A stretch of DNA of 64,000 bases from contig LRSL01000076.1 of NCBI GenBank assembly GCA_001563335.1, positions 1-64,000 of the forward strand, written 5' to 3'. Of this stretch, positions 1 to 64,000 are shown one piece after another (the first letter of the stretch is position 1; the number at the start of each line of letters is the position of its first letter). This DNA is from Candidatus Thorarchaeota archaeon SMTZ1-45 (GTDB lineage Archaea; Asgardarchaeota; Thorarchaeia; Thorarchaeales; Thorarchaeaceae). A program made the position numbers and the translations under genes. The notes beneath the pieces were generated by a model, which did not search any database, was not told where the DNA came from, and worked only from the letters and a program-made list of their open reading frames with translations.

Positions 1-1
1 T

Positions 2-1345
2 GAACGTAATGATAATATCAAACTGAATGTAACTAATGCAGAAATATCCGTACAAGGTGCAAGCAATGCCATATCTTGGACCTATACTGAACTTGCCCAA
101 GGCGGATATCAGATTGATTTTGAAACACGTCAAACAGGCAACTGGACAATTTTGATATCTGCATCCAAAGAGAACCATATCCCACTTGATATTCCATTCC
201 AACTCGAAATCACGCTAATTCCAATTAGAATTCAGCTCCTGACACCTAGATTTGCAATGGAAGGCAAACCTTTCAATATAACTGTACGAATCTTTGAGGT
301 TGGGACTAATAGAAGCATAAATGCAACTGTGACATATAGATTCTCTCAAACAGGAAGTGGTGTATTTCAAGAGATGGAGTATGCTGGAGATACTGGGTTG
401 TATACAATTACCATCCCTCTCCGACTCTTCTCCAGTCCTGTTTATAGACTTGAAATTAATGCAGTTCAGGAGAACTATAAACTCCTTCAACTCTTCGATG
501 AAGCTATCATTGTTGACATAGATATTTTGGGAAGAAATACGATGCTGATTTCCACATCAAGTGGAGTCGGAATATCTCTTGTCGTTTTCTTTATTGCATT
601 ACGAATCTATTCTGGAAGGAAAAAGAAACAGCTTAATGTTGATCTCGCGAACAAACGCCGCTTCGATGACGCTGACAATCTCATTGGTGTGATTGTTCTG
701 CACAAGAAGAGTGGCATTCCGATTTACTCAAAGATACCAAAGGGTGGATTCGATGAAGGAATCGTAGCCGCTTTCGTGTCAGCAGTCACTCACTTCAGAG
801 AGGAGTTTGAAATGTTCGATGAGGAACAGATGCAGGTCATCCCAATCTCTGACATCATTCGTGCAGTTCAGACCCGCAATCTCATCTGTGCCTTTATCAC
901 TGTGAAATCTGCCTCCCTAGATCAGAACCGGAGGATGGAGGCATATGGAATGCAGGTTGGTACATATCTTGATGACATCTTTGAAGATAGACCAAGTTCA
1001 ATCGTAGATAATAGGATCAATGAAATGCTTGACTACATCTTTGATACGACTTTGGATGGGCATCTTGTCAAATACTACAAGATCGCCATAACTGAAGTAT
1101 TTCCAAAGCGGTACCGATTCCTGGAAGAATTGATGACCGATGTGGCTACACGGCACTGTTCCAAACCAGTCTATCTGGCTCAAGGAGTGTCCACATATGG
1201 AATACCTCCGGCTAAAGGCTGTACATTGGTTCTTGAAGCGATTGATAAAGGTCTCATTGAAATATGCGAAGAACACGAAATACAAACAACAGAGAAGGAA
1301 TTCAAAGATTTCTTCAAAGGTTCAGCAGGCAAAGCGAAAACGTGA
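2..1345 (+). CDS. Large single-pass membrane protein, 5'-truncated: beta-rich extracellular repeats, TM helix, cytoplasmic longin-like domain
   Basis: Frame is open from base 2, so the gene starts before the window. TM segment GVGISLVVFFIALRIY is followed by RKKK, then LIGVIVLHKKSGIPIYSK...IVAAFVSAVTHFREEF, resembling Asgard longin-like domains. Confidence 0.7.
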   Translation, partial: ERNDNIKLNVTNAEISVQGASNAISWTYTELAQGGYQIDFETRQTGNWTILISASKENHIPLDIPFQLEITLIPIRIQLLTPRFAMEGKPFNITVRIFEVGTNRSINATVTYRFSQTGSGVFQEMEYAGDTGLYTITIPLRLFSSPVYRLEINAVQENYKLLQLFDEAIIVDIDILGRNTMLISTSSGVGISLVVFFIALRIYSGRKKKQLNVDLANKRRFDDADNLIGVIVLHKKSGIPIYSKIPKGGFDEGIVAAFVSAVTHFREEFEMFDEEQMQVIPISDIIRAVQTRNLICAFITVKSASLDQNRRMEAYGMQVGTYLDDIFEDRPSSIVDNRINEMLDYIFDTTLDGHLVKYYKIAITEVFPKRYRFLEELMTDVATRHCSKPVYLAQGVSTYGIPPAKGCTLVLEAIDKGLIEICEEHEIQTTEKEFKDFFKGSAGKAKT

Positions 1346-1415
1346 CACAAATCTAATATCATGGTTGCATTGATACCTACCTGTTGCTTAACCAAGAATC
1401 AGGAAACGATGAACC

Positions 1416-2108
1416 ATGATTCCGGGAATACTGAGCGACAAGAGAGCTGTGGTTGCTATTATAGTAGGTGTGATCCTATCTATTATCGCATATGTCTTTA
1501 TCCGACCTATAGACCGCACTATTTCATATGCTGTCTATGGGGTGGCATTGATCCTACTCGTTTATGCATGCATCATGGACATCTCTGATGAGTTTGAACC
1601 TGTTGCAGATACAAAGTCAATTGCCAAACCAAAACCCACTGTCAAAGATGTTCTGAAACCAATTGATGAACATGTTGAGGAGTATGTGCCAGCAGTCGAG
1701 GCTCCATCAGCAAAGCTCAGTAAACTTCCTATTGAAACCATTGAAGGCATTGGAGAAGTTTATGGGAAAGAACTTCGAGGTGCTGGTATGATCTCAGTTG
1801 CAGATCTTATGGTAGCAGATGCCGGAAAGGTTGCTGAGATATGTGATGTCAATATTGCGCAGGCTGAACGCTGGATTGCAATGAGTATGTTTGCTTGGTT
1901 GGATGAGGTTTCTGAGGAGGATGCTGAGGCAATCGTATTTGCTACAGGCATCACTGATCTCAAGAGTTTAGCTGCAGCCTCTGCAACGGATATTCATAGA
2001 AAGATCAAAACCGCGCTTGATGAGGGTGATGTACGAGTACCTGCTGGCTACAAGTTCAGTATTGAGAAGATACAGAAGTGGATTGATGCCGCAAAGAAAC
2101 TCATTTGA
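1416..2108 (+). CDS. DUF4332-like helix-hairpin-helix protein with two N-terminal TM helices
   Basis: Two hydrophobic N-terminal segments. IETIEGIGEVYGKELRGAG HhH motif; ends IQKWIDAAK. Confidence 0.7.
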   Translation: MIPGILSDKRAVVAIIVGVILSIIAYVFIRPIDRTISYAVYGVALILLVYACIMDISDEFEPVADTKSIAKPKPTVKDVLKPIDEHVEEYVPAVEAPSAKLSKLPIETIEGIGEVYGKELRGAGMISVADLMVADAGKVAEICDVNIAQAERWIAMSMFAWLDEVSEEDAEAIVFATGITDLKSLAAASATDIHRKIKTALDEGDVRVPAGYKFSIEKIQKWIDAAKKLI

Positions 2109-2128
2109 TATCTGATACTAATATCAAC

Positions 2129-2152
2129 CCAGTAAAAGATTGCTTTTACTGG
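2129..2152. terminator. 10-bp hairpin followed by a pyrimidine tract; terminator or 3' end of the opposite-strand RNA
   Basis: CCAGTAAAAG-ATTG-CTTTTACTGG, followed by a T/C-rich run at 2161-2195. Confidence 0.5.
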
Positions 2153-2374
2153 ACCCTCACTCTTTTCTTCACCCCCTGTCCCCTTTCCTTCTTTTGGAAC
2201 TAGAACTGTAGCGCGTTGTACAGTGTATTCTCCAGCCTTCTAGCTTTGTTCTATGACAGTATTGTTTGTGACATCCCTATGTATTACCTGTGGAATACCC
2301 AAGTATTCGCTACATAACGCTAAGGGTTATTAGGAAACACAGTGGAAATAGAGGTGAGTTGTACCACAATAAAT

Positions 2375-2780
2375 GAGCATGGAGATTAAGGCGATGACCA
2401 ATAATGAACGACGCACGTCAACCCTCCAAAAGAATGCGGAAGTCCTCCATACCCTATACGGACTTCTGGACAGTGACCGTGAACCAACCGATCAAGACGC
2501 AGAAAGCCTGCGTTATCTCTACGCGAGTTCCTAACTTTATCATGCTCCTCATTATCCAATGAGGTCAATTCGCTGTCTCCGTGCACCTCCCGGCATCAGA
2601 GACACAGTGGGGGCGGACTCCCCTAGGTCAGGCCCCCACACCATCTTAACGAGTTGATCAAGATGGCAACAACAGAGAACACAAAACTGGCCCGTTCAAA
2701 GGGCACATCCTCATTACTCCGAAAGCACCGACTACAAGCTGAAAGAACGCTTCGTCGGCGTCTCAAGAATCGGAAGTAGT
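2375..2780 (-). ncRNA. Candidate large structured non-coding RNA of unknown family; may extend to ~2130
   Basis: About ten consecutive helices, with G-U pairs favouring the minus strand. TATA-like box ~25 nt upstream of the first helix. No credible ORF. Confidence 0.65.
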
Positions 2781-2800
2781 TTTCGAAAATTTTCCTTTTT

Positions 2801-2815
2801 CATATATAGTTTATC
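2801..2815 (-). promoter_or_regulatory. BRE/TATA-like promoter for the candidate ncRNA
   Basis: Minus strand reads GATAAAC-TATATATG, which places the start at ~2779. Confidence 0.55.
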
Positions 2816-2820
2816 AAAAA

Positions 2821-2842
2821 TATTAGAACACGTGTTCTAATA
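2821..2842. promoter_or_regulatory. Perfect 22-bp palindrome (operator or terminator)
   Basis: TATTAGAACAC|GTGTTCTAATA. Confidence 0.5.
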
Positions 2843-2859
2843 ATATCCTTTGCTTGAAA

Positions 2860-3957
2860 TTAATCAAGTATCTGAAGTTCAAAATGTCCTCGAGATTGAA
2901 CAACTTGTTTGATAATTCTTAAAATTTCAAGGGTGATCCATTTGCTTGGTTTGCCTTTGTGTTCAATACTTCCATAAAGTCTTCCTGATAATGTCCTCTC
3001 GAGCACCCACTCTCCTGAAGCGAGCTGCTTGTTCATTATAACATCAAGAGCATCATCAATTCGGGAATCCTTTTCAAAACCAAGCTTTGTCACTACTGCT
3101 AAACCGCGGACAATGTCGTAGAAAAACTGTGGGAAGGTGAGCATTAACCACTGTTTATTGATGATCCTGAAATCGTGATGGTCAGACTTGTAGAGTCTAT
3201 GCATCAGAATGAATTCAACTCCACGTTTGATTGCCCTTCTTATGCCAATGCTACGGTGTTTCTTTGGTGTTTCTGAGAATGCATCAAGTGGAGTTATGGT
3301 GCCCATGAAACACCCGTGTTTATCATTCTTGTGAGCTCCCCAGTATGGACATAACCAGCCACCATCAATATTCTGGATCTCAACCAGCCAAGCCAACGCA
3401 TCATCTATTGCCCGGTGTTCGGAGTATCCCAACCGAATAAGTGCAAGTGCCACATTTCCTGTCAAACATGAAAGTTCTGACTCTCGAATTTTTGCTGGTG
3501 CCCATTCCTCAAAGCTAGGCGTGACTTTCCTTCTTGCTAGATTTCTTTTACGAACAAGCTCATACTCTTTCTTTGCTCCTCTCTCCATGAACTCCACAAA
3601 GCCTCCATCCTCATGTTGAAAGTCAAGCAGGTGTCCTACAGCTTCTCCGATTTGTGGGTTACTACGGTCCATCCCAAACATGCCCAGTAGCATGACCTGC
3701 CAAAATGAGGATTTGTACTTTGGCAGATAGGGTTCATCTTTTGATTCCCAAAAACCCTCTGGCTTCTGTTTGCTCAATATGTTTTGGGTCACTCTGTATC
3801 TTCCAAGATTTTGTCTTGCTTCAATCAACTCAGAATCATTACTCTTGTATTCAAGGAGGTCTCTCATCGTGAAAAACCTGACAGGCTGATTGTCCGCTTC
3901 TAAAAGCCAATCTATTGGAACGGACTTCAGTGCAGACATCCAATCGCTTGTCATCAT
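2860..3957 (-). CDS. Prenyltransferase/squalene-cyclase-repeat (alpha/alpha barrel) protein
   Basis: Repeated QW-like motifs QKPEGFW, QHEDGGF, QNIDGGW, QLASGEW. C-terminal KPSKWITL. Confidence 0.7.
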   Translation of the reverse strand: MMTSDWMSALKSVPIDWLLEADNQPVRFFTMRDLLEYKSNDSELIEARQNLGRYRVTQNILSKQKPEGFWESKDEPYLPKYKSSFWQVMLLGMFGMDRSNPQIGEAVGHLLDFQHEDGGFVEFMERGAKKEYELVRKRNLARRKVTPSFEEWAPAKIRESELSCLTGNVALALIRLGYSEHRAIDDALAWLVEIQNIDGGWLCPYWGAHKNDKHGCFMGTITPLDAFSETPKKHRSIGIRRAIKRGVEFILMHRLYKSDHHDFRIINKQWLMLTFPQFFYDIVRGLAVVTKLGFEKDSRIDDALDVIMNKQLASGEWVLERTLSGRLYGSIEHKGKPSKWITLEILRIIKQVVQSRGHFELQILD

Positions 3958-4080
3958 TTTCTCCCTATAATCAGAAGATAATCTCAATTTAAGCTAATGA
4001 AGTCACCGTAAGATGATTATCGGCAGTTTTATGGTCAGGCAATAAATAGAACATTCAATATTTCTTTGCAGGTGAAAGGA

Positions 4081-4752
4081 ATGACAAACACACTTGGACC
4101 CAAATTGAAGGTTGCTTCAGTCTTTATCTTCTTAGGATTCCTTATGACGCTGGGTATGACAGCTACAATTCTTCTTAATCCTAGTGGAGGTAATCTCTAC
4201 GAAGTAAGACCAATTGCAAATGTGATTGCTGACCTTATAGCAGCCTCTGCTCAAGACCTCAACATCAAGCTTGCAAGTTTAGTGTTTGATAATTTCTTCA
4301 TAATTGGATACATCTGTATCTTCTATAGTCTCTACCTCATCACGAAGGAAAGAAACCAATTCAGCTCAATGCTTGGCTTCACATTAGGACTGATCACTGG
4401 ATTTACTGATTTGCTTGAGAATGCATTGCAGGTTGCACTATTGACTGGTGTTCCAAATGGGTGGGTACCTGCAGACAATGTGTTTTCATCATTGTGGATG
4501 ATAATGTATGTTAAGGATATATCGAGCTATATGGCTGGGTTTGTCTTCATTGTGATGCTGCTCCTGTCATTGAATGATCCTGTTGAATTCCGAACCTCAA
4601 AATTGGTCTTCGTGATCCTACTCGGATTATATGTGAGTCTAGGAGTGGTTGCTTTGATTGAGCCTCCACTTCTGGTGTTCAGAAATCTCAGCTTCATGGT
4701 CGACCTATTGATTGCATCATTGCTATTCCATCAGCTAGCCACGAAGTTATGA
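4081..4752 (+). CDS. Multi-pass membrane protein, hypothetical
   Basis: About six hydrophobic helices; DLLENA motif. Confidence 0.65.
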   Translation: MTNTLGPKLKVASVFIFLGFLMTLGMTATILLNPSGGNLYEVRPIANVIADLIAASAQDLNIKLASLVFDNFFIIGYICIFYSLYLITKERNQFSSMLGFTLGLITGFTDLLENALQVALLTGVPNGWVPADNVFSSLWMIMYVKDISSYMAGFVFIVMLLLSLNDPVEFRTSKLVFVILLGLYVSLGVVALIEPPLLVFRNLSFMVDLLIASLLFHQLATKL

Positions 4753-4779
4753 TAGCTCAATCATTATGGAGGGTTTCTG

Positions 4780-5541
4780 GTGTCAGAACGACCAAGTGAG
4801 AGATATTACCGCGACACAGCTCGTTTCTATGAGCCATTCGCAACCAGACCTGATGAGCCATTCTTCAAGGAGATGGCAAAGCGTTTCAACTCTCCAATCT
4901 TAGAGATGGGAAGTGGAACTGGTAGGATAACTCTCTTGCTGGCGGAAGATGGTCACGAAATTGTTGGAGTGGATTTATCTCCAGAGATGATTGATATTGC
5001 ACGAGAAAAACTTGACAGTCTACCTAAGGCTGTTCAGTCACGAGTGACCTTTCATCATGGGGACATCGCAAATTTCAGTTTCGACCAGAAGTTCTCACTG
5101 ATAATCATTCCATCAACTTTCAAGTTTCTCTTGACGACAGATGACCAGCTTGCATGTCTGAAATGTGTGCGAAACCATCTACTGGATGATGGGGTCTTCA
5201 TCCTTGATCTTTATCCGGGAGAGGCTTTCGATGCGGATGCGTCAGACACTCTTGGCCCTTTGGAAATTGATGGTGCAATGGTTACGAAGACCTACAAATA
5301 CTCCAATGACTTGAACTCTCAAACACGCACATGGGATGTCACTGTCACGATTACATACAAAGATGGTAAAGTTGAGAAGATAGAAACACAATCAATCACT
5401 GCTCTTACTACGCCACGAGAGGGAAATCTTCTACTAAAGCTTGCTGGCTTTGAAATTCTGGAAGAATATGGGGGTTGGGATTTTACTCCATACAAGCCCG
5501 GCTCATGGCGGAGAATTCTAGTCCTTCAAAAGGAAGGTTGA
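4780..5541 (+). CDS. Class I SAM-dependent methyltransferase
   Basis: ILEMGSGTGR motif I, GVDLSPEM, HHGDI; GGAGG RBS upstream. Confidence 0.9.
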   Translation: MSERPSERYYRDTARFYEPFATRPDEPFFKEMAKRFNSPILEMGSGTGRITLLLAEDGHEIVGVDLSPEMIDIAREKLDSLPKAVQSRVTFHHGDIANFSFDQKFSLIIIPSTFKFLLTTDDQLACLKCVRNHLLDDGVFILDLYPGEAFDADASDTLGPLEIDGAMVTKTYKYSNDLNSQTRTWDVTVTITYKDGKVEKIETQSITALTTPREGNLLLKLAGFEILEEYGGWDFTPYKPGSWRRILVLQKEG

Positions 5542-5546
5542 TTTGA

Positions 5547-5933
5547 TTACTTAATTCTTCGGACCTCTAAAAGGAGTGTCAGTAGAATCGCATTGATCAT
5601 CCCCACGATAATATAGTAGATACCAAGTAGTTCAAATGAAGGTTGAAGTATCCAGAAGAATCCGACAATCAGAGAGAAAAGAAGTGCAAGTATCGCTACT
5701 ACAAGGGAAGCTGAAATGCTATCATCCACTCTCTGCATCACAACTCTTGTGACAAGCATTTGGATGAATCCGAGGACATAGAGGGTGCCCATGATGACCA
5801 ACCATTCGATGTCTATGCTCAGTCCTCCGACAAACACTATGAGACTACCGATGGTTAGAATCGCAGAGAGAACTTGCAGCACCAATGCTCTACCAATAAG
5901 AGAATTTACTGTGATAGTAGGTCTATATGACAT
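5547..5933 (-). CDS. Small four-TM membrane protein
   Basis: Four hydrophobic segments. Confidence 0.6.
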   Translation of the reverse strand: MSYRPTITVNSLIGRALVLQVLSAILTIGSLIVFVGGLSIDIEWLVIMGTLYVLGFIQMLVTRVVMQRVDDSISASLVVAILALLFSLIVGFFWILQPSFELLGIYYIIVGMINAILLTLLLEVRRIK

Positions 5934-6035
5934 TAATCTTCCCAACCTTGAGAGCGGGACTTCTCGATATCACTTTAACATTTTCACCTACGCGAATTAT
6001 CGTTACAGTTATATCCCTAGACCGTGCTGAAGCGT

Positions 6036-6178
6036 TAACCTACTTTGCTGAAGGCGGGAAAAGAACTCAACGAAAGAAACGACAGAACACTAGTTTCAAA
6101 GGTCGCCAATGCGAGACACTCGAGAGTAGAGTATCTCACATCTTTTGCAGATTTTCCGCGTCACTTTAGAGTAGGTTA
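6036..6178 (+). promoter_or_regulatory. Structured 5' leader or small RNA upstream of metG
   Basis: 12-bp closing stem 6036-6047/6167-6178, inner stem GCGGGAAAA/TTTTCCGC and two apical hairpins. TTATAT at 6009-6014. Confidence 0.55.
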
Positions 6179-6195
6179 TCAACATCCAAAGGAGT

Positions 6196-8259
6196 GTGAC
6201 TAAACTGAGTAATTACCCAACCAAAGATCCAGTGCTTGTGACATGCGGACTTCCATATGCAAGCGGTCAGATGCACATTGGTCACCTCAGGACCTACGTG
6301 CCTGCTGACGTGTTTGTCAGACTCCTAAGGAAAATGCGAACAGATGTGGTCTTCATCTGCGGTTCTGATACCCACGGAACACCAGTTCTCACAACAGCAG
6401 AGGCGGAGGGTCTGACACCAAAGGAAACATACGAGAAGTATAACAAACATTACTTGGAAACCTTCCCTAGATTAAACATCAACTTCGATAACTATGCTAC
6501 GACAGATGATCCTGAGAATCATGCTCGAACAATCCAGATTGTAAAAGAGCTTCAGAAGAATGGATACATCTATTCGAAGGAATTGGAAACCCCATACTGT
6601 GAAACCTGCGGCAGATCTCAACCTGATAGATTTGTACGAGGTGTCTGCCCATACTGTGGTGCTGATGCTCGGGGTGATGAGTGCGACCAAGGTTGTGGCA
6701 GATATATTGAACCTGGTCTCATCATCGACCCTCGTTGTGTTGTCTGCGGTAATCCGACTATTCCTGTAACGCGTACACATTACTTCCTAAAGCTGAGTGC
6801 CTTCGAAGACTTTCTCAAAGAATACTTGGAGCAAGTCGATGGTACAAAGAATGCAAAGAACTATGCTCTTGGCTGGGTAAAAGAGGGTCTCAAAGACTGG
6901 TGCATCACGAGAGACCTTGACTGGGGAGTCAAGTTCCCTGGTTCAGAGGACCTTGTACTATATGTGTGGGTGGATGCTCCCGTAGGCTACATGTCGAGTA
7001 CAGAGATCTGGGCGAAGAAGATAGGCAAGCCTAAGGAATGGGAGAAATACTGGAAACCAGGTAAGGGTAGACTTGTCCACTACATAGGTCAGGACATTGT
7101 CTATCACCACTGCATATTCTGGCCATCGATGTTGAAGGGCAGTGGCTACAACCTCCCCTTCGCAATTGTAGCCTCAGGAATGGTTAAGGTTGAGGGACAT
7201 AAGTTTAGCAGAAGCCGTGGATATCTTGTGTGGATTCTGGAGGACTATCTCGATAGAGGTCTTGATCCCGATTATCTCAGATACTATATGGCTTCCTATA
7301 CATCTCAGACAAAGGACCTTGATTTCAGCTGGGAAACTTATACAGATAAGGTTAACAATGAGCTTGTGGCTACCATTGGAAACTTTCTCTATCGAGGACT
7401 ATACTTCACTCAAAAACATTTCAAAGAGGTTCCTACGGGCACTCTCGACCCCTCATTGAAGAAAGAGATAGAATCCTCAATTACTACGATTGTTAGTGCT
7501 GTTAATGAGTATGAATTAAAGAAGGTAGCTGACGAGATACTACGATTAGCATCGATAGGCAACAATTACTTCCAGTCGCAGGAGCCTTGGAGTCTGATTA
7601 AAGAAGATAAGGTGAAAGCTGGAAACGTATTGTTCAATTCGCTAGCTCTCGCGAAAGCACTCGCAATCTTCATCGAGCCATTTATGCCTACTGTTGCTGA
7701 GAAAGTCTGGGATCAGCTAGGGTTCGAACCAACAACAATTCATGACGTTGCTCTTGAGGACGCTTTGGTTCCCCTCAAGGTGGGTGCAAAGTTTGGTAAA
7801 ATAAAACCTGTAATATCAAAGATTGAAGATGACCAGTTAGTAGACCTCAAACACATCATTAAAGACAGAGTAAAAGCTGCTGATGCAAAGCAGAACGGCA
7901 AGGTGAAAGTAAAATTGGTACCTATCAAGGAAACGATATCATTTGATGATTTCCAGAGGATAGACCTCAGAGCAGGCAAGATTCTGAAATGTGAGAAGAT
8001 TGAAGGCAAGGACCGGCTTCTACGCATTGAGGTTGATATAGGGACAGAAAAACGAACCATGGCAACAGGACTTGGACATCTCTATAAGCCGGAGGAGCTT
8101 GAGGGTATGACTGCTTTGTTCTTGGTGAATCTCGAACCCAAGAAGATTGGAGGCGTTGAGAGTCATGGCATGATTCTTGCTGTAGAACGAGCAGACAAAG
8201 AAGGTGCTTGGGTACCTGTAAAGCTCGAGAATCTTCCTCCTGGAAGCAAAGCTGCATAG
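6196..8259 (+). CDS. metG: Methionine--tRNA ligase with C-terminal tRNA-binding domain
   Basis: LPYASGQMHIGH (HIGH), Zn knuckles, LYVWVDAP, KFSRS (KMSKS-like), C-terminal IDLRAGKI...ESHGMIL OB domain. Confidence 0.97.
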   Translation: MTKLSNYPTKDPVLVTCGLPYASGQMHIGHLRTYVPADVFVRLLRKMRTDVVFICGSDTHGTPVLTTAEAEGLTPKETYEKYNKHYLETFPRLNINFDNYATTDDPENHARTIQIVKELQKNGYIYSKELETPYCETCGRSQPDRFVRGVCPYCGADARGDECDQGCGRYIEPGLIIDPRCVVCGNPTIPVTRTHYFLKLSAFEDFLKEYLEQVDGTKNAKNYALGWVKEGLKDWCITRDLDWGVKFPGSEDLVLYVWVDAPVGYMSSTEIWAKKIGKPKEWEKYWKPGKGRLVHYIGQDIVYHHCIFWPSMLKGSGYNLPFAIVASGMVKVEGHKFSRSRGYLVWILEDYLDRGLDPDYLRYYMASYTSQTKDLDFSWETYTDKVNNELVATIGNFLYRGLYFTQKHFKEVPTGTLDPSLKKEIESSITTIVSAVNEYELKKVADEILRLASIGNNYFQSQEPWSLIKEDKVKAGNVLFNSLALAKALAIFIEPFMPTVAEKVWDQLGFEPTTIHDVALEDALVPLKVGAKFGKIKPVISKIEDDQLVDLKHIIKDRVKAADAKQNGKVKVKLVPIKETISFDDFQRIDLRAGKILKCEKIEGKDRLLRIEVDIGTEKRTMATGLGHLYKPEELEGMTALFLVNLEPKKIGGVESHGMILAVERADKEGAWVPVKLENLPPGSKAA

Positions 8260-8271
8260 ACTAACGAGTTG

Positions 8272-8295
8272 GAGATAGCATTTGACTGCTATCTC
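8272..8295 (+). terminator. Hairpin downstream of metG
   Basis: GAGATAGCA-TTTGAC-TGCTATCTC with a T run shortly after. Confidence 0.5.
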
Positions 8296-8441
8296 TATTA
8301 GCATTTTTAGTCCTAGTTTCGTTTAGAGTTAATTTCTGAAAGGCATCTAGCAAACCAAACCAGCCACAAGAGTTATATATTAACAATTGTTAAACACAAC
8401 GTGCGTCTTTTTCGCACGATCTGTTTCTGAGATGATGGACA

Positions 8442-10235
8442 ATGAAAGTGAATGGAAGTTATAAGCATCAAACTGCAACAGAGTATATACTATCAGGTAT
8501 GCGAAAGCACCCATTTCTTACCCTGGGTGCATTCGTACTAACTTTCGTTGCCTCTATCTTCACTGCATTGCCTTTTATCATAGTTGGTCAGGCAATCGAT
8601 CTCCTACGTCTTGAGGGATTTAGTTCTGGTTTTGTTTCACTAATTTGGATGATAGTCCTCATTGGACTGGTCTATCTTGCATTCAATTTCATTGCAGGGG
8701 CTTCATGGGCGGCTGTGATATCTGGTTGGGAACGTGACGCAAGACAGGAGCTATTCGAATCACTACAGGATCATAGTATGGCTTTTCATGATCAGATTGA
8801 TAGTAAGAAGCTTCTATCTATCTCTATGCAGGATATCAACTGGATACGATGGTCTCTGAATCCAGGCCTCCGAATGATAATTGGCTCATTTGCGACATAT
8901 GGAATCACTGCTTTCATCCTTTGGAACATCAGTCAAATATTGAGCTTCATTATGATTGCTGGTCTACCAATCTATCTCTATTTCGCAATTCGATACGCTC
9001 AGATTGTTGAACCAGTCAGACGTCTGAGGGCTGAACGGATGGAGGATCTGACATCAGTTTCTCAAGAGGTCTTTAGAGGTATCGAAGTTGTACGGGCATT
9101 TGGTTCTGAAGAGGAAGAGAAGCAGAAGTTCAGTGATACGAGCCTCAGGTATGCTAGTTCAGTCGAGAAGGAAGGTCGTCTGTCAGCATTCTTCTACCCT
9201 CAACTGATACTTATTCTTGTTACAACTATCTCTTTCCTCTATGGTGCTACCCTCCTTGTTTCAGGGACAATAAGCGTCGGTGATTTAATTCAGATTCTAA
9301 CTCTACTCCTTGCTGTTGATGCACAGAACTTCATGCTCCCAAGAAATCTTCTTTTGATACGAGGTGCATTCGTGAATGCACAAAGAATCATTGACCTTCT
9401 AAATTGGCAAGATCCACTTACTGAGCCCGAGAAATTTGATGGGCAACTCAATCTAGCAGGAGATATAGTATTCGAGGATGTGTCTTTTAGATATCCGAGT
9501 GCGAATGGAAATGGTAGCTCTGCCCTTAGAAACCTCAACTTTATAATACCTGAGGGGTCGAGAGTTGCACTGATTGGTGGACCAGGAGGCGGCAAGAGTT
9601 CGGTTCTGAAGTTGCTTCTCCGGTTCTATGACCCGACTGAAGGTCGAGTGATGATAGGAGGTACTGACTTGCGTGATGTGCCTTCAGAGGTTGTCAGAAA
9701 CGCAGTTGGACTGGTTGAGCAAGATGTGTTTCTCTTCAAGATGTCTATCAGGGATAACATTGCATATGGATGCGAGAATGCCTCAGATGAATCTATAATA
9801 AACGCTGCAAAGAGAGCACAGGCGCATGAATTCATTGTAGAAACTCCCTCTGGATATGATACAGTTATTGGAGAGCGTGGTATGACTCTCTCTGGTGGTC
9901 AACGTCAACGCCTTGCTATTGCACGTACCCTTCTCCATAATCCTTCAATTCTTCTTCTTGATGATTCCACGAGCGCAATTGATGCACGAACTGAATACCT
10001 CATGCGACGCGCCCTCGATGAAGCTATGGTTGACAGGACAAGCATAACTGTGACTCAGAGGCTTCGTACACTAATCGAGTCTGATCTAATCATGATAGTA
10101 GATAAAGGTCAACTAATCGCTTTTGGTTCTCATAATGAACTCCTGAGGGACTCTCCTCACTACAGACAGATTTTCGAACAACTTCCTGAAACTCGAAAGA
10201 TGCTTGAAACAGTACCAATCGTAGGAGGTGTCTGA
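8442..10235 (+). CDS. ABC exporter subunit (TMD+NBD) with degenerate ATPase site
   Basis: Six-TM domain, GGPGGGKS, LSGGQ, Walker B LLLDD, Q in place of the switch His. Confidence 0.9.
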   Translation: MKVNGSYKHQTATEYILSGMRKHPFLTLGAFVLTFVASIFTALPFIIVGQAIDLLRLEGFSSGFVSLIWMIVLIGLVYLAFNFIAGASWAAVISGWERDARQELFESLQDHSMAFHDQIDSKKLLSISMQDINWIRWSLNPGLRMIIGSFATYGITAFILWNISQILSFIMIAGLPIYLYFAIRYAQIVEPVRRLRAERMEDLTSVSQEVFRGIEVVRAFGSEEEEKQKFSDTSLRYASSVEKEGRLSAFFYPQLILILVTTISFLYGATLLVSGTISVGDLIQILTLLLAVDAQNFMLPRNLLLIRGAFVNAQRIIDLLNWQDPLTEPEKFDGQLNLAGDIVFEDVSFRYPSANGNGSSALRNLNFIIPEGSRVALIGGPGGGKSSVLKLLLRFYDPTEGRVMIGGTDLRDVPSEVVRNAVGLVEQDVFLFKMSIRDNIAYGCENASDESIINAAKRAQAHEFIVETPSGYDTVIGERGMTLSGGQRQRLAIARTLLHNPSILLLDDSTSAIDARTEYLMRRALDEAMVDRTSITVTQRLRTLIESDLIMIVDKGQLIAFGSHNELLRDSPHYRQIFEQLPETRKMLETVPIVGGV

Positions 10236-10237
10236 GT

Positions 10238-12088
10238 ATGAGTCATGATGGTCACACTAGATCAGGGAAAAAGAAGCGAAGTCGACCGATTGGACTTTTA
10301 CTACGACGTATGGGTGGATACTTCGCAGGTTTTCGGAGGATTATTATCACTGGCGCGATTCTTGCAATTCTCGCTAGTGCAGTCGATGCAATCAGTCCAA
10401 TTGTATTATCTCAAGGCATAGATGCAGCACTCGGAACCACAAATGTTGCTAGCCTTATCATTATGCTGACGCTGGCATATCTTGGACTGCGTTTAGCTTC
10501 ATGGATTGCTGGGTCATTCTACACCCGAGTGATAGCAAAGGCTCAAGCTGGGTTTGTCAACAAGATACAGGAAGACACCTATTCACACCTGATTGATGCA
10601 GATTTATCATTCCATAAGAGCGAACAGAGTGGAAACGTGACTTCCAGAGTGACCTCAGATACTGACGCTTTGAGCTCTGGAATAGAGGTTTTGATGGATA
10701 TAGCAAGCCAGTTGGTGCTCCTTGTCTTGACATTCATTGTACTGTGGGTCACATCTCCAGTGGTTGCGATGACCTCATTGATCACAGTCCCCATCGTAGT
10801 GGTAATGGCTGCACTTTATGGAACAATAGGTCAGCGAACAATGCTAGCTACACAAAGAGCATATGGTATGGTGTCAGGTCAGATTGCTGAAAATCTAAGT
10901 GGAATTCAAATTGCAAAGGCATTCAATCGGGAGCGTGAAACAAATAGTCACCTGCTTGAGTTGAATAACGAATCATACAAGCATAATTTCCGATTGACAT
11001 TATTCTTCACATTTCTCTTTCCCACTGTTGGCGCAATGAGTGTCTTCATTTTGGCTGCGGTCTTGTTTGTTGGGGCTGGTTTAGCCACAGGAACTGCAGC
11101 TGTGCTCAGTATTGGAGAGCTCTTCCTGGGAGTCATTCTAGTTCAGCGTTTTATGTTTCCACTCTTGATAATTAGTCTTCAAGGCGCACAGATTCAGGCA
11201 TCTCTAGCTGCAATGGATCGGATATCCGATGTCATTGATGCTAAGCCTACTCTTATAGAAGCAAGTGATGCAGTCCCTCTTGACTCATCAAGTGATGGTA
11301 TTACATTCGAGAATGTTACATTCTCTTATGTTAATGGAACAGACGTGCTCAAAGATGTGAGCTTTAAGATAGAACCTGGATCTACAGTCGCAATCGTTGG
11401 TGCTACTGGAGCAGGAAAAACTACCATTACCGCATTAATCAATAGATTCTATGACCCTCCAAAAGGCAGAATCCAAATAGGCGAACAAGACATCTCAAAG
11501 GTTACTCTTCGTTCTCTTCATGATACTGTAGCTCTTGTTTCTCAGGAACCATACCTGTTCGATGGCACAGTCATGGAGAATATAAAATATAGCAAACCTG
11601 ATATCAATGATGATGAGATTAAACAACTTTGCCATCTGACAAAGGCTTGTGAGTTTATAGAAACCCTACCAGATGCATACGATTCTCGTGTCTTGGAGGG
11701 GGGAAAGAATCTTAGCTCAGGTCAGAGACAAATGATCACAATAGTGAGAACGCTAGTTGCAAATCCAAGAATACTGATTCTAGATGAAGCCACAAGTAGA
11801 TTGGATGCCTACTCTGAATCACTTGTTCAAAAAGCTCAGGAGCGGTTGTTCTCAGGAAGAACTACAATTGTAATCGCCCATCGACTCAGCACAATCGCAA
11901 ATGCAGATAGAATTCTCGTGTTTGATAAAGGTAGGTTGGTTGAGCAGGGTACTCATTCAGAACTACTTCAAACAAAGGGAATCTACGAATCGTTGTACAG
12001 GACATACTATGCACATCAGGGGATTGAGGAGCTAGACGAAAAACTTCTCGAACAAACCGAAGTGATAGTTGAAGTTAAATCTGCATGA
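10238..12088 (+). CDS. ABC exporter subunit (TMD+NBD), heterodimer partner
   Basis: GATGAGKT, LSSGQ, ILDEATS, IAHRLST; 2 bp from the preceding gene. Confidence 0.9.
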   Translation: MSHDGHTRSGKKKRSRPIGLLLRRMGGYFAGFRRIIITGAILAILASAVDAISPIVLSQGIDAALGTTNVASLIIMLTLAYLGLRLASWIAGSFYTRVIAKAQAGFVNKIQEDTYSHLIDADLSFHKSEQSGNVTSRVTSDTDALSSGIEVLMDIASQLVLLVLTFIVLWVTSPVVAMTSLITVPIVVVMAALYGTIGQRTMLATQRAYGMVSGQIAENLSGIQIAKAFNRERETNSHLLELNNESYKHNFRLTLFFTFLFPTVGAMSVFILAAVLFVGAGLATGTAAVLSIGELFLGVILVQRFMFPLLIISLQGAQIQASLAAMDRISDVIDAKPTLIEASDAVPLDSSSDGITFENVTFSYVNGTDVLKDVSFKIEPGSTVAIVGATGAGKTTITALINRFYDPPKGRIQIGEQDISKVTLRSLHDTVALVSQEPYLFDGTVMENIKYSKPDINDDEIKQLCHLTKACEFIETLPDAYDSRVLEGGKNLSSGQRQMITIVRTLVANPRILILDEATSRLDAYSESLVQKAQERLFSGRTTIVIAHRLSTIANADRILVFDKGRLVEQGTHSELLQTKGIYESLYRTYYAHQGIEELDEKLLEQTEVIVEVKSA

Positions 12089-12205
12089 TATACCGTTGAT
12101 CTCTCAATCAAATTATACAAGTATTTTCAAATCAACTTGATTGAATTCAGTAGGTCACGACATAATTGGTAACTATTCTAAGAGTTCTTATTCATCATCA
12201 TTTTG

Positions 12206-13123
12206 TTATTTCTTAGTCTTTATCTCTGATAGTGTTAGATGAATTGATTCCCTTATTGTAAGAAGTTTCTGAGGAATTATCTCCCTGATTCTATTCTCAC
12301 TGCAAATGGTTTCATGACTTAGTCCTTCGATTAAAGGACGTGCAATTGATGCTTGAATTGGAGTAATTAGGTTGATCCAATAGCTACTCAATCTCGGTGT
12401 TAGAAGAGGTATAGGGACAACCAATCTTCTATGGAGTCCTGCCTCTTTTGCGTATACTCTCATCAAATCGTGATATGTTGTGATTTCAGGTCCTCCCATG
12501 TCAAATGTATCCCCAACGGTTTCTGGTTTTTCAAGACATCTGACGAGATATAACACAGTGTCTTCTATTGATATTGGCTGAGTCTTAGTTCTTACCCATC
12601 TTGGGGTTATCATTACAGGCAGTCTGTCAACTAAGTAATGCATGATCTCAAAAGACGCAGAACCCGATCCAATTATCATGGCTGCTTGAAAGGTTGTGAC
12701 TGGTGTTTTCGATGTTCGGAGTATTCTGTCGACTTCTTTTCGAGATAGAAGGTGTTTACTCAGATTGTCTTCCACTTTGCCAAGACCGCTGAAATAAATT
12801 ATTCTCTTGGTTCCAAGTTCATCTGCGAGTGACGTAATATTCCTAGCTGCTGTTCTATCCATTTCTTCAAAGTTCTTGCCTGAATACATTGAATGAATTA
12901 GGTAGTAAACAACATCACAACCTTCCATAGCATGTTCCAATTCATCGCGGTTGAAAACATCAACACGAACCGGGTCAAGATTCGTGTGGTTTATCCAAGT
13001 TTGCACCAATAGTTTGCTTCTTGTTCTCCAACCAACGCGTACATTGTATCCCTTATCAAGCAATTTTGGAACAAGCCTTGAACCAACATATCCGGTTGAA
13101 CCAAGAACCAGAATTTTATACAT
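12206..13123 (-). CDS. NAD(P)-binding atypical SDR (YbjT-like)
   Basis: VLGSTGYVG Rossmann motif, YYLIHSM, IIGSGSASFE. Confidence 0.85.
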   Translation of the reverse strand: MYKILVLGSTGYVGSRLVPKLLDKGYNVRVGWRTRSKLLVQTWINHTNLDPVRVDVFNRDELEHAMEGCDVVYYLIHSMYSGKNFEEMDRTAARNITSLADELGTKRIIYFSGLGKVEDNLSKHLLSRKEVDRILRTSKTPVTTFQAAMIIGSGSASFEIMHYLVDRLPVMITPRWVRTKTQPISIEDTVLYLVRCLEKPETVGDTFDMGGPEITTYHDLMRVYAKEAGLHRRLVVPIPLLTPRLSSYWINLITPIQASIARPLIEGLSHETICSENRIREIIPQKLLTIRESIHLTLSEIKTKK

Positions 13124-13162
13124 TGTAATTTCCTCAGAGTGAAAAAACTGTATCAAATCTTA

Positions 13163-13630
13163 CTATTTAGTTCCTAAAATATCTCCAAGGGCAGTTTCAA
13201 GAGACTCTGCCTTCTCTTCAGACAAACCTCCCTGTGTTTCCCAGAGTATTTTTCCCTCTCTATCAATCAAATACACGTAGATTGTTTCCTCTGTCACAAT
13301 ATCCAGAGCTTCTTTGAAGGGATCTTTGTCGATATATAGTGTGATTGTCCTCTCTCGCGTACCTCTTGACTGAATTCCTGCTCTCATTCCTCCATCGATG
13401 AACCGCCTATAGAGCACATTCATCTTTCGGATGGTTGGAAGCTCATAATAATCCATATTCTCATGGATTTCTATCAATGATTCCAAAAATGGAACCCAAC
13501 TGTCTACTAATCCTTGTTGCCACTGTTGAAATGCAACCATTACAATGTTGATCTCCCCTCGAAGTTGGGATGGTATCTCTATCATCTCACGATTGAGATT
13601 CTCTGCTTTCAACTGTGGAAAAACTCTCAT
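13163..13630 (-). CDS. Thioredoxin-fold protein lacking CxxC, ATP10-like
   Basis: FPQLKAENL...VAFQQWQQ..VDSW...YELPTI...FIDGGMRAGI...VYLIDREGKILW. Confidence 0.55.
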   Translation of the reverse strand: MRVFPQLKAENLNREMIEIPSQLRGEINIVMVAFQQWQQGLVDSWVPFLESLIEIHENMDYYELPTIRKMNVLYRRFIDGGMRAGIQSRGTRERTITLYIDKDPFKEALDIVTEETIYVYLIDREGKILWETQGGLSEEKAESLETALGDILGTK

Positions 13631-13736
13631 AACATTCACATTCCAATCTTCATTAACAATTGTTATCAATCTTCGGATGAGTCTATTCCAAAGGATTCAT
13701 CTTACATATTGTTCCACTTTGTTAGGAGGAATCATC

Positions 13737-14183
13737 GTGGAGATAAACCCAGAAGTAAAGAAACGCATTAACAAGGTGCTCGATTCTCAGAGCATCGCGG
13801 TTCTTGGGACTTCAAATAAAGACGAACCCTACTCTTGTCTTGTTGGGTTTGCTATAAGTGAGGATTTGAAAGAACTTGTATTTGCGACCATGCGTCAGAG
13901 ACTGAAATACAAGAATATGATAGCAAATCCTAGAGTCACTCTCATGATTGATGACCGAGATACACAAGCCAGCGACTTCAATGATACTACATCAATAACA
14001 ATCGTTGGTTCTGCAAAAGATATGACTGGAAATGAACGTGAAAAATATGTATCCATGTTGCTGCAGCGTCAACCAGCTTTGACTGAGTTTGTGAGTTCAG
14101 AGGATTGCGCCATCATGAGAGTCACAGTAGACAAAATCTATGTTGTGAGTGAGTTTGAATCAGTTGTGAAGATTGGCGTTTAG
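13737..14183 (+). CDS. Pyridoxamine 5'-phosphate oxidase family (FMN-binding split barrel)
   Basis: AVLGT...PYSCLV...KYKNMIANPRVTLMID; GTG start with AGGAGG RBS. Confidence 0.85.
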   Translation: MEINPEVKKRINKVLDSQSIAVLGTSNKDEPYSCLVGFAISEDLKELVFATMRQRLKYKNMIANPRVTLMIDDRDTQASDFNDTTSITIVGSAKDMTGNEREKYVSMLLQRQPALTEFVSSEDCAIMRVTVDKIYVVSEFESVVKIGV

Positions 14184-14285
14184 CGATTTAATGTTAGCAA
14201 TGTCCTATCTTGCTACAAATACCATTCTTTTTCGGTTTTTATGATTATGAGAATCCTTTAGTAGCATAACATCATAGGAAAACGA

Positions 14286-14362
14286 GGTGGGCGTCCGCGA
14301 AGAATCTTGGTACTTTACATCCATTAGTACCACACCCAACTGATTCTTCATTGACGCTCACC
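14286..14362. other. Long interrupted intergenic stem-loop
   Basis: Nested helices GGTGGGCGTC/GACGCTCACC, GAAGAATC/GATTCTTC and TGGTACT/AGTACCA. Confidence 0.55.
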
Positions 14363-14427
14363 CCTTTTGAAGTCATATATTACTTCAGCTAATACAAATT
14401 CCCTATAACGTGGATGGAGGAATCAGA

Positions 14428-14988
14428 TTGTCTAACTCTCTCTACTTTCTTAGACATGCAGAAACTAAGATAGAATTGTCTATACCAGTCCGTGAGTGGT
14501 CTATTACAAATGAGGGCATCTTGTTGACCCGAGAGCTAGCCAAGTCTGATCAACTCAGCGCAATTGATGGAATCATACACTCAAGCGAACCTAAAGCAAG
14601 ACAGACTGCTGAGATTTTTGCTGAAGGACTTGATATCCAAATGTATCAAATCTCTGGCTTTGATGAGCTTAGTCGAGAACATGAAGGTAAATTGACGAAT
14701 GAAGAATATCGAGATCGAGTTAGAAGAACGCTCACCAATCTGGAGGAAAATGTCATTGGTTGGGAATCTGGAGCTGACGCACTAAAACGATTCGAGGATG
14801 CTGTCAAGAAAATAGACATTATGTTTCATCAGAAAAACATCCTCATTGTTACTCATGGAATAGTGCTCATTCTTTATTTCAGTAAATTGAAAGGGTTACT
14901 ATCTATCGCTTTTGAGAGATGGAGTCAGCTAGAATTCCTTGCTTGGGGACTTGTCAGAGATGGCTGTGTTCTTGTGGATATAGTATAA
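14428..14988 (+). CDS. Histidine phosphatase family protein
   Basis: FLRHAET, SSEPKARQTA, IVTHG; TTG start after GGAGG. Confidence 0.85.
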   Translation: MSNSLYFLRHAETKIELSIPVREWSITNEGILLTRELAKSDQLSAIDGIIHSSEPKARQTAEIFAEGLDIQMYQISGFDELSREHEGKLTNEEYRDRVRRTLTNLEENVIGWESGADALKRFEDAVKKIDIMFHQKNILIVTHGIVLILYFSKLKGLLSIAFERWSQLEFLAWGLVRDGCVLVDIV

Positions 14989-15038
14989 TCACCTAACCTT
15001 TTTGAGGGGTGTAAGAATACGAATCGGAGTGATTTGTA

Positions 15039-15551
15039 ATGACGAAGGTTACTATGAAAATGCTTTCATCGTTTTCCAAGTTCAAATCCGATTGGGAGAA
15101 GGATGTAGGAAAACCAGAGAACACGATCATGTATTATCTAATTGCTGCCCTCAATATTGAGAAAAATCCTGACCTCGCAGATGCGATGATGACTGTAGTA
15201 GTATCAAAGAAAGACTGTGTTGAAGACAGTGGGTCTCCATCAGGTCTGAAGTTAGGAAGAAGTGCAAAATATTTCGTTGGTCAGTTTCAGAAGAACAAGA
15301 ATATTGCCCGGTCTTATGTTGGGGGAACTCCTCAGAATGGTTACAAGATTGATAATAACCACCTCATCATGACTGTCACCAAGAAACAGGAACATGGCAA
15401 GGGCCTAAAGATCTTCATCGATAGTGGTGGCAAAGATATGGACACTCCAGTACAGCTCCAAAAGAACAATGCCGGTCAATGGAAACTAACAGAGTATAGC
15501 TCTATTTGTACCGGTGTGCGAAAGACTCTGCAAGAAGAGGGTGACTTCTGA
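15039..15551 (+). CDS. Hypothetical soluble protein
   Basis: 170-aa ORF with RBS; IARSYVGGTP..GY, FIDSGGKD, WKLTEYSSICTGVR. Confidence 0.7.
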   Translation: MTKVTMKMLSSFSKFKSDWEKDVGKPENTIMYYLIAALNIEKNPDLADAMMTVVVSKKDCVEDSGSPSGLKLGRSAKYFVGQFQKNKNIARSYVGGTPQNGYKIDNNHLIMTVTKKQEHGKGLKIFIDSGGKDMDTPVQLQKNNAGQWKLTEYSSICTGVRKTLQEEGDF

Positions 15552-15598
15552 AGATAGACGGATTTCATCAACCCGTACATCCTTTCTTGATTCCAGTC

Positions 15599-16090
15599 TT
15601 ATTGAAGAGTGCTCAGCATCTGAAATACATCTGGGCATGCTCCTGCATCGCTAGACTGGACTTCAATATGACGTATAATTCCCTTCTTATCGATGACAAA
15701 GATACCTCTCTTCCCATAACCCTCCTTTGGTACAAAACAGTCGTACCTTAGGGTAACTTTTCCTGGAGGATCATGATCTGATAAAACCGGAAACCCAAGA
15801 CCGCGAAGACTTTTTACCCATTTCCTGTTTTTGGATATGGAGTCCATGTTCATGCCCAAGACTTGTGTGTCCAATTCTTTGAATTTCATTATACTATCTC
15901 TATATAGCAGAAGATAGTTCTTACAGGAATCGTTGAGTTCACCAGGGTTCAAAGCCAACAGGACATTATGCTTCCCTCGGTAGTCCGAAAGACGTATCAT
16001 CTTGCCATCCTGATCAGGTAACTCGAAATCAGGAGCTTCTTCTCCAACATTCAAACACACATTTTGTTGACGTAGCAGCATTTGAATCAC
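15599..16090 (-). CDS. Peroxiredoxin-like (AhpC/TSA) protein with atypical active site
   Basis: [42 protein letters not shown]; the true start may be slightly downstream. Confidence 0.85.
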
Positions 16091-16258
16091 ATCTAATCAT
16101 AGTTAACAATAGTTAAAGATTTTCTCCTATGGTCTTTTTTTAATTATAGTACATTATATTGGTAACCGTAATACTTTTATATGTAATACTATTACAAATT
16201 ACATAATAACTGTAAGAGTTCGTGTGTGATTGGCACAGTTGGAGGAGATGCAGCAAAA

Positions 16259-16366
16259 ATGGCTGATGGTGCAGCGAACAACGAGTCCTTCGCAAAACGA
16301 GGGAAAAGAAATCCGAGACTCAGAACGCTTGATTCCCTGTACTACGACTTTGCTCGAATAAAATGA
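16259..16366 (+). CDS. Small ORF, 35 aa (MADGAANNESFAKRGKRNPRLRTLDSLYYDFARIK)
   Basis: Read manually. GGAGG upstream; AT-rich promoter-like region with TTTTATAT at ~16174-16182. Confidence 0.45.
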   Translation: MADGAANNESFAKRGKRNPRLRTLDSLYYDFARIK

Positions 16367-16388
16367 GCATGAATGGAGGTGAAGTGTA

Positions 16389-16484
16389 ATGGCACTTGCA
16401 AAAACCGATAAGAAAAAACTGCACTATGGTAAGAAGCTTCAAAGTACAGAAGCATTGGCTTATGCATATCTCTATAACAAGTAG
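16389..16484 (+). CDS. Small basic ORF, 31 aa (MALAKTDKKKLHYGKKLQSTEALAYAYLYNK)
   Basis: GGAGGTGA RBS at 16375-16382, 6 nt before the ATG; followed by the hairpin GTGCCTGC/GCGGGCAC. Confidence 0.55.
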   Translation: MALAKTDKKKLHYGKKLQSTEALAYAYLYNK

Positions 16485-16618
16485 AGGTCGTAGCATCAGC
16501 CATTCAGATCAATCAATGATGAGGTTGTGCCTGCTCATATCGCGGGCACTCTCATTGTCATTTTCTATAAGCTTGTTTTTCTTGGTGATTTTATACCCTT
16601 GTTAATGTACTAAGATTC

Positions 16619-16960
16619 ATGGGGACACAAGTCAATGCAAGAGTTGCATCCTTTATCGTCTATGACACCCGAGGTCTCTCAGAAGCGGATGTTGTCTACG
16701 AGTCTGCAGTTAAAATTACAAATGATATCATGGAGGGGATAGAACGGCTGGCTCTTTCAGACACCATAAAGACTGCTACTCTCTTTATTCATGGATCTGG
16801 AGCACAACTCATTCTTCTTGTGCACGCATTCGATGAAGAGTTGATTGCACCCGAATTTGAAAGCACTCTCAAGAGTGTGACTTATGATTCTGAAACTGGA
16901 TATATCCAACGACATGTGATTCCTATCCTTGATATCGATTCTTCTATGAATTCACCCTAG
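16619..16960 (+). CDS. Hypothetical protein
   Basis: 113-aa ORF filling the gap, with TTTATA upstream. Confidence 0.6.
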   Translation: MGTQVNARVASFIVYDTRGLSEADVVYESAVKITNDIMEGIERLALSDTIKTATLFIHGSGAQLILLVHAFDEELIAPEFESTLKSVTYDSETGYIQRHVIPILDIDSSMNSP

Positions 16961-17025
16961 CTTGTGAATCCGAAATTTGGCTCGAGAGCAGGGTTCTTAT
17001 GGTGCTCTACCAATGAAGACTTTGG

Positions 17026-18168
17026 GTGTCTGGGTATTTGAAACTTGAACGCTTTGAGCTTGAACGTTTCCAGTCTGAATGGGAACATCGTGTTGAGTAC
17101 AACCTGAGTGAAAGTGGAGTCGAACCACTCCGCATCAATGAACTACTTCAAACTCAGGATTTGAAAAACCAACTCTTAGAGATTCAACTTGGATACTCTC
17201 AAACAAATGGAACTATTCAACTTCGTGAAGCAATATCTTATCATTATCCTGGAACTAGTGCTGAACACATTCTAGCAACCTCTGGAGGGGCTGAAGCCAA
17301 CTTTTTGGTAACATGGTGGTTGCATAGAGAAAGTCCAGAGCATGATGAGCTCATCTTCATGATTCCAAACTATATGCAGATTGGCGGCATATGGAAAAAC
17401 CTTGGCGGGAAGGTGATACCCTTCAAGCTCGAGATGGTCAATGGCAAGTGGACTCCTGATATTGAAGGCCTAAAGGCTACGATTTCAAGGAAGACTGCTG
17501 CTATTGCTATATGCACTCCTAACAATCCCACAGGTAAAATCCTTTCAGAGGGTGATCTAAATGCCATCATTGACATTGCTGGTGAACATGATGTATGGGT
17601 TGCATCAGATGAAATCTATCGTGGTGCTGAGCTTCAGGGTAACAAAGCTCCATCAATGCATGGCCTCTATAATAAGACTCTCATCACCTCAAGCCTATCC
17701 AAGGCTTATGGTCTACCTGGTCTCAGAATAGGCTGGATTGTTTGCCCGACACCTGAGGTTGCTAAGGAACTATGGACTTATTCTGATTATACGACCATAT
17801 GCCCGACAAAGACAAGCGACTGGTTAGCAACAATTGCTTTGCAGCCCAAAGTTCAGTCTATGATTGAAGAACGTACTCGGAAGGTGGTCAGTGAGAATTG
17901 GATGGTCATGGAGAAATGGATTGCTTCAAATTCCGATCTGCTGTCAGGACTAGCCCCTGAGGCTGCAGCTATCTGTTTCATCAAGCTCAAGGATGGTATT
18001 AATTCGCTTGACTTCGTTCATCGACTTCTGAATGAAAAGAGTGTCCTAATCTCACCTGGTGACCACTTTGATACACCTGGGTTTATTCGCATTGGATTCG
18101 GAAGCAAGCAAGAGTATCTTGAACATGCGTTAGAGAGGATTAGTGAACTTCTGGATACATATCGTTGA
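17026..18168 (+). CDS. PLP-dependent aminotransferase class I/II
   Basis: TPNNPTG, SDEIY, SLSKAYGLPGLRIGW, FIRIGF. Confidence 0.93.
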   Translation: MSGYLKLERFELERFQSEWEHRVEYNLSESGVEPLRINELLQTQDLKNQLLEIQLGYSQTNGTIQLREAISYHYPGTSAEHILATSGGAEANFLVTWWLHRESPEHDELIFMIPNYMQIGGIWKNLGGKVIPFKLEMVNGKWTPDIEGLKATISRKTAAIAICTPNNPTGKILSEGDLNAIIDIAGEHDVWVASDEIYRGAELQGNKAPSMHGLYNKTLITSSLSKAYGLPGLRIGWIVCPTPEVAKELWTYSDYTTICPTKTSDWLATIALQPKVQSMIEERTRKVVSENWMVMEKWIASNSDLLSGLAPEAAAICFIKLKDGINSLDFVHRLLNEKSVLISPGDHFDTPGFIRIGFGSKQEYLEHALERISELLDTYR

Positions 18169-18392
18169 ATTTTCTCTCTTACTATTGCACTTTTATCCTC
18201 TTGATAAACTCAAAGTTATTTATGACTCCCCAAAAATGAAAAATAAAGTTTCATATATCATTAAAAATGAACGCAAACAATTTTGGAATCTTTTACCTAT
18301 TAATTCGAGTTTTGGGATGTTCAATGTGTTAAACGTATATTTTGAATATATTTGTTTCATACCAAGAATTGCAGTTGAATGAAGACTGCAGG

Positions 18393-18524
18393 ATGCAAGA
18401 TAAAGTGACAACAGAGATTAAACAGCCTAAGAGCGAGCGGATGCATGAAGAAGTCATTGATAAAGAGAGACGGAGGCTTGCACTGCTTATAGAATTGGCG
18501 AAGGTTTACTATGATGGTCCATAA
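18393..18524 (+). CDS. Small ORF, 43 aa, coupled to the downstream TPR gene
   Basis: MQDKVTTEIKQPKSERMHEEVIDKERRRLALLIELAKVYYDGP; TAATG stop/start overlap. Confidence 0.5.
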   Translation: MQDKVTTEIKQPKSERMHEEVIDKERRRLALLIELAKVYYDGP

Positions 18525-19060
18525 TGGAGGTCATAGGAAAAGCTGGACGTGTCGATAGATTGTCAGGACTGGAGATTGAGAATGAGAATATATTAGGACA
18601 TTTCAAAGAAGCGATACATAGGTCTGATGATTCTGAAGAAGCGAAGTCCGTGGTTAGTGCTGAATATTCATGCTTGAGATCTATGATGCTTGAACCTCAG
18701 AATACAACAATGTGGAATTCACTTGCCTTGGTCTATATGTTGTCAGACAATGTAAGTGATGCTGAAGAGGCTATTGAGAGGTCTCTAGATATCGATACAT
18801 CAAATGCATGGACTTGGTCTATTTGGGGTGATCTCCTCAAACATATGGGAAGGTTAGTTGACGCAGAACGTGCTTTTCGAATGGTATTAGAGCTAGATCC
18901 GAATGACACACATGCTTTGCATCAATCAGTAACAATCTATACTTTGAGAGATGCTTATCCTGAAGTACTTGATATGCTCCAGAGATTAATCCCACTCACA
19001 CCAAATGATCAAGAACTGTGGGATGCATATTCTGCTTGTCTTCGAATCATCAGATATTAA
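18524..19060 (+). CDS. Tetratricopeptide repeat protein
   Basis: WNSLALVY...AEEAIERSLDID; WGDLLKHMGRLVDAERAFRMVLELDP. Confidence 0.8.
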   Translation: MEVIGKAGRVDRLSGLEIENENILGHFKEAIHRSDDSEEAKSVVSAEYSCLRSMMLEPQNTTMWNSLALVYMLSDNVSDAEEAIERSLDIDTSNAWTWSIWGDLLKHMGRLVDAERAFRMVLELDPNDTHALHQSVTIYTLRDAYPEVLDMLQRLIPLTPNDQELWDAYSACLRIIRY

Positions 19061-19123
19061 CATTTCTTTACATTTCGTTCTCTTACCAAAACAATAAAGC
19101 AGTATCATCTATTCACCTACTTC

Positions 19124-20323
19124 ATGGAAATAAGAATAATCCCATTCTTTTCACCCATCTCACCTAAAGATGTAAGGGATGAGGTGCTCGCAGAGTTGTC
19201 CACCACCAAGGTAAAGATCATTGATCCAAAAGACTACAAATTCGAATCTTCTACTGAGAGAAACTATCTATTAATTGGAACTGGCGGCACTGAGAATGAT
19301 GTTCGAAACTTCTTGGCAAAACATCCTTTGCCCGAACCAGTTATTATTCTCAGCTATGATCTTCGTAATTCCCTTCCAGCGGCAATGGAGATTAGATCAT
19401 ACCTCCAGCAACAAGAAACCAACTCTAGGATAATTCATTCTACACTTCCTGAGCTTGTCCAGCTGATCTCTGATTGGTCCAATTTTGCTGAGATCCTTAC
19501 AAAACTAAGAGAGAGCTCACTAGGTATAGTTGGTCAACCTTCCTCTTGGCTTATAGCATCGATAATCCGCCCTGACAAGGTAAAGAAACGTTGGGGTTTG
19601 TCCATAAAGCAACTACCTTTAGATACACTCATAGAGGCTGTAAAATCAACTGGAAATTCAGAATACTCAGACTCATTCAAAAGGTCATCCACATTATGTA
19701 CCCCCTCTGATGATGAAATTCGTAAGGCAGGGCTAGTGGCTCAAGCCCTGAATAAATTGACGTATGAACATGAATTGAACGCAGTCACTGTTGAATGCTT
19801 CAATCTTCTCATGGAAACAAGAGTTTCGGGTTGTTTTGCGCTTTCTCTTCTTAATGACTTGAAGGAATCAACTGCTGGTTGCGAGGGCGATATTCCTGCG
19901 ACTTTCACAATGATGTTGGGACATATGCTCACTGGACAAATTGGTTTTATGTCGAATGTCACCCATGTTGATAAAGTAGAAAACACTGCTGTATTCGCTC
20001 ACTGCACACTCCCCACAACACTAGCAGAAAGCTATGAGATCACCTCTCATTTTGAAACAGGACTAAGTATCGGAATACGTGGAACCTTCAAACATCAACC
20101 AGTCACAATATTCAAAGTATTTGGAGAGGACTTGAGCGAGTATTGGGTTTCTGATGGTGAGATCATTGAGAACCTAGTGAACGAGACAGGTTGTCGAACA
20201 CAGATTCGTGTTAGAATGAATGAATCCGTAGACTATTTCTTAGAACGCTCTCTAGCAAATCATCACATTATCTTCTTGGGTAGACACGCAGAAAGAATTC
20301 GTAGGTTCTTCTCTTTTACATAG
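19124..20323 (+). CDS. L-fucose/L-arabinose isomerase-like protein
   Basis: AVTVECF, AGCEGD, FAHCT, SHFETG, CRTQ, ANHH motifs. Confidence 0.8.
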   Translation: MEIRIIPFFSPISPKDVRDEVLAELSTTKVKIIDPKDYKFESSTERNYLLIGTGGTENDVRNFLAKHPLPEPVIILSYDLRNSLPAAMEIRSYLQQQETNSRIIHSTLPELVQLISDWSNFAEILTKLRESSLGIVGQPSSWLIASIIRPDKVKKRWGLSIKQLPLDTLIEAVKSTGNSEYSDSFKRSSTLCTPSDDEIRKAGLVAQALNKLTYEHELNAVTVECFNLLMETRVSGCFALSLLNDLKESTAGCEGDIPATFTMMLGHMLTGQIGFMSNVTHVDKVENTAVFAHCTLPTTLAESYEITSHFETGLSIGIRGTFKHQPVTIFKVFGEDLSEYWVSDGEIIENLVNETGCRTQIRVRMNESVDYFLERSLANHHIIFLGRHAERIRRFFSFT

Positions 20324-20495
20324 AGTTTTCCATCTACAGTAATATTGCGACAAAAATGTAATCCATCACTCCTATTAAAGTCCCATAGAAATGTGATAAA
20401 GCTAACTCACGAATGGTCGTCACTGCTCATTCAGTCACGTTAGACTGCAAATCTTTCTATCGAATCTCTCTAGACCTGCTTTGAACCATTAATGG

Positions 20496-21266
20496 ATGAG
20501 AAGAGAATTGGGATTGACTGAAATGCTACTGACGCCCTTCCAGACTGCTGATAAGATTCATCGAATCATGTGCAAGACAGGGATCCCTACTCTCGACAGT
20601 CTACTTGATGGTGGTTTTGAGAGGGGTCTTGTCTACTTGTTTTATGGTTCTGAGTGTCTTCACACTGACCTTCTAAGAGCTGCTGTACATGCGCAACTTC
20701 CTCTTACTAGTGGAGGATTTTCAAGTCCAACAATCATGATAGATAGTTCGAATGTGGTGGATATGGTAAAGCTAAGGGACCTCTCCTTCCAACTGGGTCT
20801 TGAGCCAGAAAGCGTTATGGATATGATCTATATCTCACGAGCATTCAACTCAACTCAGACCTATGACCTTGTCATCAATCATCTCGATGAGTTCTTTGAG
20901 CGAATACCTGCAAAAATCTTAATCCTTCCAGGTTTAATTGACCTCTTTATCAACGAAGGTTTGGAGTCTGAACGAACAAGGCAGATGACTCATCTAGCTG
21001 CGAGAATCAATGCATTCACTCTAAGACATAATTTAGTCACTTTGATTTCAACCCGTATCAATAACACTCACAAAAAATATCCTCCAGTTGGAAGGACTCT
21101 CGCTAGTTCTGCGCAAGTCCATATCCACGTTGATGAAACTCCAATGCGAATTGTTTATTCACTTACAAAACATCCAAGCTTGCCAATACGAAGCGAATCA
21201 TTACTGAAACTGGGTTCTGCGTTTGGTACTACACTTCCCCTGGACTACTTCTTCAGTGATAAGTAA
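20496..21266 (+). CDS. RadA/Rad51 paralogue with degenerate Walker A (probably ATPase-inactive)
   Basis: KTGIPTLDSLLDGGF, VHAQLP..SGG, IYISRAFN; YGSECLHTD replaces GxxxxGKT. Alternative start 20523. Confidence 0.8.
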   Translation: MRRELGLTEMLLTPFQTADKIHRIMCKTGIPTLDSLLDGGFERGLVYLFYGSECLHTDLLRAAVHAQLPLTSGGFSSPTIMIDSSNVVDMVKLRDLSFQLGLEPESVMDMIYISRAFNSTQTYDLVINHLDEFFERIPAKILILPGLIDLFINEGLESERTRQMTHLAARINAFTLRHNLVTLISTRINNTHKKYPPVGRTLASSAQVHIHVDETPMRIVYSLTKHPSLPIRSESLLKLGSAFGTTLPLDYFFSDK

Positions 21267-21267
21267 T

Positions 21268-22926
21268 CTACTTGAGTGATTTTCCACACTCTGGACAGAA
21301 CTTTGAGGTTGCAGTGATTTCTGCTTTGCATTCAGGACATTTACCAACGAGCTTTGTGTAGAGTGGTTCTAATTTATCACGAACTCCTTCTTTCAACAAT
21401 TGTCTATTCCAAATGTCATCAATTCCCTTTTGGAATGATTTGATGGAATTTGGGATCTGAAGCACATTACCAGAGTCGCAAGCCACATGAAATGATGTTT
21501 TGAAGGACGCACTGTCCTTCATCTGCTTGTTCACAGTCTTTCGAACGAAGCTTTCTAGCCTATCATCAAGTGGACGGTGCGTATAAGGTAGACCGAATCG
21601 ATCCTCTGGCATGATGATTGGTGGGAATACGATAGGATTTCCTGAGGTATATGTCGCAACCCATGTCTGGATGTTCATTAAAGTTAAAGGTGCTAGACCT
21701 TTAATCGAGTCATTTTCAAGTGTGAGTTTCTGAATGTTCTTAAGCTCAAGTTGTAATGATTTAACACGCTTTTCGACAATTCCATCCATTTTCTCAATTG
21801 CATCAATAACTTGCTTCTGAAGGTTCTTGAACTCAAGCTCCTTTGCATTCTTTTCGTCGTGCAATTCCTCTAACTTTGCTTGAAGGTCTTTGGTTTGAGT
21901 ATTGACCAATTCTTCTTCTTTATTGATGTCTTCTTGAAGTTTGGACTCTAGATCTCCAACACGTCCAATAGCTGCGTCAGCAAGATCATTGAGTGAGTCA
22001 ATGACATCGGTATATGTTGGTACAGTTACTGAGAGCTCATCGACGAGGACTCTATATCTCTCGATTGCATCTTCAAGTTCAAGCTGACTCAATGCTTCAC
22101 GTGTGGATTTTATATCCTCTATCAATTGGTTAAAGAACCGTTCAAGCTCGACGCTATCTCTAACAAACTCTGCTAAGATGACTCTTCTGTCCTTCTGGAG
22201 TTTGTCCTTCAGACTGTATACTTTCTCAGACATGCGATCCTGAATTTTTTCGATCCGAAGTCGAGATGAGTCCTCATGTGTATTGAGACGTTTTTCCCAA
22301 CGGCTCATTTCTGCAGCCATTACATTTTCCATTACTTTGATTTGGTCGGTGAGTTTTTCTTTGGTAATCTTCTGAAGTCCTTCCATCGTACCAAGCCGCT
22401 GACGTGCACCTTCAATCAGATTCTGAAAGTCTTCGCTGACAGTAAGAGCAAGCTGTGAGTCAATCTTCAAATCCAGCAGGTTAAGTTTCTCGTTTGGATC
22501 AACCTCTCTTACACGATTTCCCTGAGCAACAAAGAGGTTTGGCTCCTGGACATTTCTAATTTGATGGACTTTTGGTACCACATCTCGTAGCAACGGGAGT
22601 GCTTTCTCAACTCCTGGAGGAATGTCCTCGAATCTGGTTATCTCAGTACTTAATATCCGCCGGACAGGTCCAGATGCAGTGTCCTCACTTAGCTCCATCT
22701 TTATTGTTGACTCACCAATTGCTGAGAGAACAATAGAGTTGGTGTCTGATATTTGGACTATCCAAAAAGGTACAGACACAGGTGATAGGAACTTGAGATT
22801 TGCTTTCCCTTTCTTGTTTGATTCGGCTAGAATGAATGCCATTGCAAGGGCTGCTTCATTTGTATCAACTACCAGTTTATTCCCTTTTTCACGAAAGAGA
22901 TAATCCAACGTAATCTGTCGGACCAT
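21268..22926 (-). CDS. Long coiled-coil protein with C-terminal zinc ribbon
   Basis: Central heptad-rich region; CPECKAEITATSKFCPECG at the C-terminus. Confidence 0.75.
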   Translation of the reverse strand: MVRQITLDYLFREKGNKLVVDTNEAALAMAFILAESNKKGKANLKFLSPVSVPFWIVQISDTNSIVLSAIGESTIKMELSEDTASGPVRRILSTEITRFEDIPPGVEKALPLLRDVVPKVHQIRNVQEPNLFVAQGNRVREVDPNEKLNLLDLKIDSQLALTVSEDFQNLIEGARQRLGTMEGLQKITKEKLTDQIKVMENVMAAEMSRWEKRLNTHEDSSRLRIEKIQDRMSEKVYSLKDKLQKDRRVILAEFVRDSVELERFFNQLIEDIKSTREALSQLELEDAIERYRVLVDELSVTVPTYTDVIDSLNDLADAAIGRVGDLESKLQEDINKEEELVNTQTKDLQAKLEELHDEKNAKELEFKNLQKQVIDAIEKMDGIVEKRVKSLQLELKNIQKLTLENDSIKGLAPLTLMNIQTWVATYTSGNPIVFPPIIMPEDRFGLPYTHRPLDDRLESFVRKTVNKQMKDSASFKTSFHVACDSGNVLQIPNSIKSFQKGIDDIWNRQLLKEGVRDKLEPLYTKLVGKCPECKAEITATSKFCPECGKSLK

Positions 22927-23010
22927 TAAATCACCCTTTAGATGAAAAGTTGTGAACCTTCAGTCTTTATTTACGTTTGTTGGGTTGCCCCTCACGAGGT
23001 TATGTACTAT

Positions 23011-23868
23011 TTACCATTCAAACTCCATATCCGTGGAGTCAATGCGAAGGTCATCTCTGAGTTTCTCGCCGGAAGTCTGCAATGGAAACTCAACAAACGG
23101 ATCAATGGACAATCCAACTTCCAAAACCACCTTTAGAAGCAGTGAAGTCTTGATGAGTTTACCCGCAAAAGGAATCATTGTAAGCCAATCAAAATGTATT
23201 GTTTCATCAATCCAACGACCATAATCATTCGATGTTAGTGGTATACGTTTCTCAGTGATCCCAATTTTTGAGTCCAATTTATTACCTTTGCAGATAATAT
23301 CTTCACGACGTAGAATTTCTATTCGAAGTCCCTTTATTCGAGACCTCTCCATCACTAGATATCGGATTTCAAATCCCCTTTTGGGTCTGAGAATATTTGT
23401 AGGAATTTCAACCTGGAGATTGTCAGTTTCTTTTCCAATTGGTAATGGCTCTGGAACAGGTTCAGGGATGTACTGTGGTAATTTTGATTTTACATTAAGC
23501 TGAATCTTTGATTTTGGATCCAATGCTCGGTCAATCTCGATGACTGCTTCAATAGTATAGTCAATCTTACCACGAAAGCCTATGTGGACCGGAGGTATGT
23601 TTTCGGGAAGCTTGAACTCAAACTCGAATCGTGTATTCCCTGAGTAAAATTCCCCTCCCTCACAGATTGAAATGTCTTTATGTAGAAACTCATGAGTTTC
23701 ACTAATATGGACCTTTCCTGCTTGATAGTGTGTATATTCCTTTCCTCGAACCTTCAGAATAATTCTATTACATGAAAAATCCTTGTCAGTGGCTATCATG
23801 ACATGTCCACTGACTAGGTCGCCTGGAACAAAATTGTCTTTCTCAGTATGGATTGTTACTTCTCTCAT
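23011..23868 (-). CDS. Arrestin-fold protein (alpha-arrestin/SpoOM/Vps26-like), copy 2
   Basis: FVPGDLVSGHV, ILKVRGKE, FEFEFKLPENIPP..G..GKIDYTIEAVI. Confidence 0.8.
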   Translation of the reverse strand: MREVTIHTEKDNFVPGDLVSGHVMIATDKDFSCNRIILKVRGKEYTHYQAGKVHISETHEFLHKDISICEGGEFYSGNTRFEFEFKLPENIPPVHIGFRGKIDYTIEAVIEIDRALDPKSKIQLNVKSKLPQYIPEPVPEPLPIGKETDNLQVEIPTNILRPKRGFEIRYLVMERSRIKGLRIEILRREDIICKGNKLDSKIGITEKRIPLTSNDYGRWIDETIHFDWLTMIPFAGKLIKTSLLLKVVLEVGLSIDPFVEFPLQTSGEKLRDDLRIDSTDMEFEW

Positions 23869-23933
23869 GTCTGACTCAGCCAACCAATTATCTCTAATTC
23901 TACTCGAGACCAAATAGGGTTTTCTTCCAGTAT

Positions 23934-24794
23934 CTAGATAAAACCAAGATCGAGTTCTATTGACTCAAGAATATCATTAACTGTTTCTTCTGGCTTCTCA
24001 CCTGAAATTCTAATTTTGAAAGATACATTCGGGTCAAGTTCCCACTTCATCTCAAGAACAACTTTGAGAAAATACGATGTTCTCACGAGCTTTGATTCGA
24101 AAGGAACACGCTGCCATCCCTTTCCCATTATTTCCTCTCTCCAACGATGAAAGTCTCCAGTGGTAAGAGGGATGAACTTCTTTGTTATGACAACGTCATG
24201 AGTACCATTTCTACTCCGACACTTGATGTGTTCTTTTCTCCTTATCTCTAAACGTACTCCATTCACACGTGAATGTTCATCTACCATAAACCGAACTGGA
24301 AGACCCTGCTTCATTCTTAGAATATCACTTAGTAGCTCAACATGAAGAACATCTAAATCTTTGTTCATTGGATTGTAGCCATCTGCTTCAGGGATATATG
24401 CAGGTTGGATTGGCAATACTCTGAATCGTCTTGTCATCTTTGGATCAATTGCCCAATCCATCTCCACAACAGCTTCCGCACTATACTCAATGAAACCACC
24501 ATACCCAGAATAAGTCGGCGGAAGCTCGTTGTCTAATTTGAACTTGAACGGGAACTCACTCTTACCAATAGGAATCTCAGTTGCTTCACATAGCTCAATC
24601 TTCCCTTGAAGATGTATAACATCATCAGTTATCCTTGAGTCGCCTGACCCCATCTCGGTTCTTTCCTTACCTTTGAGCTTCAAAATGACTCGGTTACACT
24701 CAAACGCTTTGTCAGTTTCCACAACAACCACACCGCTTATACAATCCCCTGGTTTGGCATTCCGTTGCGAGAACTTGATGTCGATAAACCTCAT
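23934..24794 (-). CDS. Arrestin-fold protein, copy 1
   Basis: PGDCISGVV, ILKLKGKE, EFPFKFKLDNELPPTYSG.GG.IEYSAEAVV. Confidence 0.8.
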   Translation of the reverse strand: MRFIDIKFSQRNAKPGDCISGVVVVETDKAFECNRVILKLKGKERTEMGSGDSRITDDVIHLQGKIELCEATEIPIGKSEFPFKFKLDNELPPTYSGYGGFIEYSAEAVVEMDWAIDPKMTRRFRVLPIQPAYIPEADGYNPMNKDLDVLHVELLSDILRMKQGLPVRFMVDEHSRVNGVRLEIRRKEHIKCRSRNGTHDVVITKKFIPLTTGDFHRWREEIMGKGWQRVPFESKLVRTSYFLKVVLEMKWELDPNVSFKIRISGEKPEETVNDILESIELDLGFI

Positions 24795-24903
24795 TTGATG
24801 TTCCAACCACTTTGCAAATCTTCTCGTGGAAGTAAATATTCTTTTGCAGCGAAAAACGAACAAAGCAGAAAATTAATATTAACAATTGTTAATATCCTTC
24901 AAC

Positions 24904-25938
24904 ATGAGCCGACTAATTTTTGGACTTACGATATTTCTCACATTGTTCCTTGTGATACCTCCAATTGCAGCCCATGTACCAATTTCTACGCAAGATGGTG
25001 AAACATTGGAAACTGCGTTCTTCATCGAAGACCCTACAAAGAGCTGGGTGATCTATTCTGATTTACATAAAGGTGCAGAGCCTCGATATTTTGGATTTGA
25101 GATGGATGTCGGAGAAAGAATCAGAATATTGCTCTCAATTCCTATCATTACAGATCCAAATGCGTTTCAACCCTCTATCGCATTAATGGGTCCTGGTTTC
25201 ACAAATTCAAGTTCAATTCCTGCATTTCTAGAAGTTCCAGAATCTGCTGGTGTAATGATTTTCGAAAGTGAACCAGCAACTCCTGAGTACGAAGGATTCA
25301 CACCTACGAGTTTCTATGCACTTATTGATATCGACATGGAAGTCGTAGTATCTGGTGACTATTATTTTGCTGTCTTTGAAGAAGATGAAAGCGGTCCATT
25401 TTCTGTTGCTCTCGGTTATGTGGAATCCTTTACCTTCGATGAATGGCTACTTGTGCCATTTGATGTGATGATAATCCATCAGTGGAATGGTCAGAGCTTG
25501 GTATTGATACTTGCTCCAATGATCATAAGTGTCCTGCTAGGTATAGGCTATCTCTTAAGCAGAAGGCGTGATTTATTGGAATTAGAAAGCACGGTTTCAT
25601 GGCTAGGTGTCCTTGGAGGATTGCTATTCTTTGGTAGTGGAATAACCATTTTCTATCAGATGATAGTTGCCTCGTTAACAGCGATAAATGCCCAACTCAT
25701 AATCACTGCAATCTTCGGTATTATTCCAATTCTATTGGGATTCTACACATTGAGAATTGTTTTAACTGATGGTTGGAAAAAGCAACGTGGTAAACGAATC
25801 CGCCTCTTAATTTTGGGTATAGTTGCCCCATTCCTATGGTCAGGTCTATTGATTGGACCTGCTTTAGTTATTCTTAGTGGAATTGTAGCATCAGTTGGAG
25901 CTTCAGAGACCTATGAGAGAAGGTATGCTCCTCATTAG
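24904..25938 (+). CDS. Membrane protein with signal peptide, extracellular domain and ~4 C-terminal TM helices
   Basis: Signal-like N-terminus ending AAHVP; YEGFTPTSF; hydrophobic C-terminal half. Confidence 0.7.
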   Translation: MSRLIFGLTIFLTLFLVIPPIAAHVPISTQDGETLETAFFIEDPTKSWVIYSDLHKGAEPRYFGFEMDVGERIRILLSIPIITDPNAFQPSIALMGPGFTNSSSIPAFLEVPESAGVMIFESEPATPEYEGFTPTSFYALIDIDMEVVVSGDYYFAVFEEDESGPFSVALGYVESFTFDEWLLVPFDVMIIHQWNGQSLVLILAPMIISVLLGIGYLLSRRRDLLELESTVSWLGVLGGLLFFGSGITIFYQMIVASLTAINAQLIITAIFGIIPILLGFYTLRIVLTDGWKKQRGKRIRLLILGIVAPFLWSGLLIGPALVILSGIVASVGASETYERRYAPH

Positions 25939-25956
25939 CTATGTTATATCGATTAC

Positions 25957-26658
25957 TCATTCAATTGAAATGGGTAATTCTTCTCCACTAACGAAAATGA
26001 TAGCCCCTGGACTTGCTAGTGTTATACCTAGCCCTCCCAGAAATGGCTCTCGATCTCTTTCTGATAGAGTTCTCTTTAGTAGAATCCTCTTTGCGCACAT
26101 CATAGCTAGGTCATGTGTGACATGAACATAGGTGCTGGCTTCTCTGTTGCTGAACAATCTCTTGACTGTATCCGTCAGCAATCTATCTTGGTATTCAATA
26201 AAAGGTTCCATTCTTTCACCAAAATCCCCATCCACCCATTTGTTTACAAAATCAGTGACATTCCCTCCATCTGGATGAAGATTTGTCCAGACTTCCATTT
26301 CAATGATATGAGGACCCACAAGCGATGGAAGTAAATCAATATCAATTACTTCTCCGCCTTGCTCCTTGAATCCTGCAGCAATAGCTTCTGCAGTTTCGAA
26401 ACATCTAGGAACGAAACTCGTGAAGATGTGCATCTTTCCCTTTCGATCTATTCTCTTCCCAAGTTCAAAAGACATCCTCTTACCTAGCTCAGTCAGACCC
26501 CCACTCATCATCTCATCATGGTTCTGGAGAGTATCTCTGTGAGAGTGTCTAACAAGAAGCATAAGTGGTTGATTCTGATCTATTGTTGAAACCCATTCAA
26601 GAACTCGCTTGGCATTGGTGAGCCAGTCTTCTGTGTTCCATTTCTGTTCATCATTCAT
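25957..26658 (-). CDS. Histidine phosphatase family protein
   Basis: LVRHSHR, LTELG, RCFETA, HVTHD. Confidence 0.85.
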   Translation of the reverse strand: MNDEQKWNTEDWLTNAKRVLEWVSTIDQNQPLMLLVRHSHRDTLQNHDEMMSGGLTELGKRMSFELGKRIDRKGKMHIFTSFVPRCFETAEAIAAGFKEQGGEVIDIDLLPSLVGPHIIEMEVWTNLHPDGGNVTDFVNKWVDGDFGERMEPFIEYQDRLLTDTVKRLFSNREASTYVHVTHDLAMMCAKRILLKRTLSERDREPFLGGLGITLASPGAIIFVSGEELPISIE

Positions 26659-26678
26659 TTGTGTCTAATCTCCTCCAA

Positions 26679-27134
26679 TCAAAAATTCTCTCGCACACCA
26701 ATCTGGATAACGCGATAGCAACTCGGACATGTAAGTTCGTTTGAACCTATCCATTTGGCTTTGCCAAGCTCAAGCTTGTCCATGCAATGAGGACAATACA
26801 ACGGTATAACATAGACAGCTCCAGTTATTACACTATCATGGGTCGGATACTCAGTTGATGTAGTGTCATATCCAGAATATGGTGGATAAAAGGCGTGCTG
26901 GACCATTTCTTGATCACTTGGTACATTACATCCTTTACTCAATACAAGTCCAACTATACAAAACGTAAACAACATTAATCCAAATGTGCCTCCTAGAATT
27001 GGGAATAGGATTGGCCAAACATATTCTGAAAGGTCCAATGTTTCAAACAAGATGAATAAAAAGAGGAATGTGACGCTAAATCCAATGATTATTGGGAGGA
27101 AGACGCGGGTCCAGACATAGCTACTCAAGTGCAA
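26679..27134 (-). CDS. Two-TM membrane protein with C-terminal zinc ribbon
   Basis: Two hydrophobic helices; CPHC...CPSC. Confidence 0.65.
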   Translation of the reverse strand: MHLSSYVWTRVFLPIIIGFSVTFLFLFILFETLDLSEYVWPILFPILGGTFGLMLFTFCIVGLVLSKGCNVPSDQEMVQHAFYPPYSGYDTTSTEYPTHDSVITGAVYVIPLYCPHCMDKLELGKAKWIGSNELTCPSCYRVIQIGVRENF

Positions 27135-27440
27135 TCACTGTTTGCCCTCAAGATTCTTGTCCTATAAAGAAGTCGCCTAAGTTGAGAAACATAGTGTATC
27201 TCGGAAGAACCGAGCTTCAAAGATTAATAGAAGTGCCAGTCGAGTACTCGAGTTGACAGTGCTCCTCCTGTTAGTTTCGACTATCTCTCTCGGTCTGGCT
27301 AGTACATTGGAAAGTATCTCTAGGTCTAAGAAAACCCTTGTACAAGCGTTTTCCACGGAGCGATATCGAGGCGTGGCAGGTACCGTAAAGGTTACTTACA
27401 GTCAGGTGTGTGCAGACCTGAATGGTCGAGGTCAAAACAG

Positions 27441-29423
27441 ATGAGTGATTTCAAACTGGAGGCTCCGTTCAAACCCACTGGCGATCAACCTCAAGCTATA
27501 CAAAAACTAGTGGAGGGTCTCGAGAGCGGACTCCAACATCAAACTCTTCTCGGAGTCACTGGATCTGGCAAGACATTCACCATGGCAAACGTCATTGAAG
27601 CATATAATATGCCCACACTCGTCATTTCCCACAACAAGACCCTAGCTGCTCAATTGACCTCAGAATACAAACAATTCTTTCCTGATGCAGGAGTAGAGTA
27701 CTTCGTCAGTTACTATGATTACTACCAGCCTGAGGCCTATGTTCCCAGTAAGGACATGTACATAGAGAAGGAAACAGACATCAATCAGGAGATTGAGAGA
27801 CTTCGCCATTCAGCAACTCATTCTTTGAGGTCTCGAAAAGATACTATTGTCGTGGCCTCAGTTTCCTGTATCTATGGTGTAGGAAACCCGAGTGAGTATG
27901 ATTATTTCAGGATGTTTCTAGAGCGAGGAAACCAGATAGACCGGCGAGAGATCCTAGAACGCTTAGTGGCTATGCAATATGAGCGAAATGATATGGAGAT
28001 CAAACCTGGTATTTTTCGGGTTCGTGGTGATGTGATTGATGTCTACCCTGCAGGCTCAGAGAATAGCATTAGAATTGAATTAGATGGAGATCGAGTTGAT
28101 CGGCTCACTGTTTTGGAAGGACTGTCAGCTAAAAGACTGTATGAACCTAATTGGATTGAGTTGTTCCCAGCTAAACATCACATCGCGCAACATGAAACTA
28201 TCATAAAAGCCCTTGAGCCAATTGAACAGGAGATGCAAGAACGTGTTGAGTGGTTCAAGAAACAGGGTAAGCTTGTGGAGGCTGACCGACTCAAGAGACG
28301 AACCATGTACGACATTGAGATGCTCAGAGAGATAGGGATGTGTTCGGGAATCGAGAACTATTCCCGATATATTGATGGACGTGTTGAGGGTGAGAAACCA
28401 TACACCCTTCTTGATTACTTTCCTGATGACTTTCTGATGATTATTGATGAGAGCCATATGACGATCCCTCAGATTCGAGGTATGTTCAATGGTGACTTAT
28501 CTCGAAAACAGAACTTGGTCGATTATGGCTTCAGACTACCTTCTGCAATTGATAACAGACCACTGAAATTCCATGAATTCGAGAAGTACATGAAACATGT
28601 CATATACACAAGTGCAACTCCTGGTCCATATGAGAGTAGGAAGAGTCAACAGATTGTGGAACAGCTTCTCCGGCCTACAGGACTTCTTGATCCTGCAATC
28701 ACAGTAAGACCAGTTGTGGGACAAGTGGACCACCTGCTAGGTGAGATCAACAAGACTGTTGATATGGGTGACCGTGTCCTTGTCACAACACTCACAAAGA
28801 AGACCTCTGAGATGTTGAGTGAGTACCTTGTCGAGGCAGGAGTTAAGGCAAGATATCTACACTCAGATATCGGAACAGTCGAACGAATCGAGATAATACG
28901 TCAATTACGTCAAGGTAAGTTTGATGTTCTCGTGGGAATCAATCTCCTACGGGAGGGATTGGATCTTCCTGAAGTGGGTCTTGTAGCAATTTTAGATGCA
29001 GACAAGGAAGGATTCCTTAGGACTGACTGGGCTCTCATTCAAACAATGGGCCGTGCTGCTCGGAATGTGAATGGCCGGGTCATCTTGTATGGGGACCATG
29101 TTTCAACAGCGATGCAGACAGCTATTGACGAAACCAATCGTAGACGGGTATATCAGCTTCAGTATAATGAGGAGCATGGCATCGAACCTGAGTCGATAGT
29201 CAAGTCGATTCGGGATATAGCTGAAGGAATTAAGACGCCAGAGAAGACCACCCAGACGAGGCTTGATGACTTTGATCCATTCGAGGTCGATGAGTTAGCT
29301 GATTACATCATTGATCTTGAAGAGCAGATGAAGGAGGCTGCAAGAAATCTGGAGTTTGAAAAAGCCGCAAAACTTCGGGATCAGATTGCAGGTCTCCGAA
29401 AGAGAATCGAGGGAATGGAATAG
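27441..29423 (+). CDS. uvrB: Excinuclease ABC subunit B
   Basis: PTGDQP, GVTGSGKT, YYDYYQPEAY beta-hairpin, IDESH, GINLLREGLDLPEV, C-terminal UVR domain. Confidence 0.98.
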   Translation: MSDFKLEAPFKPTGDQPQAIQKLVEGLESGLQHQTLLGVTGSGKTFTMANVIEAYNMPTLVISHNKTLAAQLTSEYKQFFPDAGVEYFVSYYDYYQPEAYVPSKDMYIEKETDINQEIERLRHSATHSLRSRKDTIVVASVSCIYGVGNPSEYDYFRMFLERGNQIDRREILERLVAMQYERNDMEIKPGIFRVRGDVIDVYPAGSENSIRIELDGDRVDRLTVLEGLSAKRLYEPNWIELFPAKHHIAQHETIIKALEPIEQEMQERVEWFKKQGKLVEADRLKRRTMYDIEMLREIGMCSGIENYSRYIDGRVEGEKPYTLLDYFPDDFLMIIDESHMTIPQIRGMFNGDLSRKQNLVDYGFRLPSAIDNRPLKFHEFEKYMKHVIYTSATPGPYESRKSQQIVEQLLRPTGLLDPAITVRPVVGQVDHLLGEINKTVDMGDRVLVTTLTKKTSEMLSEYLVEAGVKARYLHSDIGTVERIEIIRQLRQGKFDVLVGINLLREGLDLPEVGLVAILDADKEGFLRTDWALIQTMGRAARNVNGRVILYGDHVSTAMQTAIDETNRRRVYQLQYNEEHGIEPESIVKSIRDIAEGIKTPEKTTQTRLDDFDPFEVDELADYIIDLEEQMKEAARNLEFEKAAKLRDQIAGLRKRIEGME

Positions 29424-32368
29424 TGAATTCAGCAGCAGATAAGAACAATGGAGCCATTGATACTGAGGTAGATGGCCCTAGGTCTATCATTGTTATGGGT
29501 GCTGCTGAGCATAATCTGAAGCATATTGATGTCACAATTCCAAAGAACACACTCACTGTTGTCACCGGATTATCGGGATCTGGAAAGAGTTCACTTGTCT
29601 TTGATACGATCTACAGTGAGGGGCAGAGAAGGTTCGTGGAGTCTCTCTCTCCTTACGCACGTCAATTTCTGGGGATGCTTGAGAAACCCAAAGTTGATCT
29701 TATGACAGGTCTTTCACCGTCAATCTCTATTGACCAGAAGAGCGTGAGTAGGAATCCTAGATCGAGTGTTGGAACAATCACAGAAATCTATGATTATCTT
29801 CGGCTCCTATATGCCAGGGTGGGAGAACCCCATTGTCCTCAGTGTAAGAAGAAAATAGAACCCCAGACATCTCAACAGATAGTTGACCGTATTCTAAATC
29901 TCAAGGAAGGTTCGCGTATCATAATTCTAGCCCCCATCGTGAGAGGTAGAAAGGGAGAATATAGGAAAGAGTTTCGAGACCTCATCAAGAAGGGTTTTGT
30001 ACGAGCTCGTGTCGATGGAAAGCTTACCGAACTTGAAGAGGGAATGTCACTCGACAGATACTTTGAGCACACCATTGAGGTCGTCATCGATAGAATCGCA
30101 GTGAAGGAGTCTGAACGAGGTCGCATCTCAGAGGCTGTAGAGACCGCCCTTAACATGGCTGACAGGGTTGTCACGATTATAACACCTGAAGGAGATATCA
30201 CACTTTCAGAGCAATTCGCTTGTGTAGAATGCGGCATTAGCCTTCCTGAGATGGAACCGCGTATTTTCAGTTGGAATACTCCCCAGGGCGCCTGCCCTCA
30301 CTGTACTGGAATTGGTGTCATTCGTGAGTTCGATCCTGACTTATTCATCACAAACTCGGACCGTTCACTAAACAACGGTCTTTTCGAGCTGGATCAGTGG
30401 AAGATAAGACGTGTCTTTACCAATAAGGTCGTGCAAAAGTATGGGTTTACCATGGACACCCCCTGGAAAGACATGACAAAGAAGCAGAAAGACCTCCTTC
30501 TCCATGGGTCTGGTAGCAGAAAGTTTGAGGCTACATGGGAGGGTGACAATCCAGAATTTGAGGTCCAATATAAGGGAACCTTCCAGAGACCCTTTGAGGG
30601 ATGGATAGAACGCGCAAAGCGGCTCTACAAGACAACTAAATCGGACTATGGAAGACGTATCCTAGAGAAGTATATGTCGACGCAAACATGCCCTGTTTGC
30701 TTGGGTGGACGATTGAGACCTGAATCAAAAGCTGTCACTTTTAATGATAAATCCATCACAGAGATTAACAATCTCTCAATCAAGGCTCTACGTGAGTTCT
30801 TCGAGAATGCTAAGATTGATCCGAGGCTCAAACCAGTAGCAGAACCCATTCTTCGCGAGATTATGGGACGTATTGGGTTCCTAGAGGACGTAGGGCTTGA
30901 GTACCTCACTCTCGATAGGTCTGCTCCCAGCTTGGCTGGTGGTGAAGCACAGAGAATTCGATTGGCTAGTCAAATTGGGTCGAATCTTGTTGGTGTGACC
31001 TATGTGTGTGACGAACCATCAATTGGTTTACACAGTCGCGACAATATACGACTCCTGAAGTCTTTGCTACGACTTAGAAACCTCGGAAACAATGTCCTCG
31101 TTGTGGAACATGATGAAGAAACTATACGCACAGCAGACTATATCATCGATTTAGGACCAGGCGCAGGCTCAGAGGGGGGTGAGGTTGTAGTCACTGGAAC
31201 TCTTGATGATGTTCTGAAATCGAAGAAGTCTATCACTGCGAGATACCTTAGAGGTGAAGAGAAGATACCCGTGCCTGAGCATCGAAGGCAACTGAATGGG
31301 CGGTTCATTGAGTTAAGAGGCTGCAAGCATAACAACCTCAAGAATCTGAATATTCGAATACCACTCGGGATGTTTATCGCAACAACTGGAGTTTCAGGGT
31401 CCGGCAAATCTTCCTTGATTGTGGAAACATTGCAGCGAGAACTTGCTCGACGATTCCACAATGCTGAAGCTAAGCCTGGCAAGTTTGATGAGATTCTAGG
31501 CATTGAACAATTGGACAAAGTCATTGTCATTGATCAGAGTCCCATTGGAAGAACCCCGCGCTCTAACCCTGCCACCTACGTAGGTCTATGGTCTCCGTTA
31601 AGAGACCTATTTTCAAATCTTCCTGAATCTCTAATACGCGGATACAAACCAGGTCGATTCAGTTTCAATGTAAAAGGTGGCCGCTGTGAAACCTGCAAAG
31701 GTGCAGGTGTAGAAGTCATTGAGATGCAGTTCTTGCCGCCAGTTCAGGTAACGTGCAGTGAGTGCAAAGGACGGCGTTACAACAGAGAAACTCTTCAAGT
31801 GCGATTCAAGGGAAAGAACATTGCTGATATTCTCGATATGCGAATCGATGAGGCTGTAAAGTTCTTCGAGGGTATTCCCTCAGTACATCGCAGGCTTGAG
31901 ACCCTATGCGAGGTAGGCATGGGTTATGTAAAATTGGGACAACCCGCAACTACTCTATCAGGTGGTGAAGCCCAGCGTATCAAACTGAGCAAGTTCCTCT
32001 CAAGACCTGCAACAGGGCAGACACTAATTCTGCTGGACGAACCCACAACAGGTTTGCACTTTGCAGACATCAAGAAGCTGTTAGAGGTTCTGCACCGGCT
32101 TGTGGATCTTGGAAACACAGTTCTCGTTATTGAACATCAATTGGATGTTGTAAAAACCGCGGATTGGATCATTGATCTTGGACCAGAGGGCGGAGATGAT
32201 GGTGGTTATCTCGTTGCAGAAGGGACTCCTGAAGATATTGTTTCATGTGATAGGTCCTATACTGGTCAATACCTCCGAGGATTACTAAAACCTGTGATTC
32301 CAAACAAAGTGTCCTCTATTAAACAACCAGCGCCTCCAATTACTAACGAGGGGAGGTCTAAGAAATGA
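29423..32368 (+). CDS. uvrA: Excinuclease ABC subunit A, paralogue 1
   Basis: Two ABC domains (GLSGSGKS, GVSGSGKS), Zn modules, UvrB-binding region, LSGGEAQR. Confidence 0.96.
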   Translation: MNSAADKNNGAIDTEVDGPRSIIVMGAAEHNLKHIDVTIPKNTLTVVTGLSGSGKSSLVFDTIYSEGQRRFVESLSPYARQFLGMLEKPKVDLMTGLSPSISIDQKSVSRNPRSSVGTITEIYDYLRLLYARVGEPHCPQCKKKIEPQTSQQIVDRILNLKEGSRIIILAPIVRGRKGEYRKEFRDLIKKGFVRARVDGKLTELEEGMSLDRYFEHTIEVVIDRIAVKESERGRISEAVETALNMADRVVTIITPEGDITLSEQFACVECGISLPEMEPRIFSWNTPQGACPHCTGIGVIREFDPDLFITNSDRSLNNGLFELDQWKIRRVFTNKVVQKYGFTMDTPWKDMTKKQKDLLLHGSGSRKFEATWEGDNPEFEVQYKGTFQRPFEGWIERAKRLYKTTKSDYGRRILEKYMSTQTCPVCLGGRLRPESKAVTFNDKSITEINNLSIKALREFFENAKIDPRLKPVAEPILREIMGRIGFLEDVGLEYLTLDRSAPSLAGGEAQRIRLASQIGSNLVGVTYVCDEPSIGLHSRDNIRLLKSLLRLRNLGNNVLVVEHDEETIRTADYIIDLGPGAGSEGGEVVVTGTLDDVLKSKKSITARYLRGEEKIPVPEHRRQLNGRFIELRGCKHNNLKNLNIRIPLGMFIATTGVSGSGKSSLIVETLQRELARRFHNAEAKPGKFDEILGIEQLDKVIVIDQSPIGRTPRSNPATYVGLWSPLRDLFSNLPESLIRGYKPGRFSFNVKGGRCETCKGAGVEVIEMQFLPPVQVTCSECKGRRYNRETLQVRFKGKNIADILDMRIDEAVKFFEGIPSVHRRLETLCEVGMGYVKLGQPATTLSGGEAQRIKLSKFLSRPATGQTLILLDEPTTGLHFADIKKLLEVLHRLVDLGNTVLVIEHQLDVVKTADWIIDLGPEGGDDGGYLVAEGTPEDIVSCDRSYTGQYLRGLLKPVIPNKVSSIKQPAPPITNEGRSKK

Positions 32369-35223
32369 CAGGCTATATCAGTGTTCGTAAAGCTGAAGAA
32401 CACAACCTCAAGTCAATTGATGTAGACATCCCGAGAGACCGCCTTGTAGTTGTAACCGGCCCAAGTGGGTCTGGGAAGTCCACCCTCGTCCTGGATACAA
32501 TCTTTGCAGAGGGGCAGAGGAGGTATGTTGAGAGTCTTAGCTCCTATGCTAGAAGATTTCTAGGTCGGCTCGATAAACCGAAGGTTGAGAAGATTACAGG
32601 TCTTCCTCCAGCTATTTCAATTGAACAGAAGGGCAGAACAAAGAACCCCCGGTCAACAGTTTCAACAAGCACAGAGATTCATGACTATCTCAGGCTGCTC
32701 TATGCGAACATAGGAATTGCTCATTGCGTGGAATGCGGTCTTCCTATGGAACAACTCACTGCTGAGTCTGCAGCACGACTTCTCCTTGATGAAAATGGTG
32801 GGCAACGAATTCACATCCTCGCACCTGTCGTCTGCGGCGAGGTTGGAAAACATGAGGAATGCCTAGAAGGGCTTCACAAGAACGGATTTGTGCGTGTCCG
32901 TGTTGATGGAGAGATTATGGACATCGACCAGGTCGATCTTGATGCCAGGAAGAAGCATGATATTGATGTTGTTGTTGACAGGCTTGAGTTGAATCAAAAG
33001 AATCGAGAGCGCTTGATTGGCTCACTAGAAACCGCTCTCGAAACAGGTGATGGTAGAGCGATTATTTCACGAGAAGGCACAGATGACTTGACCTTTGCTG
33101 AGCAGTTGATGTGTCCAAAGTGCGGTATACAATATGAGAAGTTGGGTCCAAAGGCGTTCTCTTTCAACAGACCTGATGGCGCATGCCCTGTCTGCAATGG
33201 CCTTGGAGTGACAATGTCTATCGATCCTGACCTCATAATTCCCGACAACGATATGACAATCCATGAGATTAGTCGACGTATCAATGCCGGAGAACGTTCT
33301 TGGTGGACTGAACGAATTGATGCACTAGGCGAGCTTCTCGGATTCTCTATAGAACACCGATTTAGTGAGCTCGATGCAGCTCAAGCCGAAGCTCTTATCT
33401 GGGGGCGTCCTGAGTACACTCTCCATTATATCCATCAGGGTGATGAGTCGACCTGGGAGATTACAAGAAGATGGTATGGTATTGTTCCATGGCTTGAACG
33501 AATGTTTGACCGAGGTAAGAGTAGTGAAAAAGCATACCAACGCTGGTGGGCGAATCGTATTGCGAACGAATTTTCTCGAAAGACTAACTGCGAGGCTTGC
33601 AATGGCAGAAAGCTCAAGCCTGAGAGTCTTGCTGTGACTGTTGCTGGTAAGTCAATTGACGAAATCGCATCCATGACCATTGAAGGAGCGGCTGAGTTCT
33701 TCAGGAACATCTCACTGACTGAACGAGAGTTCAAGATAGCTGAACTTGTACTAAAGGAGATACGAGCACGTCTCAATTTTCTCCTTGCTGTTGGCCTTGA
33801 CTACCTTAGTCTTGACAGAGCATCCATGACACTATCAGGTGGAGAGAGCCAAAGGATCCGACTGGCTACACAGATTGGCTCTGCTCTTACAGGAGTTCTA
33901 TACTGTCTCGATGAACCTTCAATTGGGCTCCACCCCCGTGATATTGGCAAGCTCATTGAAACCTTCTATCACTTGAGGTCTCTTGGCAACACTGTGGTGG
34001 TCATTGAGCACGACAGAGACACAATCACAGCAGCGGATCACCTCATCGACCTAGGTCCTCTTGCAGGAGTGAATGGCGGGCAACTTGTTGCTGAAGGCTC
34101 CCCGACGAAGGTCCTTGCTGATCCGAAATCCTTGACAGCTCAATATCTTGCTGGAACTAAGCAGATTCCAATACCTGAGAAAAGGCGTCAAGGGAATGGT
34201 CAGAAAATCATAGTTCATGGAGCACGTGTTAATAATCTCAAGAATATCGATGTAGACTTCCCTCTTGGCACAATGATTTGTGTATCTGGAGTGTCAGGTG
34301 CAGGCAAGAGTTCCTTAACCTATGAAACCCTCTACAAAGCTTTAGCCCAGAAAATCAATAAGGCAAGCATGGTCCCCGGCGATCACGATACAATCGATGG
34401 TATTGATTACATTGATAGAATAATCCTCGTAGACCAGTCACCCATAGGACGAACACCTCGTAGTAATCCTGCGACTTATACTAGGACCTTTGGTGAAATC
34501 CGAGAGCTTTTTGCAAAGATGCCTGAAGCGAAGAAACGAGGTTTCGGTCCTGGACGTTTCAGCTTCAACACAAGAGATGGTCGATGCGAAAAGTGCAAGG
34601 GCAGTGGAGTCCTCCAAGTAGAGATGCACTTTATGTCAGATGTTTTCATGACCTGTGATGTCTGCAAGGGTGACCGCTTTGACAGAGAAACCCTGGAGGT
34701 GACATATAAAGGAAAGAACATCACTCAGGTACTTGAACTGACAATTGATGAAGCTCTGGAGTTCTTTGGTGACATACCAAAGATTGCAGATCGACTCCAG
34801 ACCTTGGTTGATGTTGGGCTCGGATATCTCCAGCTTGGGCAACCCGCAACCACACTGTCAGGGGGAGAAGCACAACGAATGAAACTGGCTGCAGAACTCG
34901 CACGAAAAGCCACTGGAAACACACTCTACATTATGGATGAGCCTTCCACTGGACTCTCAGCTTCAGATGTGCATGTTCTGTTGGGAGTTGTTAACCGTTT
35001 AGTCGATGCTGGCAATACGATTGTGATAGTCGAACACAACCTCGAGATTGTCAAGACTGCAGACTGGGTCATTGATCTGGGTCCTGATGGTGGCGATGGT
35101 GGAGGTGAAGTTGTAGCTCAAGGTCCTCCCGAAGCGATTAGTGAGGTTTGGAAATCATACACAGGTAACCATTTGCGAGCCGCACTTTTTGGTCCAAATG
35201 TTCGATATGGTTCTTTGAGCTAA
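32365..35223 (+). CDS. uvrA: Excinuclease ABC subunit A, paralogue 2
   Basis: GPSGSGKS, GVSGAGKS, Zn modules, UvrB-binding region retained; ATGA overlap with paralogue 1. Confidence 0.95.
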   Translation: MTGYISVRKAEEHNLKSIDVDIPRDRLVVVTGPSGSGKSTLVLDTIFAEGQRRYVESLSSYARRFLGRLDKPKVEKITGLPPAISIEQKGRTKNPRSTVSTSTEIHDYLRLLYANIGIAHCVECGLPMEQLTAESAARLLLDENGGQRIHILAPVVCGEVGKHEECLEGLHKNGFVRVRVDGEIMDIDQVDLDARKKHDIDVVVDRLELNQKNRERLIGSLETALETGDGRAIISREGTDDLTFAEQLMCPKCGIQYEKLGPKAFSFNRPDGACPVCNGLGVTMSIDPDLIIPDNDMTIHEISRRINAGERSWWTERIDALGELLGFSIEHRFSELDAAQAEALIWGRPEYTLHYIHQGDESTWEITRRWYGIVPWLERMFDRGKSSEKAYQRWWANRIANEFSRKTNCEACNGRKLKPESLAVTVAGKSIDEIASMTIEGAAEFFRNISLTEREFKIAELVLKEIRARLNFLLAVGLDYLSLDRASMTLSGGESQRIRLATQIGSALTGVLYCLDEPSIGLHPRDIGKLIETFYHLRSLGNTVVVIEHDRDTITAADHLIDLGPLAGVNGGQLVAEGSPTKVLADPKSLTAQYLAGTKQIPIPEKRRQGNGQKIIVHGARVNNLKNIDVDFPLGTMICVSGVSGAGKSSLTYETLYKALAQKINKASMVPGDHDTIDGIDYIDRIILVDQSPIGRTPRSNPATYTRTFGEIRELFAKMPEAKKRGFGPGRFSFNTRDGRCEKCKGSGVLQVEMHFMSDVFMTCDVCKGDRFDRETLEVTYKGKNITQVLELTIDEALEFFGDIPKIADRLQTLVDVGLGYLQLGQPATTLSGGEAQRMKLAAELARKATGNTLYIMDEPSTGLSASDVHVLLGVVNRLVDAGNTIVIVEHNLEIVKTADWVIDLGPDGGDGGGEVVAQGPPEAISEVWKSYTGNHLRAALFGPNVRYGSLS

Positions 35224-37079
35224 TCTTGCTCTCTAATTTTGAAACGAATCATCTCTGCTACCATCACAAAAATCACTGCAGATGAAAATCCTACCACTAG
35301 TGTTGTTATCGGAGCGATAAGATTCATTTGTTCACCATTTGATGTAGTATTTTGGGTTATGACTGGATGGTCTGTTGTAAGCGGTTCAAAGTATGCAAAC
35401 TCCGTGTTGGTTGTGAGCTGGTAAAACTCTCCAACCTCAAAGTCATGAAGTTCAAACGGACCTGATGTCACATGAGGTTCTAGTTCATTAAACACAGGGT
35501 TCCAAGTATTCCATTCATCATATCTAATGTTAGCTATAAAGATGTGCTTTGGTATGATATACTGGTAGGCAAAATGTGAGAAATGCCAGTACGACTCGGT
35601 GAAGAACTCTATTACAAACCTGTATGGATTTGGCGCAAGGGCTGTTACGATGTTCCCCAATTTGTCAGCTGCAGGATTTCCATAAGCACCAGACTCAATG
35701 ATGTAGGTCATAGTATAAGCCACATCTTCTGCTGTCAAAGGCACCCCATCACTCCAGGTGGCATTCCTAATGATGTCGATGGTGAATCGAGTATGCCCTT
35801 CTCGTACTTGGGGATTATCTGAATGAGTTTCTTTGAGCATCTTTTCAGCAATATAGGGATAGGGTGTCAAGTCCGGAGCATACGAGTATAGTGAAGGCCA
35901 GAGCTCGCAAAGTATGGAAGTTGATGTCGGATTCGAAGTGACCCAGAAGTTGCTCTCTGCCCAATAAGAGGTGCCTATTTGAACAATACCTCCTCGGGTG
36001 CCATCAAGCTTGTGGATTTTCCTCAAAGTCCAGGGACCAGAGATTTGTCTCAAGAGGTCTGGAACATGACCTGTGAATCTATCGTTTCTATAAGCTTGCA
36101 TGTATATGTTCTCATATACAACAAGTCGAGGTACATTGTAGTGCAATATTTTCTGCATCTCTAGTGCGGCTTCGTATACTTCTTCGTAGGTTGCACTGTA
36201 TAGAAGCCTGTCCCGCAAGTTGTCGTAGGTTGTATTCCTGAAGTTACATTGATTCTTGCCACGAACACCAACTGACTCCCCCCAGAATTCATCCATCAGC
36301 CATTCAATATCATCATCATAAAAGCTATGTCCAAAAAAGACCATGTCGTAGGAGTAGCGGTATGAACCCCATGCGTCAATCCAACTGAAATCAACTTCAT
36401 GTGCCCTCGAATCAATATGTAGTGATTGAAGAGCTTCCACGCCTAACTGTGCTATTGGTCCTCCAAACCGAGACCCCCAATGGTAGTCTATTGAGATGTC
36501 GAATGCTGATCCTTCTGGAGTCAGTCTATATCCGGTTCCGGGGTCAATAGTGAAATTCAAGCTATCAAGAATCTGATTGCCAAGATCTGATTGATTCGTG
36601 TAGTAGTGCCATGCGAATTCATTCTCTGCACACCAAGTATTAACCTGCGGAACAAGAGAATCATGCTCAATTGAATAACCTTCAAACAAATCGGTGACTG
36701 CGGTCTTGTCAAAGGCATATGCAAATGCACGTCTAAAACCACTAATATTCAATGGATACTTGGCGCAGTTTATAGTTATAGAACCATAACCATTTCTCAA
36801 ATAGCTGTAAATGTCTATATCAGGATCGTTATCTAATGAGGAATAGTAGTAGATTGGATCTATGTATCCAAGATTCATATCAATCGATCCAGTCAGGAGC
36901 TCAGACACAATCCTCTCTTGACCAAGTATTTTATAGATTATATTGTTCACATATGGTCCATTGTTCAAGTTACTAAATTGTTCAGACAAAGCGACTGAGA
37001 GATTAGGATATAGCGTCGATGATGACACAAGCACAATGAGCGACAATGGGATGACCCACTGCTTTCTCAACTTTCTCAC
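35220..37079 (-). CDS. ABC transporter substrate-binding protein, family 5, with C-terminal TM anchor
   Basis: FRRAFAYAFDK, ATWSDGVPLTAEDVAYT, TSGPF; signal peptide and C-terminal TM. Confidence 0.85.
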   Translation of the reverse strand: MRKLRKQWVIPLSLIVLVSSSTLYPNLSVALSEQFSNLNNGPYVNNIIYKILGQERIVSELLTGSIDMNLGYIDPIYYYSSLDNDPDIDIYSYLRNGYGSITINCAKYPLNISGFRRAFAYAFDKTAVTDLFEGYSIEHDSLVPQVNTWCAENEFAWHYYTNQSDLGNQILDSLNFTIDPGTGYRLTPEGSAFDISIDYHWGSRFGGPIAQLGVEALQSLHIDSRAHEVDFSWIDAWGSYRYSYDMVFFGHSFYDDDIEWLMDEFWGESVGVRGKNQCNFRNTTYDNLRDRLLYSATYEEVYEAALEMQKILHYNVPRLVVYENIYMQAYRNDRFTGHVPDLLRQISGPWTLRKIHKLDGTRGGIVQIGTSYWAESNFWVTSNPTSTSILCELWPSLYSYAPDLTPYPYIAEKMLKETHSDNPQVREGHTRFTIDIIRNATWSDGVPLTAEDVAYTMTYIIESGAYGNPAADKLGNIVTALAPNPYRFVIEFFTESYWHFSHFAYQYIIPKHIFIANIRYDEWNTWNPVFNELEPHVTSGPFELHDFEVGEFYQLTTNTEFAYFEPLTTDHPVITQNTTSNGEQMNLIAPITTLVVGFSSAVIFVMVAEMIRFKIREQD

Positions 37080-37195
37080 CCTCGTCCACTCTTATTATGT
37101 ATTCATTCTCCTAAAACTTCTTTGAATCAATCAAAAATGGTTTTCAAATGCCCTTTTTTTGGGGGGATCATGTATAGCCTTATGCTCTGGTGAAT

Positions 37196-37840
37196 TCATA
37201 ATTTTACAGCAATAGTGCAACCTTCACCAATTGGAAGAATCGTGCTGATTGTATTTAGTTTCAGTAAGTTTCTGTTGAACTTGTCAATTGCTCTATCAGA
37301 TTCATTCCACCTATCCGGATGTCTTATGACAGGAAACAGCGTATCATCTATGAGAAAGAGTCCTCCCTTTTTCAATACCCTAATACAGTCTTCAAGCATG
37401 ACAGGGTAGAGGCGCTTTGAAGAATCTTGGAAGACAACATCGAATGTTTCAGAGTCCATCTTGGAGATGATTTCTCTTGCATCACCAAGGACAATCTCAA
37501 TGATATCCGACACACCCTCTCTCTCAAAGCCCCTTCGGGCTGTTTCAACTATTGACTCATCAATCTCAATCGTAGTCACAGTTCCACCAAATCTCTCCGC
37601 TGCAAGTGCCAAGACTGTTGTCGAAAAACCAATGCTCATCCCAATTTCTAAGATCTTCTTTGGTTTAGTGAGATTCAGAAGTAATTTGAAGAGTCGAGAT
37701 ATCTCATCTTCAATCACTGGTTCGAAGCTTTCAAGACCTGTGGCTTCTGCATAATCTTGCATCCTTGGTCTGTCTGTTTCTTTGTAAATTTCATCAACAT
37801 AATCCAAGGCCTTTTGACAATCAAAGGGTACTTCGCTCAT
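37196..37840 (-). CDS. O-methyltransferase (YrrM/COMT-like)
   Basis: KPKKILEIGMSIGFST, TTIEID, FDVVFQD, LPIGEG. Confidence 0.88.
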   Translation of the reverse strand: MSEVPFDCQKALDYVDEIYKETDRPRMQDYAEATGLESFEPVIEDEISRLFKLLLNLTKPKKILEIGMSIGFSTTVLALAAERFGGTVTTIEIDESIVETARRGFEREGVSDIIEIVLGDAREIISKMDSETFDVVFQDSSKRLYPVMLEDCIRVLKKGGLFLIDDTLFPVIRHPDRWNESDRAIDKFNRNLLKLNTISTILPIGEGCTIAVKL

Positions 37841-38228
37841 GCAAGAATGTCACGAGTGCTCCCTTAAGTGAATTAGGAAAGGTCTGTCTTGAAATTCAAA
37901 AAAGGAAAATTGTATAGAAACGCGCCATCCACTTTCGATTTGTCGAACGATTTGTCGGATTATCTACAGGCTTTTTCAAGATGTACAATGATTAAGTGAT
38001 ACCATATTTCCAATTTATTAAAAATAAGAAATAAAACCATCAAAAATGACTATATGGGACATAATAAATAATTAAATTATATAAAAGGGATTATTGCCGT
38101 TCTTTTTGGGCGATATTAATATGCGAATACAATACGCACACGGTATATAACGGCTTCTCGAACAATCGTTTATGGTTGTGTCTCTCTGACAACCAGTTCG
38201 CACTGTCCGCCGGGAGGACACTGGACTA

Positions 38229-38744
38229 ATGATACAACGAAAGGAGTCTTCTGACTCAACGCCTACAATGGCTTCAACGACAAAGACATCGAGTGCGATA
38301 TACGAAGCAGACCTCAGAACGAGATTAGCTACTTTTCCACGGGATGTGCTCGCTTGGTTTGCTTTGGGACGATACCTACGTTCCGTAGGTCGACTCAGGG
38401 AAGCAGAAGATGCACTTCGAAAAGCGGTTGCTATCAATCCCAAGCCTATGCCATTTTGGGAAGAGCTTGCCTTGACCCTAGTGGATCTAGGACGGATTGA
38501 TGAGGCTTATGCCATATGCGACAAGAACTTACGTAGGAACGATGACTCGATTCAGAAGAGAGTTGCTGAATTAAGAAGATTAGAGAGGTCCGCTGATACA
38601 CAATATCCAGCTGAGACCTCCCCCTGCGTCGCATGTCCAGAGTACACCTATTATGGATGCTCAAGAGGAGCAGAATGCGATGCAATTGTTCGTTGGCGGT
38701 CTGCCATGGCAAACATTATGCCAAGTACAAAAGATCGTACTTGA
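38229..38744 (+). CDS. TPR protein with C-terminal four-Cys motif
   Basis: AWFALGRYLRSVGRLREAEDALRKAVAINP; CVACPEYTYYGCSRGAEC. TATATAA upstream at ~38144-38150. Confidence 0.7.
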   Translation: MIQRKESSDSTPTMASTTKTSSAIYEADLRTRLATFPRDVLAWFALGRYLRSVGRLREAEDALRKAVAINPKPMPFWEELALTLVDLGRIDEAYAICDKNLRRNDDSIQKRVAELRRLERSADTQYPAETSPCVACPEYTYYGCSRGAECDAIVRWRSAMANIMPSTKDRT

Positions 38745-38834
38745 GAAATCGACTTCTATCTCATGAGTACCTTCCGAATGACTGATTTATGGTAACCTTA
38801 TCTGGGAGTTGAAAGCATAGACAGTTGATGGCTG

Positions 38835-40646
38835 ATGTCTGATCTCAAGTCCTTGGTCGAAGACCTTCCAGATTCTCCCGGAGTCTACCTCTGGAAGAAC
38901 GAGAAAGGCAAGATTCTATACATTGGAAAGGCCAAGTTCCTGAGAAAGCGTGTTGGGTCATATATGAGAAAGACAGGTCTTTATCGTCGGATATGGGATA
39001 TGATGCAAGAAGCACGAGACCTTGAAACTATTCTCACAAACACTGAACGAGAAGCACTAGTCCTTGAACAGACCCTCATCAAGAAGCACCAACCAAAGTA
39101 CAACATTGCTTTGAAAGATGATAGACGACATGCATGGGTTAGAGTTGATCTCTCTAGACCAATTCCAACATTTGAGATAACTCGCGAAGCACAGAAAGAC
39201 GGTGCGAATTATTACGGGCCTTATGGTAGTACGAAACGACTTGAGCGATTCTTGGACACTATTAGAAAATCCATACCCATCGCCATGTGTAAAGAGCCTG
39301 CGAAGGTAAAACGCGAATGCATGGATTATCATCTGGACCGGTGCTCTGGACCATGCAAGGAACATGTACCGTTAGCTGAATATCGCTCCCTAGTTGAACA
39401 GATGTGTTACTATCTCGAAGGCCGCCCTGCGGACCTTATCAAGATCCTTAGGACTGAGATGAGTAGCGCATCCGAAGAAATGAACTTTGAGAAGGCTGCT
39501 GAACTCCGTGACAGATTGGCAGACCTTGAGATTCTCATGAGTAGGCAAAAAGTCGTTGAATTTGAAGGTGCAAATAGAGATGTCCTTGGAATCTCTCGGA
39601 CAGAACAGGCAGCTCTTATTGAGATGTTGATTGTTCGAAATGGAAGATTGATTGGGCATGATAATTTCTATTTCGAAGTGGATCTTGATACGAAAGATAC
39701 AGAGGTGCTAACAGCTTTTGTTGAACAATTCTACTTTACAATTCCACGATTGCCAGAGGAAATAGTTCTTCCATGTGAAATTCCAGAGGCAAAGCAACTC
39801 AGTCTTTGGTTAAGTGAAGCAAATGGACATCCTGTTAGAATTACTGTTGCTGAAGATGACAGAGGACAAGATCTCGTTGATATGGCCAATAAGAATGCGC
39901 ATAGAGCTCTCCGAAAAATGTTAATTATTGGAGATAGTGAGGATGAGATAGTCCATGAAGGAGTCAAGGAGCTGAAAGAGGCTCTAGGCTTGACTCAAGC
40001 TCCTATGCGAATTGAAGGATTTGACATAGCCAACATTCAAGGAACCGATCCAACTGGTTCATGCGTCGTCTTTAAGAATGGTGAGCCCTACAATAAACGA
40101 TATCGTATGTTTAAGGTTCGAGTGAAAGAAACTCCTGATGATTATACAATGATGCGTGAGGTTGTATACCGTCGCTATTATGGTGTACTTGAGCGACGTG
40201 ATGTACTTCCGGATTTGATACTAATTGATGGAGGAAAAGGACAGCTCAAAATGGCTTTGGAAGCTCTCGAAGAACTTGGTCTTGATTATCTACCAGTAGT
40301 AGCGCTTGCGAAGAGGGAGGAGATATTATACACTCGTGATAATACAGAAGGAATTCATCTCGATGATGGTTCTGAAGGACTACATCTTGTCCAGCGAATT
40401 CGGGACGAAGCACATCGCTTTGCACAGAAATATCATCACAAACTAAGAGAGAAAAGATTCACTGGATCTATCCTTGAAGAAGCTCCTGGAATTGGACCGA
40501 AAAGAAGATCTGCACTACTTCAAGAGTTTGGAAGTTTTGAAAAGGTAAAGGAAGCCACTGTCGAACAGCTTGCCCAAGTAGATGGGATGTCAGAAAAGGC
40601 GGCTCGTACCCTTAGAGAATGGCTCGATAATGATGAGGGAAATTGA
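38835..40646 (+). CDS. uvrC: Excinuclease ABC subunit C
   Basis: GIY-YIG (GVY...YIGKA), Cys cluster, UVR domain, IEGFDI, LIDGGKGQ, RDEAHRFA, HhH. Confidence 0.97.
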   Translation: MSDLKSLVEDLPDSPGVYLWKNEKGKILYIGKAKFLRKRVGSYMRKTGLYRRIWDMMQEARDLETILTNTEREALVLEQTLIKKHQPKYNIALKDDRRHAWVRVDLSRPIPTFEITREAQKDGANYYGPYGSTKRLERFLDTIRKSIPIAMCKEPAKVKRECMDYHLDRCSGPCKEHVPLAEYRSLVEQMCYYLEGRPADLIKILRTEMSSASEEMNFEKAAELRDRLADLEILMSRQKVVEFEGANRDVLGISRTEQAALIEMLIVRNGRLIGHDNFYFEVDLDTKDTEVLTAFVEQFYFTIPRLPEEIVLPCEIPEAKQLSLWLSEANGHPVRITVAEDDRGQDLVDMANKNAHRALRKMLIIGDSEDEIVHEGVKELKEALGLTQAPMRIEGFDIANIQGTDPTGSCVVFKNGEPYNKRYRMFKVRVKETPDDYTMMREVVYRRYYGVLERRDVLPDLILIDGGKGQLKMALEALEELGLDYLPVVALAKREEILYTRDNTEGIHLDDGSEGLHLVQRIRDEAHRFAQKYHHKLREKRFTGSILEEAPGIGPKRRSALLQEFGSFEKVKEATVEQLAQVDGMSEKAARTLREWLDNDEGN

Positions 40647-40741
40647 TGCATTATTCGCTGTCCGACAGAATGATATACAGGCATGACATCATATTCTCCA
40701 TATTTAATCTATGAAACTATAATCACTGGAGAACACTTCAA

Positions 40742-40981
40742 ATGCCCATCAAAGTATTCCTAGCTGTTGTAACAAAATCTGGCAAGGAAAAAGAAGTTCA
40801 AAAGAATCTAAGGGCGATTGATGAAGTTACGCTTGCATGCACTGTTTCTGACGGGATGTTTGATGTAGTAGCTATGATTGAAGTCCCAACACTTGATGAA
40901 TATCGAACTTTTTCTATTGACAAAGTGAGTGCAGTGCCCAACATAGTCGATTATACATCATTCATTATTATGGATCAGTAG
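40742..40981 (+). CDS. Stand-alone Lrp/AsnC ligand-binding (RAM) domain
   Basis: 79 aa; GKEKEV...GMFDVVAMIEV...TSF. Confidence 0.75.
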   Translation: MPIKVFLAVVTKSGKEKEVQKNLRAIDEVTLACTVSDGMFDVVAMIEVPTLDEYRTFSIDKVSAVPNIVDYTSFIIMDQ

Positions 40982-42323
40982 TTCCAATCTCACCATTTAG
41001 CCAATCAACATACGCTTTGTTCCGCTTTCTTCCATAGACAAGGAACACCAAAAAACCAATTGCTGTCAGAATCCCACCCAACTGTAAAACAAAATAATCC
41101 AATGATGGAATAAGAAGCAGACAAATGATACAACCAATCAATGGAATTGTTGGAAAGAAAGGTGCCTTGAATGTTCCGGGAACGCTGAGTCCTTTTCTGC
41201 GAAGTATAATGACAGCAAAATTCACCATGGCTTGCGCAATAAGGTATCCAAAGACAGCGAGCTGAGCCACTAACACAACATCAGCAGTCAATGCAAAAAG
41301 TGATACTAGAATTAGAACTAGAACCAAGGCAGGAATTGGAGTTTTCAATCGCTTATTTACTCGATTGAAAGACTTTGGAAGGAAACGGTCTCTTCCCATC
41401 GAATAGACAATTCTTGCGCCCGCTAGAAATGTTGCATTCAAAGCAGCATAGTTCGATGCTGCCATACCCGCCAAACCTAGCACAAGCGCATTGGGTCCTA
41501 ACATGACAGCAAAGACATCAGCTATGGGTGTGAATGTTTCTGCAACTGCGGTAAATGGAACAACACCGACAATTACCAATGATGCAGCCATGTAGACTCC
41601 TGTGCCTATTGCTACAGTGAGGAATATGGCCCTGGGGACATTCTTTGCAGGCTTCTTAATCTCCTCAGAAGCAGAAGTAACAAGCTCAAACCCTACAAAT
41701 GAAATGTAGATGAATGCCACTGTAGACATGAACTCCAGAAATCCTGCACTCTCAGCAAAGATTGGTATCAGATTCGATGAATCTATGAACAACAAGCCTA
41801 CAGCTACAAAGGTGAAGAGGATTATTGCTTGCACAATGTTCAGAATGCTTAGAACACCTGACACACTCTTCACACTGATTAGATTTGTCACAAATGTGAC
41901 TCCAATTATTACTAACGCAATCAGTGCGATATGCTGAACGCCATTTGGAACGAATACAACAAGCGTATGTGCAACAGCTAATGCATATAATCCACAAGCA
42001 ACTATATTCCCAATCATCAGAAACCAACCCGTGAGGAAAGCCGGTAAGCCACCCACTGTATCATGTGCAAATGTATAACCTCCACCCTGTTTTGGAATAG
42101 AACTAGCAATCTCTGCATAGTTAACAGCGGTAAACATTGCTAGAACTCCAGTGAAGAAATACGCAAAGACTAGCGCAGGACCGATGATTCCTGCAGCTGC
42201 TCCAGAGATGACGTAGATACCTCCGCCAAGCATCGCGCCTAGTCCAATGTTTGTTGCACCAATAAGACCAAGATGTCGACCAAACTTGCCACTCGCTCGT
42301 TTGTCACTGCTGGTCTCTGTCAA
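40968..42323 (-). CDS. APC-family amino acid permease
   Basis: GAMLGGGIY, GGGYTF, FVGFE, SEEIKKP; ~12 TM. Confidence 0.92.
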   Translation of the reverse strand: MTETSSDKRASGKFGRHLGLIGATNIGLGAMLGGGIYVISGAAAGIIGPALVFAYFFTGVLAMFTAVNYAEIASSIPKQGGGYTFAHDTVGGLPAFLTGWFLMIGNIVACGLYALAVAHTLVVFVPNGVQHIALIALVIIGVTFVTNLISVKSVSGVLSILNIVQAIILFTFVAVGLLFIDSSNLIPIFAESAGFLEFMSTVAFIYISFVGFELVTSASEEIKKPAKNVPRAIFLTVAIGTGVYMAASLVIVGVVPFTAVAETFTPIADVFAVMLGPNALVLGLAGMAASNYAALNATFLAGARIVYSMGRDRFLPKSFNRVNKRLKTPIPALVLVLILVSLFALTADVVLVAQLAVFGYLIAQAMVNFAVIILRRKGLSVPGTFKAPFFPTIPLIGCIICLLLIPSLDYFVLQLGGILTAIGFLVFLVYGRKRNKAYVDWLNGEIGTTDP

Positions 42324-42528
42324 TTAATGCACCGTCATAGTGTATCGCTCATAACTCCCTTGGGATCTCTGAACCGTTCTAGGCTCCCTTTTTGAAACTC
42401 TTTTGAAGGTTTTGAATAGGCTCTTCTCGAATCTTAAGGTGAACCCACACACCCCGAAGTTTAAATGGGACTGCACTCCGACAAAACGTCGGCGGACTTG
42501 CATAAAGTCCAAGGACAGAGTGGTCAAA

Positions 42529-42708
42529 ATGATCTGGAAAGTCAACGATAACTGTACTGCATGTGGAACCTGCGCTGATGTTTGCCCTGTTGATCCTACT
42601 CTATACGTGGTCAACGACAAAGCTGTATACCAGGTAGACCGTGCAGACGAGTGCACTGAGTGCTATGCCTGTGTTGATAGTTGTCCTGAAGGCGCTATTG
42701 AGGAGTAG
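42529..42708 (+). CDS. 2x[4Fe-4S] ferredoxin
   Basis: CTACGTCADVCP and CTECYACVDSCP; TTTAAAT upstream at ~42460. Confidence 0.92.
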   Translation: MIWKVNDNCTACGTCADVCPVDPTLYVVNDKAVYQVDRADECTECYACVDSCPEGAIEE

Positions 42709-42756
42709 TACTCAATAACAGCGACCCGATCTTACAATGTAAGTGAGGGGTGGTCC

Positions 42757-42788
42757 GACAGGAGCATCTATTATAGGGTGCTCCTGTC
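42757..42788. terminator. Strong hairpin between convergent genes
   Basis: GACAGGAGCATCT...GGGTGCTCCTGTC. Confidence 0.55.
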
Positions 42789-42813
42789 AGCGACATTCAT
42801 TCATCTTTCTAGT

Positions 42814-43071
42814 TCATCTCACATTATATGGTTCTCCAAGTACAGAATCGAAGAACTCCTTAAGCGACTCATCATTGATGTTGACTCTTACATGAGCAAA
42901 ATCATCATGGCTTGGATCAAATGTCCCCATGACCCTTTCAATCTGTGAATCATCATCAAGCATAAGGATTGTTCTGGCTTCGTCAACCTCTTCATGCATC
43001 TCGAATTTCTCACGAATCTTGTTCATGCATTCTCGAAATTTATCCGGACTCACTTTGTAGAAGAGTTTCAT
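42814..43071 (-). CDS. Small acidic hypothetical protein
   Basis: MKLFYKVSP...FFDSVLGEPYNVR; start inferred. Confidence 0.65.
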   Translation of the reverse strand: MKLFYKVSPDKFRECMNKIREKFEMHEEVDEARTILMLDDDSQIERVMGTFDPSHDDFAHVRVNINDESLKEFFDSVLGEPYNVR

Positions 43072-43169
43072 GATGCTGAACAGACCATTTCTAACATTTG
43101 AATATAGAGGAAGGTATAAGTTATTACATCTGTTAGAAATTTGACCAGACAAGTCGGGAGGACTTTTAC

Positions 43170-44819
43170 TTGATAAATAACCACCACAGAATAATCAGTA
43201 TATTTATGGTCACACTTCTGTTATCTGGGTTCATACCTCTCCTGGTATCCTCAGACTCTTTCATGGTTGAACCACCGAGGGTGTTTACACCCTCTGAATT
43301 CACCTGGCAGACCTTAAACAGGAACATGAATGTGACCACATTTGTATCACCTGATGGAAGTCATGATGCACTTTGGCACTTCTTGAACAGTGCGCAAGAG
43401 AGCATCTATGTCGAGATTTTCGGAATAAACAACCCGTACCTGTTAGATTTGATACACGAGCTGCACTCAACTAAACCCACACTTGAAATGAAATTCCTCA
43501 TTGGATGGAACAGTATTGGCTACTTCAACCCCAACGATTATGTGGCTAACAACCTAACTCTTCTAGGATACCCAGTCAGGTGGACTAGTGATACAGAGTT
43601 TGATTACGCGCATCAGAAATTCGTGATAATTGACAATAAGACGACGATAGTGCATTCGGGTAACTGGGCAAAGACAAGCTTTCCAGAGGATGGCATGAAA
43701 GCCAACAGAGAGTGGAGTATTGCAATGACTGATACTGAGGTCACTCAGTATTACAGAAATGTCTTTGATTATGACTGGAGTAATGGTATTGAATATGATG
43801 CTGGTACTCATGGAACAGGCGACCCACTTAGTTACTCAGAAACCAGTAGTACCTATCTCAGACCTTTCGCAACACCAGGTAAGTTCTCTGGTCCTATGAA
43901 TGTCACACCGATATTTAGTCCAGATACAAGTCTTGAGGGCATTCTGTATTGCATCAATGCTGCACAGGTAACTCTGGATATTCAAATACCCTACTTTACC
44001 AATTGGAATGCGTCAGGAAGTGTTGAACAGATTCTCGATGCCATAATCGCCGCCAAGAACCGCGGTGTTACTGTTCGAGTCATCTCTGAGGAGGACTATG
44101 ATTATGAAGAAGTTGCAGCACTATTTCATGTTAATAAAATCCCCATAGTTTGGCAAGACACTCGTTGGTTCTCTGCAAATCACAATAAGGGAATAATAGT
44201 TGATGGTAGAATAGTACTAATAAGTAGTATTAACTACAGTGACAACAGCATTGAGGATAATCGTGAGGCTGGAGTCATTATAGAAAATGAAGAAGTTGCT
44301 CAATGGTATCAAGAAGTCTTCGATTTTGATTGGAGTATTGCTGACTTTGATCATATAGGCGATGTAAACCTATACTGGACTCCTAATATCCCAACCAGCA
44401 CATCTGAGATCAATGTGACAGTCTATGCTCATGAGTTGTTTTCTACTGGAGTAACTGATGTAAGTTTAGGTATCAAGATTGGAGCTGGAAGTTGGAATAA
44501 TTACTCAATCACATCAAATGTGTTTGAATCTGCAGAAGGTGATCTTGAGAATTACTTCTACGTGATCTCTCCGCAAGCTGATGGAACTAATATTACTGTT
44601 CAGGCTTCTGTCACAGCAGGGGGAGTTATGCATGTAGGTATGGAAATGGTCATTCGAGTTCGCGATTCGATTGGATCTGTTATCACAACTCCAACATCCC
44701 CTACAACTCCACCAACCACCGCTGATCCTTTAATGGAATTAATTATGGAATTGCTCCCATACATCGTGATGGGCCTTGTAGCAATTATTGCAGCTGTCTT
44801 CGTCAAAAGACGTAGATAG
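43170..44819 (+). CDS. Secreted, membrane-anchored phospholipase D superfamily protein
   Basis: Two HKD motifs (HQKFVIID, HNKGIIVD), signal peptide, T/P linker, C-terminal TM plus KRRR. Confidence 0.88.
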   Translation: MINNHHRIISIFMVTLLLSGFIPLLVSSDSFMVEPPRVFTPSEFTWQTLNRNMNVTTFVSPDGSHDALWHFLNSAQESIYVEIFGINNPYLLDLIHELHSTKPTLEMKFLIGWNSIGYFNPNDYVANNLTLLGYPVRWTSDTEFDYAHQKFVIIDNKTTIVHSGNWAKTSFPEDGMKANREWSIAMTDTEVTQYYRNVFDYDWSNGIEYDAGTHGTGDPLSYSETSSTYLRPFATPGKFSGPMNVTPIFSPDTSLEGILYCINAAQVTLDIQIPYFTNWNASGSVEQILDAIIAAKNRGVTVRVISEEDYDYEEVAALFHVNKIPIVWQDTRWFSANHNKGIIVDGRIVLISSINYSDNSIEDNREAGVIIENEEVAQWYQEVFDFDWSIADFDHIGDVNLYWTPNIPTSTSEINVTVYAHELFSTGVTDVSLGIKIGAGSWNNYSITSNVFESAEGDLENYFYVISPQADGTNITVQASVTAGGVMHVGMEMVIRVRDSIGSVITTPTSPTTPPTTADPLMELIMELLPYIVMGLVAIIAAVFVKRRR

Positions 44820-44889
44820 ACTAAGGAGTTCATAAAGGCCCCTCATACTGGGGCCTTCTCATTTTATTTTTAAAATCAAATGTGATTCA

Positions 44890-45483
44890 CTATTCAGATT
44901 TTTCAGCCATTTCTGCAAATTTGAAACAGCTCTCAGCTTCCTGAGTTTCACCACGTTTCTGATGAAGTCCACCAGCAATACGATAGGCTCTTGCAACAGC
45001 AGCCCAGTTTTGTTGAGCATCAAGGCATAGAGCCAGAGCTTTCCATGTTTCAGGGTCATTTGAATCATACTTGATTGCTTCATTATATGCATGAATTGCT
45101 TCATCTATTTTCAACAAACTCTCTAGAGCTCTTGCTTTCTTTGCCCAAAGTTCTGCACTCTCCGGAGCATACTTGAGACCCTCATCTGCAACACTATTTG
45201 CATCTTCAAATGAACCAAGAGTGAGATATGCTTCTGCTTTGTTTGAATGAGCTCTGAAGTCTTCTTCTGATATACTGATTGCCAAGTCAAAGGTGATGAT
45301 CGCTTCCCTCTGTTCACCAATGTGGATGTGAATCAACCCCATCTCATTGAGCGCATCAAGGCTATCAGGTTCGAGCTGGAGTGCACTGCGGTATGTCTCA
45401 ATCGCTTTCTTGTTCTGACCTTGTGATCTTAGAGTCCTAGCTCTCTCTACTAGTTCATCGAAGGTCTGCTCAGCTTGAGACAT
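44890..45483 (-). CDS. Tetratricopeptide repeat protein
   Basis: About five TPR units. Confidence 0.85.
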   Translation of the reverse strand: MSQAEQTFDELVERARTLRSQGQNKKAIETYRSALQLEPDSLDALNEMGLIHIHIGEQREAIITFDLAISISEEDFRAHSNKAEAYLTLGSFEDANSVADEGLKYAPESAELWAKKARALESLLKIDEAIHAYNEAIKYDSNDPETWKALALCLDAQQNWAAVARAYRIAGGLHQKRGETQEAESCFKFAEMAEKSE

Positions 45484-45619
45484 GATTAGCTCTCAGCGAC
45501 TTCTTGTTTTAATCATATTTCGGTCAGATGTATTGAATTTCCATCAATCCGCAGCAGACGTAAGGATTTTAACAGAGCCACTCTCTCTCCAGTCCATCCT
45601 TAATCTAGAGGAAACGCGA

Positions 45620-46183
45620 ATGAACACCGATGAAGATACATTCTTCGAAGATGATGACTACGAGGAAGAAGATGAAGAAGACTTCCCTGATGAGGAATTC
45701 GATGAAGACGAGGACTACGAAGAAGACGATTTTGAACCAACAGACACTCTATATGAACCACGTACTGTACGACTCGCTAAGTTTGCTGAAGATCCTTGGC
45801 CACCAACAACTTTCATCCTTGTAATAATTGGTCTTGTGATGGTTATATTTACGCCACCCGATCTTTGGGCTCTTTGGAATTACTTCCTTATAGCTAATTA
45901 TTTCATGATTATCGTTGGTGGTGCAGCATTAGCATTCTCAATTGTTACTTGGAGTCGTGCTGGAAAGCACAGATTGCGATGGGCAGCCGTCACGAATGTA
46001 TTCGTTGTTATTGCATTAATAATCTTGGCCACACTAGATACCTTCAGTTGGATGATCTTTCTACAATCTATAATTCCTGGTGTTCAAACACCCATCATCA
46101 GCTTAGCTATGGTGTTGGCAGTGTTTTCGATATACTCACTGTGGGTCATTCAAAGAAACTTTGCAGCTCCCAAGCGAAAGTAA
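45620..46183 (+). CDS. Four-TM membrane protein with highly acidic N-terminus
   Basis: D/E-rich tract of ~38 residues followed by four hydrophobic helices. Confidence 0.7.
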   Translation: MNTDEDTFFEDDDYEEEDEEDFPDEEFDEDEDYEEDDFEPTDTLYEPRTVRLAKFAEDPWPPTTFILVIIGLVMVIFTPPDLWALWNYFLIANYFMIIVGGAALAFSIVTWSRAGKHRLRWAAVTNVFVVIALIILATLDTFSWMIFLQSIIPGVQTPIISLAMVLAVFSIYSLWVIQRNFAAPKRK

Positions 46184-46193
46184 GGTGATTGAA

Positions 46194-46562
46194 ATGAGTG
46201 ATAGCGTGGCAACGCTAGATGAGCTCATCTCTCTCATTCGTGAATTTATACAAGAGAGAAATTGGGAGCAATACAATAAACCATCTGCTTTAGCTGTTTC
46301 AGCAGCTATTGAAGTAGGTGAACTTCTCGAGCTATTTCAATGGAAGTCCGATAACGAGATATTAGAAGCTATAGAAACTGAGGAGTTCAGCACAGCACTT
46401 GCGAGTGAGATTGCTGATGTGATGGTCTATCTACTTCGAATCTGTGATAAAGCAGGTATTGACCCGACAAAGGCAATAATTGAGAAAATGAGAGAAAACT
46501 CAAAAAAGTACCCTGTCGAAGATTGGAAGGGAAAGGCTCCTAGTAAGCTCAATAGGACCTAA
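46194..46562 (+). CDS. MazG-like nucleotide pyrophosphohydrolase
   Basis: ERNWEQY, IEVGELLELFQW, EIADV, KKYP; AGGTGA RBS. Confidence 0.9.
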   Translation: MSDSVATLDELISLIREFIQERNWEQYNKPSALAVSAAIEVGELLELFQWKSDNEILEAIETEEFSTALASEIADVMVYLLRICDKAGIDPTKAIIEKMRENSKKYPVEDWKGKAPSKLNRT

Positions 46563-47346
46563 CGAGTCGACTATATAGTTCTGGTTTCCTATCAGATATC
46601 ACATGATTACGCTTTGTCATCATTTTATCATCAGCTACATGAGGGTCAATATCAACAAAAGCAAGTTCCACTTCATCTTCAGATAGGCTTGCTAACCTTG
46701 TCCCAATTGTATTAGTAATCTGCGACTTACCTGAGAATTCTATCCCTCTCTCGATTCCAACCCTATTTGCTGTGGCTGTAAATACAGAATTTTCAATAGA
46801 CCTAGTAATCATTGCATCTTGACAATAGGGAAGGACAAGATTCGCTGGATGTAGTATCACTTGTGCCCCTTTGAGCATTAGTACTCTTGATATTTCTGGA
46901 AACGCCCAGTCAAAACAAATCATTACACCAAATTTGGCATTCTTGAAGTCAACCACAGGAGGCTCCTCATCTCCTGAAATAAACCAATCCTTCTCGTTCA
47001 TGAAAAGATGGATCTTTCGATATGTTGTAATATGAGTCCCATTGGCGAAGACAGCAGCAGAATTGAATAGTCCTCTTCGAGTTCGTTCACAAATACCCGC
47101 TACAACAAGTCGGTCTGCCTTTGACCAAGAGCGAAGCTCCCTTGAGAAACTACCCTGAGATATTTCCTCCGCTGCGAATTTTGCCTCATCCATATTCTCA
47201 AAGGCATAGCCAGAATTACAAAGTTCTGGAAGAACAAGTACATCAACCTGATTATCTTCCGCCTTCTTGAGAATCGATTTCACTCTCAAGAGGTTCTCAT
47301 AGGCATCAATGAGTAATGGTTCCATTTGTCCAACTGCAAGTCTCAT
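46549..47346 (-). CDS. Nitrilase-family carbon-nitrogen hydrolase
   Basis: LPEL, YRKIHLF, ICFDWAFPE (Glu-Lys-Cys triad). Confidence 0.92.
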   Translation of the reverse strand: MRLAVGQMEPLLIDAYENLLRVKSILKKAEDNQVDVLVLPELCNSGYAFENMDEAKFAAEEISQGSFSRELRSWSKADRLVVAGICERTRRGLFNSAAVFANGTHITTYRKIHLFMNEKDWFISGDEEPPVVDFKNAKFGVMICFDWAFPEISRVLMLKGAQVILHPANLVLPYCQDAMITRSIENSVFTATANRVGIERGIEFSGKSQITNTIGTRLASLSEDEVELAFVDIDPHVADDKMMTKRNHVISDRKPELYSRLVRSY

Positions 47347-47449
47347 CCTAGTTTCGCCTTATTTCCACATAATTTAGTACGCTTTGTTTCCTTCGGTTGA
47401 AACAGAGAATATGCTGCGCCTACAAGGTGTAGGCGCATATCAAGGCGAA

Positions 47450-48310
47450 CTAGAAAAGACCGTTCTTCATTGCAGTTTGACAGTCACAACTTGCATCCTT
47501 GGGAATGTTCGAAATCATCTCGAATGTGAGCTTCCTAACTCTCTCAACATTCTCCGACATTGTCTTCAAGACCATCGCGTGTGTGACATGTTCCTCTCCA
47601 TGAACATCATAGTCAGTTGGCATAGAGATGTTCACGAAACAAATACCAGCCTCACGAGCTAATGCTGCTTCGGGATAAGCGGTCATTCCAATCACTTCCC
47701 ATCCCTGGTTATGATAGAACATTGATTCTGCAGCAGTTGAGAATCTTGGTCCGTTGATGCACACATATGTACCTTTCTCATGGACCTTGTATCCTACCTG
47801 TGCTGCTGTGTCGATTGCAACTTTTCTAAGTTCAGGACAGAATGGTTCTGCAAAAGGAAGATGGGCAATTGTTCCCTCTTCAAAGAAGGTGTCTTTTCGA
47901 ACTCCAAAGGTTCTATCAAAGAGTTGATCAGCTATCACAAACTCACCAAGCTTGATTCTCTTTGGCTGAAGACTTCCACAAGCTGCAGGACTGATAATTC
48001 GTCTTACACCAAGGGCTTTCATTCCCCAAATGTTCGCTCGATAATTGATCATATGCGGCGCAATTGTATGTCCTCTCGCATGTCTTGCAAGAAATGCAAA
48101 TGATCTGCCCTTTACTATTCCAAGAATGAAACTATCAGATGGTGCTCCAAATGGTGTGAACACCTTGACCTCAATCGGATTCTCAATAACGTCCGAATCA
48201 TAATTTCCAGAACCGCCAAACATACCAATCTCAATGGGCAGTATTTTGTTGATCTCATCTGACTTAGTCTTATCTATTGGAACCACAGATAGTTTTGCTT
48301 CAAACGCCAT
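47450..48310 (-). CDS. mtnP: S-methyl-5'-thioadenosine/inosine phosphorylase
   Basis: GGSG, TPFGAPS, ARHARGH..APH.INYRANI, GPRFST.AES, GMT..PE, TDYD. Confidence 0.9.
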   Translation of the reverse strand: MAFEAKLSVVPIDKTKSDEINKILPIEIGMFGGSGNYDSDVIENPIEVKVFTPFGAPSDSFILGIVKGRSFAFLARHARGHTIAPHMINYRANIWGMKALGVRRIISPAACGSLQPKRIKLGEFVIADQLFDRTFGVRKDTFFEEGTIAHLPFAEPFCPELRKVAIDTAAQVGYKVHEKGTYVCINGPRFSTAAESMFYHNQGWEVIGMTAYPEAALAREAGICFVNISMPTDYDVHGEEHVTHAMVLKTMSENVERVRKLTFEMISNIPKDASCDCQTAMKNGLF

Positions 48311-48324
48311 ACTACATTTCCACC

Positions 48325-48990
48325 CTATTTCTTCATTCTCCACGCTTTGTCGAGAGGGTACTCGATGACGCCTAGAAAACCCATGTGTGCTTTAATTTTA
48401 GATAGCTGGTCATCGGAAACTACGACATTGTTATACTCACGTAGATGTTTCTTCAATTCCTGGGTGCTTAGTTCCTTCACTTTCTCTCCTTCAAAGATCT
48501 TAGTAATGAGCGCAGTCATGTCTTCGTAGAAATTCCATGGCCAAATCTCCCATGCCCATGCTACCTCTACACCAAAATAGTCTGGAACGAATTTAGACCC
48601 AGCAATATGCATCAATGTTGCACTTCTAACATCAGATGGTCCGCACTCTTTCACATGGTTGACTGCCATGGTGAGGCTCTCTCCAGTATCTGTGATGTCA
48701 TCAACAACGAGCACACTCTTACCAACAACATCACCTGTGAGAGGGCAGGTAAGCTTAGCTCTACCATCCTTTGTTGCTGTAACTCCCCAGTGATCAATCT
48801 TCACAGAGAAGAGATCCTTGACGCCAAGAAGATCACATTGAATTCTTGCATGGACCCACCCACCTCGTGCAATACCAACGATTGCATCAGGCTTCCATCC
48901 TGACTCTTTGATTCTTGCAGCAGTTTGGTATGCATAGTTATAGATGTCATCAAAATCAAGCACATAACATAATGAACCTTTCAGTTCCAT
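48325..48990 (-). CDS. Purine phosphoribosyltransferase (type I PRTase)
   Basis: IARGG, VLVVDDITDTGESL, WEIWPW. Confidence 0.88.
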   Translation of the reverse strand: MELKGSLCYVLDFDDIYNYAYQTAARIKESGWKPDAIVGIARGGWVHARIQCDLLGVKDLFSVKIDHWGVTATKDGRAKLTCPLTGDVVGKSVLVVDDITDTGESLTMAVNHVKECGPSDVRSATLMHIAGSKFVPDYFGVEVAWAWEIWPWNFYEDMTALITKIFEGEKVKELSTQELKKHLREYNNVVVSDDQLSKIKAHMGFLGVIEYPLDKAWRMKK

Positions 48991-49105
48991 AATAGTCAGC
49001 CACCGAGGTAACGATGTCTTTCAGACTATGATAAAAAGATGTTCATACCAATATGACCAGTAACAATAATAGGGTACCCCGCACTTGTTGACACTTTGAA
49101 TCATC

Positions 49106-49420
49106 ATGTCGAATGAAGAGAAATGTGTGGGCAAAGAACCTAGAAAGGTTATTGCGCGAGTGATAAGTCAGGAAGGGTACTGTGCAATCGGTCATAAAGT
49201 GGGCGACATTGTTGAGTTTGACCATTTTGGTGTGAAGGGTGATATCTGTGTGAATGCATTGTTCACCATGTTGCCAGTTGTCTATGCAATGATGCACAAT
49301 GCCTATTTCCCCTGGGCTGAGGACCAATGCAAAGAACTCCATGCATGCCCAGATCCTAAGAATCCTGTTGTCTTTGAATTAGACAGGACTCAACCCATGG
49401 AGCGCAAAGCATCGGGCTGA
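49106..49420 (+). CDS. TIGR04076-like small Cys protein
   Basis: C..GHKVGD, ICVNAL, ACPDPKNPVVFEL. Confidence 0.8.
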   Translation: MSNEEKCVGKEPRKVIARVISQEGYCAIGHKVGDIVEFDHFGVKGDICVNALFTMLPVVYAMMHNAYFPWAEDQCKELHACPDPKNPVVFELDRTQPMERKASG

Positions 49421-49422
49421 TT

Positions 49423-50262
49423 CTACAATAGTTCAACTGATAAAGAGTCAAACTTCCCTGGTTGATAGGATACTTGTATTGAAAAAGCCTCTCCTTCTTC
49501 GACTTCAATTGGATTGACTAATGGTATGAAGAGCTGTTTCCATCCATCTTCCATCTGAAGGTGTATATTATTCCATAGCTTTGATTCAAACACTCCTACA
49601 AGTCCATGGACAGTCCCACTATCTACAGCTTTGAAATGCAAAGTCCTATCAACCACAGTTTTTTCTTTCAGATTCATTAAATCAAAGGTTTCCAGAATTT
49701 CCATATCCGCCAGGTCTCTTATAGCACTGGGAGTTACTGTTTGAACAACTCGTGGAAACTGTAGGTTCCCATAGTAGAATCTCTCCCATATTTCAGAACT
49801 TTCAACTGGTACGATAAACACTGTAATCTCTTGAGGTAGAATCACTCCATCGATTTTCAGTACATACTCTACAGCATGGTGGCATGCAGGTATCTGCTGT
49901 TCAACGAGCATTATGGATGAAAGCATCTCGCAAATCACAACATCTGCCTTTTCGATAGGAATGAAGTCTGAAAAGCTCCCCTCAAAGAAATCAATGATGT
50001 TTTCCACAGAGTTCATCATCACAGCTTTTCTTGCATAATCCAAAGACTCCGGGTTTACGTCTATTGCTGTAACTCTATTTGCTCCCGCCTTTGCAGCAAG
50101 TATCGCTAAGACTCCCGATCCAGTTCCAATATCGACAACATAATCCCCTTTCTTTACGACGTTCCTGATAGCCTGATGGAACTTGTCCAAACGAGATCTC
50201 TGACCAAGGAGACTAGCTGCATGTAACACACTGAATGGAGTTGCATACTCTCGGTCGGTCAT
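49423..50262 (-). CDS. PRMT-like SAM-dependent methyltransferase
   Basis: VVDIGTGSGVLAILAAKAGA, DVVICEMLSSIMLVE (double-E loop), C-terminal barrel with GWKQLFIPL. Confidence 0.8.
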   Translation of the reverse strand: MTDREYATPFSVLHAASLLGQRSRLDKFHQAIRNVVKKGDYVVDIGTGSGVLAILAAKAGANRVTAIDVNPESLDYARKAVMMNSVENIIDFFEGSFSDFIPIEKADVVICEMLSSIMLVEQQIPACHHAVEYVLKIDGVILPQEITVFIVPVESSEIWERFYYGNLQFPRVVQTVTPSAIRDLADMEILETFDLMNLKEKTVVDRTLHFKAVDSGTVHGLVGVFESKLWNNIHLQMEDGWKQLFIPLVNPIEVEEGEAFSIQVSYQPGKFDSLSVELL

Positions 50263-50376
50263 CGTTTTTTGCCATATCACATCTTACTTATAATACAGAT
50301 GTGAGCCAACAACTGTCACACAAGAAGACAAGTTCTTGATGGACAACCGACACTGAGTGAGAAGGTTAGTACTGAC

Positions 50377-51537
50377 GTGTCTGAAGAAATCATCAACTCA
50401 GCAATGAAGGCTCTCGAGGAAGGACGTCCTCAAGATGCAATAGATGCACTTAAGCCACTTGTTGAAGAGGATGATGAGAATGTGGATGCACTTGTCTGTC
50501 TTGGAATGGCATATGTTCAAGCAGAAATGCCAAAAGAAGCTGTCAACGTTCTTGAACAGGCAGAGGAGCTTGTTGAACAACATTGCATTGTTGAACTATT
50601 CCTAGGCAGGGCTCTCTGGGCACTTGGCAAGATTGACCATGCAGAAGATAGGATTCGAGAAGCTCATAGACTCGATTCTTCAGAACCAGAGGTCTGGCTT
50701 GACTTGGCACGAATTCTATACAGAAAAAATGAGTATAGAGAAGCATTAGGATATCTCCAACAAGCTACTGAGAGATTTCCTGATGAAGTTGAATTGGTAG
50801 GTCTCTTTGCACTTACACTATACCGGTTAGGCGATTTTACAGCTGCTACTGAGGAGTGGGCTAAGGTCCACAGACTGAACACGGATCTAATGTCTGCAGT
50901 ATCAAACTACGCTTACCTTTTACTTATTCAAAATAGGATTTTTGAAGCTGCACCATTCGTTGGGCATGCGAATATTGTTGATCCTGATGACTATCGTGCC
51001 CAAATTCTTCTCGGTGAGCTTAGATTTCTAGCTGGTGAGCACGATGGTGCAAAGGAATGTTTCCAGCGTGTGGTTGATGAAGATCCCACGAATATTGAGG
51101 CTCTTTCCAGACTCGCTGTTCTTGCTCACTTGGCATGTGATGATCGTACATGCCAACATTTCTTGATGCGTGCAGAAGCTGAGCTTGGAAGAGATCCTGA
51201 ATCTTGGAGAGGTCTATGCGGAGTCTACCCTCTTTTAGGAATGAACGAAAAGTACATCGAATGTTTGGTTCGATGGACGAAATCAGATCTTGGAGCAGCT
51301 TCTCCTTGGGTGGCATTAGCTATTGAATATGATAAGCAAGGAAAACTAGAATATGCTCGAAATGCTTGGAGAGTTGTTTTCGAGCTAAGAGGGTACGTTA
51401 AGATACACTGCAAAAGTTGTAACACCGAGTCTAGATTTCCATACGATGAAACAAATGGATTTGATATTTACCAGTCTAAAGTATGTCATACCTGTGGTGC
51501 AAAGATTAACATGCCAGCTGGCCTCGCAGCTACATAA
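50377..51537 (+). CDS. TPR protein with C-terminal zinc ribbon
   Basis: Multiple TPRs; CKSC...CHTCG. Confidence 0.85.
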   Translation: MSEEIINSAMKALEEGRPQDAIDALKPLVEEDDENVDALVCLGMAYVQAEMPKEAVNVLEQAEELVEQHCIVELFLGRALWALGKIDHAEDRIREAHRLDSSEPEVWLDLARILYRKNEYREALGYLQQATERFPDEVELVGLFALTLYRLGDFTAATEEWAKVHRLNTDLMSAVSNYAYLLLIQNRIFEAAPFVGHANIVDPDDYRAQILLGELRFLAGEHDGAKECFQRVVDEDPTNIEALSRLAVLAHLACDDRTCQHFLMRAEAELGRDPESWRGLCGVYPLLGMNEKYIECLVRWTKSDLGAASPWVALAIEYDKQGKLEYARNAWRVVFELRGYVKIHCKSCNTESRFPYDETNGFDIYQSKVCHTCGAKINMPAGLAAT

Positions 51538-51550
51538 TGAGATGCTATAG

Positions 51551-52000
51551 ATGAACGAGAGAAGATATCCTTCTATTCCTATTCCTGGAGTAGGGGCAAT
51601 TGTTGTAGGACAAAAAGGTGTTCTTTTAGCCAGGCGTGATAAAGATCCAGGAAAGGGTCTCTGGAGCATCCCGGGAGGGGGTGTCGAGCTTGGCGAAACA
51701 CAGGAGGCTTCTGTAATTCGAGAAGTGGAAGAAGAAACTGGAGTGGAGTGTGAGGTAGTGGATTTTGTGAGTACTGCTGATTTAATAACTAGGGACTCAT
51801 CCGGAGCGGTTGAATTCCATTTTCTTCTAAACCATTTTCTCGCACGCGCAATTACTGAGAAGATACGTTCTGAAACTGAGGAGGGTGAGGTTAACTGGTT
51901 TCATCCTGATAGTCTTCCTGATGACATGGCTAGTCAAAGAATTGTAGATCTTATTCAATCAGTACATGATAGAATTCTCGTAATTATGAACGAAACATAA
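51551..52000 (+). CDS. Nudix hydrolase
   Basis: GGGVELGETQEASVIREVEEETG Nudix box. Confidence 0.93.
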   Translation: MNERRYPSIPIPGVGAIVVGQKGVLLARRDKDPGKGLWSIPGGGVELGETQEASVIREVEEETGVECEVVDFVSTADLITRDSSGAVEFHFLLNHFLARAITEKIRSETEEGEVNWFHPDSLPDDMASQRIVDLIQSVHDRILVIMNET

Positions 52001-52114
52001 GACACCAGTATTATACTACTATATATCAATAATTGATATTGCCACGAAATATAAAAGCCAACAGATAATCAGAGAGTACGAGTCTTTCCAGACATAAGGA
52101 CGTGTAGAAATACT

Positions 52115-52582
52115 ATGTTCAGAACAATAATGGCGTTACTAATTTGTTTAGTGACCGCAATCATAATCGGGGCTTTCCAAATACTTGGCCTCGACCTTGC
52201 AGGAATTCAAGCTATAATTGGTAGCTCAAATATCACTAATGAATTGATGGCAAGAGGCGCACTACTCTTTGGAACAATGTTGTTCCCATATACCGCAGCG
52301 ACCTCCGCAACACCCATTTACTCGCCACTTGTGGCACTTGGTGTTGCTGGTTTCATAGCTGGTCTTATTTCTAAGAGTGGAGTTAGGATGCTCTTTGTTT
52401 CAATCATTGCAATGGTTCTTTTCTTCCTTGGATTTTATGTCCTAAGCTACGCTGGAGATCCAACCAATGTTTCTGAAATGCTGAACATAGCTCGAACTTT
52501 TGCTATAGATTTCGGTGTTTCATTTGCGCTACTCTTTATACCTGGAATAATTGGTGCATCACTTACATCTGAGGACTACTAG
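52115..52582 (+). CDS. Membrane protein, hypothetical
   Basis: Four to five hydrophobic segments. Confidence 0.7.
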   Translation: MFRTIMALLICLVTAIIIGAFQILGLDLAGIQAIIGSSNITNELMARGALLFGTMLFPYTAATSATPIYSPLVALGVAGFIAGLISKSGVRMLFVSIIAMVLFFLGFYVLSYAGDPTNVSEMLNIARTFAIDFGVSFALLFIPGIIGASLTSEDY

Positions 52583-52626
52583 TTCTCTTGAGTGAAATGG
52601 GGGCCTGTTGCCCCCAATGACCTTTT

Positions 52627-54126
52627 TTAATCTGATTTACTAAGTTGATTTGCTAATCTATCTGAAGTCAGCTGTAAAAATTCATTCAAGTGAGTCTTCT
52701 GAATGAACGCTCCTGCAGCCATGGGATGTCCTCCAGCTTCGGCAACCAATGCACCAATTCTCTCATTAAGCATGTCTGCAACTTCTACAAATACTTCTTT
52801 GAGATTCACACCAATTTCTACAAGTTGTTTGTGAGCTCGACCAGATAACTTAGCCAAGGGACTATCATCAGTTGTGTTTGTACTGATCCCGATAACTGGT
52901 TTATTTATTGGGATAATCATAGATCCTTGCGCCATACCGATTACAATACCAATTATAGTATCAGGAGTATCTGGATCATCAACAACATACATACCCTGCA
53001 TCTCAATGTAACCATCCTCCTCGAGGCGTCGGAGTGCACTTGCTAGGTTCACTCTATGTTGTTGAAGTAGCGTTGTTCCTTCAGCAAAAGCCTCAGAGTC
53101 TTGCATACATACTCTTACTCCTACTTCTGGACGTCTGTTTCTTCCACACGCATTCAATAGCGTTGAGAATTCCTTTGCGCTTCGCATCTCCGTCTTTGGG
53201 GGTCTATGAGTGAGTACAATGGTATCACCAATTATTCCCTGAGCGATACTTGGATCATCATAATGCTCAAGAACTACTTGGATGACGCCTTGAATTGCTA
53301 TTTGTTTCTCCTCTGATTCAAGGTCCACCCATGTCCTCCACTCATCCCCAGCCTTAAGGTCAATGCTGAGGTTCTGAAAGAATGCATAACATGCCTCCTC
53401 AGATCCAGTTAATCCAGGAAGGTACGGGTCTGTCGCATATTGAAGAAGATATGGTAAAGGTCGAGTGTGAATACCAAAGAAAGTGAGGTCTCTAACAACT
53501 TGGAGGTATCCATATGTTTCTCCTAATTCTACTATTTTTCTATTGAGTCCAACAAAACCTCTTCCATAGTAATCTTGCAGGTCTCCAGTAGCTCCCACAA
53601 TAGCCAACTCTGTTAGGTCTATATTCTTATTCGAAACAAAGAGAGCAAGAAGAAAAGCTGTTCCCGCTCCTGAAAGGTCATAACTTCCACTTATGCCATG
53701 CTGCCAAGGATTGATTTCTATTATTTTAGATGATACAGCTTGTTGAGTTGACTCCACGGAATCATCAGACGGTAAATGATGGTCAAGAATGATCACAGAG
53801 TTGACACTATCAATATCGTGTACGTGATTCATTACCAACTCCATTTGACCAGTTCCAAAGTCGCTGAAAATCACCAAATCTGGTCCATAATTTCGAATAT
53901 TCTCCTCAATTTGAATAATAGATTCAGAATTGATTTGGTGAACATTCTTCCACTCAAAGTCTTTTTTTTCTCGCTCCAACATAATTGAGATTATAGCAAG
54001 AGCAGAGATACCATCCGCATCTATGTGTGAGAAAGCAAAGACCCTTCTTGCCCTCTTAACTTCTTTAGCAGCTTTAAGAAGTAACTTCCCCATTGACTCT
54101 GGTATAGACTCGTATAGGCTCTCCAT
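52627..54126 (-). CDS. Archaeal RecJ/GAN (Cdc45-related) DHH exonuclease
   Basis: HIDADG, SDFG, LDHH, GATGD, LLNACGR, C-terminal GGH..AAG. Confidence 0.88.
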   Translation of the reverse strand: MESLYESIPESMGKLLLKAAKEVKRARRVFAFSHIDADGISALAIISIMLEREKKDFEWKNVHQINSESIIQIEENIRNYGPDLVIFSDFGTGQMELVMNHVHDIDSVNSVIILDHHLPSDDSVESTQQAVSSKIIEINPWQHGISGSYDLSGAGTAFLLALFVSNKNIDLTELAIVGATGDLQDYYGRGFVGLNRKIVELGETYGYLQVVRDLTFFGIHTRPLPYLLQYATDPYLPGLTGSEEACYAFFQNLSIDLKAGDEWRTWVDLESEEKQIAIQGVIQVVLEHYDDPSIAQGIIGDTIVLTHRPPKTEMRSAKEFSTLLNACGRNRRPEVGVRVCMQDSEAFAEGTTLLQQHRVNLASALRRLEEDGYIEMQGMYVVDDPDTPDTIIGIVIGMAQGSMIIPINKPVIGISTNTTDDSPLAKLSGRAHKQLVEIGVNLKEVFVEVADMLNERIGALVAEAGGHPMAAGAFIQKTHLNEFLQLTSDRLANQLSKSD

Positions 54127-54201
54127 TTTTCCCAGTAGAGTGTCTATACATGCAGAATATAAGTTGGGTGCTCTTTTATAGCGAGTAAGAAAAGGTCGAA
54201 G

Positions 54202-54543
54202 TTATTCAGTCACTCTCATTGCTCTTGATAGTGCAAGAAATATTACTAGAAACACACTCGCAACAGCAGCCAGTGTCTTTGCCACTTTTTGCCACATTTT
54301 CAGAGGAATCTCCATTTCTCTTAGTTCATTTTTGATCTTCCTTAGATAAACTCGTGTTTCTGTGTATAGCGCGTCTTGATCATCCATCTTAGAAGAATAT
54401 TGAGCCCAACTTTCATACAGTGGTGATTCTGGTTTTTGCTTGAGCCATTCATCCCAAAGCTGAAGAATTTCATCGCGATGTGGTGAAGGGAATCCCTTGA
54501 TTGTTTCCCGGATTCGATTCTCCCAATCATCTGGCATTCTCAT
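54202..54543 (-). CDS. Small protein with C-terminal TM helix
   Basis: 113-aa ORF with AGAGGTG RBS. Confidence 0.6.
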   Translation of the reverse strand: MRMPDDWENRIRETIKGFPSPHRDEILQLWDEWLKQKPESPLYESWAQYSSKMDDQDALYTETRVYLRKIKNELREMEIPLKMWQKVAKTLAAVASVFLVIFLALSRAMRVTE

Positions 54544-54712
54544 ATATGTGCACCTCTTTTATTCCCGGCAGAGGGTTACTAGAGTGTTACTTTGTTTATT
54601 ATTAAGTTTTGACTGGTTTTTGTTTAATTTGTCATTTCGCGCGCGGAATTCCTTTTTATTTAAATATGGCTATTTTTTGTCTTCAAATCAGACCAAACAG
54701 GCAACTATTGTT

Positions 54713-55237
54713 CTATCTCATTTTTGAGATATCTTTGCTCCATTCCTTAATATCAGTTCGAAGTTTTGACAAATCTGCTGGACTTATTGTGTCCACTCTT
54801 CCGTAGGTTCGGAGGATTCGTGTCCATCTTTGCATCTTTACAATGATGGCGCTTGCGGCTCCTTTACCTTCGAGGATTTCAGCTGATTCATTGATCTTCT
54901 GAGCTAAATCACTGGCAATCACACCTTCTCTTACTTGCGTTTCAAGTGTGTCAAGTACTGATTGAAGATTGGACACAGCACTTTTGTCAGCTAAGCTCGG
55001 TCCTCCAGCTCCGGCAGCTACAGGAGCAGCTAGCTCTAGCTCCTTGACAAGTCGTATAATCTCATCAAGTCTCTCTGTGTTTGCATTGACTGCAAGAGTG
55101 AGCTCTGATGTGTTCTCTTGAACCTCAGTGATAGCTGAGATGACCTCAATCATTCTATTTAACATCTGAGTGAGTCTCTCGATAGCTCCATTAATGTCTG
55201 TGAGTTTTGCTCTGATGTATGTGTCTTCTTCGCTCAT
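54713..55237 (-). CDS. Helical/coiled-coil hypothetical protein
   Basis: N-terminal heptads, A/G linker, helical C-terminal domain. Confidence 0.65.
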   Translation of the reverse strand: MSEEDTYIRAKLTDINGAIERLTQMLNRMIEVISAITEVQENTSELTLAVNANTERLDEIIRLVKELELAAPVAAGAGGPSLADKSAVSNLQSVLDTLETQVREGVIASDLAQKINESAEILEGKGAASAIIVKMQRWTRILRTYGRVDTISPADLSKLRTDIKEWSKDISKMR

Positions 55238-55430
55238 TGTATTATCCCCGAATAAGAGAGCGCCTTTCCTGGCATGTAATGTCAGGTCTTTCCAATGTTT
55301 GAAGATTAAGCTTTCTGTGTTGTTTAATACGGAAGTCTATTTTCTTTCAAGTCCATAACCGAATACTAATATCTACTTTGTTGATTTTTGGGTTCTAATA
55401 TGGAGATTAAATTGGGAGGTCTACAGCATC

Positions 55431-55781
55431 GTGTATGTCATTAATTATAAAGAACGAGAAGAAACTTATGTTGAATTAGCTGGTTCAAAGAATGTTATGA
55501 TGCGCTGGCTTGTTGGTAGAAGGACTGGGGCAAAGACATACGCTATGCGTCATTTTGAGGTAAAACCTGGTGGAATAATCCCTCTACATTCACATCATGA
55601 AGAACATGAAATCTTTGTCCTGGAAGGAGAGGCTAAAGTCCTTGGTGATGTTGAAGGCTTAATTGCAAAAAAAGATGATGTCGTTTATGTTCCATCAGAT
55701 TTGCCGCATGGTTATGACAATACAAAAGGTACGAAACCTTTTCGTTTCATTTGTGTAATTCCACTTCTCGAAAAAGAGTAG
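55431..55781 (+). CDS. Cupin domain protein
   Basis: PLHSHHEEHEIFVLEG; YVPSDLPHGY. Confidence 0.9.
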   Translation: MYVINYKEREETYVELAGSKNVMMRWLVGRRTGAKTYAMRHFEVKPGGIIPLHSHHEEHEIFVLEGEAKVLGDVEGLIAKKDDVVYVPSDLPHGYDNTKGTKPFRFICVIPLLEKE

Positions 55782-55829
55782 GTACTTTTTTCTTTGTGAC
55801 TACACATTCGTGAAGGTGGAGCTGATATC

Positions 55830-56636
55830 ATGAATCTGCGTGATAAAAAACTCTGGGTCTTTGATGTTGATAATACGTTAATTCATGATGTTGAGCATCC
55901 CACTCCCTTCGATGATGCTTTGAAGTTGTGGAATGCACTGATCGAAAAAGGATACAATGTCGCGATTCTTACGAATGTTGGTCGACTTTCATCTCGACAA
56001 GTCTACCAGGCAATTTCAAAAGCTGGTTTCAAGATACCTGTAGAACAAGTTTTCACTGCTGGTGCAGCAGCCGCTGCTTATGTACACAACAGAGCACCAG
56101 GAGCAAGATGTTTCGTAATTGGCGAAGGTGGGGCTCAGGAAGACTTTATCGCAAGGGGCTTAGACGTTACTAATAATCCGCCAATTGATTTTGTCGCAGT
56201 TGCTGCTGACCGAGGGATGACATTTCAGGAGCTTAATTTTGCCACTAGAATGGTCAAAGAAGGAGCCCAACTAATCTGTATTAGTGGAAGTAAGGACTAT
56301 CCTGGAATCTATCTAGGGACTGAAGATACTTTCATAGGTGAGCGGTCTATTGTAGCTGCGATAGAACATGCTACTGGTGTGGATTCTGTCGTTGTTGGAA
56401 AACCACTTCCAGAGATTCTCATTGAAACTGTAAAGGTTCTTGGATACAAAACCTCGGACTCTGTAATGGTTGGTGATAATCCAAAATCTGATATTGCTGG
56501 TGGGAATGCGGCAGGGATGACTACAATCTTGGTTAAGCGAGACCCTAATAACATTGTGGCTTTTGAATCAGAGGATTATGATAGCACACCAACAATCACT
56601 GTAGAATCTCTTGAAGAGTTAATATCACAAATATAG
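55830..56636 (+). CDS. HAD-IIA (NagD-like) hydrolase
   Basis: FDVDNTL, LTN, GKP, MVGDNPKSDI. Confidence 0.9.
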   Translation: MNLRDKKLWVFDVDNTLIHDVEHPTPFDDALKLWNALIEKGYNVAILTNVGRLSSRQVYQAISKAGFKIPVEQVFTAGAAAAAYVHNRAPGARCFVIGEGGAQEDFIARGLDVTNNPPIDFVAVAADRGMTFQELNFATRMVKEGAQLICISGSKDYPGIYLGTEDTFIGERSIVAAIEHATGVDSVVVGKPLPEILIETVKVLGYKTSDSVMVGDNPKSDIAGGNAAGMTTILVKRDPNNIVAFESEDYDSTPTITVESLEELISQI

Positions 56637-56680
56637 GCAACTCGCAATACTCAAAGGGACGGTAGCGAAATACCTCATTC

Positions 56681-57373
56681 ATGACGCATTTGGAAAGACC
56701 GAATATTCGTTTCGAAGTAGACAGACCTGGACTCAGTGTTGGAATGGTCATACTTAAGGACATTAAGGTTGGTCAATCTACTTCATCATTCGAAATGTAT
56801 GAGATGGAAACATTCAAAGAAATTCGGTCTAGCATGACACTCGAGGAAGCGAAGGACGATCCAATTTTCCGGTCGTATCGAGACCTCTACTGGACTTTTG
56901 GTATGGATCCAACAAAGCTTCGTGTGTCCAGTGAGGCAGTTCTACGTAGAATTCTCAAGGGCTTGAATCTATGGCGAATATCTGACATTGTAGATATTAT
57001 CAACCTTGCATCAGCTTATCACAAGATACCAATCGGTCTTATCGACGCATCAAAGTTGAAAGGGAACCTTGTTATTCGAACAGCGAGCAAGGGGGAAGTA
57101 TTCCAAAGGATTGGAGGAAAGACAATCGTCTGTCGAGGACGAGAAATTGTCGTAGCAGATGACGAGAAGATAGTATGTTTTGGCTATGCTACTCATGACT
57201 CAGAGCGTACGATGATCACTAAGACGAGTAAAAGAGTTCTTGTCCTTCTTTATGGAGCCAAGGGAGTTTCAAAACCAATGATGAATGAAGCATTGAGAAT
57301 AACACTTGATATGATTGACCAATGGTTGGACTGCAAAGTTTCTGAACCATTGATTTTCGATTCAGAATCTTAA
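56681..57373 (+). CDS. Stand-alone B3/B4 (PheRS-beta editing-like) domain protein
   Basis: YRDLYWTFGMDPTKLRVSSEAVLRR, VDIINLAS, PIGLID. Confidence 0.85.
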   Translation: MTHLERPNIRFEVDRPGLSVGMVILKDIKVGQSTSSFEMYEMETFKEIRSSMTLEEAKDDPIFRSYRDLYWTFGMDPTKLRVSSEAVLRRILKGLNLWRISDIVDIINLASAYHKIPIGLIDASKLKGNLVIRTASKGEVFQRIGGKTIVCRGREIVVADDEKIVCFGYATHDSERTMITKTSKRVLVLLYGAKGVSKPMMNEALRITLDMIDQWLDCKVSEPLIFDSES

Positions 57374-59337
57374 AACTCTAGAAATGGCTGCCCAAGGATT
57401 ATTCTCTCGAGTAGGCTATTCTTACTCGCTTTATTCACCATCTGTTCGAATTCTTTCTTTAATCGATTTTCATCAACATATTCTGGTTCCTTGATACCCA
57501 TACTATTGACAACCATCTTGAGCATATACTCAAACTCATAGATGAGGTAGTCTTCCTTTCGAGTTTTGCCCTTTCTTGTCACTTCTTTCTTGACCTTCTT
57601 GGCCAATCCTTGTTTGATTGCCTCCCTTGTTTCAGTCAAATAGAATGACATCGATTTCTCATAATGCAGCTCCCCTCTTGTGACGAGTTCCTTCAAGAAT
57701 GGCAAGCCAAAAGTCCTTCTAGCAATTGCTTCAATCCTAGCGACAAATCCATTGATGATATCTTCATAGGAGAGCAGTCCTGCTTGCCCTCGTGTTTCAA
57801 AGACCTTGTCTGTAACCTTTGCAGACTTGAACTTCTCCTTCTTCTCAGCTAGAAGTTTCTCTCTCTCTAGGCGGGCTGCTTCATCTGCTTTTCTTTTCTC
57901 CTCCTCCAGACGTTTTCTTTCAGCCTCTTTCTTTGCCTCCTCAATCTTCTTCAGTTTCTCTTGTCTGGCTTTCTCCCTCTCAGCAGCCTCTTGTTTTTCT
58001 CGTGCTATGCGTTCCTCCTCGAGCTTCTTGAGGATTTTCTCTTGCTCTGTCCTCAATTTTTGCATATGAGTCTGAACATCCTTCTCAGTAAGTGTGATGT
58101 GTTTTGTGAGAAGCCAACGAACACCTATGTGATTCACTTTGGGTTTAAGGTCCGCGGAGGAGAAGATGAAGCTGGCAGTTTGCTGGCCTGGAAGTTGAGT
58201 TATGATTTCTTCTGATTCTTTTTCACCAGCAATTGGCTCTAATATTCGTTCGAGAACCTTTAGTGATTGCTCGCTACTAATTCTGCCTGCTGAAATTGTG
58301 TTGAATTGTTCGAATGCTTTGTAATCAATATCTTTTGGGCTTTGAGTGGCAATAAGACACTCGACACCATATTTCCGTGCTTGTCGGAAAAGTAGTAGAA
58401 ATGTTTCCTTGGGCCCTGGAGCTCTCATTCCTGCGGGAATGAATGGAGCCGCTTCATCTTGGAAAATCATCATACGTGGCTTCTCAGTAAAGCCTTGTCT
58501 TAGCATCCATGAGTATAACTGATTTAGAACAATTGCAATGAAGAAATGTTTCTCTTCTTCGCTCCTTAGTGTTTTGAGAAAAATAACATTGATTGGGGTC
58601 TTACCATTAACCGGTTGAGTTAGATAATCAAAATCTATCTCACCTTCTTCTTTGAAGAGGAGTTGCGAAGAACCGACTGTAAGACTTCTTATTCGAGTCG
58701 CTAAAGTTTGTCTCTCAGAGAACTTCATAAAAGGTTCAAGATCGACTCCTACCGTTTCTTTATCTGCAACTAACATATCCGCTAATTCTGATAATTCATC
58801 AATCTCAGTCTTCTCGTCTTCCCATATTGTTCTAAGAAGTTCATATATTGCTGCAAATGACTTTCCTTCCCAAGACCTTGACAGGCCTGAAACTTTCATC
58901 AGTACCTTGACTAGAGTCCTTGCTGAGTTATCTAGGAGTCGAATAATGTCATCTTGATCTGCATTTCTATCAGGAAGCTTCAATGGATTGATAGAGATGG
59001 CTAGTCCTTTGCTACTTGCGGGTGTATAGACTCTGACCAGAACTTTATCCATATACTCTTTGAGTCTTTCAGGTGGAACACCTTTCTCCGAAAGTTCCTT
59101 GGGATCGCCTGGTATCATTAGGGATGCAATGTCACCTTGTGGATCGAATGCAAGAATTGGAATTCCTTGCATAGCTGCTTCTTCTAAGATACACTTTGAG
59201 AGAACAGTCTTGCCCGATCCAGTCGAACCGAAAACTCCTCCATGTCGTCTAAGGAGATCAACACTCACTTCAAATTTTTCATCGGTTCGTTTTCCTTGCT
59301 CATCAAGCTTGTATCCTAACCAGAGTTTGTCACCCAT
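57370..59337 (-). CDS. HerA/FtsK-like ATPase (DUF87/DUF853 type) with charged helical extension
   Basis: RHGGVFGSTGSGKT, DPQGD, FQDEA, RQARKYG, ATQSP; K/E-rich stretch. Confidence 0.85.
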   Translation of the reverse strand: MGDKLWLGYKLDEQGKRTDEKFEVSVDLLRRHGGVFGSTGSGKTVLSKCILEEAAMQGIPILAFDPQGDIASLMIPGDPKELSEKGVPPERLKEYMDKVLVRVYTPASSKGLAISINPLKLPDRNADQDDIIRLLDNSARTLVKVLMKVSGLSRSWEGKSFAAIYELLRTIWEDEKTEIDELSELADMLVADKETVGVDLEPFMKFSERQTLATRIRSLTVGSSQLLFKEEGEIDFDYLTQPVNGKTPINVIFLKTLRSEEEKHFFIAIVLNQLYSWMLRQGFTEKPRMMIFQDEAAPFIPAGMRAPGPKETFLLLFRQARKYGVECLIATQSPKDIDYKAFEQFNTISAGRISSEQSLKVLERILEPIAGEKESEEIITQLPGQQTASFIFSSADLKPKVNHIGVRWLLTKHITLTEKDVQTHMQKLRTEQEKILKKLEEERIAREKQEAAEREKARQEKLKKIEEAKKEAERKRLEEEKRKADEAARLEREKLLAEKKEKFKSAKVTDKVFETRGQAGLLSYEDIINGFVARIEAIARRTFGLPFLKELVTRGELHYEKSMSFYLTETREAIKQGLAKKVKKEVTRKGKTRKEDYLIYEFEYMLKMVVNSMGIKEPEYVDENRLKKEFEQMVNKASKNSLLERIILGQPFLEF

Positions 59338-59440
59338 GTCAAACACCAAACATCCTGCTATCGATTTTTTAGTTTTAAGAGCCTTTCCACGATAAAAAAG
59401 AGATGAAGTGGATGGGGAAAACCCCATCCAACTTGGGTTT

Positions 59441-60070
59441 TTATTCTCCAACTGGTTCGTATCTTCTACCTAAGAAGAATACAATTACAACAACTAGTAC
59501 TACAGCTAATAGAAACAGAGCTCCTGACGCCCATCCATATGACCAGGTGTTTTTGATTATACTCATTAGAAGGTAGACGCCTGCCATGATTACACCTAAA
59601 ACAAGTGAAACCAGCATGAACCGTGAGGTCATTTCCTTCACTTGTCCTGTTTCAGCACCCTCTGCAATCTTACTTCCAAAGAATACAAACACAAAGAGGA
59701 AGATGTATGCGATCACAATCATGGTCCCCATGTCAAACAGGTAACCTTGAGTGACTTCATCCGCATCAATACCTTCAAGCATTCCAAAGGTGAGTAAAGT
59801 TCCTAGGGCATGAATGTAAACAAGCATATTAGATAACAGCTTATCATCGGGATGCACAAATCCTGTCATTTCAGTGAATGTGTTGATTATACTGATAATC
59901 AAAACAACTCCTAGAATACCAAGTGCTCCAATCCATATGTAGAACGGATACTGCATTTGCTCAGGAGTTGCAGATAGTGATTCAAGCAGATATTTCACAC
60001 CAATAGTAACACCAAGCAGTGTTAGTCCAATTCCAGAAAGGAAGTTGCCAATAGTCGTAAGCCTAACCAT
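59441..60070 (-). CDS. Six-TM membrane protein
   Basis: Six hydrophobic helices; hairpin GGATGGGG-AAAA-CCCCATCC at 59410-59429 just downstream. Confidence 0.7.
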   Translation of the reverse strand: MVRLTTIGNFLSGIGLTLLGVTIGVKYLLESLSATPEQMQYPFYIWIGALGILGVVLIISIINTFTEMTGFVHPDDKLLSNMLVYIHALGTLLTFGMLEGIDADEVTQGYLFDMGTMIVIAYIFLFVFVFFGSKIAEGAETGQVKEMTSRFMLVSLVLGVIMAGVYLLMSIIKNTWSYGWASGALFLLAVVLVVVIVFFLGRRYEPVGE

Positions 60071-60160
60071 ATTTGACTCTCCCCTGTCGGAGTATCTGAA
60101 GGCTCACTGTGCCTAGTTTCTATTAACTCTTTGCAATATCTCAGAAAGCATGTAATCTCT

Positions 60161-61369
60161 TTAATCATACGTGTGAATGACTGGTGCTGCTTCCTTGAGG
60201 AAATAGGTACCAATGCATGCAACTGCAATTAGAGCTGCTACTAAGATAGCTAAGCCAAGGAGACTTCCCATTTCATATGCAATTTGGCCTGCTAATGGTC
60301 CAATGATCATCCCTGAGCCAAAGAAGATACTATACACACCCATAGTGCTTCCCCGAGCCTCTTCACTTGAAATATCAGTGAGATAAGCCATAGCCGCAGG
60401 AGGGAAAGATCCCGCAACGAATCCTAGAATTGGTAATAAAGGCCAAATCGACCAGACAGCTGAGAAATTTTCTGAATTTGCGACGAGAATATATGAAAGG
60501 GCACCAAATCCAATAAGACCCACAACAATGAATGGTCTTCTTTTCATTAGGTGATCTGAGAGATGTCCCATCGTAATGATTCCCAGAATTAGCGAAATCC
60601 CAAGCATAGCAAAGATGACTAGCATATCAAACTCTGTGAGTGAGAAGTGTTCCTCAATTATTTGTTTCAGTTTTGAAATCATGAGACCATATAGAGAGAT
60701 TATTGGTACGTAGACTGGTAGCATAAGTTGGATTCTTCGATCACCTGCAACCTCCTTCAAAAGAGCAGTCATGCTTACCTCAGTTTTTGAAACCACTCGA
60801 GTTTCCTTAATTAGAAAGAGTGCAAGAAAACCACTAATTGTGCATGCTCCTGCGGCGGCAAATAGAAGTATGTGAGGCTCCCACCCGAATTCCAATAATA
60901 GAATTCCCAGACCAAAACCACCAGCAAGTCCTACTAGGGTCGACAGGTCATAATATCCCATTAATCGTGCTCGATTGAATTCTGAAGAAGCATCGGCAAT
61001 CATTGAGAGAGTAGTGGTGACCTTTGATGCTGCACCTATACCAAAGAGAACAGCTAGAATGTACGCAAGAAACTCAAAAGAAGCAATCCCAAACAGAAAG
61101 GCTGCTAGTCCTGTAAGGAATAGACTTGCAACAAAAATGGGTTTTCTTCCAATCTTATCGCTATATGTGCCAAAGAATGAAACTGTGCTCAACTCTGATA
61201 TTGGATAGATGATGAGAATAAGAGTAACACTCCATCCTTGCAAGATGCCACCCATGTATGCGTTACTCGAGATTACAGCTATTGTCACGTAGAACGATGC
61301 TCGCATTATCAATGTCACAATATATAGCATCATTAAGGTCAGGAAATGACCAGATTTTCTAAGTCCCAT
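60161..61369 (-). CDS. MFS transporter
   Basis: GTYSDKIGRK and GHLSDHLMKRR motif-A variants; ~12 TM. Confidence 0.9.
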   Translation of the reverse strand: MGLRKSGHFLTLMMLYIVTLIMRASFYVTIAVISSNAYMGGILQGWSVTLILIIYPISELSTVSFFGTYSDKIGRKPIFVASLFLTGLAAFLFGIASFEFLAYILAVLFGIGAASKVTTTLSMIADASSEFNRARLMGYYDLSTLVGLAGGFGLGILLLEFGWEPHILLFAAAGACTISGFLALFLIKETRVVSKTEVSMTALLKEVAGDRRIQLMLPVYVPIISLYGLMISKLKQIIEEHFSLTEFDMLVIFAMLGISLILGIITMGHLSDHLMKRRPFIVVGLIGFGALSYILVANSENFSAVWSIWPLLPILGFVAGSFPPAAMAYLTDISSEEARGSTMGVYSIFFGSGMIIGPLAGQIAYEMGSLLGLAILVAALIAVACIGTYFLKEAAPVIHTYD

Positions 61370-61445
61370 TCTTTTGGTCTCCGCGTAATGTAGGTCTGGC
61401 CGATGCGTTAGCGTTTATAAGCTTGGTAGGTGCAACAATTGAACT

Positions 61446-61808
61446 ATGGCTGGCAGTAGGATTTCAGGGGACATTGGTTCAACAGAGTATGTATACCTCT
61501 CACTCTATAGGCTAAGAATCATGGATGATGAAGACAAGAAGAAGTGGTTCAAATCTTGGAGAGAGATAAGAGGTCAATTACCAAAAGGTATGAAGATTGT
61601 TACTGAAGCGACAAGTGCATTTGGAACAGAATACACTGGGTTTACAGTTTATGAAGGACCTCTTGAGAAATTCCAAGAGCTTGTTGATAAAATCGAAGAA
61701 TATTCAGCAGGGTTTGTTGAAAAGTCCCTGACTATTATTGGAACGAAGGGACTCTCTCTTCCAACTGCCGAGTTTCAAAAGATACTCGATGGGCGACCAG
61801 TAGATTAA
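61446..61808 (+). CDS. Hypothetical protein
   Basis: 120-aa ORF with TTTATAA upstream. Confidence 0.65.
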   Translation: MAGSRISGDIGSTEYVYLSLYRLRIMDDEDKKKWFKSWREIRGQLPKGMKIVTEATSAFGTEYTGFTVYEGPLEKFQELVDKIEEYSAGFVEKSLTIIGTKGLSLPTAEFQKILDGRPVD

Positions 61809-61821
61809 GAGGGTCATAGGA

Positions 61822-63585
61822 GTGAAGCACAAGTTTTCGCGCAGGACTGCGGTCATTCTTGTCTTTGCTATCTTTGTAGGCTTTGTGATGTACAATATTG
61901 CACCAACTGAGATTGAACCTGGTCAGTATAGTCTGGCGTTAGAGATTCACTCCCCAGGCATTGATGTTTCTCAAATCTATAATATTTCATTTGTCAGTGA
62001 GATCTCTGATGGCAGCTCCAACTATCTTCTCACTGGATCTTTGACGAATGTCACTGTGACAATCCCTCGATCTATTGTTATTTCTCCCAACAATCCTTTC
62101 AGAATCATTCTTAGTGCAAGCGGTGAGAGTTTGTCTGCAAGTGATATTGTTGCGACACTCACAAATGATGATGAGTTTAATCTAACACTTCGTCCCAATA
62201 GACAATCCGGTCAAATCTTCATTATCGAATATCAACCATTGGTCAACTCCAATTCTGCAGTGATGATTCTAGCAGTCGTTGCCATTCTTTGGTTCTCAGA
62301 AGGAATCAGTCTAGTAGCAACCTCTCTTCTCATTCCTATCTTGATCGTCCTCTCAAATATACGCACACCCGATGCTGCTCTAGCACCCTTCTTTGACCCT
62401 GCTGTGGCGCTAATACTTGGAGGATTTCTAATAGGTCGAGCATTGGACAAATATGAACTTGATAAACGACTCGCTCTTCTGATACTATCAAGGAGTGCTG
62501 GATCTGGTTCTAGCCTAATTCTCAGTGTGATGAGTATCACAGCATTCCTATCGATGTGGATAAGTAACACAGCATCTGCAGCAATTATGATTCCAATCGC
62601 TCTTGCGGTAATTAGTCGTATTCGAAGCTTAGAAACAAGAGACAAATATGGGAAAGCACTTGTGTTGGGTGTAGCTTATTCAGCGACACTTGGTGGAGTT
62701 GCAAGCCTTGTTGGTTCTCCCCCCAATCCTTTGGCTGCTACATACATCAACTCATTCCTTGGGATTCAATTCTCATTCATGAGTTGGTTGCCCTTTGGAC
62801 TTCCTGTCGTTTTGATTATGTTGCCGCTGATCTGGCGATGGATAATGTTTCGATTCAAACTACCAAAGAACATCGAGGAAATGAACGAGTTGAGAGAGAT
62901 CTCATTCAAGGAGTATCTGAAACTTGGTCCAATGCCTATGGAACAAAAGTTAGTCGTAGTAGTTTTCATTTCAACTGTAGCACTCTGGTTCACAGAGAAA
63001 CTGCCAGATTTCATAGCTAGTGCAATTGGTTGGTCTGGACATGGAATCTCAAGTTCAATAGTTGCATTGATGGGTGGTCTCTCATTAATGGTGCTTCGTC
63101 TCATTGATGAAAAAGATGTGTCTTCTGGCATAAACTGGTCATCACTGATGATTCTTGGTGGTGGAATCGCATTAGGTGGTGCAATGATTGATACTGGTCT
63201 GTCAGCTTTCATCGCACACCAGATGATCGGACTTGGTATACTTCCCTCATTCCTTGTGATAATCATAATCGGTACCTTAGCAGTACTTGTGACAATGGTA
63301 GCTTCGAATACTGGTGCGGCAGTTATTTTGATACCAATTGCGATACCATTAGCCACAGGTCTTGGTATTGACCCTCTCCTCATAGTGATGGTGATAGCTA
63401 TAGCTGTTTCCATGGACTTCGCATTACCAACTGGGACTCCACCATCAACTATAGCTTATAGCACTGGCAAGGTTCAGATTCGCGAGATGATAACGACCGG
63501 TCTAATTGTAGATTTAATTGCAATTCTAGTTGTTACAATTCTTGCAGTATGGTTGTGGGGTATCCTAGGGTTAGTCGTGCTCTGA
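61822..63585 (+). CDS. DASS/SLC13 anion symporter with extra N-terminal extracellular domain
   Basis: SMWISNT, GSPPN, ASNT, LPTGTPP. Confidence 0.9.
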   Translation: MKHKFSRRTAVILVFAIFVGFVMYNIAPTEIEPGQYSLALEIHSPGIDVSQIYNISFVSEISDGSSNYLLTGSLTNVTVTIPRSIVISPNNPFRIILSASGESLSASDIVATLTNDDEFNLTLRPNRQSGQIFIIEYQPLVNSNSAVMILAVVAILWFSEGISLVATSLLIPILIVLSNIRTPDAALAPFFDPAVALILGGFLIGRALDKYELDKRLALLILSRSAGSGSSLILSVMSITAFLSMWISNTASAAIMIPIALAVISRIRSLETRDKYGKALVLGVAYSATLGGVASLVGSPPNPLAATYINSFLGIQFSFMSWLPFGLPVVLIMLPLIWRWIMFRFKLPKNIEEMNELREISFKEYLKLGPMPMEQKLVVVVFISTVALWFTEKLPDFIASAIGWSGHGISSSIVALMGGLSLMVLRLIDEKDVSSGINWSSLMILGGGIALGGAMIDTGLSAFIAHQMIGLGILPSFLVIIIIGTLAVLVTMVASNTGAAVILIPIAIPLATGLGIDPLLIVMVIAIAVSMDFALPTGTPPSTIAYSTGKVQIREMITTGLIVDLIAILVVTILAVWLWGILGLVVL

Positions 63586-63661
63586 AATTACTAGTGCATC
63601 TTTGGAATTCACGAAGGGTTTAAATCGCTCAAAGGACCGCTCCTCACAAAGGTGCCTAAAC

Positions 63662-64000
63662 ATGAGTTGGGTAATGAAGATAATCAAAGGAAGTCCAGAT
63701 GAACATACCCACGCTAAGCTGGTGAAATATGGTATTGGTTCTCATCCTGGTCCCCGAACAAAACTGACCTTGAGTAAAGCCAGTATCAAATTCAAGGCTG
63801 ATCTTGATCAAGAAAAAGATATTCTTCGGGGATATCTCTTGGGTGCACCTGCTGGGACTCATAAGGTTAAGGGTACAATAATCACCTATAGTGATCGCAC
63901 TAACGAATTTAGTCAGCTGAATATGCCTATTTCATGGTCGAAATCAAAAGGTAAGGGAACTCCTGTCTTCAAAGCGAAAGTGGATGAAGTTGCTCCAATC
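63662..64000 (+). CDS. Hypothetical protein, 3'-truncated by the window
   Basis: Read manually: MSWVMKIIKGSPDEHTHAKLVKYGIGSHPGP..., open to the window end; absent from the ORF track. Confidence 0.7.
   Translation, partial: MSWVMKIIKGSPDEHTHAKLVKYGIGSHPGPRTKLTLSKASIKFKADLDQEKDILRGYLLGAPAGTHKVKGTIITYSDRTNEFSQLNMPISWSKSKGKGTPVFKAKVDEVAPI

Follow-up and report, generated by a model that had tools for sequence, protein, structure and literature searches.

Small protein genes have been mistaken for non-coding RNAs before, and in dual-function RNAs such as SgrS/SgrT and RNAIII/hld short conserved frames stand beside structured RNA in a hairpin-rich, seemingly 'intergenic' transcript. The locus described here resembles these systems in that respect and differs from them in that its structured and coding parts do not overlap. 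In the ccaF1-CcsR1-4 locus of Rhodobacter sphaeroides, the gene of a 71-aa protein (in Sinorhizobium, one of 47 aa) shares its transcript with hairpin RNAs (PMC8034643). Four CcsR sRNAs are arranged in tandem, and each contains two hairpins that both display a CCUCCUCCC loop (PMC8034643). Loci of this kind, the CIN1 loci of Alphaproteobacteria, combine a DUF1127 gene with sRNAs that are cut from the UTR of the mRNA and meet their targets with an anti-Shine-Dalgarno (anti-SD) loop (PMC8034643).

Here we analyse a gap between two genes in a 64,000-nt stretch of DNA from Candidatus Thorarchaeota archaeon SMTZ1-45 (contig LRSL01000076.1, positions 1 to 64,000; hereafter the window). The gap (2109-2859) has a DUF4332/HHH gene on the plus strand to its left (1416-2108) and a squalene-cyclase-like gene on the minus strand to its right (2860-3987). 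The initial annotation had read it as a single large RNA of the minus strand. Judged from the sequence, what was taken for a non-coding RNA of ~650 bases comprises a pair of very small conserved protein genes, encoded on the other strand, with a conserved three-hairpin RNA of ~100 bases between them, and we consider a plus-strand small-gene cassette, rather than a large minus-strand RNA, the likely content of the gap. The cassette very probably consists of a conserved, non-coding front end (2171-2366), ORF A, the three-hairpin module, ORF B in some genera and a final series of T runs.

The cassette shares with ccaF1-CcsR a very small protein gene with hairpin RNAs directly behind it, a hairpin loop bearing a C-rich anti-SD word and an arrangement that is kept within a taxonomic group. 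Several features set the two apart: the described locus is bacterial and the cassette belongs to Asgard archaea; ORF A is acidic and matches neither DUF1127 nor any other Pfam family; the C-rich word occurs in one of three loops (that of hairpin H2) and reads CACCUCCC, where the described locus has CCUCCUCCC; a single module stands in place of four tandem sRNAs; and the cassette RNA has no Rfam family even at E <= 10. In line with the initial annotation, the RNA matches no Rfam family. The whole window yields no match to Rfam 15 at gathering score, and the best of the hits for 1900-3000 at E <= 10, none of which is plausible, has an E of 1.3 (17.6 bits against a cut-off of 120 bits); C/D-box and other sRNA families likewise give no score near threshold over this interval, which lends no support to the speculative K-turns of the initial annotation. 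RNase P RNA lies elsewhere in the genome (C11:6966-7304, 168.5 bits), as does SRP RNA (C24:47149-47457, 85.5 bits, E 1.6e-19, below the curated cut-off). No paper on the cassette was found among the literature matches listed.

ORF A (2394-2534, plus strand) is predicted to encode an acidic microprotein of 46 aa, MTNNERRTSTLQKNAEVLHTLYGLLDSDREPTDQDAESLRYLYASS, and is preceded by GGAG 9 nt before its ATG. In 59 distinct sequences its alignment contains no indel over 39 codons, and the first, second and third codon positions are variable at 23/39, 13/39 and 39/39 sites, with an entropy of 0.37, 0.20 and 1.41, respectively. Synonymous changes outnumber nonsynonymous ones by 32531 to 9108 (3.6:1) in this frame, as opposed to ratios of 0.03-0.07 in four other frames. 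The protein is 72-100% identical across the family, compared with 29-82% for the neighbouring proteins, and 23 of its 46 residues are invariant in 20 aligned sequences. This pattern clearly points to selection at the protein level. Few sequences of the locus are as strongly constrained as ORF A, though it is confined to one family. Its relatives form 53 protein clusters from Thorarchaeota and their relatives, all of them labelled 'hypothetical'. The predicted fold is a helix-loop-helix (model pLDDT of 81.8). Searches found no Pfam family at E <= 10, no match among PDB sequences and, in NCBIfam, a chance-level TrbJ match (E 0.03). A library of 1.84 billion proteins returned 12 matches, comprising kin and three long repetitive proteins; a Foldseek comparison of the model with the PDB gave a best E of 3.5, and the ESM Atlas contains unnamed clusters only. 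A predicted complex of the ORF A and ORF B proteins scores 0.02. Two further coding candidates were rejected. The minus-strand frame at 2386-2586 is lost in relatives after ~15 codons. Stop-codon readthrough past ORF A, or a SECIS element there, is contradicted by a stop that can be TAA, TGA or TAG depending on the genome and by a frame through the hairpins that differs between genomes; a single fused database protein of 145 aa (P0054) is an exception.

The coding signal bears directly on the proposal of one structured RNA of 400-650 nt that starts near 2779 on the minus strand and fills a gap devoid of protein genes. The helices listed for that RNA exist: each one checked lies in the window at about the position given, every pair of the four helices within 2425-2513 is standard on the minus strand, and the three helices at 2547-2639 as well as the hairpin at 2641-2666 are confirmed. 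A good TATA-like word is present on the minus strand at 2801-2815, and without an Rfam match such an RNA would be new. Yet the central 120 nt and 2663-2779 evolve as plus-strand codons. The description of the gap as 'almost continuously base-paired' does not hold either, as the complete 662 nt of the minus strand fold with a z of -1.28 and 2 of 20 shuffles fold equally well (the plus strand reaches -3.66). When the gap is folded part by part with 300 shuffles per part, 2545-2642 is the sole part that stands out (z -4.28 on the plus and -2.91 on the minus strand). The purported 170-nt domain (minus-strand z -1.03) is the antisense of ORF A, and its helices are paired in 54-79% of cells in 59 homologues, compared with 93% for the hairpins H1-H3 behind ORF A. 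The purported 5' domain (minus-strand z -1.71) is the antisense of ORF B, and the U-rich linker considered as an Sm site (~2668-2688 on the minus strand) corresponds to the antisense of ORF B codons 2-9. Over 2166-2345, neither strand has a consensus structure. The TATA-like word at 2801-2815 lies in a stretch with an identity of 0.30 among 30 homologues and is thus not conserved, and an RNA started from it finds no support. The remark that several pairs are G-U on the minus strand alone is correct for some pairs in the window (two in UCCGUAU/GUAUGGA and one each in UGAUCG/CGGUCA, UCCAGAAG/CUUUUGGA and UGUCUCUG/CGGAGACA) but in the homologues G-U pairs exclusive to the plus strand are the commoner ones in H1 and H3. 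The model of a single minus-strand RNA is therefore largely refuted, and we regard it as hardly credible. From the list of the initial annotation, CCUCAUU/AAUGAGG, UGUCUC../..GAGACA and GUGGGGGC/GCCCCCAC emerge as real, conserved and covarying RNA helices.

These helices form the three-hairpin module of ~95-100 nt (2547-2639, plus strand), characterised by compensatory changes and the invariant H2 loop UGCACCUCCCGGCA. H1 (2547-2564) is a 7-bp hairpin, CCTCATT/AATGAGG, that begins 13 nt past the ORF A stop; 95.9% of its cells are paired and 2/7 pairs have changed on both sides. H2 (2574-2604) has the stem TGTCTC/GAGACA, which covaries in several lineages, and the loop TGCACCTCCCGGCA (2582-2595). 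Within this loop, CACCTCC (2584-2590) is identical over 7 nt to the 3' tail of 16S rRNA, which reads GGATCACCTCCT in a genome of the same genus, used here since no 16S rRNA gene was found in genome G000. The loop word occurs ~50 nt past ORF A in 51 of 59 loci at <=2 mismatches, and seven of the remaining eight have a variant with one base deleted. H3 (2607-2639) is the G/C-rich hairpin GTGGGGGC/GCCCCCAC, followed by ACACC; 94.7% of its cells are paired, 5/8 pairs have changed on both sides, and its variable upper part is dispensable in several lineages. The loops of H1 and H3 are variable. Taken over 62 distinct module sequences, 93.4% of cells are paired, as against 38-62% when the partners are slid, and 9 of 21 pairs show double-sided changes (39 cells; 8.1 +- 2.6 in shuffles). 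The covariation score is reached by none of 500 shuffles in an alignment that, being fitted to the model, leans towards structure; an alignment made with MAFFT alone gives the same helices. On the plus strand, none of 300 shuffles folds as well as the module. The H2 loop is invariant over the same range as ORF A, and this loop and the H1 stem have an identity of 0.92-0.96, compared with ~0.8 for the ORF A gene.

The module is probably transcribed on the plus strand. It abuts ORF A, and RNAalifold gives -19.8 on the plus and -16.0 on the minus strand. Cells that are G-U on the plus strand exceed those that are A-C by 16:3 in H3 and 5:2 in H1; counted as pair-by-cluster combinations, the ratio is 10 to 3 in H3 and 14:5 in H1 and H3 together. 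Moreover, the T runs shift to past ORF B where ORF B exists, which favours the plus strand. The other orientation has its own indications, and both small genes might be real while the module acts on the minus strand as a short antisense RNA with an SD-like GGGAGGUG loop and GNRA loops, which might bind to ribosomes or to the cassette's own mRNA. The seventh pair of H2 is C-A or A-C on the plus strand and U-G or G-U on the minus strand, so that it wobbles on the latter alone, and it lies beside a pair that covaries (G-C, C-G, A-U). The H1 loops are of the GNRA type in 14/61 sequences on the minus strand and in 1/61 on the plus strand, and on the minus strand the middle of the H2 loop is able to form the closed structure GCC-GGGA-GGU; all three features fit this strand better. 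The minus-strand fold also beats its shuffles (3/300 as good), and free energies do not separate the strands, the minimum being lower for the plus strand in 30 sequences and for the minus strand in 32. Against an antisense RNA, the 14 versus 5 combinations mean that plus-only G-U exceeds minus-only G-U in H3 and H1, A-C mismatches would sit in the middle of H3, the alignments contain no conserved promoter-like word to the right of H3, and the unit is trailed by T runs rather than A runs. A minus-strand module is accordingly improbable. Contigs of relatives from RNA libraries span 2327-2385 and 2381-2643, continuing into ORF B; they are strandless, have word shares of 0.05-0.06 and may include DNA. 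They give zero cover over 2100-2326 and 2667-2900, the less conserved parts, and several stop near 2593-2603, for which the end of the conserved stretch at that point is the simplest explanation.

ORF B (2663-2779, plus strand) would encode a very basic microprotein of 38 aa, MATTENTKLARSKGTSSLLRKHRLQAERTLRRRLKNRK, and has the SD-like word TGATCA 2 nt before its ATG; both ORFs thus have SD-like words at the right distance from the start. Traced with tblastn, it occurs in 30 distinct versions in 62 loci. Among 21 sequences of equal length there are no stops, and the entropy is 0.80, 0.58 and 1.45 at the first, second and third codon position, respectively. Its own frame has a synonymous-to-nonsynonymous ratio of 0.76, as opposed to 0.05-0.09 for four other frames; a single antisense frame, which contains 9 stops, has a ratio of 0.46. 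The coding signal is of the same kind as in ORF A, but weaker. None of the sources checked calls ORF B as a gene (a search with a mechanical ORF of 41 aa found no candidate), and neither Pfam nor NCBIfam contains a match. Pfam lends no support to a suspected resemblance to the ribosomal proteins L37e and L34e. In the window and only its closer relatives, the start codon of ORF B is buried in a further hairpin, H4 (CCATCTT/AAGATGG, 2641-2666, plus strand), which has a z of -3.0 in the window. At least two bases of the start codon are paired in the minimum-energy fold in 16 of 30 distinct sequences, and hence this burial is not general. ORF B is present in the genus of the window and a few others. 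About half of the distinct loci lack ORF B and the hairpin that buries its start; the conservation of the module therefore cannot be explained by a role tied to ORF B alone.

Three T runs (T4, T4, T5) directly past the ORF B stop (2780-2800, plus strand) probably serve as the archaeal termination signal that ends the plus-strand unit. A run of T4 or more occurs within 40 nt past the ORF B stop in 19/28 loci; the same is found within 40 nt past H3 in 14/29 loci that have no ORF B and in 2/28 loci that have it. These numbers are relevant to another account, in which the module is a mere 3'-end device of the ORF A mRNA, i.e., a terminator or stabiliser devoid of regulatory pairing, and its loop is a site for a protein or RNase. 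The start of the module 13 nt past the ORF A stop, the G/C-rich H3 followed by T4 or more in the 14/29 loci and the lineages that dispense with upper H3 are consistent with this account. Archaeal termination, however, requires T runs and not hairpins, the module is internal in species with ORF B, and the loop and the H1 stem exceed the protein gene in conservation, beyond the need of a generic stabiliser. We consider it unlikely that the module is nothing but a 3'-end device.

At the left, the perfect 10-bp hairpin at 2129-2152 (plus strand) starts 21 nt past the stop of the DUF4332/HHH gene and is probably the 3' end of that gene, outside the cassette. Thirty homologues cannot be aligned to one another left of 2170, and the conserved block has its sharp left edge at Box 1 (2171-2200), a C-rich word ending in TTGGAAC with an identity of 0.77-0.79 in these homologues. 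Of the 54 distinct loci whose upstream DNA is long enough, 47 have Box 1, which contains neither a conserved reading frame nor a conserved RNA structure. The spacer that follows (2201-2326) is moderately conserved and unstructured: RNAalifold finds 0 pairs on the plus strand and about 0 kcal/mol on the minus strand. As an RNA, 2166-2345 was rejected, with a fold z of +0.15 on the plus and -0.61 on the minus strand. Short upstream frames around both boxes were rejected as coding because they differ between genomes. A conserved T/A-rich octamer column at 2327-2334 (plus strand) forms the TATA-like box TTATTAGG, with TTTATATG, CTTTTATG and similar words in relatives. From the usual archaeal spacing between TATA box and start site, we infer that it is placed for a plus-strand transcript starting near 2355-2360. 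Between this box and ORF A lies the mini-ORB-like Box 2 (2338-2366), composed of the word CAGTGGAAAT and a G-rich word together with GTTGTACCA, which is invariant. Box 2 is a single copy in the genome, has an identity of 0.92 over 2350-2364 and is present in 53/54 distinct loci with the consensus ..CAgtgGAAgTAGAGGTgaGTTGTACCA; a stricter CCA-NN-GGAA-type pattern fits 18 of these 53.

In archaea, origin recognition boxes (ORBs) are bound by Orc1/Cdc6 and have TTCC and GAA as their conserved core; a 13-bp mini-ORB word is TTCCAGTGGAACT (PMC1904270). In relatives, a TCCAGTGGAA-type word, which reads CAGTGGAAAT in the window, precedes the G-rich word of Box 2, Box 1 has a TTCC..GGAA dyad and then G runs on the minus strand, and the two boxes are mutually inverted. 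The pattern TTCC-N-GGAAA-G-run, which Box 1 fits, occurs in G000 at only three sites, including a cleaner ORB-like one on contig C69, and the Box 2 core AGTGGAAAT is common to an ORB-like box on the same contig. The locus differs from ORB regions in that its spacer is not A/T-rich (GC 0.38-0.48), the dyad spacing of Box 1 is longer and no orc1/cdc6 gene is adjacent, both copies being located on C69 at 49.7 kb and 88.6 kb. The ORB likeness of the boxes is thus to be read as a resemblance only.

This resemblance might still suggest that the whole block is a DNA element, i.e., a secondary replication origin or an initiator-bound region, with hairpins that are DNA inverted repeats. Apart from the inverted boxes, such an element could draw on an origin-associated 18-bp palindrome, TTAGAACACGTGTTCTAA (2823-2840), located between the converging units, and on C69, where motifs of these types flank an A/T-rich stretch much as in a textbook origin. 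The palindrome is a recurrent genomic DNA motif, kept at the same place in most same-genus homologues; G000 contains 20 matches at <=3 mismatches, of which ~13 fall between genes, and the matches cluster on C69 and C115. Relatives contain numerous short matches to it. Besides the palindrome, the similarity between C69 and the front end is not significant (shared core of 9 nt, E 2.4). The GC content of the spacer and the distance to orc1/cdc6 also speak against an origin, as does ORF A, which is clearly selected as a protein, and the G-U intermediates in H3 and H1 point to selection for pairing in RNA rather than in DNA. A pure DNA element is thus very improbable. Since the boxes sit over the promoter of a small gene, their role, if they are bound at all, is more likely transcriptional, and the cassette might be controlled by an Orc1/Cdc6-type DNA binder at the ORB-like boxes that bracket the promoter. 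We hold such control to be conceivable yet doubtful.

Model R1 matches 24 of 26 sampled genomes of the window's family (Thorarchaeaceae), in one copy per genome except for G020 (two contigs) and G014 (a second, weak match, E 1.6e-4). In G000 it has one match and one weak match (E 0.004), and 124 genomes of other families of the phylum yield a single weak match (E 0.004). Apart from this weak outside match, the module appears to be specific to one Thorarchaeal family of Asgard archaea.

Our best guess casts the plus-strand module as a regulatory RNA, located in a 3' UTR or between cistrons, that displays an anti-SD loop. When transcribed, it would form either the 3' UTR of the mRNA of ORF A or, in an ORF A-ORF B bicistron, the spacer, and in species without ORF B, H3 and the T runs may mark or protect the 3' end. 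The H2 loop, with its seven bases identical to the anti-SD end of 16S rRNA, would pair with Shine-Dalgarno sequences, either in cis on the cassette's own ORFs or in trans. In the latter case, the module might be cut out as a stable small RNA, like the CcsR 'cuckoo' RNAs behind ccaF1 in Rhodobacter. Pairing of the loop with Shine-Dalgarno sequences, by either route, is the function that we prefer, albeit tentatively: the idea derives from a 7-nt identity in an invariant loop, and covariation therefore cannot test it. The combination of both proposals, in which the module is freed as a stable sRNA that titrates SD sequences while an Orc1/Cdc6-type switch operates at the ORB-like boxes, is quite improbable.

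The cassette corrects an attractive but wrong reading, as a hairpin-dense 'intergenic' stretch of an Asgard genome is made up of microprotein genes, unannotated or 'hypothetical', and a structured RNA. Single-copy, lineage-specific and ultra-conserved elements of this kind make good candidates for core regulatory parts overlooked by standard annotation. Should the anti-SD reading be correct, the module would represent in archaea a mechanism that is known from bacteria. If the combined model were true, Thorarchaeota would possess an archaeal counterpart of the bacterial 'cuckoo' RNAs and a translation control tied to the replication cycle, and the acidic and the basic microprotein would be the protein partners of that control.

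The gap at 2109-2859 lies between a DUF4332/helix-hairpin-helix gene (1416-2108, plus strand) and a squalene-cyclase-like gene (2860-3987, minus strand). The initial annotation had assigned to it one structured RNA of 400-650 nt on the minus strand, with a 5' domain and a 170-nt domain. The helices listed for this RNA are present in the window sequence and, as proposed, the region lies outside the known Rfam families (no match in the window at the gathering score, none in 1900-3000 at E <= 10) and is neither RNase P RNA nor SRP RNA, both of which are encoded on other contigs. On the minus strand the 662-nt stretch did not outscore dinucleotide shuffles (z = -1.28, with 2 of 20 shuffles equally good); its fold was somewhat stronger on the plus strand (z = -3.66). 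When each part was compared with 300 shuffles, the sole exceptional one was 2545-2642 (z -4.28 on the plus and -2.91 on the minus strand), and the minus strand was ordinary in the 170-nt domain (z -1.03), the 5' domain (z -1.71) and 2166-2345 (z -0.61), the last of which has a consensus RNA structure on neither strand and no conserved frame. The large minus-strand RNA is thus a highly improbable reading, and a smaller RNA element is present instead. The region holds a cassette of microprotein genes on the plus strand, together with a three-hairpin RNA that is conserved and covaries.

Of 61 related genomes searched by blastn, 36 belong to the same family and 32 of these contain the region; the other families gave only short palindrome matches. 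When 30 homologues were aligned with MAFFT, the left edge was sharp, at ~2170, and identity peaked at 2170-2199, 2350-2364 (0.92) and 2545-2620 (0.85-0.96). Many MAG contigs stop 0-3 kb from the cassette (loci L002, L003, L019, L024, L032, L033 and others), and the window's own contig begins 2.1 kb upstream of it; this could reflect repeated boxes, variation between strains or an origin-like region. The truncated upstream gene (2-1345, plus strand; >447 aa before the contig end, one predicted membrane span, no Pfam family) still lies beside the cassette in other genera, where its identity is 29-32%.

A plus-strand frame corresponding to window 2394-2534, ORF A, is preserved in every homologue. 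Across 59 distinct sequences its last 39 codons contain no indels, and 23, 13 and 39 of 39 sites vary at codon positions 1, 2 and 3, with entropies of 0.37, 0.20 and 1.41 bits. Comparing codons pair by pair gives 32531 synonymous against 9108 nonsynonymous differences; the corresponding ratio is 0.03-0.07 in four other frames, and one antisense frame reaches 1.10 but contains 157 stops. The protein is 72-100% identical to that of the window, compared with 29-82% for neighbouring proteins, and an alignment of 20 sequences shows no variation at 23 of its 46 residues. The absence of indels, the third-position variation, the synonymous excess and the protein identity all indicate that ORF A codes for a protein. 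A profile search of one genome per species gave 59 loci, each from a MAG whose title was Thorarchaeota, Promethearchaeota or uncultured archaeon. The protein family is a small one. Word-indexed searching returned 53 clusters of 46-83 aa, those with a name all being 'hypothetical protein', and an exhaustive profile search covering 1.84 billion representatives gave 12 matches, 8 of them below 1e-10. No relatives were found in Pfam, NCBIfam or the PDB. AlphaFold predicts a helix-loop-helix (helices 10-26 and 33-44, pLDDT 81.8), for which there was no significant structural match. Within ORF A, the helix UCCAGAAG/CUUUUGGA (2425-2470) forms pairs in 78-79% of cells whichever strand is read, exceeding slid controls (30-55%), with double changes at 3-4 of 8 pairs; this could reflect weak structure in the mRNA or just the conservation of the coding sequence.

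The second frame, ORF B, was traced by tblastn from window frame 2663-2779 to 62 loci with 30 distinct versions, in the window's genus and a few other genera. Its core, T-K/R-L-x-x-S/T-x-G-x-x-x-L/I-L-R-K-H, is conserved, whereas the tail varies. The 21 versions of equal length contain no stops and have a third-position entropy of 1.45 against 0.80 and 0.58, and the synonymous/nonsynonymous ratio is 0.76 in frame, compared with 0.05-0.09 in four other frames. ORF B is an annotated gene in no source. In the window, a hairpin at 2641-2666 (z -3.0) hides its start codon, an arrangement that is not general. In the database protein P0054 (145 aa), one continuous frame spans ORF A, the hairpin module and ORF B, the stop being replaced by W; this is an artefact of gene calling or else a natural fusion in one lineage.

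The three hairpins, H1 (2547-2564), H2 (2574-2604) and H3 (2607-2639), start 13 nt past the ORF A stop. A covariance model was built from 57 sequences, and its 66 matches (62 distinct) were realigned. Standard pairs fill 93.4% of cells in the distinct sequences, compared with 38-62% when partners are slid. Both sides change in 9 of 21 pairs (39 cells; shuffles 8.1 +- 2.6), and none of 500 shuffles reached the covariation score. This alignment is biased towards its model; the same helices and double changes also appear in plain MAFFT alignments and raw sequences. The model matched 24 of the 26 genomes sampled from the family, with a single copy in each apart from G020 (two contigs) and G014 (an additional weak match, E 1.6e-4), and gave one weak match (E 0.004) in 124 genomes of other families. 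The window's genome has one match and one weak match.

The module probably lies on the plus strand. It sits inside the transcription unit of ORF A (and ORF B), G-U cells outnumber A-C cells by 16:3 in H3 and 5:2 in H1 (14:5 in total as pair-by-cluster combinations), and the consensus fold is -19.8 kcal/mol on the plus against -16.0 on the minus strand. Furthermore, a run of at least four T occurs within 40 nt past H3 in 14 of 29 loci without ORF B and 2 of 28 with it; in the latter it instead follows the ORF B stop (19/28). A minus-strand antisense RNA, which we consider unlikely, would fit H2 pair 7, always C-A or A-C on the plus strand and thus a wobble on the minus strand, next to a pair that covaries as G-C, C-G and A-U. 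GNRA loops in H1 (14/61 sequences on the minus against 1/61 on the plus strand) point the same way, and per-sequence free energies are equal (lower on plus in 30, on minus in 32). RNA-library contigs of relatives, which are strandless and may include DNA, cover 2327-2385 and 2381-2643 and run on into ORF B.

Upstream of ORF A, a conserved T/A-rich octamer (2327-2334) fits a rightward archaeal TATA box, from which we infer a plus-strand start site at ~2355-2360. It is accompanied by Box 1 (2171-2200; 47/54 loci) and Box 2 (2338-2366; consensus CAGTGGAA-G/A-TAGAGGTG-AGTTGTACCA, 53/54 loci), which resemble origin recognition boxes (ORBs). GAGGTG (2351-2356), at first sight an orphan Shine-Dalgarno word, is read as the G-rich part of a candidate ORB-like box. 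That the block is a DNA or origin element is improbable. On contig C69 of the same genome, two inverted boxes of this type flank an A/T-rich stretch in textbook-like fashion, and around them lie four or five copies of the cassette's closing palindrome (2823-2840). The likeness to ORBs is nevertheless a resemblance only, because the core common to the window box and C69 is only 9 nt, the spacer between the window boxes is not A/T-rich, and both orc1/cdc6 genes are on C69. The C69 site itself (112380-113260; L127:4381-5261), an 860-bp intergenic region, looks like a replication origin. Its palindromes read AGAACA(C/T)GTGTTCT, it holds a 95-aa ORF without known family, the neighbouring genes are saccharopine-dehydrogenase-like and pyruvate/indolepyruvate-oxidoreductase-like, and the orc1/cdc6 genes lie 24 and 63 kb away. 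The 18-bp palindrome TTAGAACACGTGTTCTAA has ~13 intergenic copies in the genome, sometimes clustered (C20:2143, C89:48311, C115:5688-6058 and others), and short matches in many related genomes, which points to a putative site for a DNA-binding protein.

Within the cassette mRNA, the module would form a 3' UTR or an intercistronic segment. Its H2 loop, UGCACCUCCCGGCA, shows little or no variation, and is found with at most two mismatches ~50 nt past ORF A in 51 of 59 loci; seven of those without a close match have a variant one base shorter. Seven of its bases equal the 16S rRNA 3' tail, taken from a same-genus genome, the window's own having no assembled 16S. We tentatively prefer a mechanism in which this loop would serve as an anti-Shine-Dalgarno word, either in cis or after processing into a small RNA, by analogy with the CcsR RNAs behind the small ccaF1 gene, which are described as working by an anti-Shine-Dalgarno loop (PMC8034643). 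The cassette nevertheless stands outside the CcsR family: a DUF1127 domain is missing, a single loop is C-rich, and the module matches no Rfam family. A plain 3'-end device is possible but rather doubtful. A literature search found nothing on the cassette. The RNA element is real and of an undescribed family, and it is joined to two undescribed microprotein genes.
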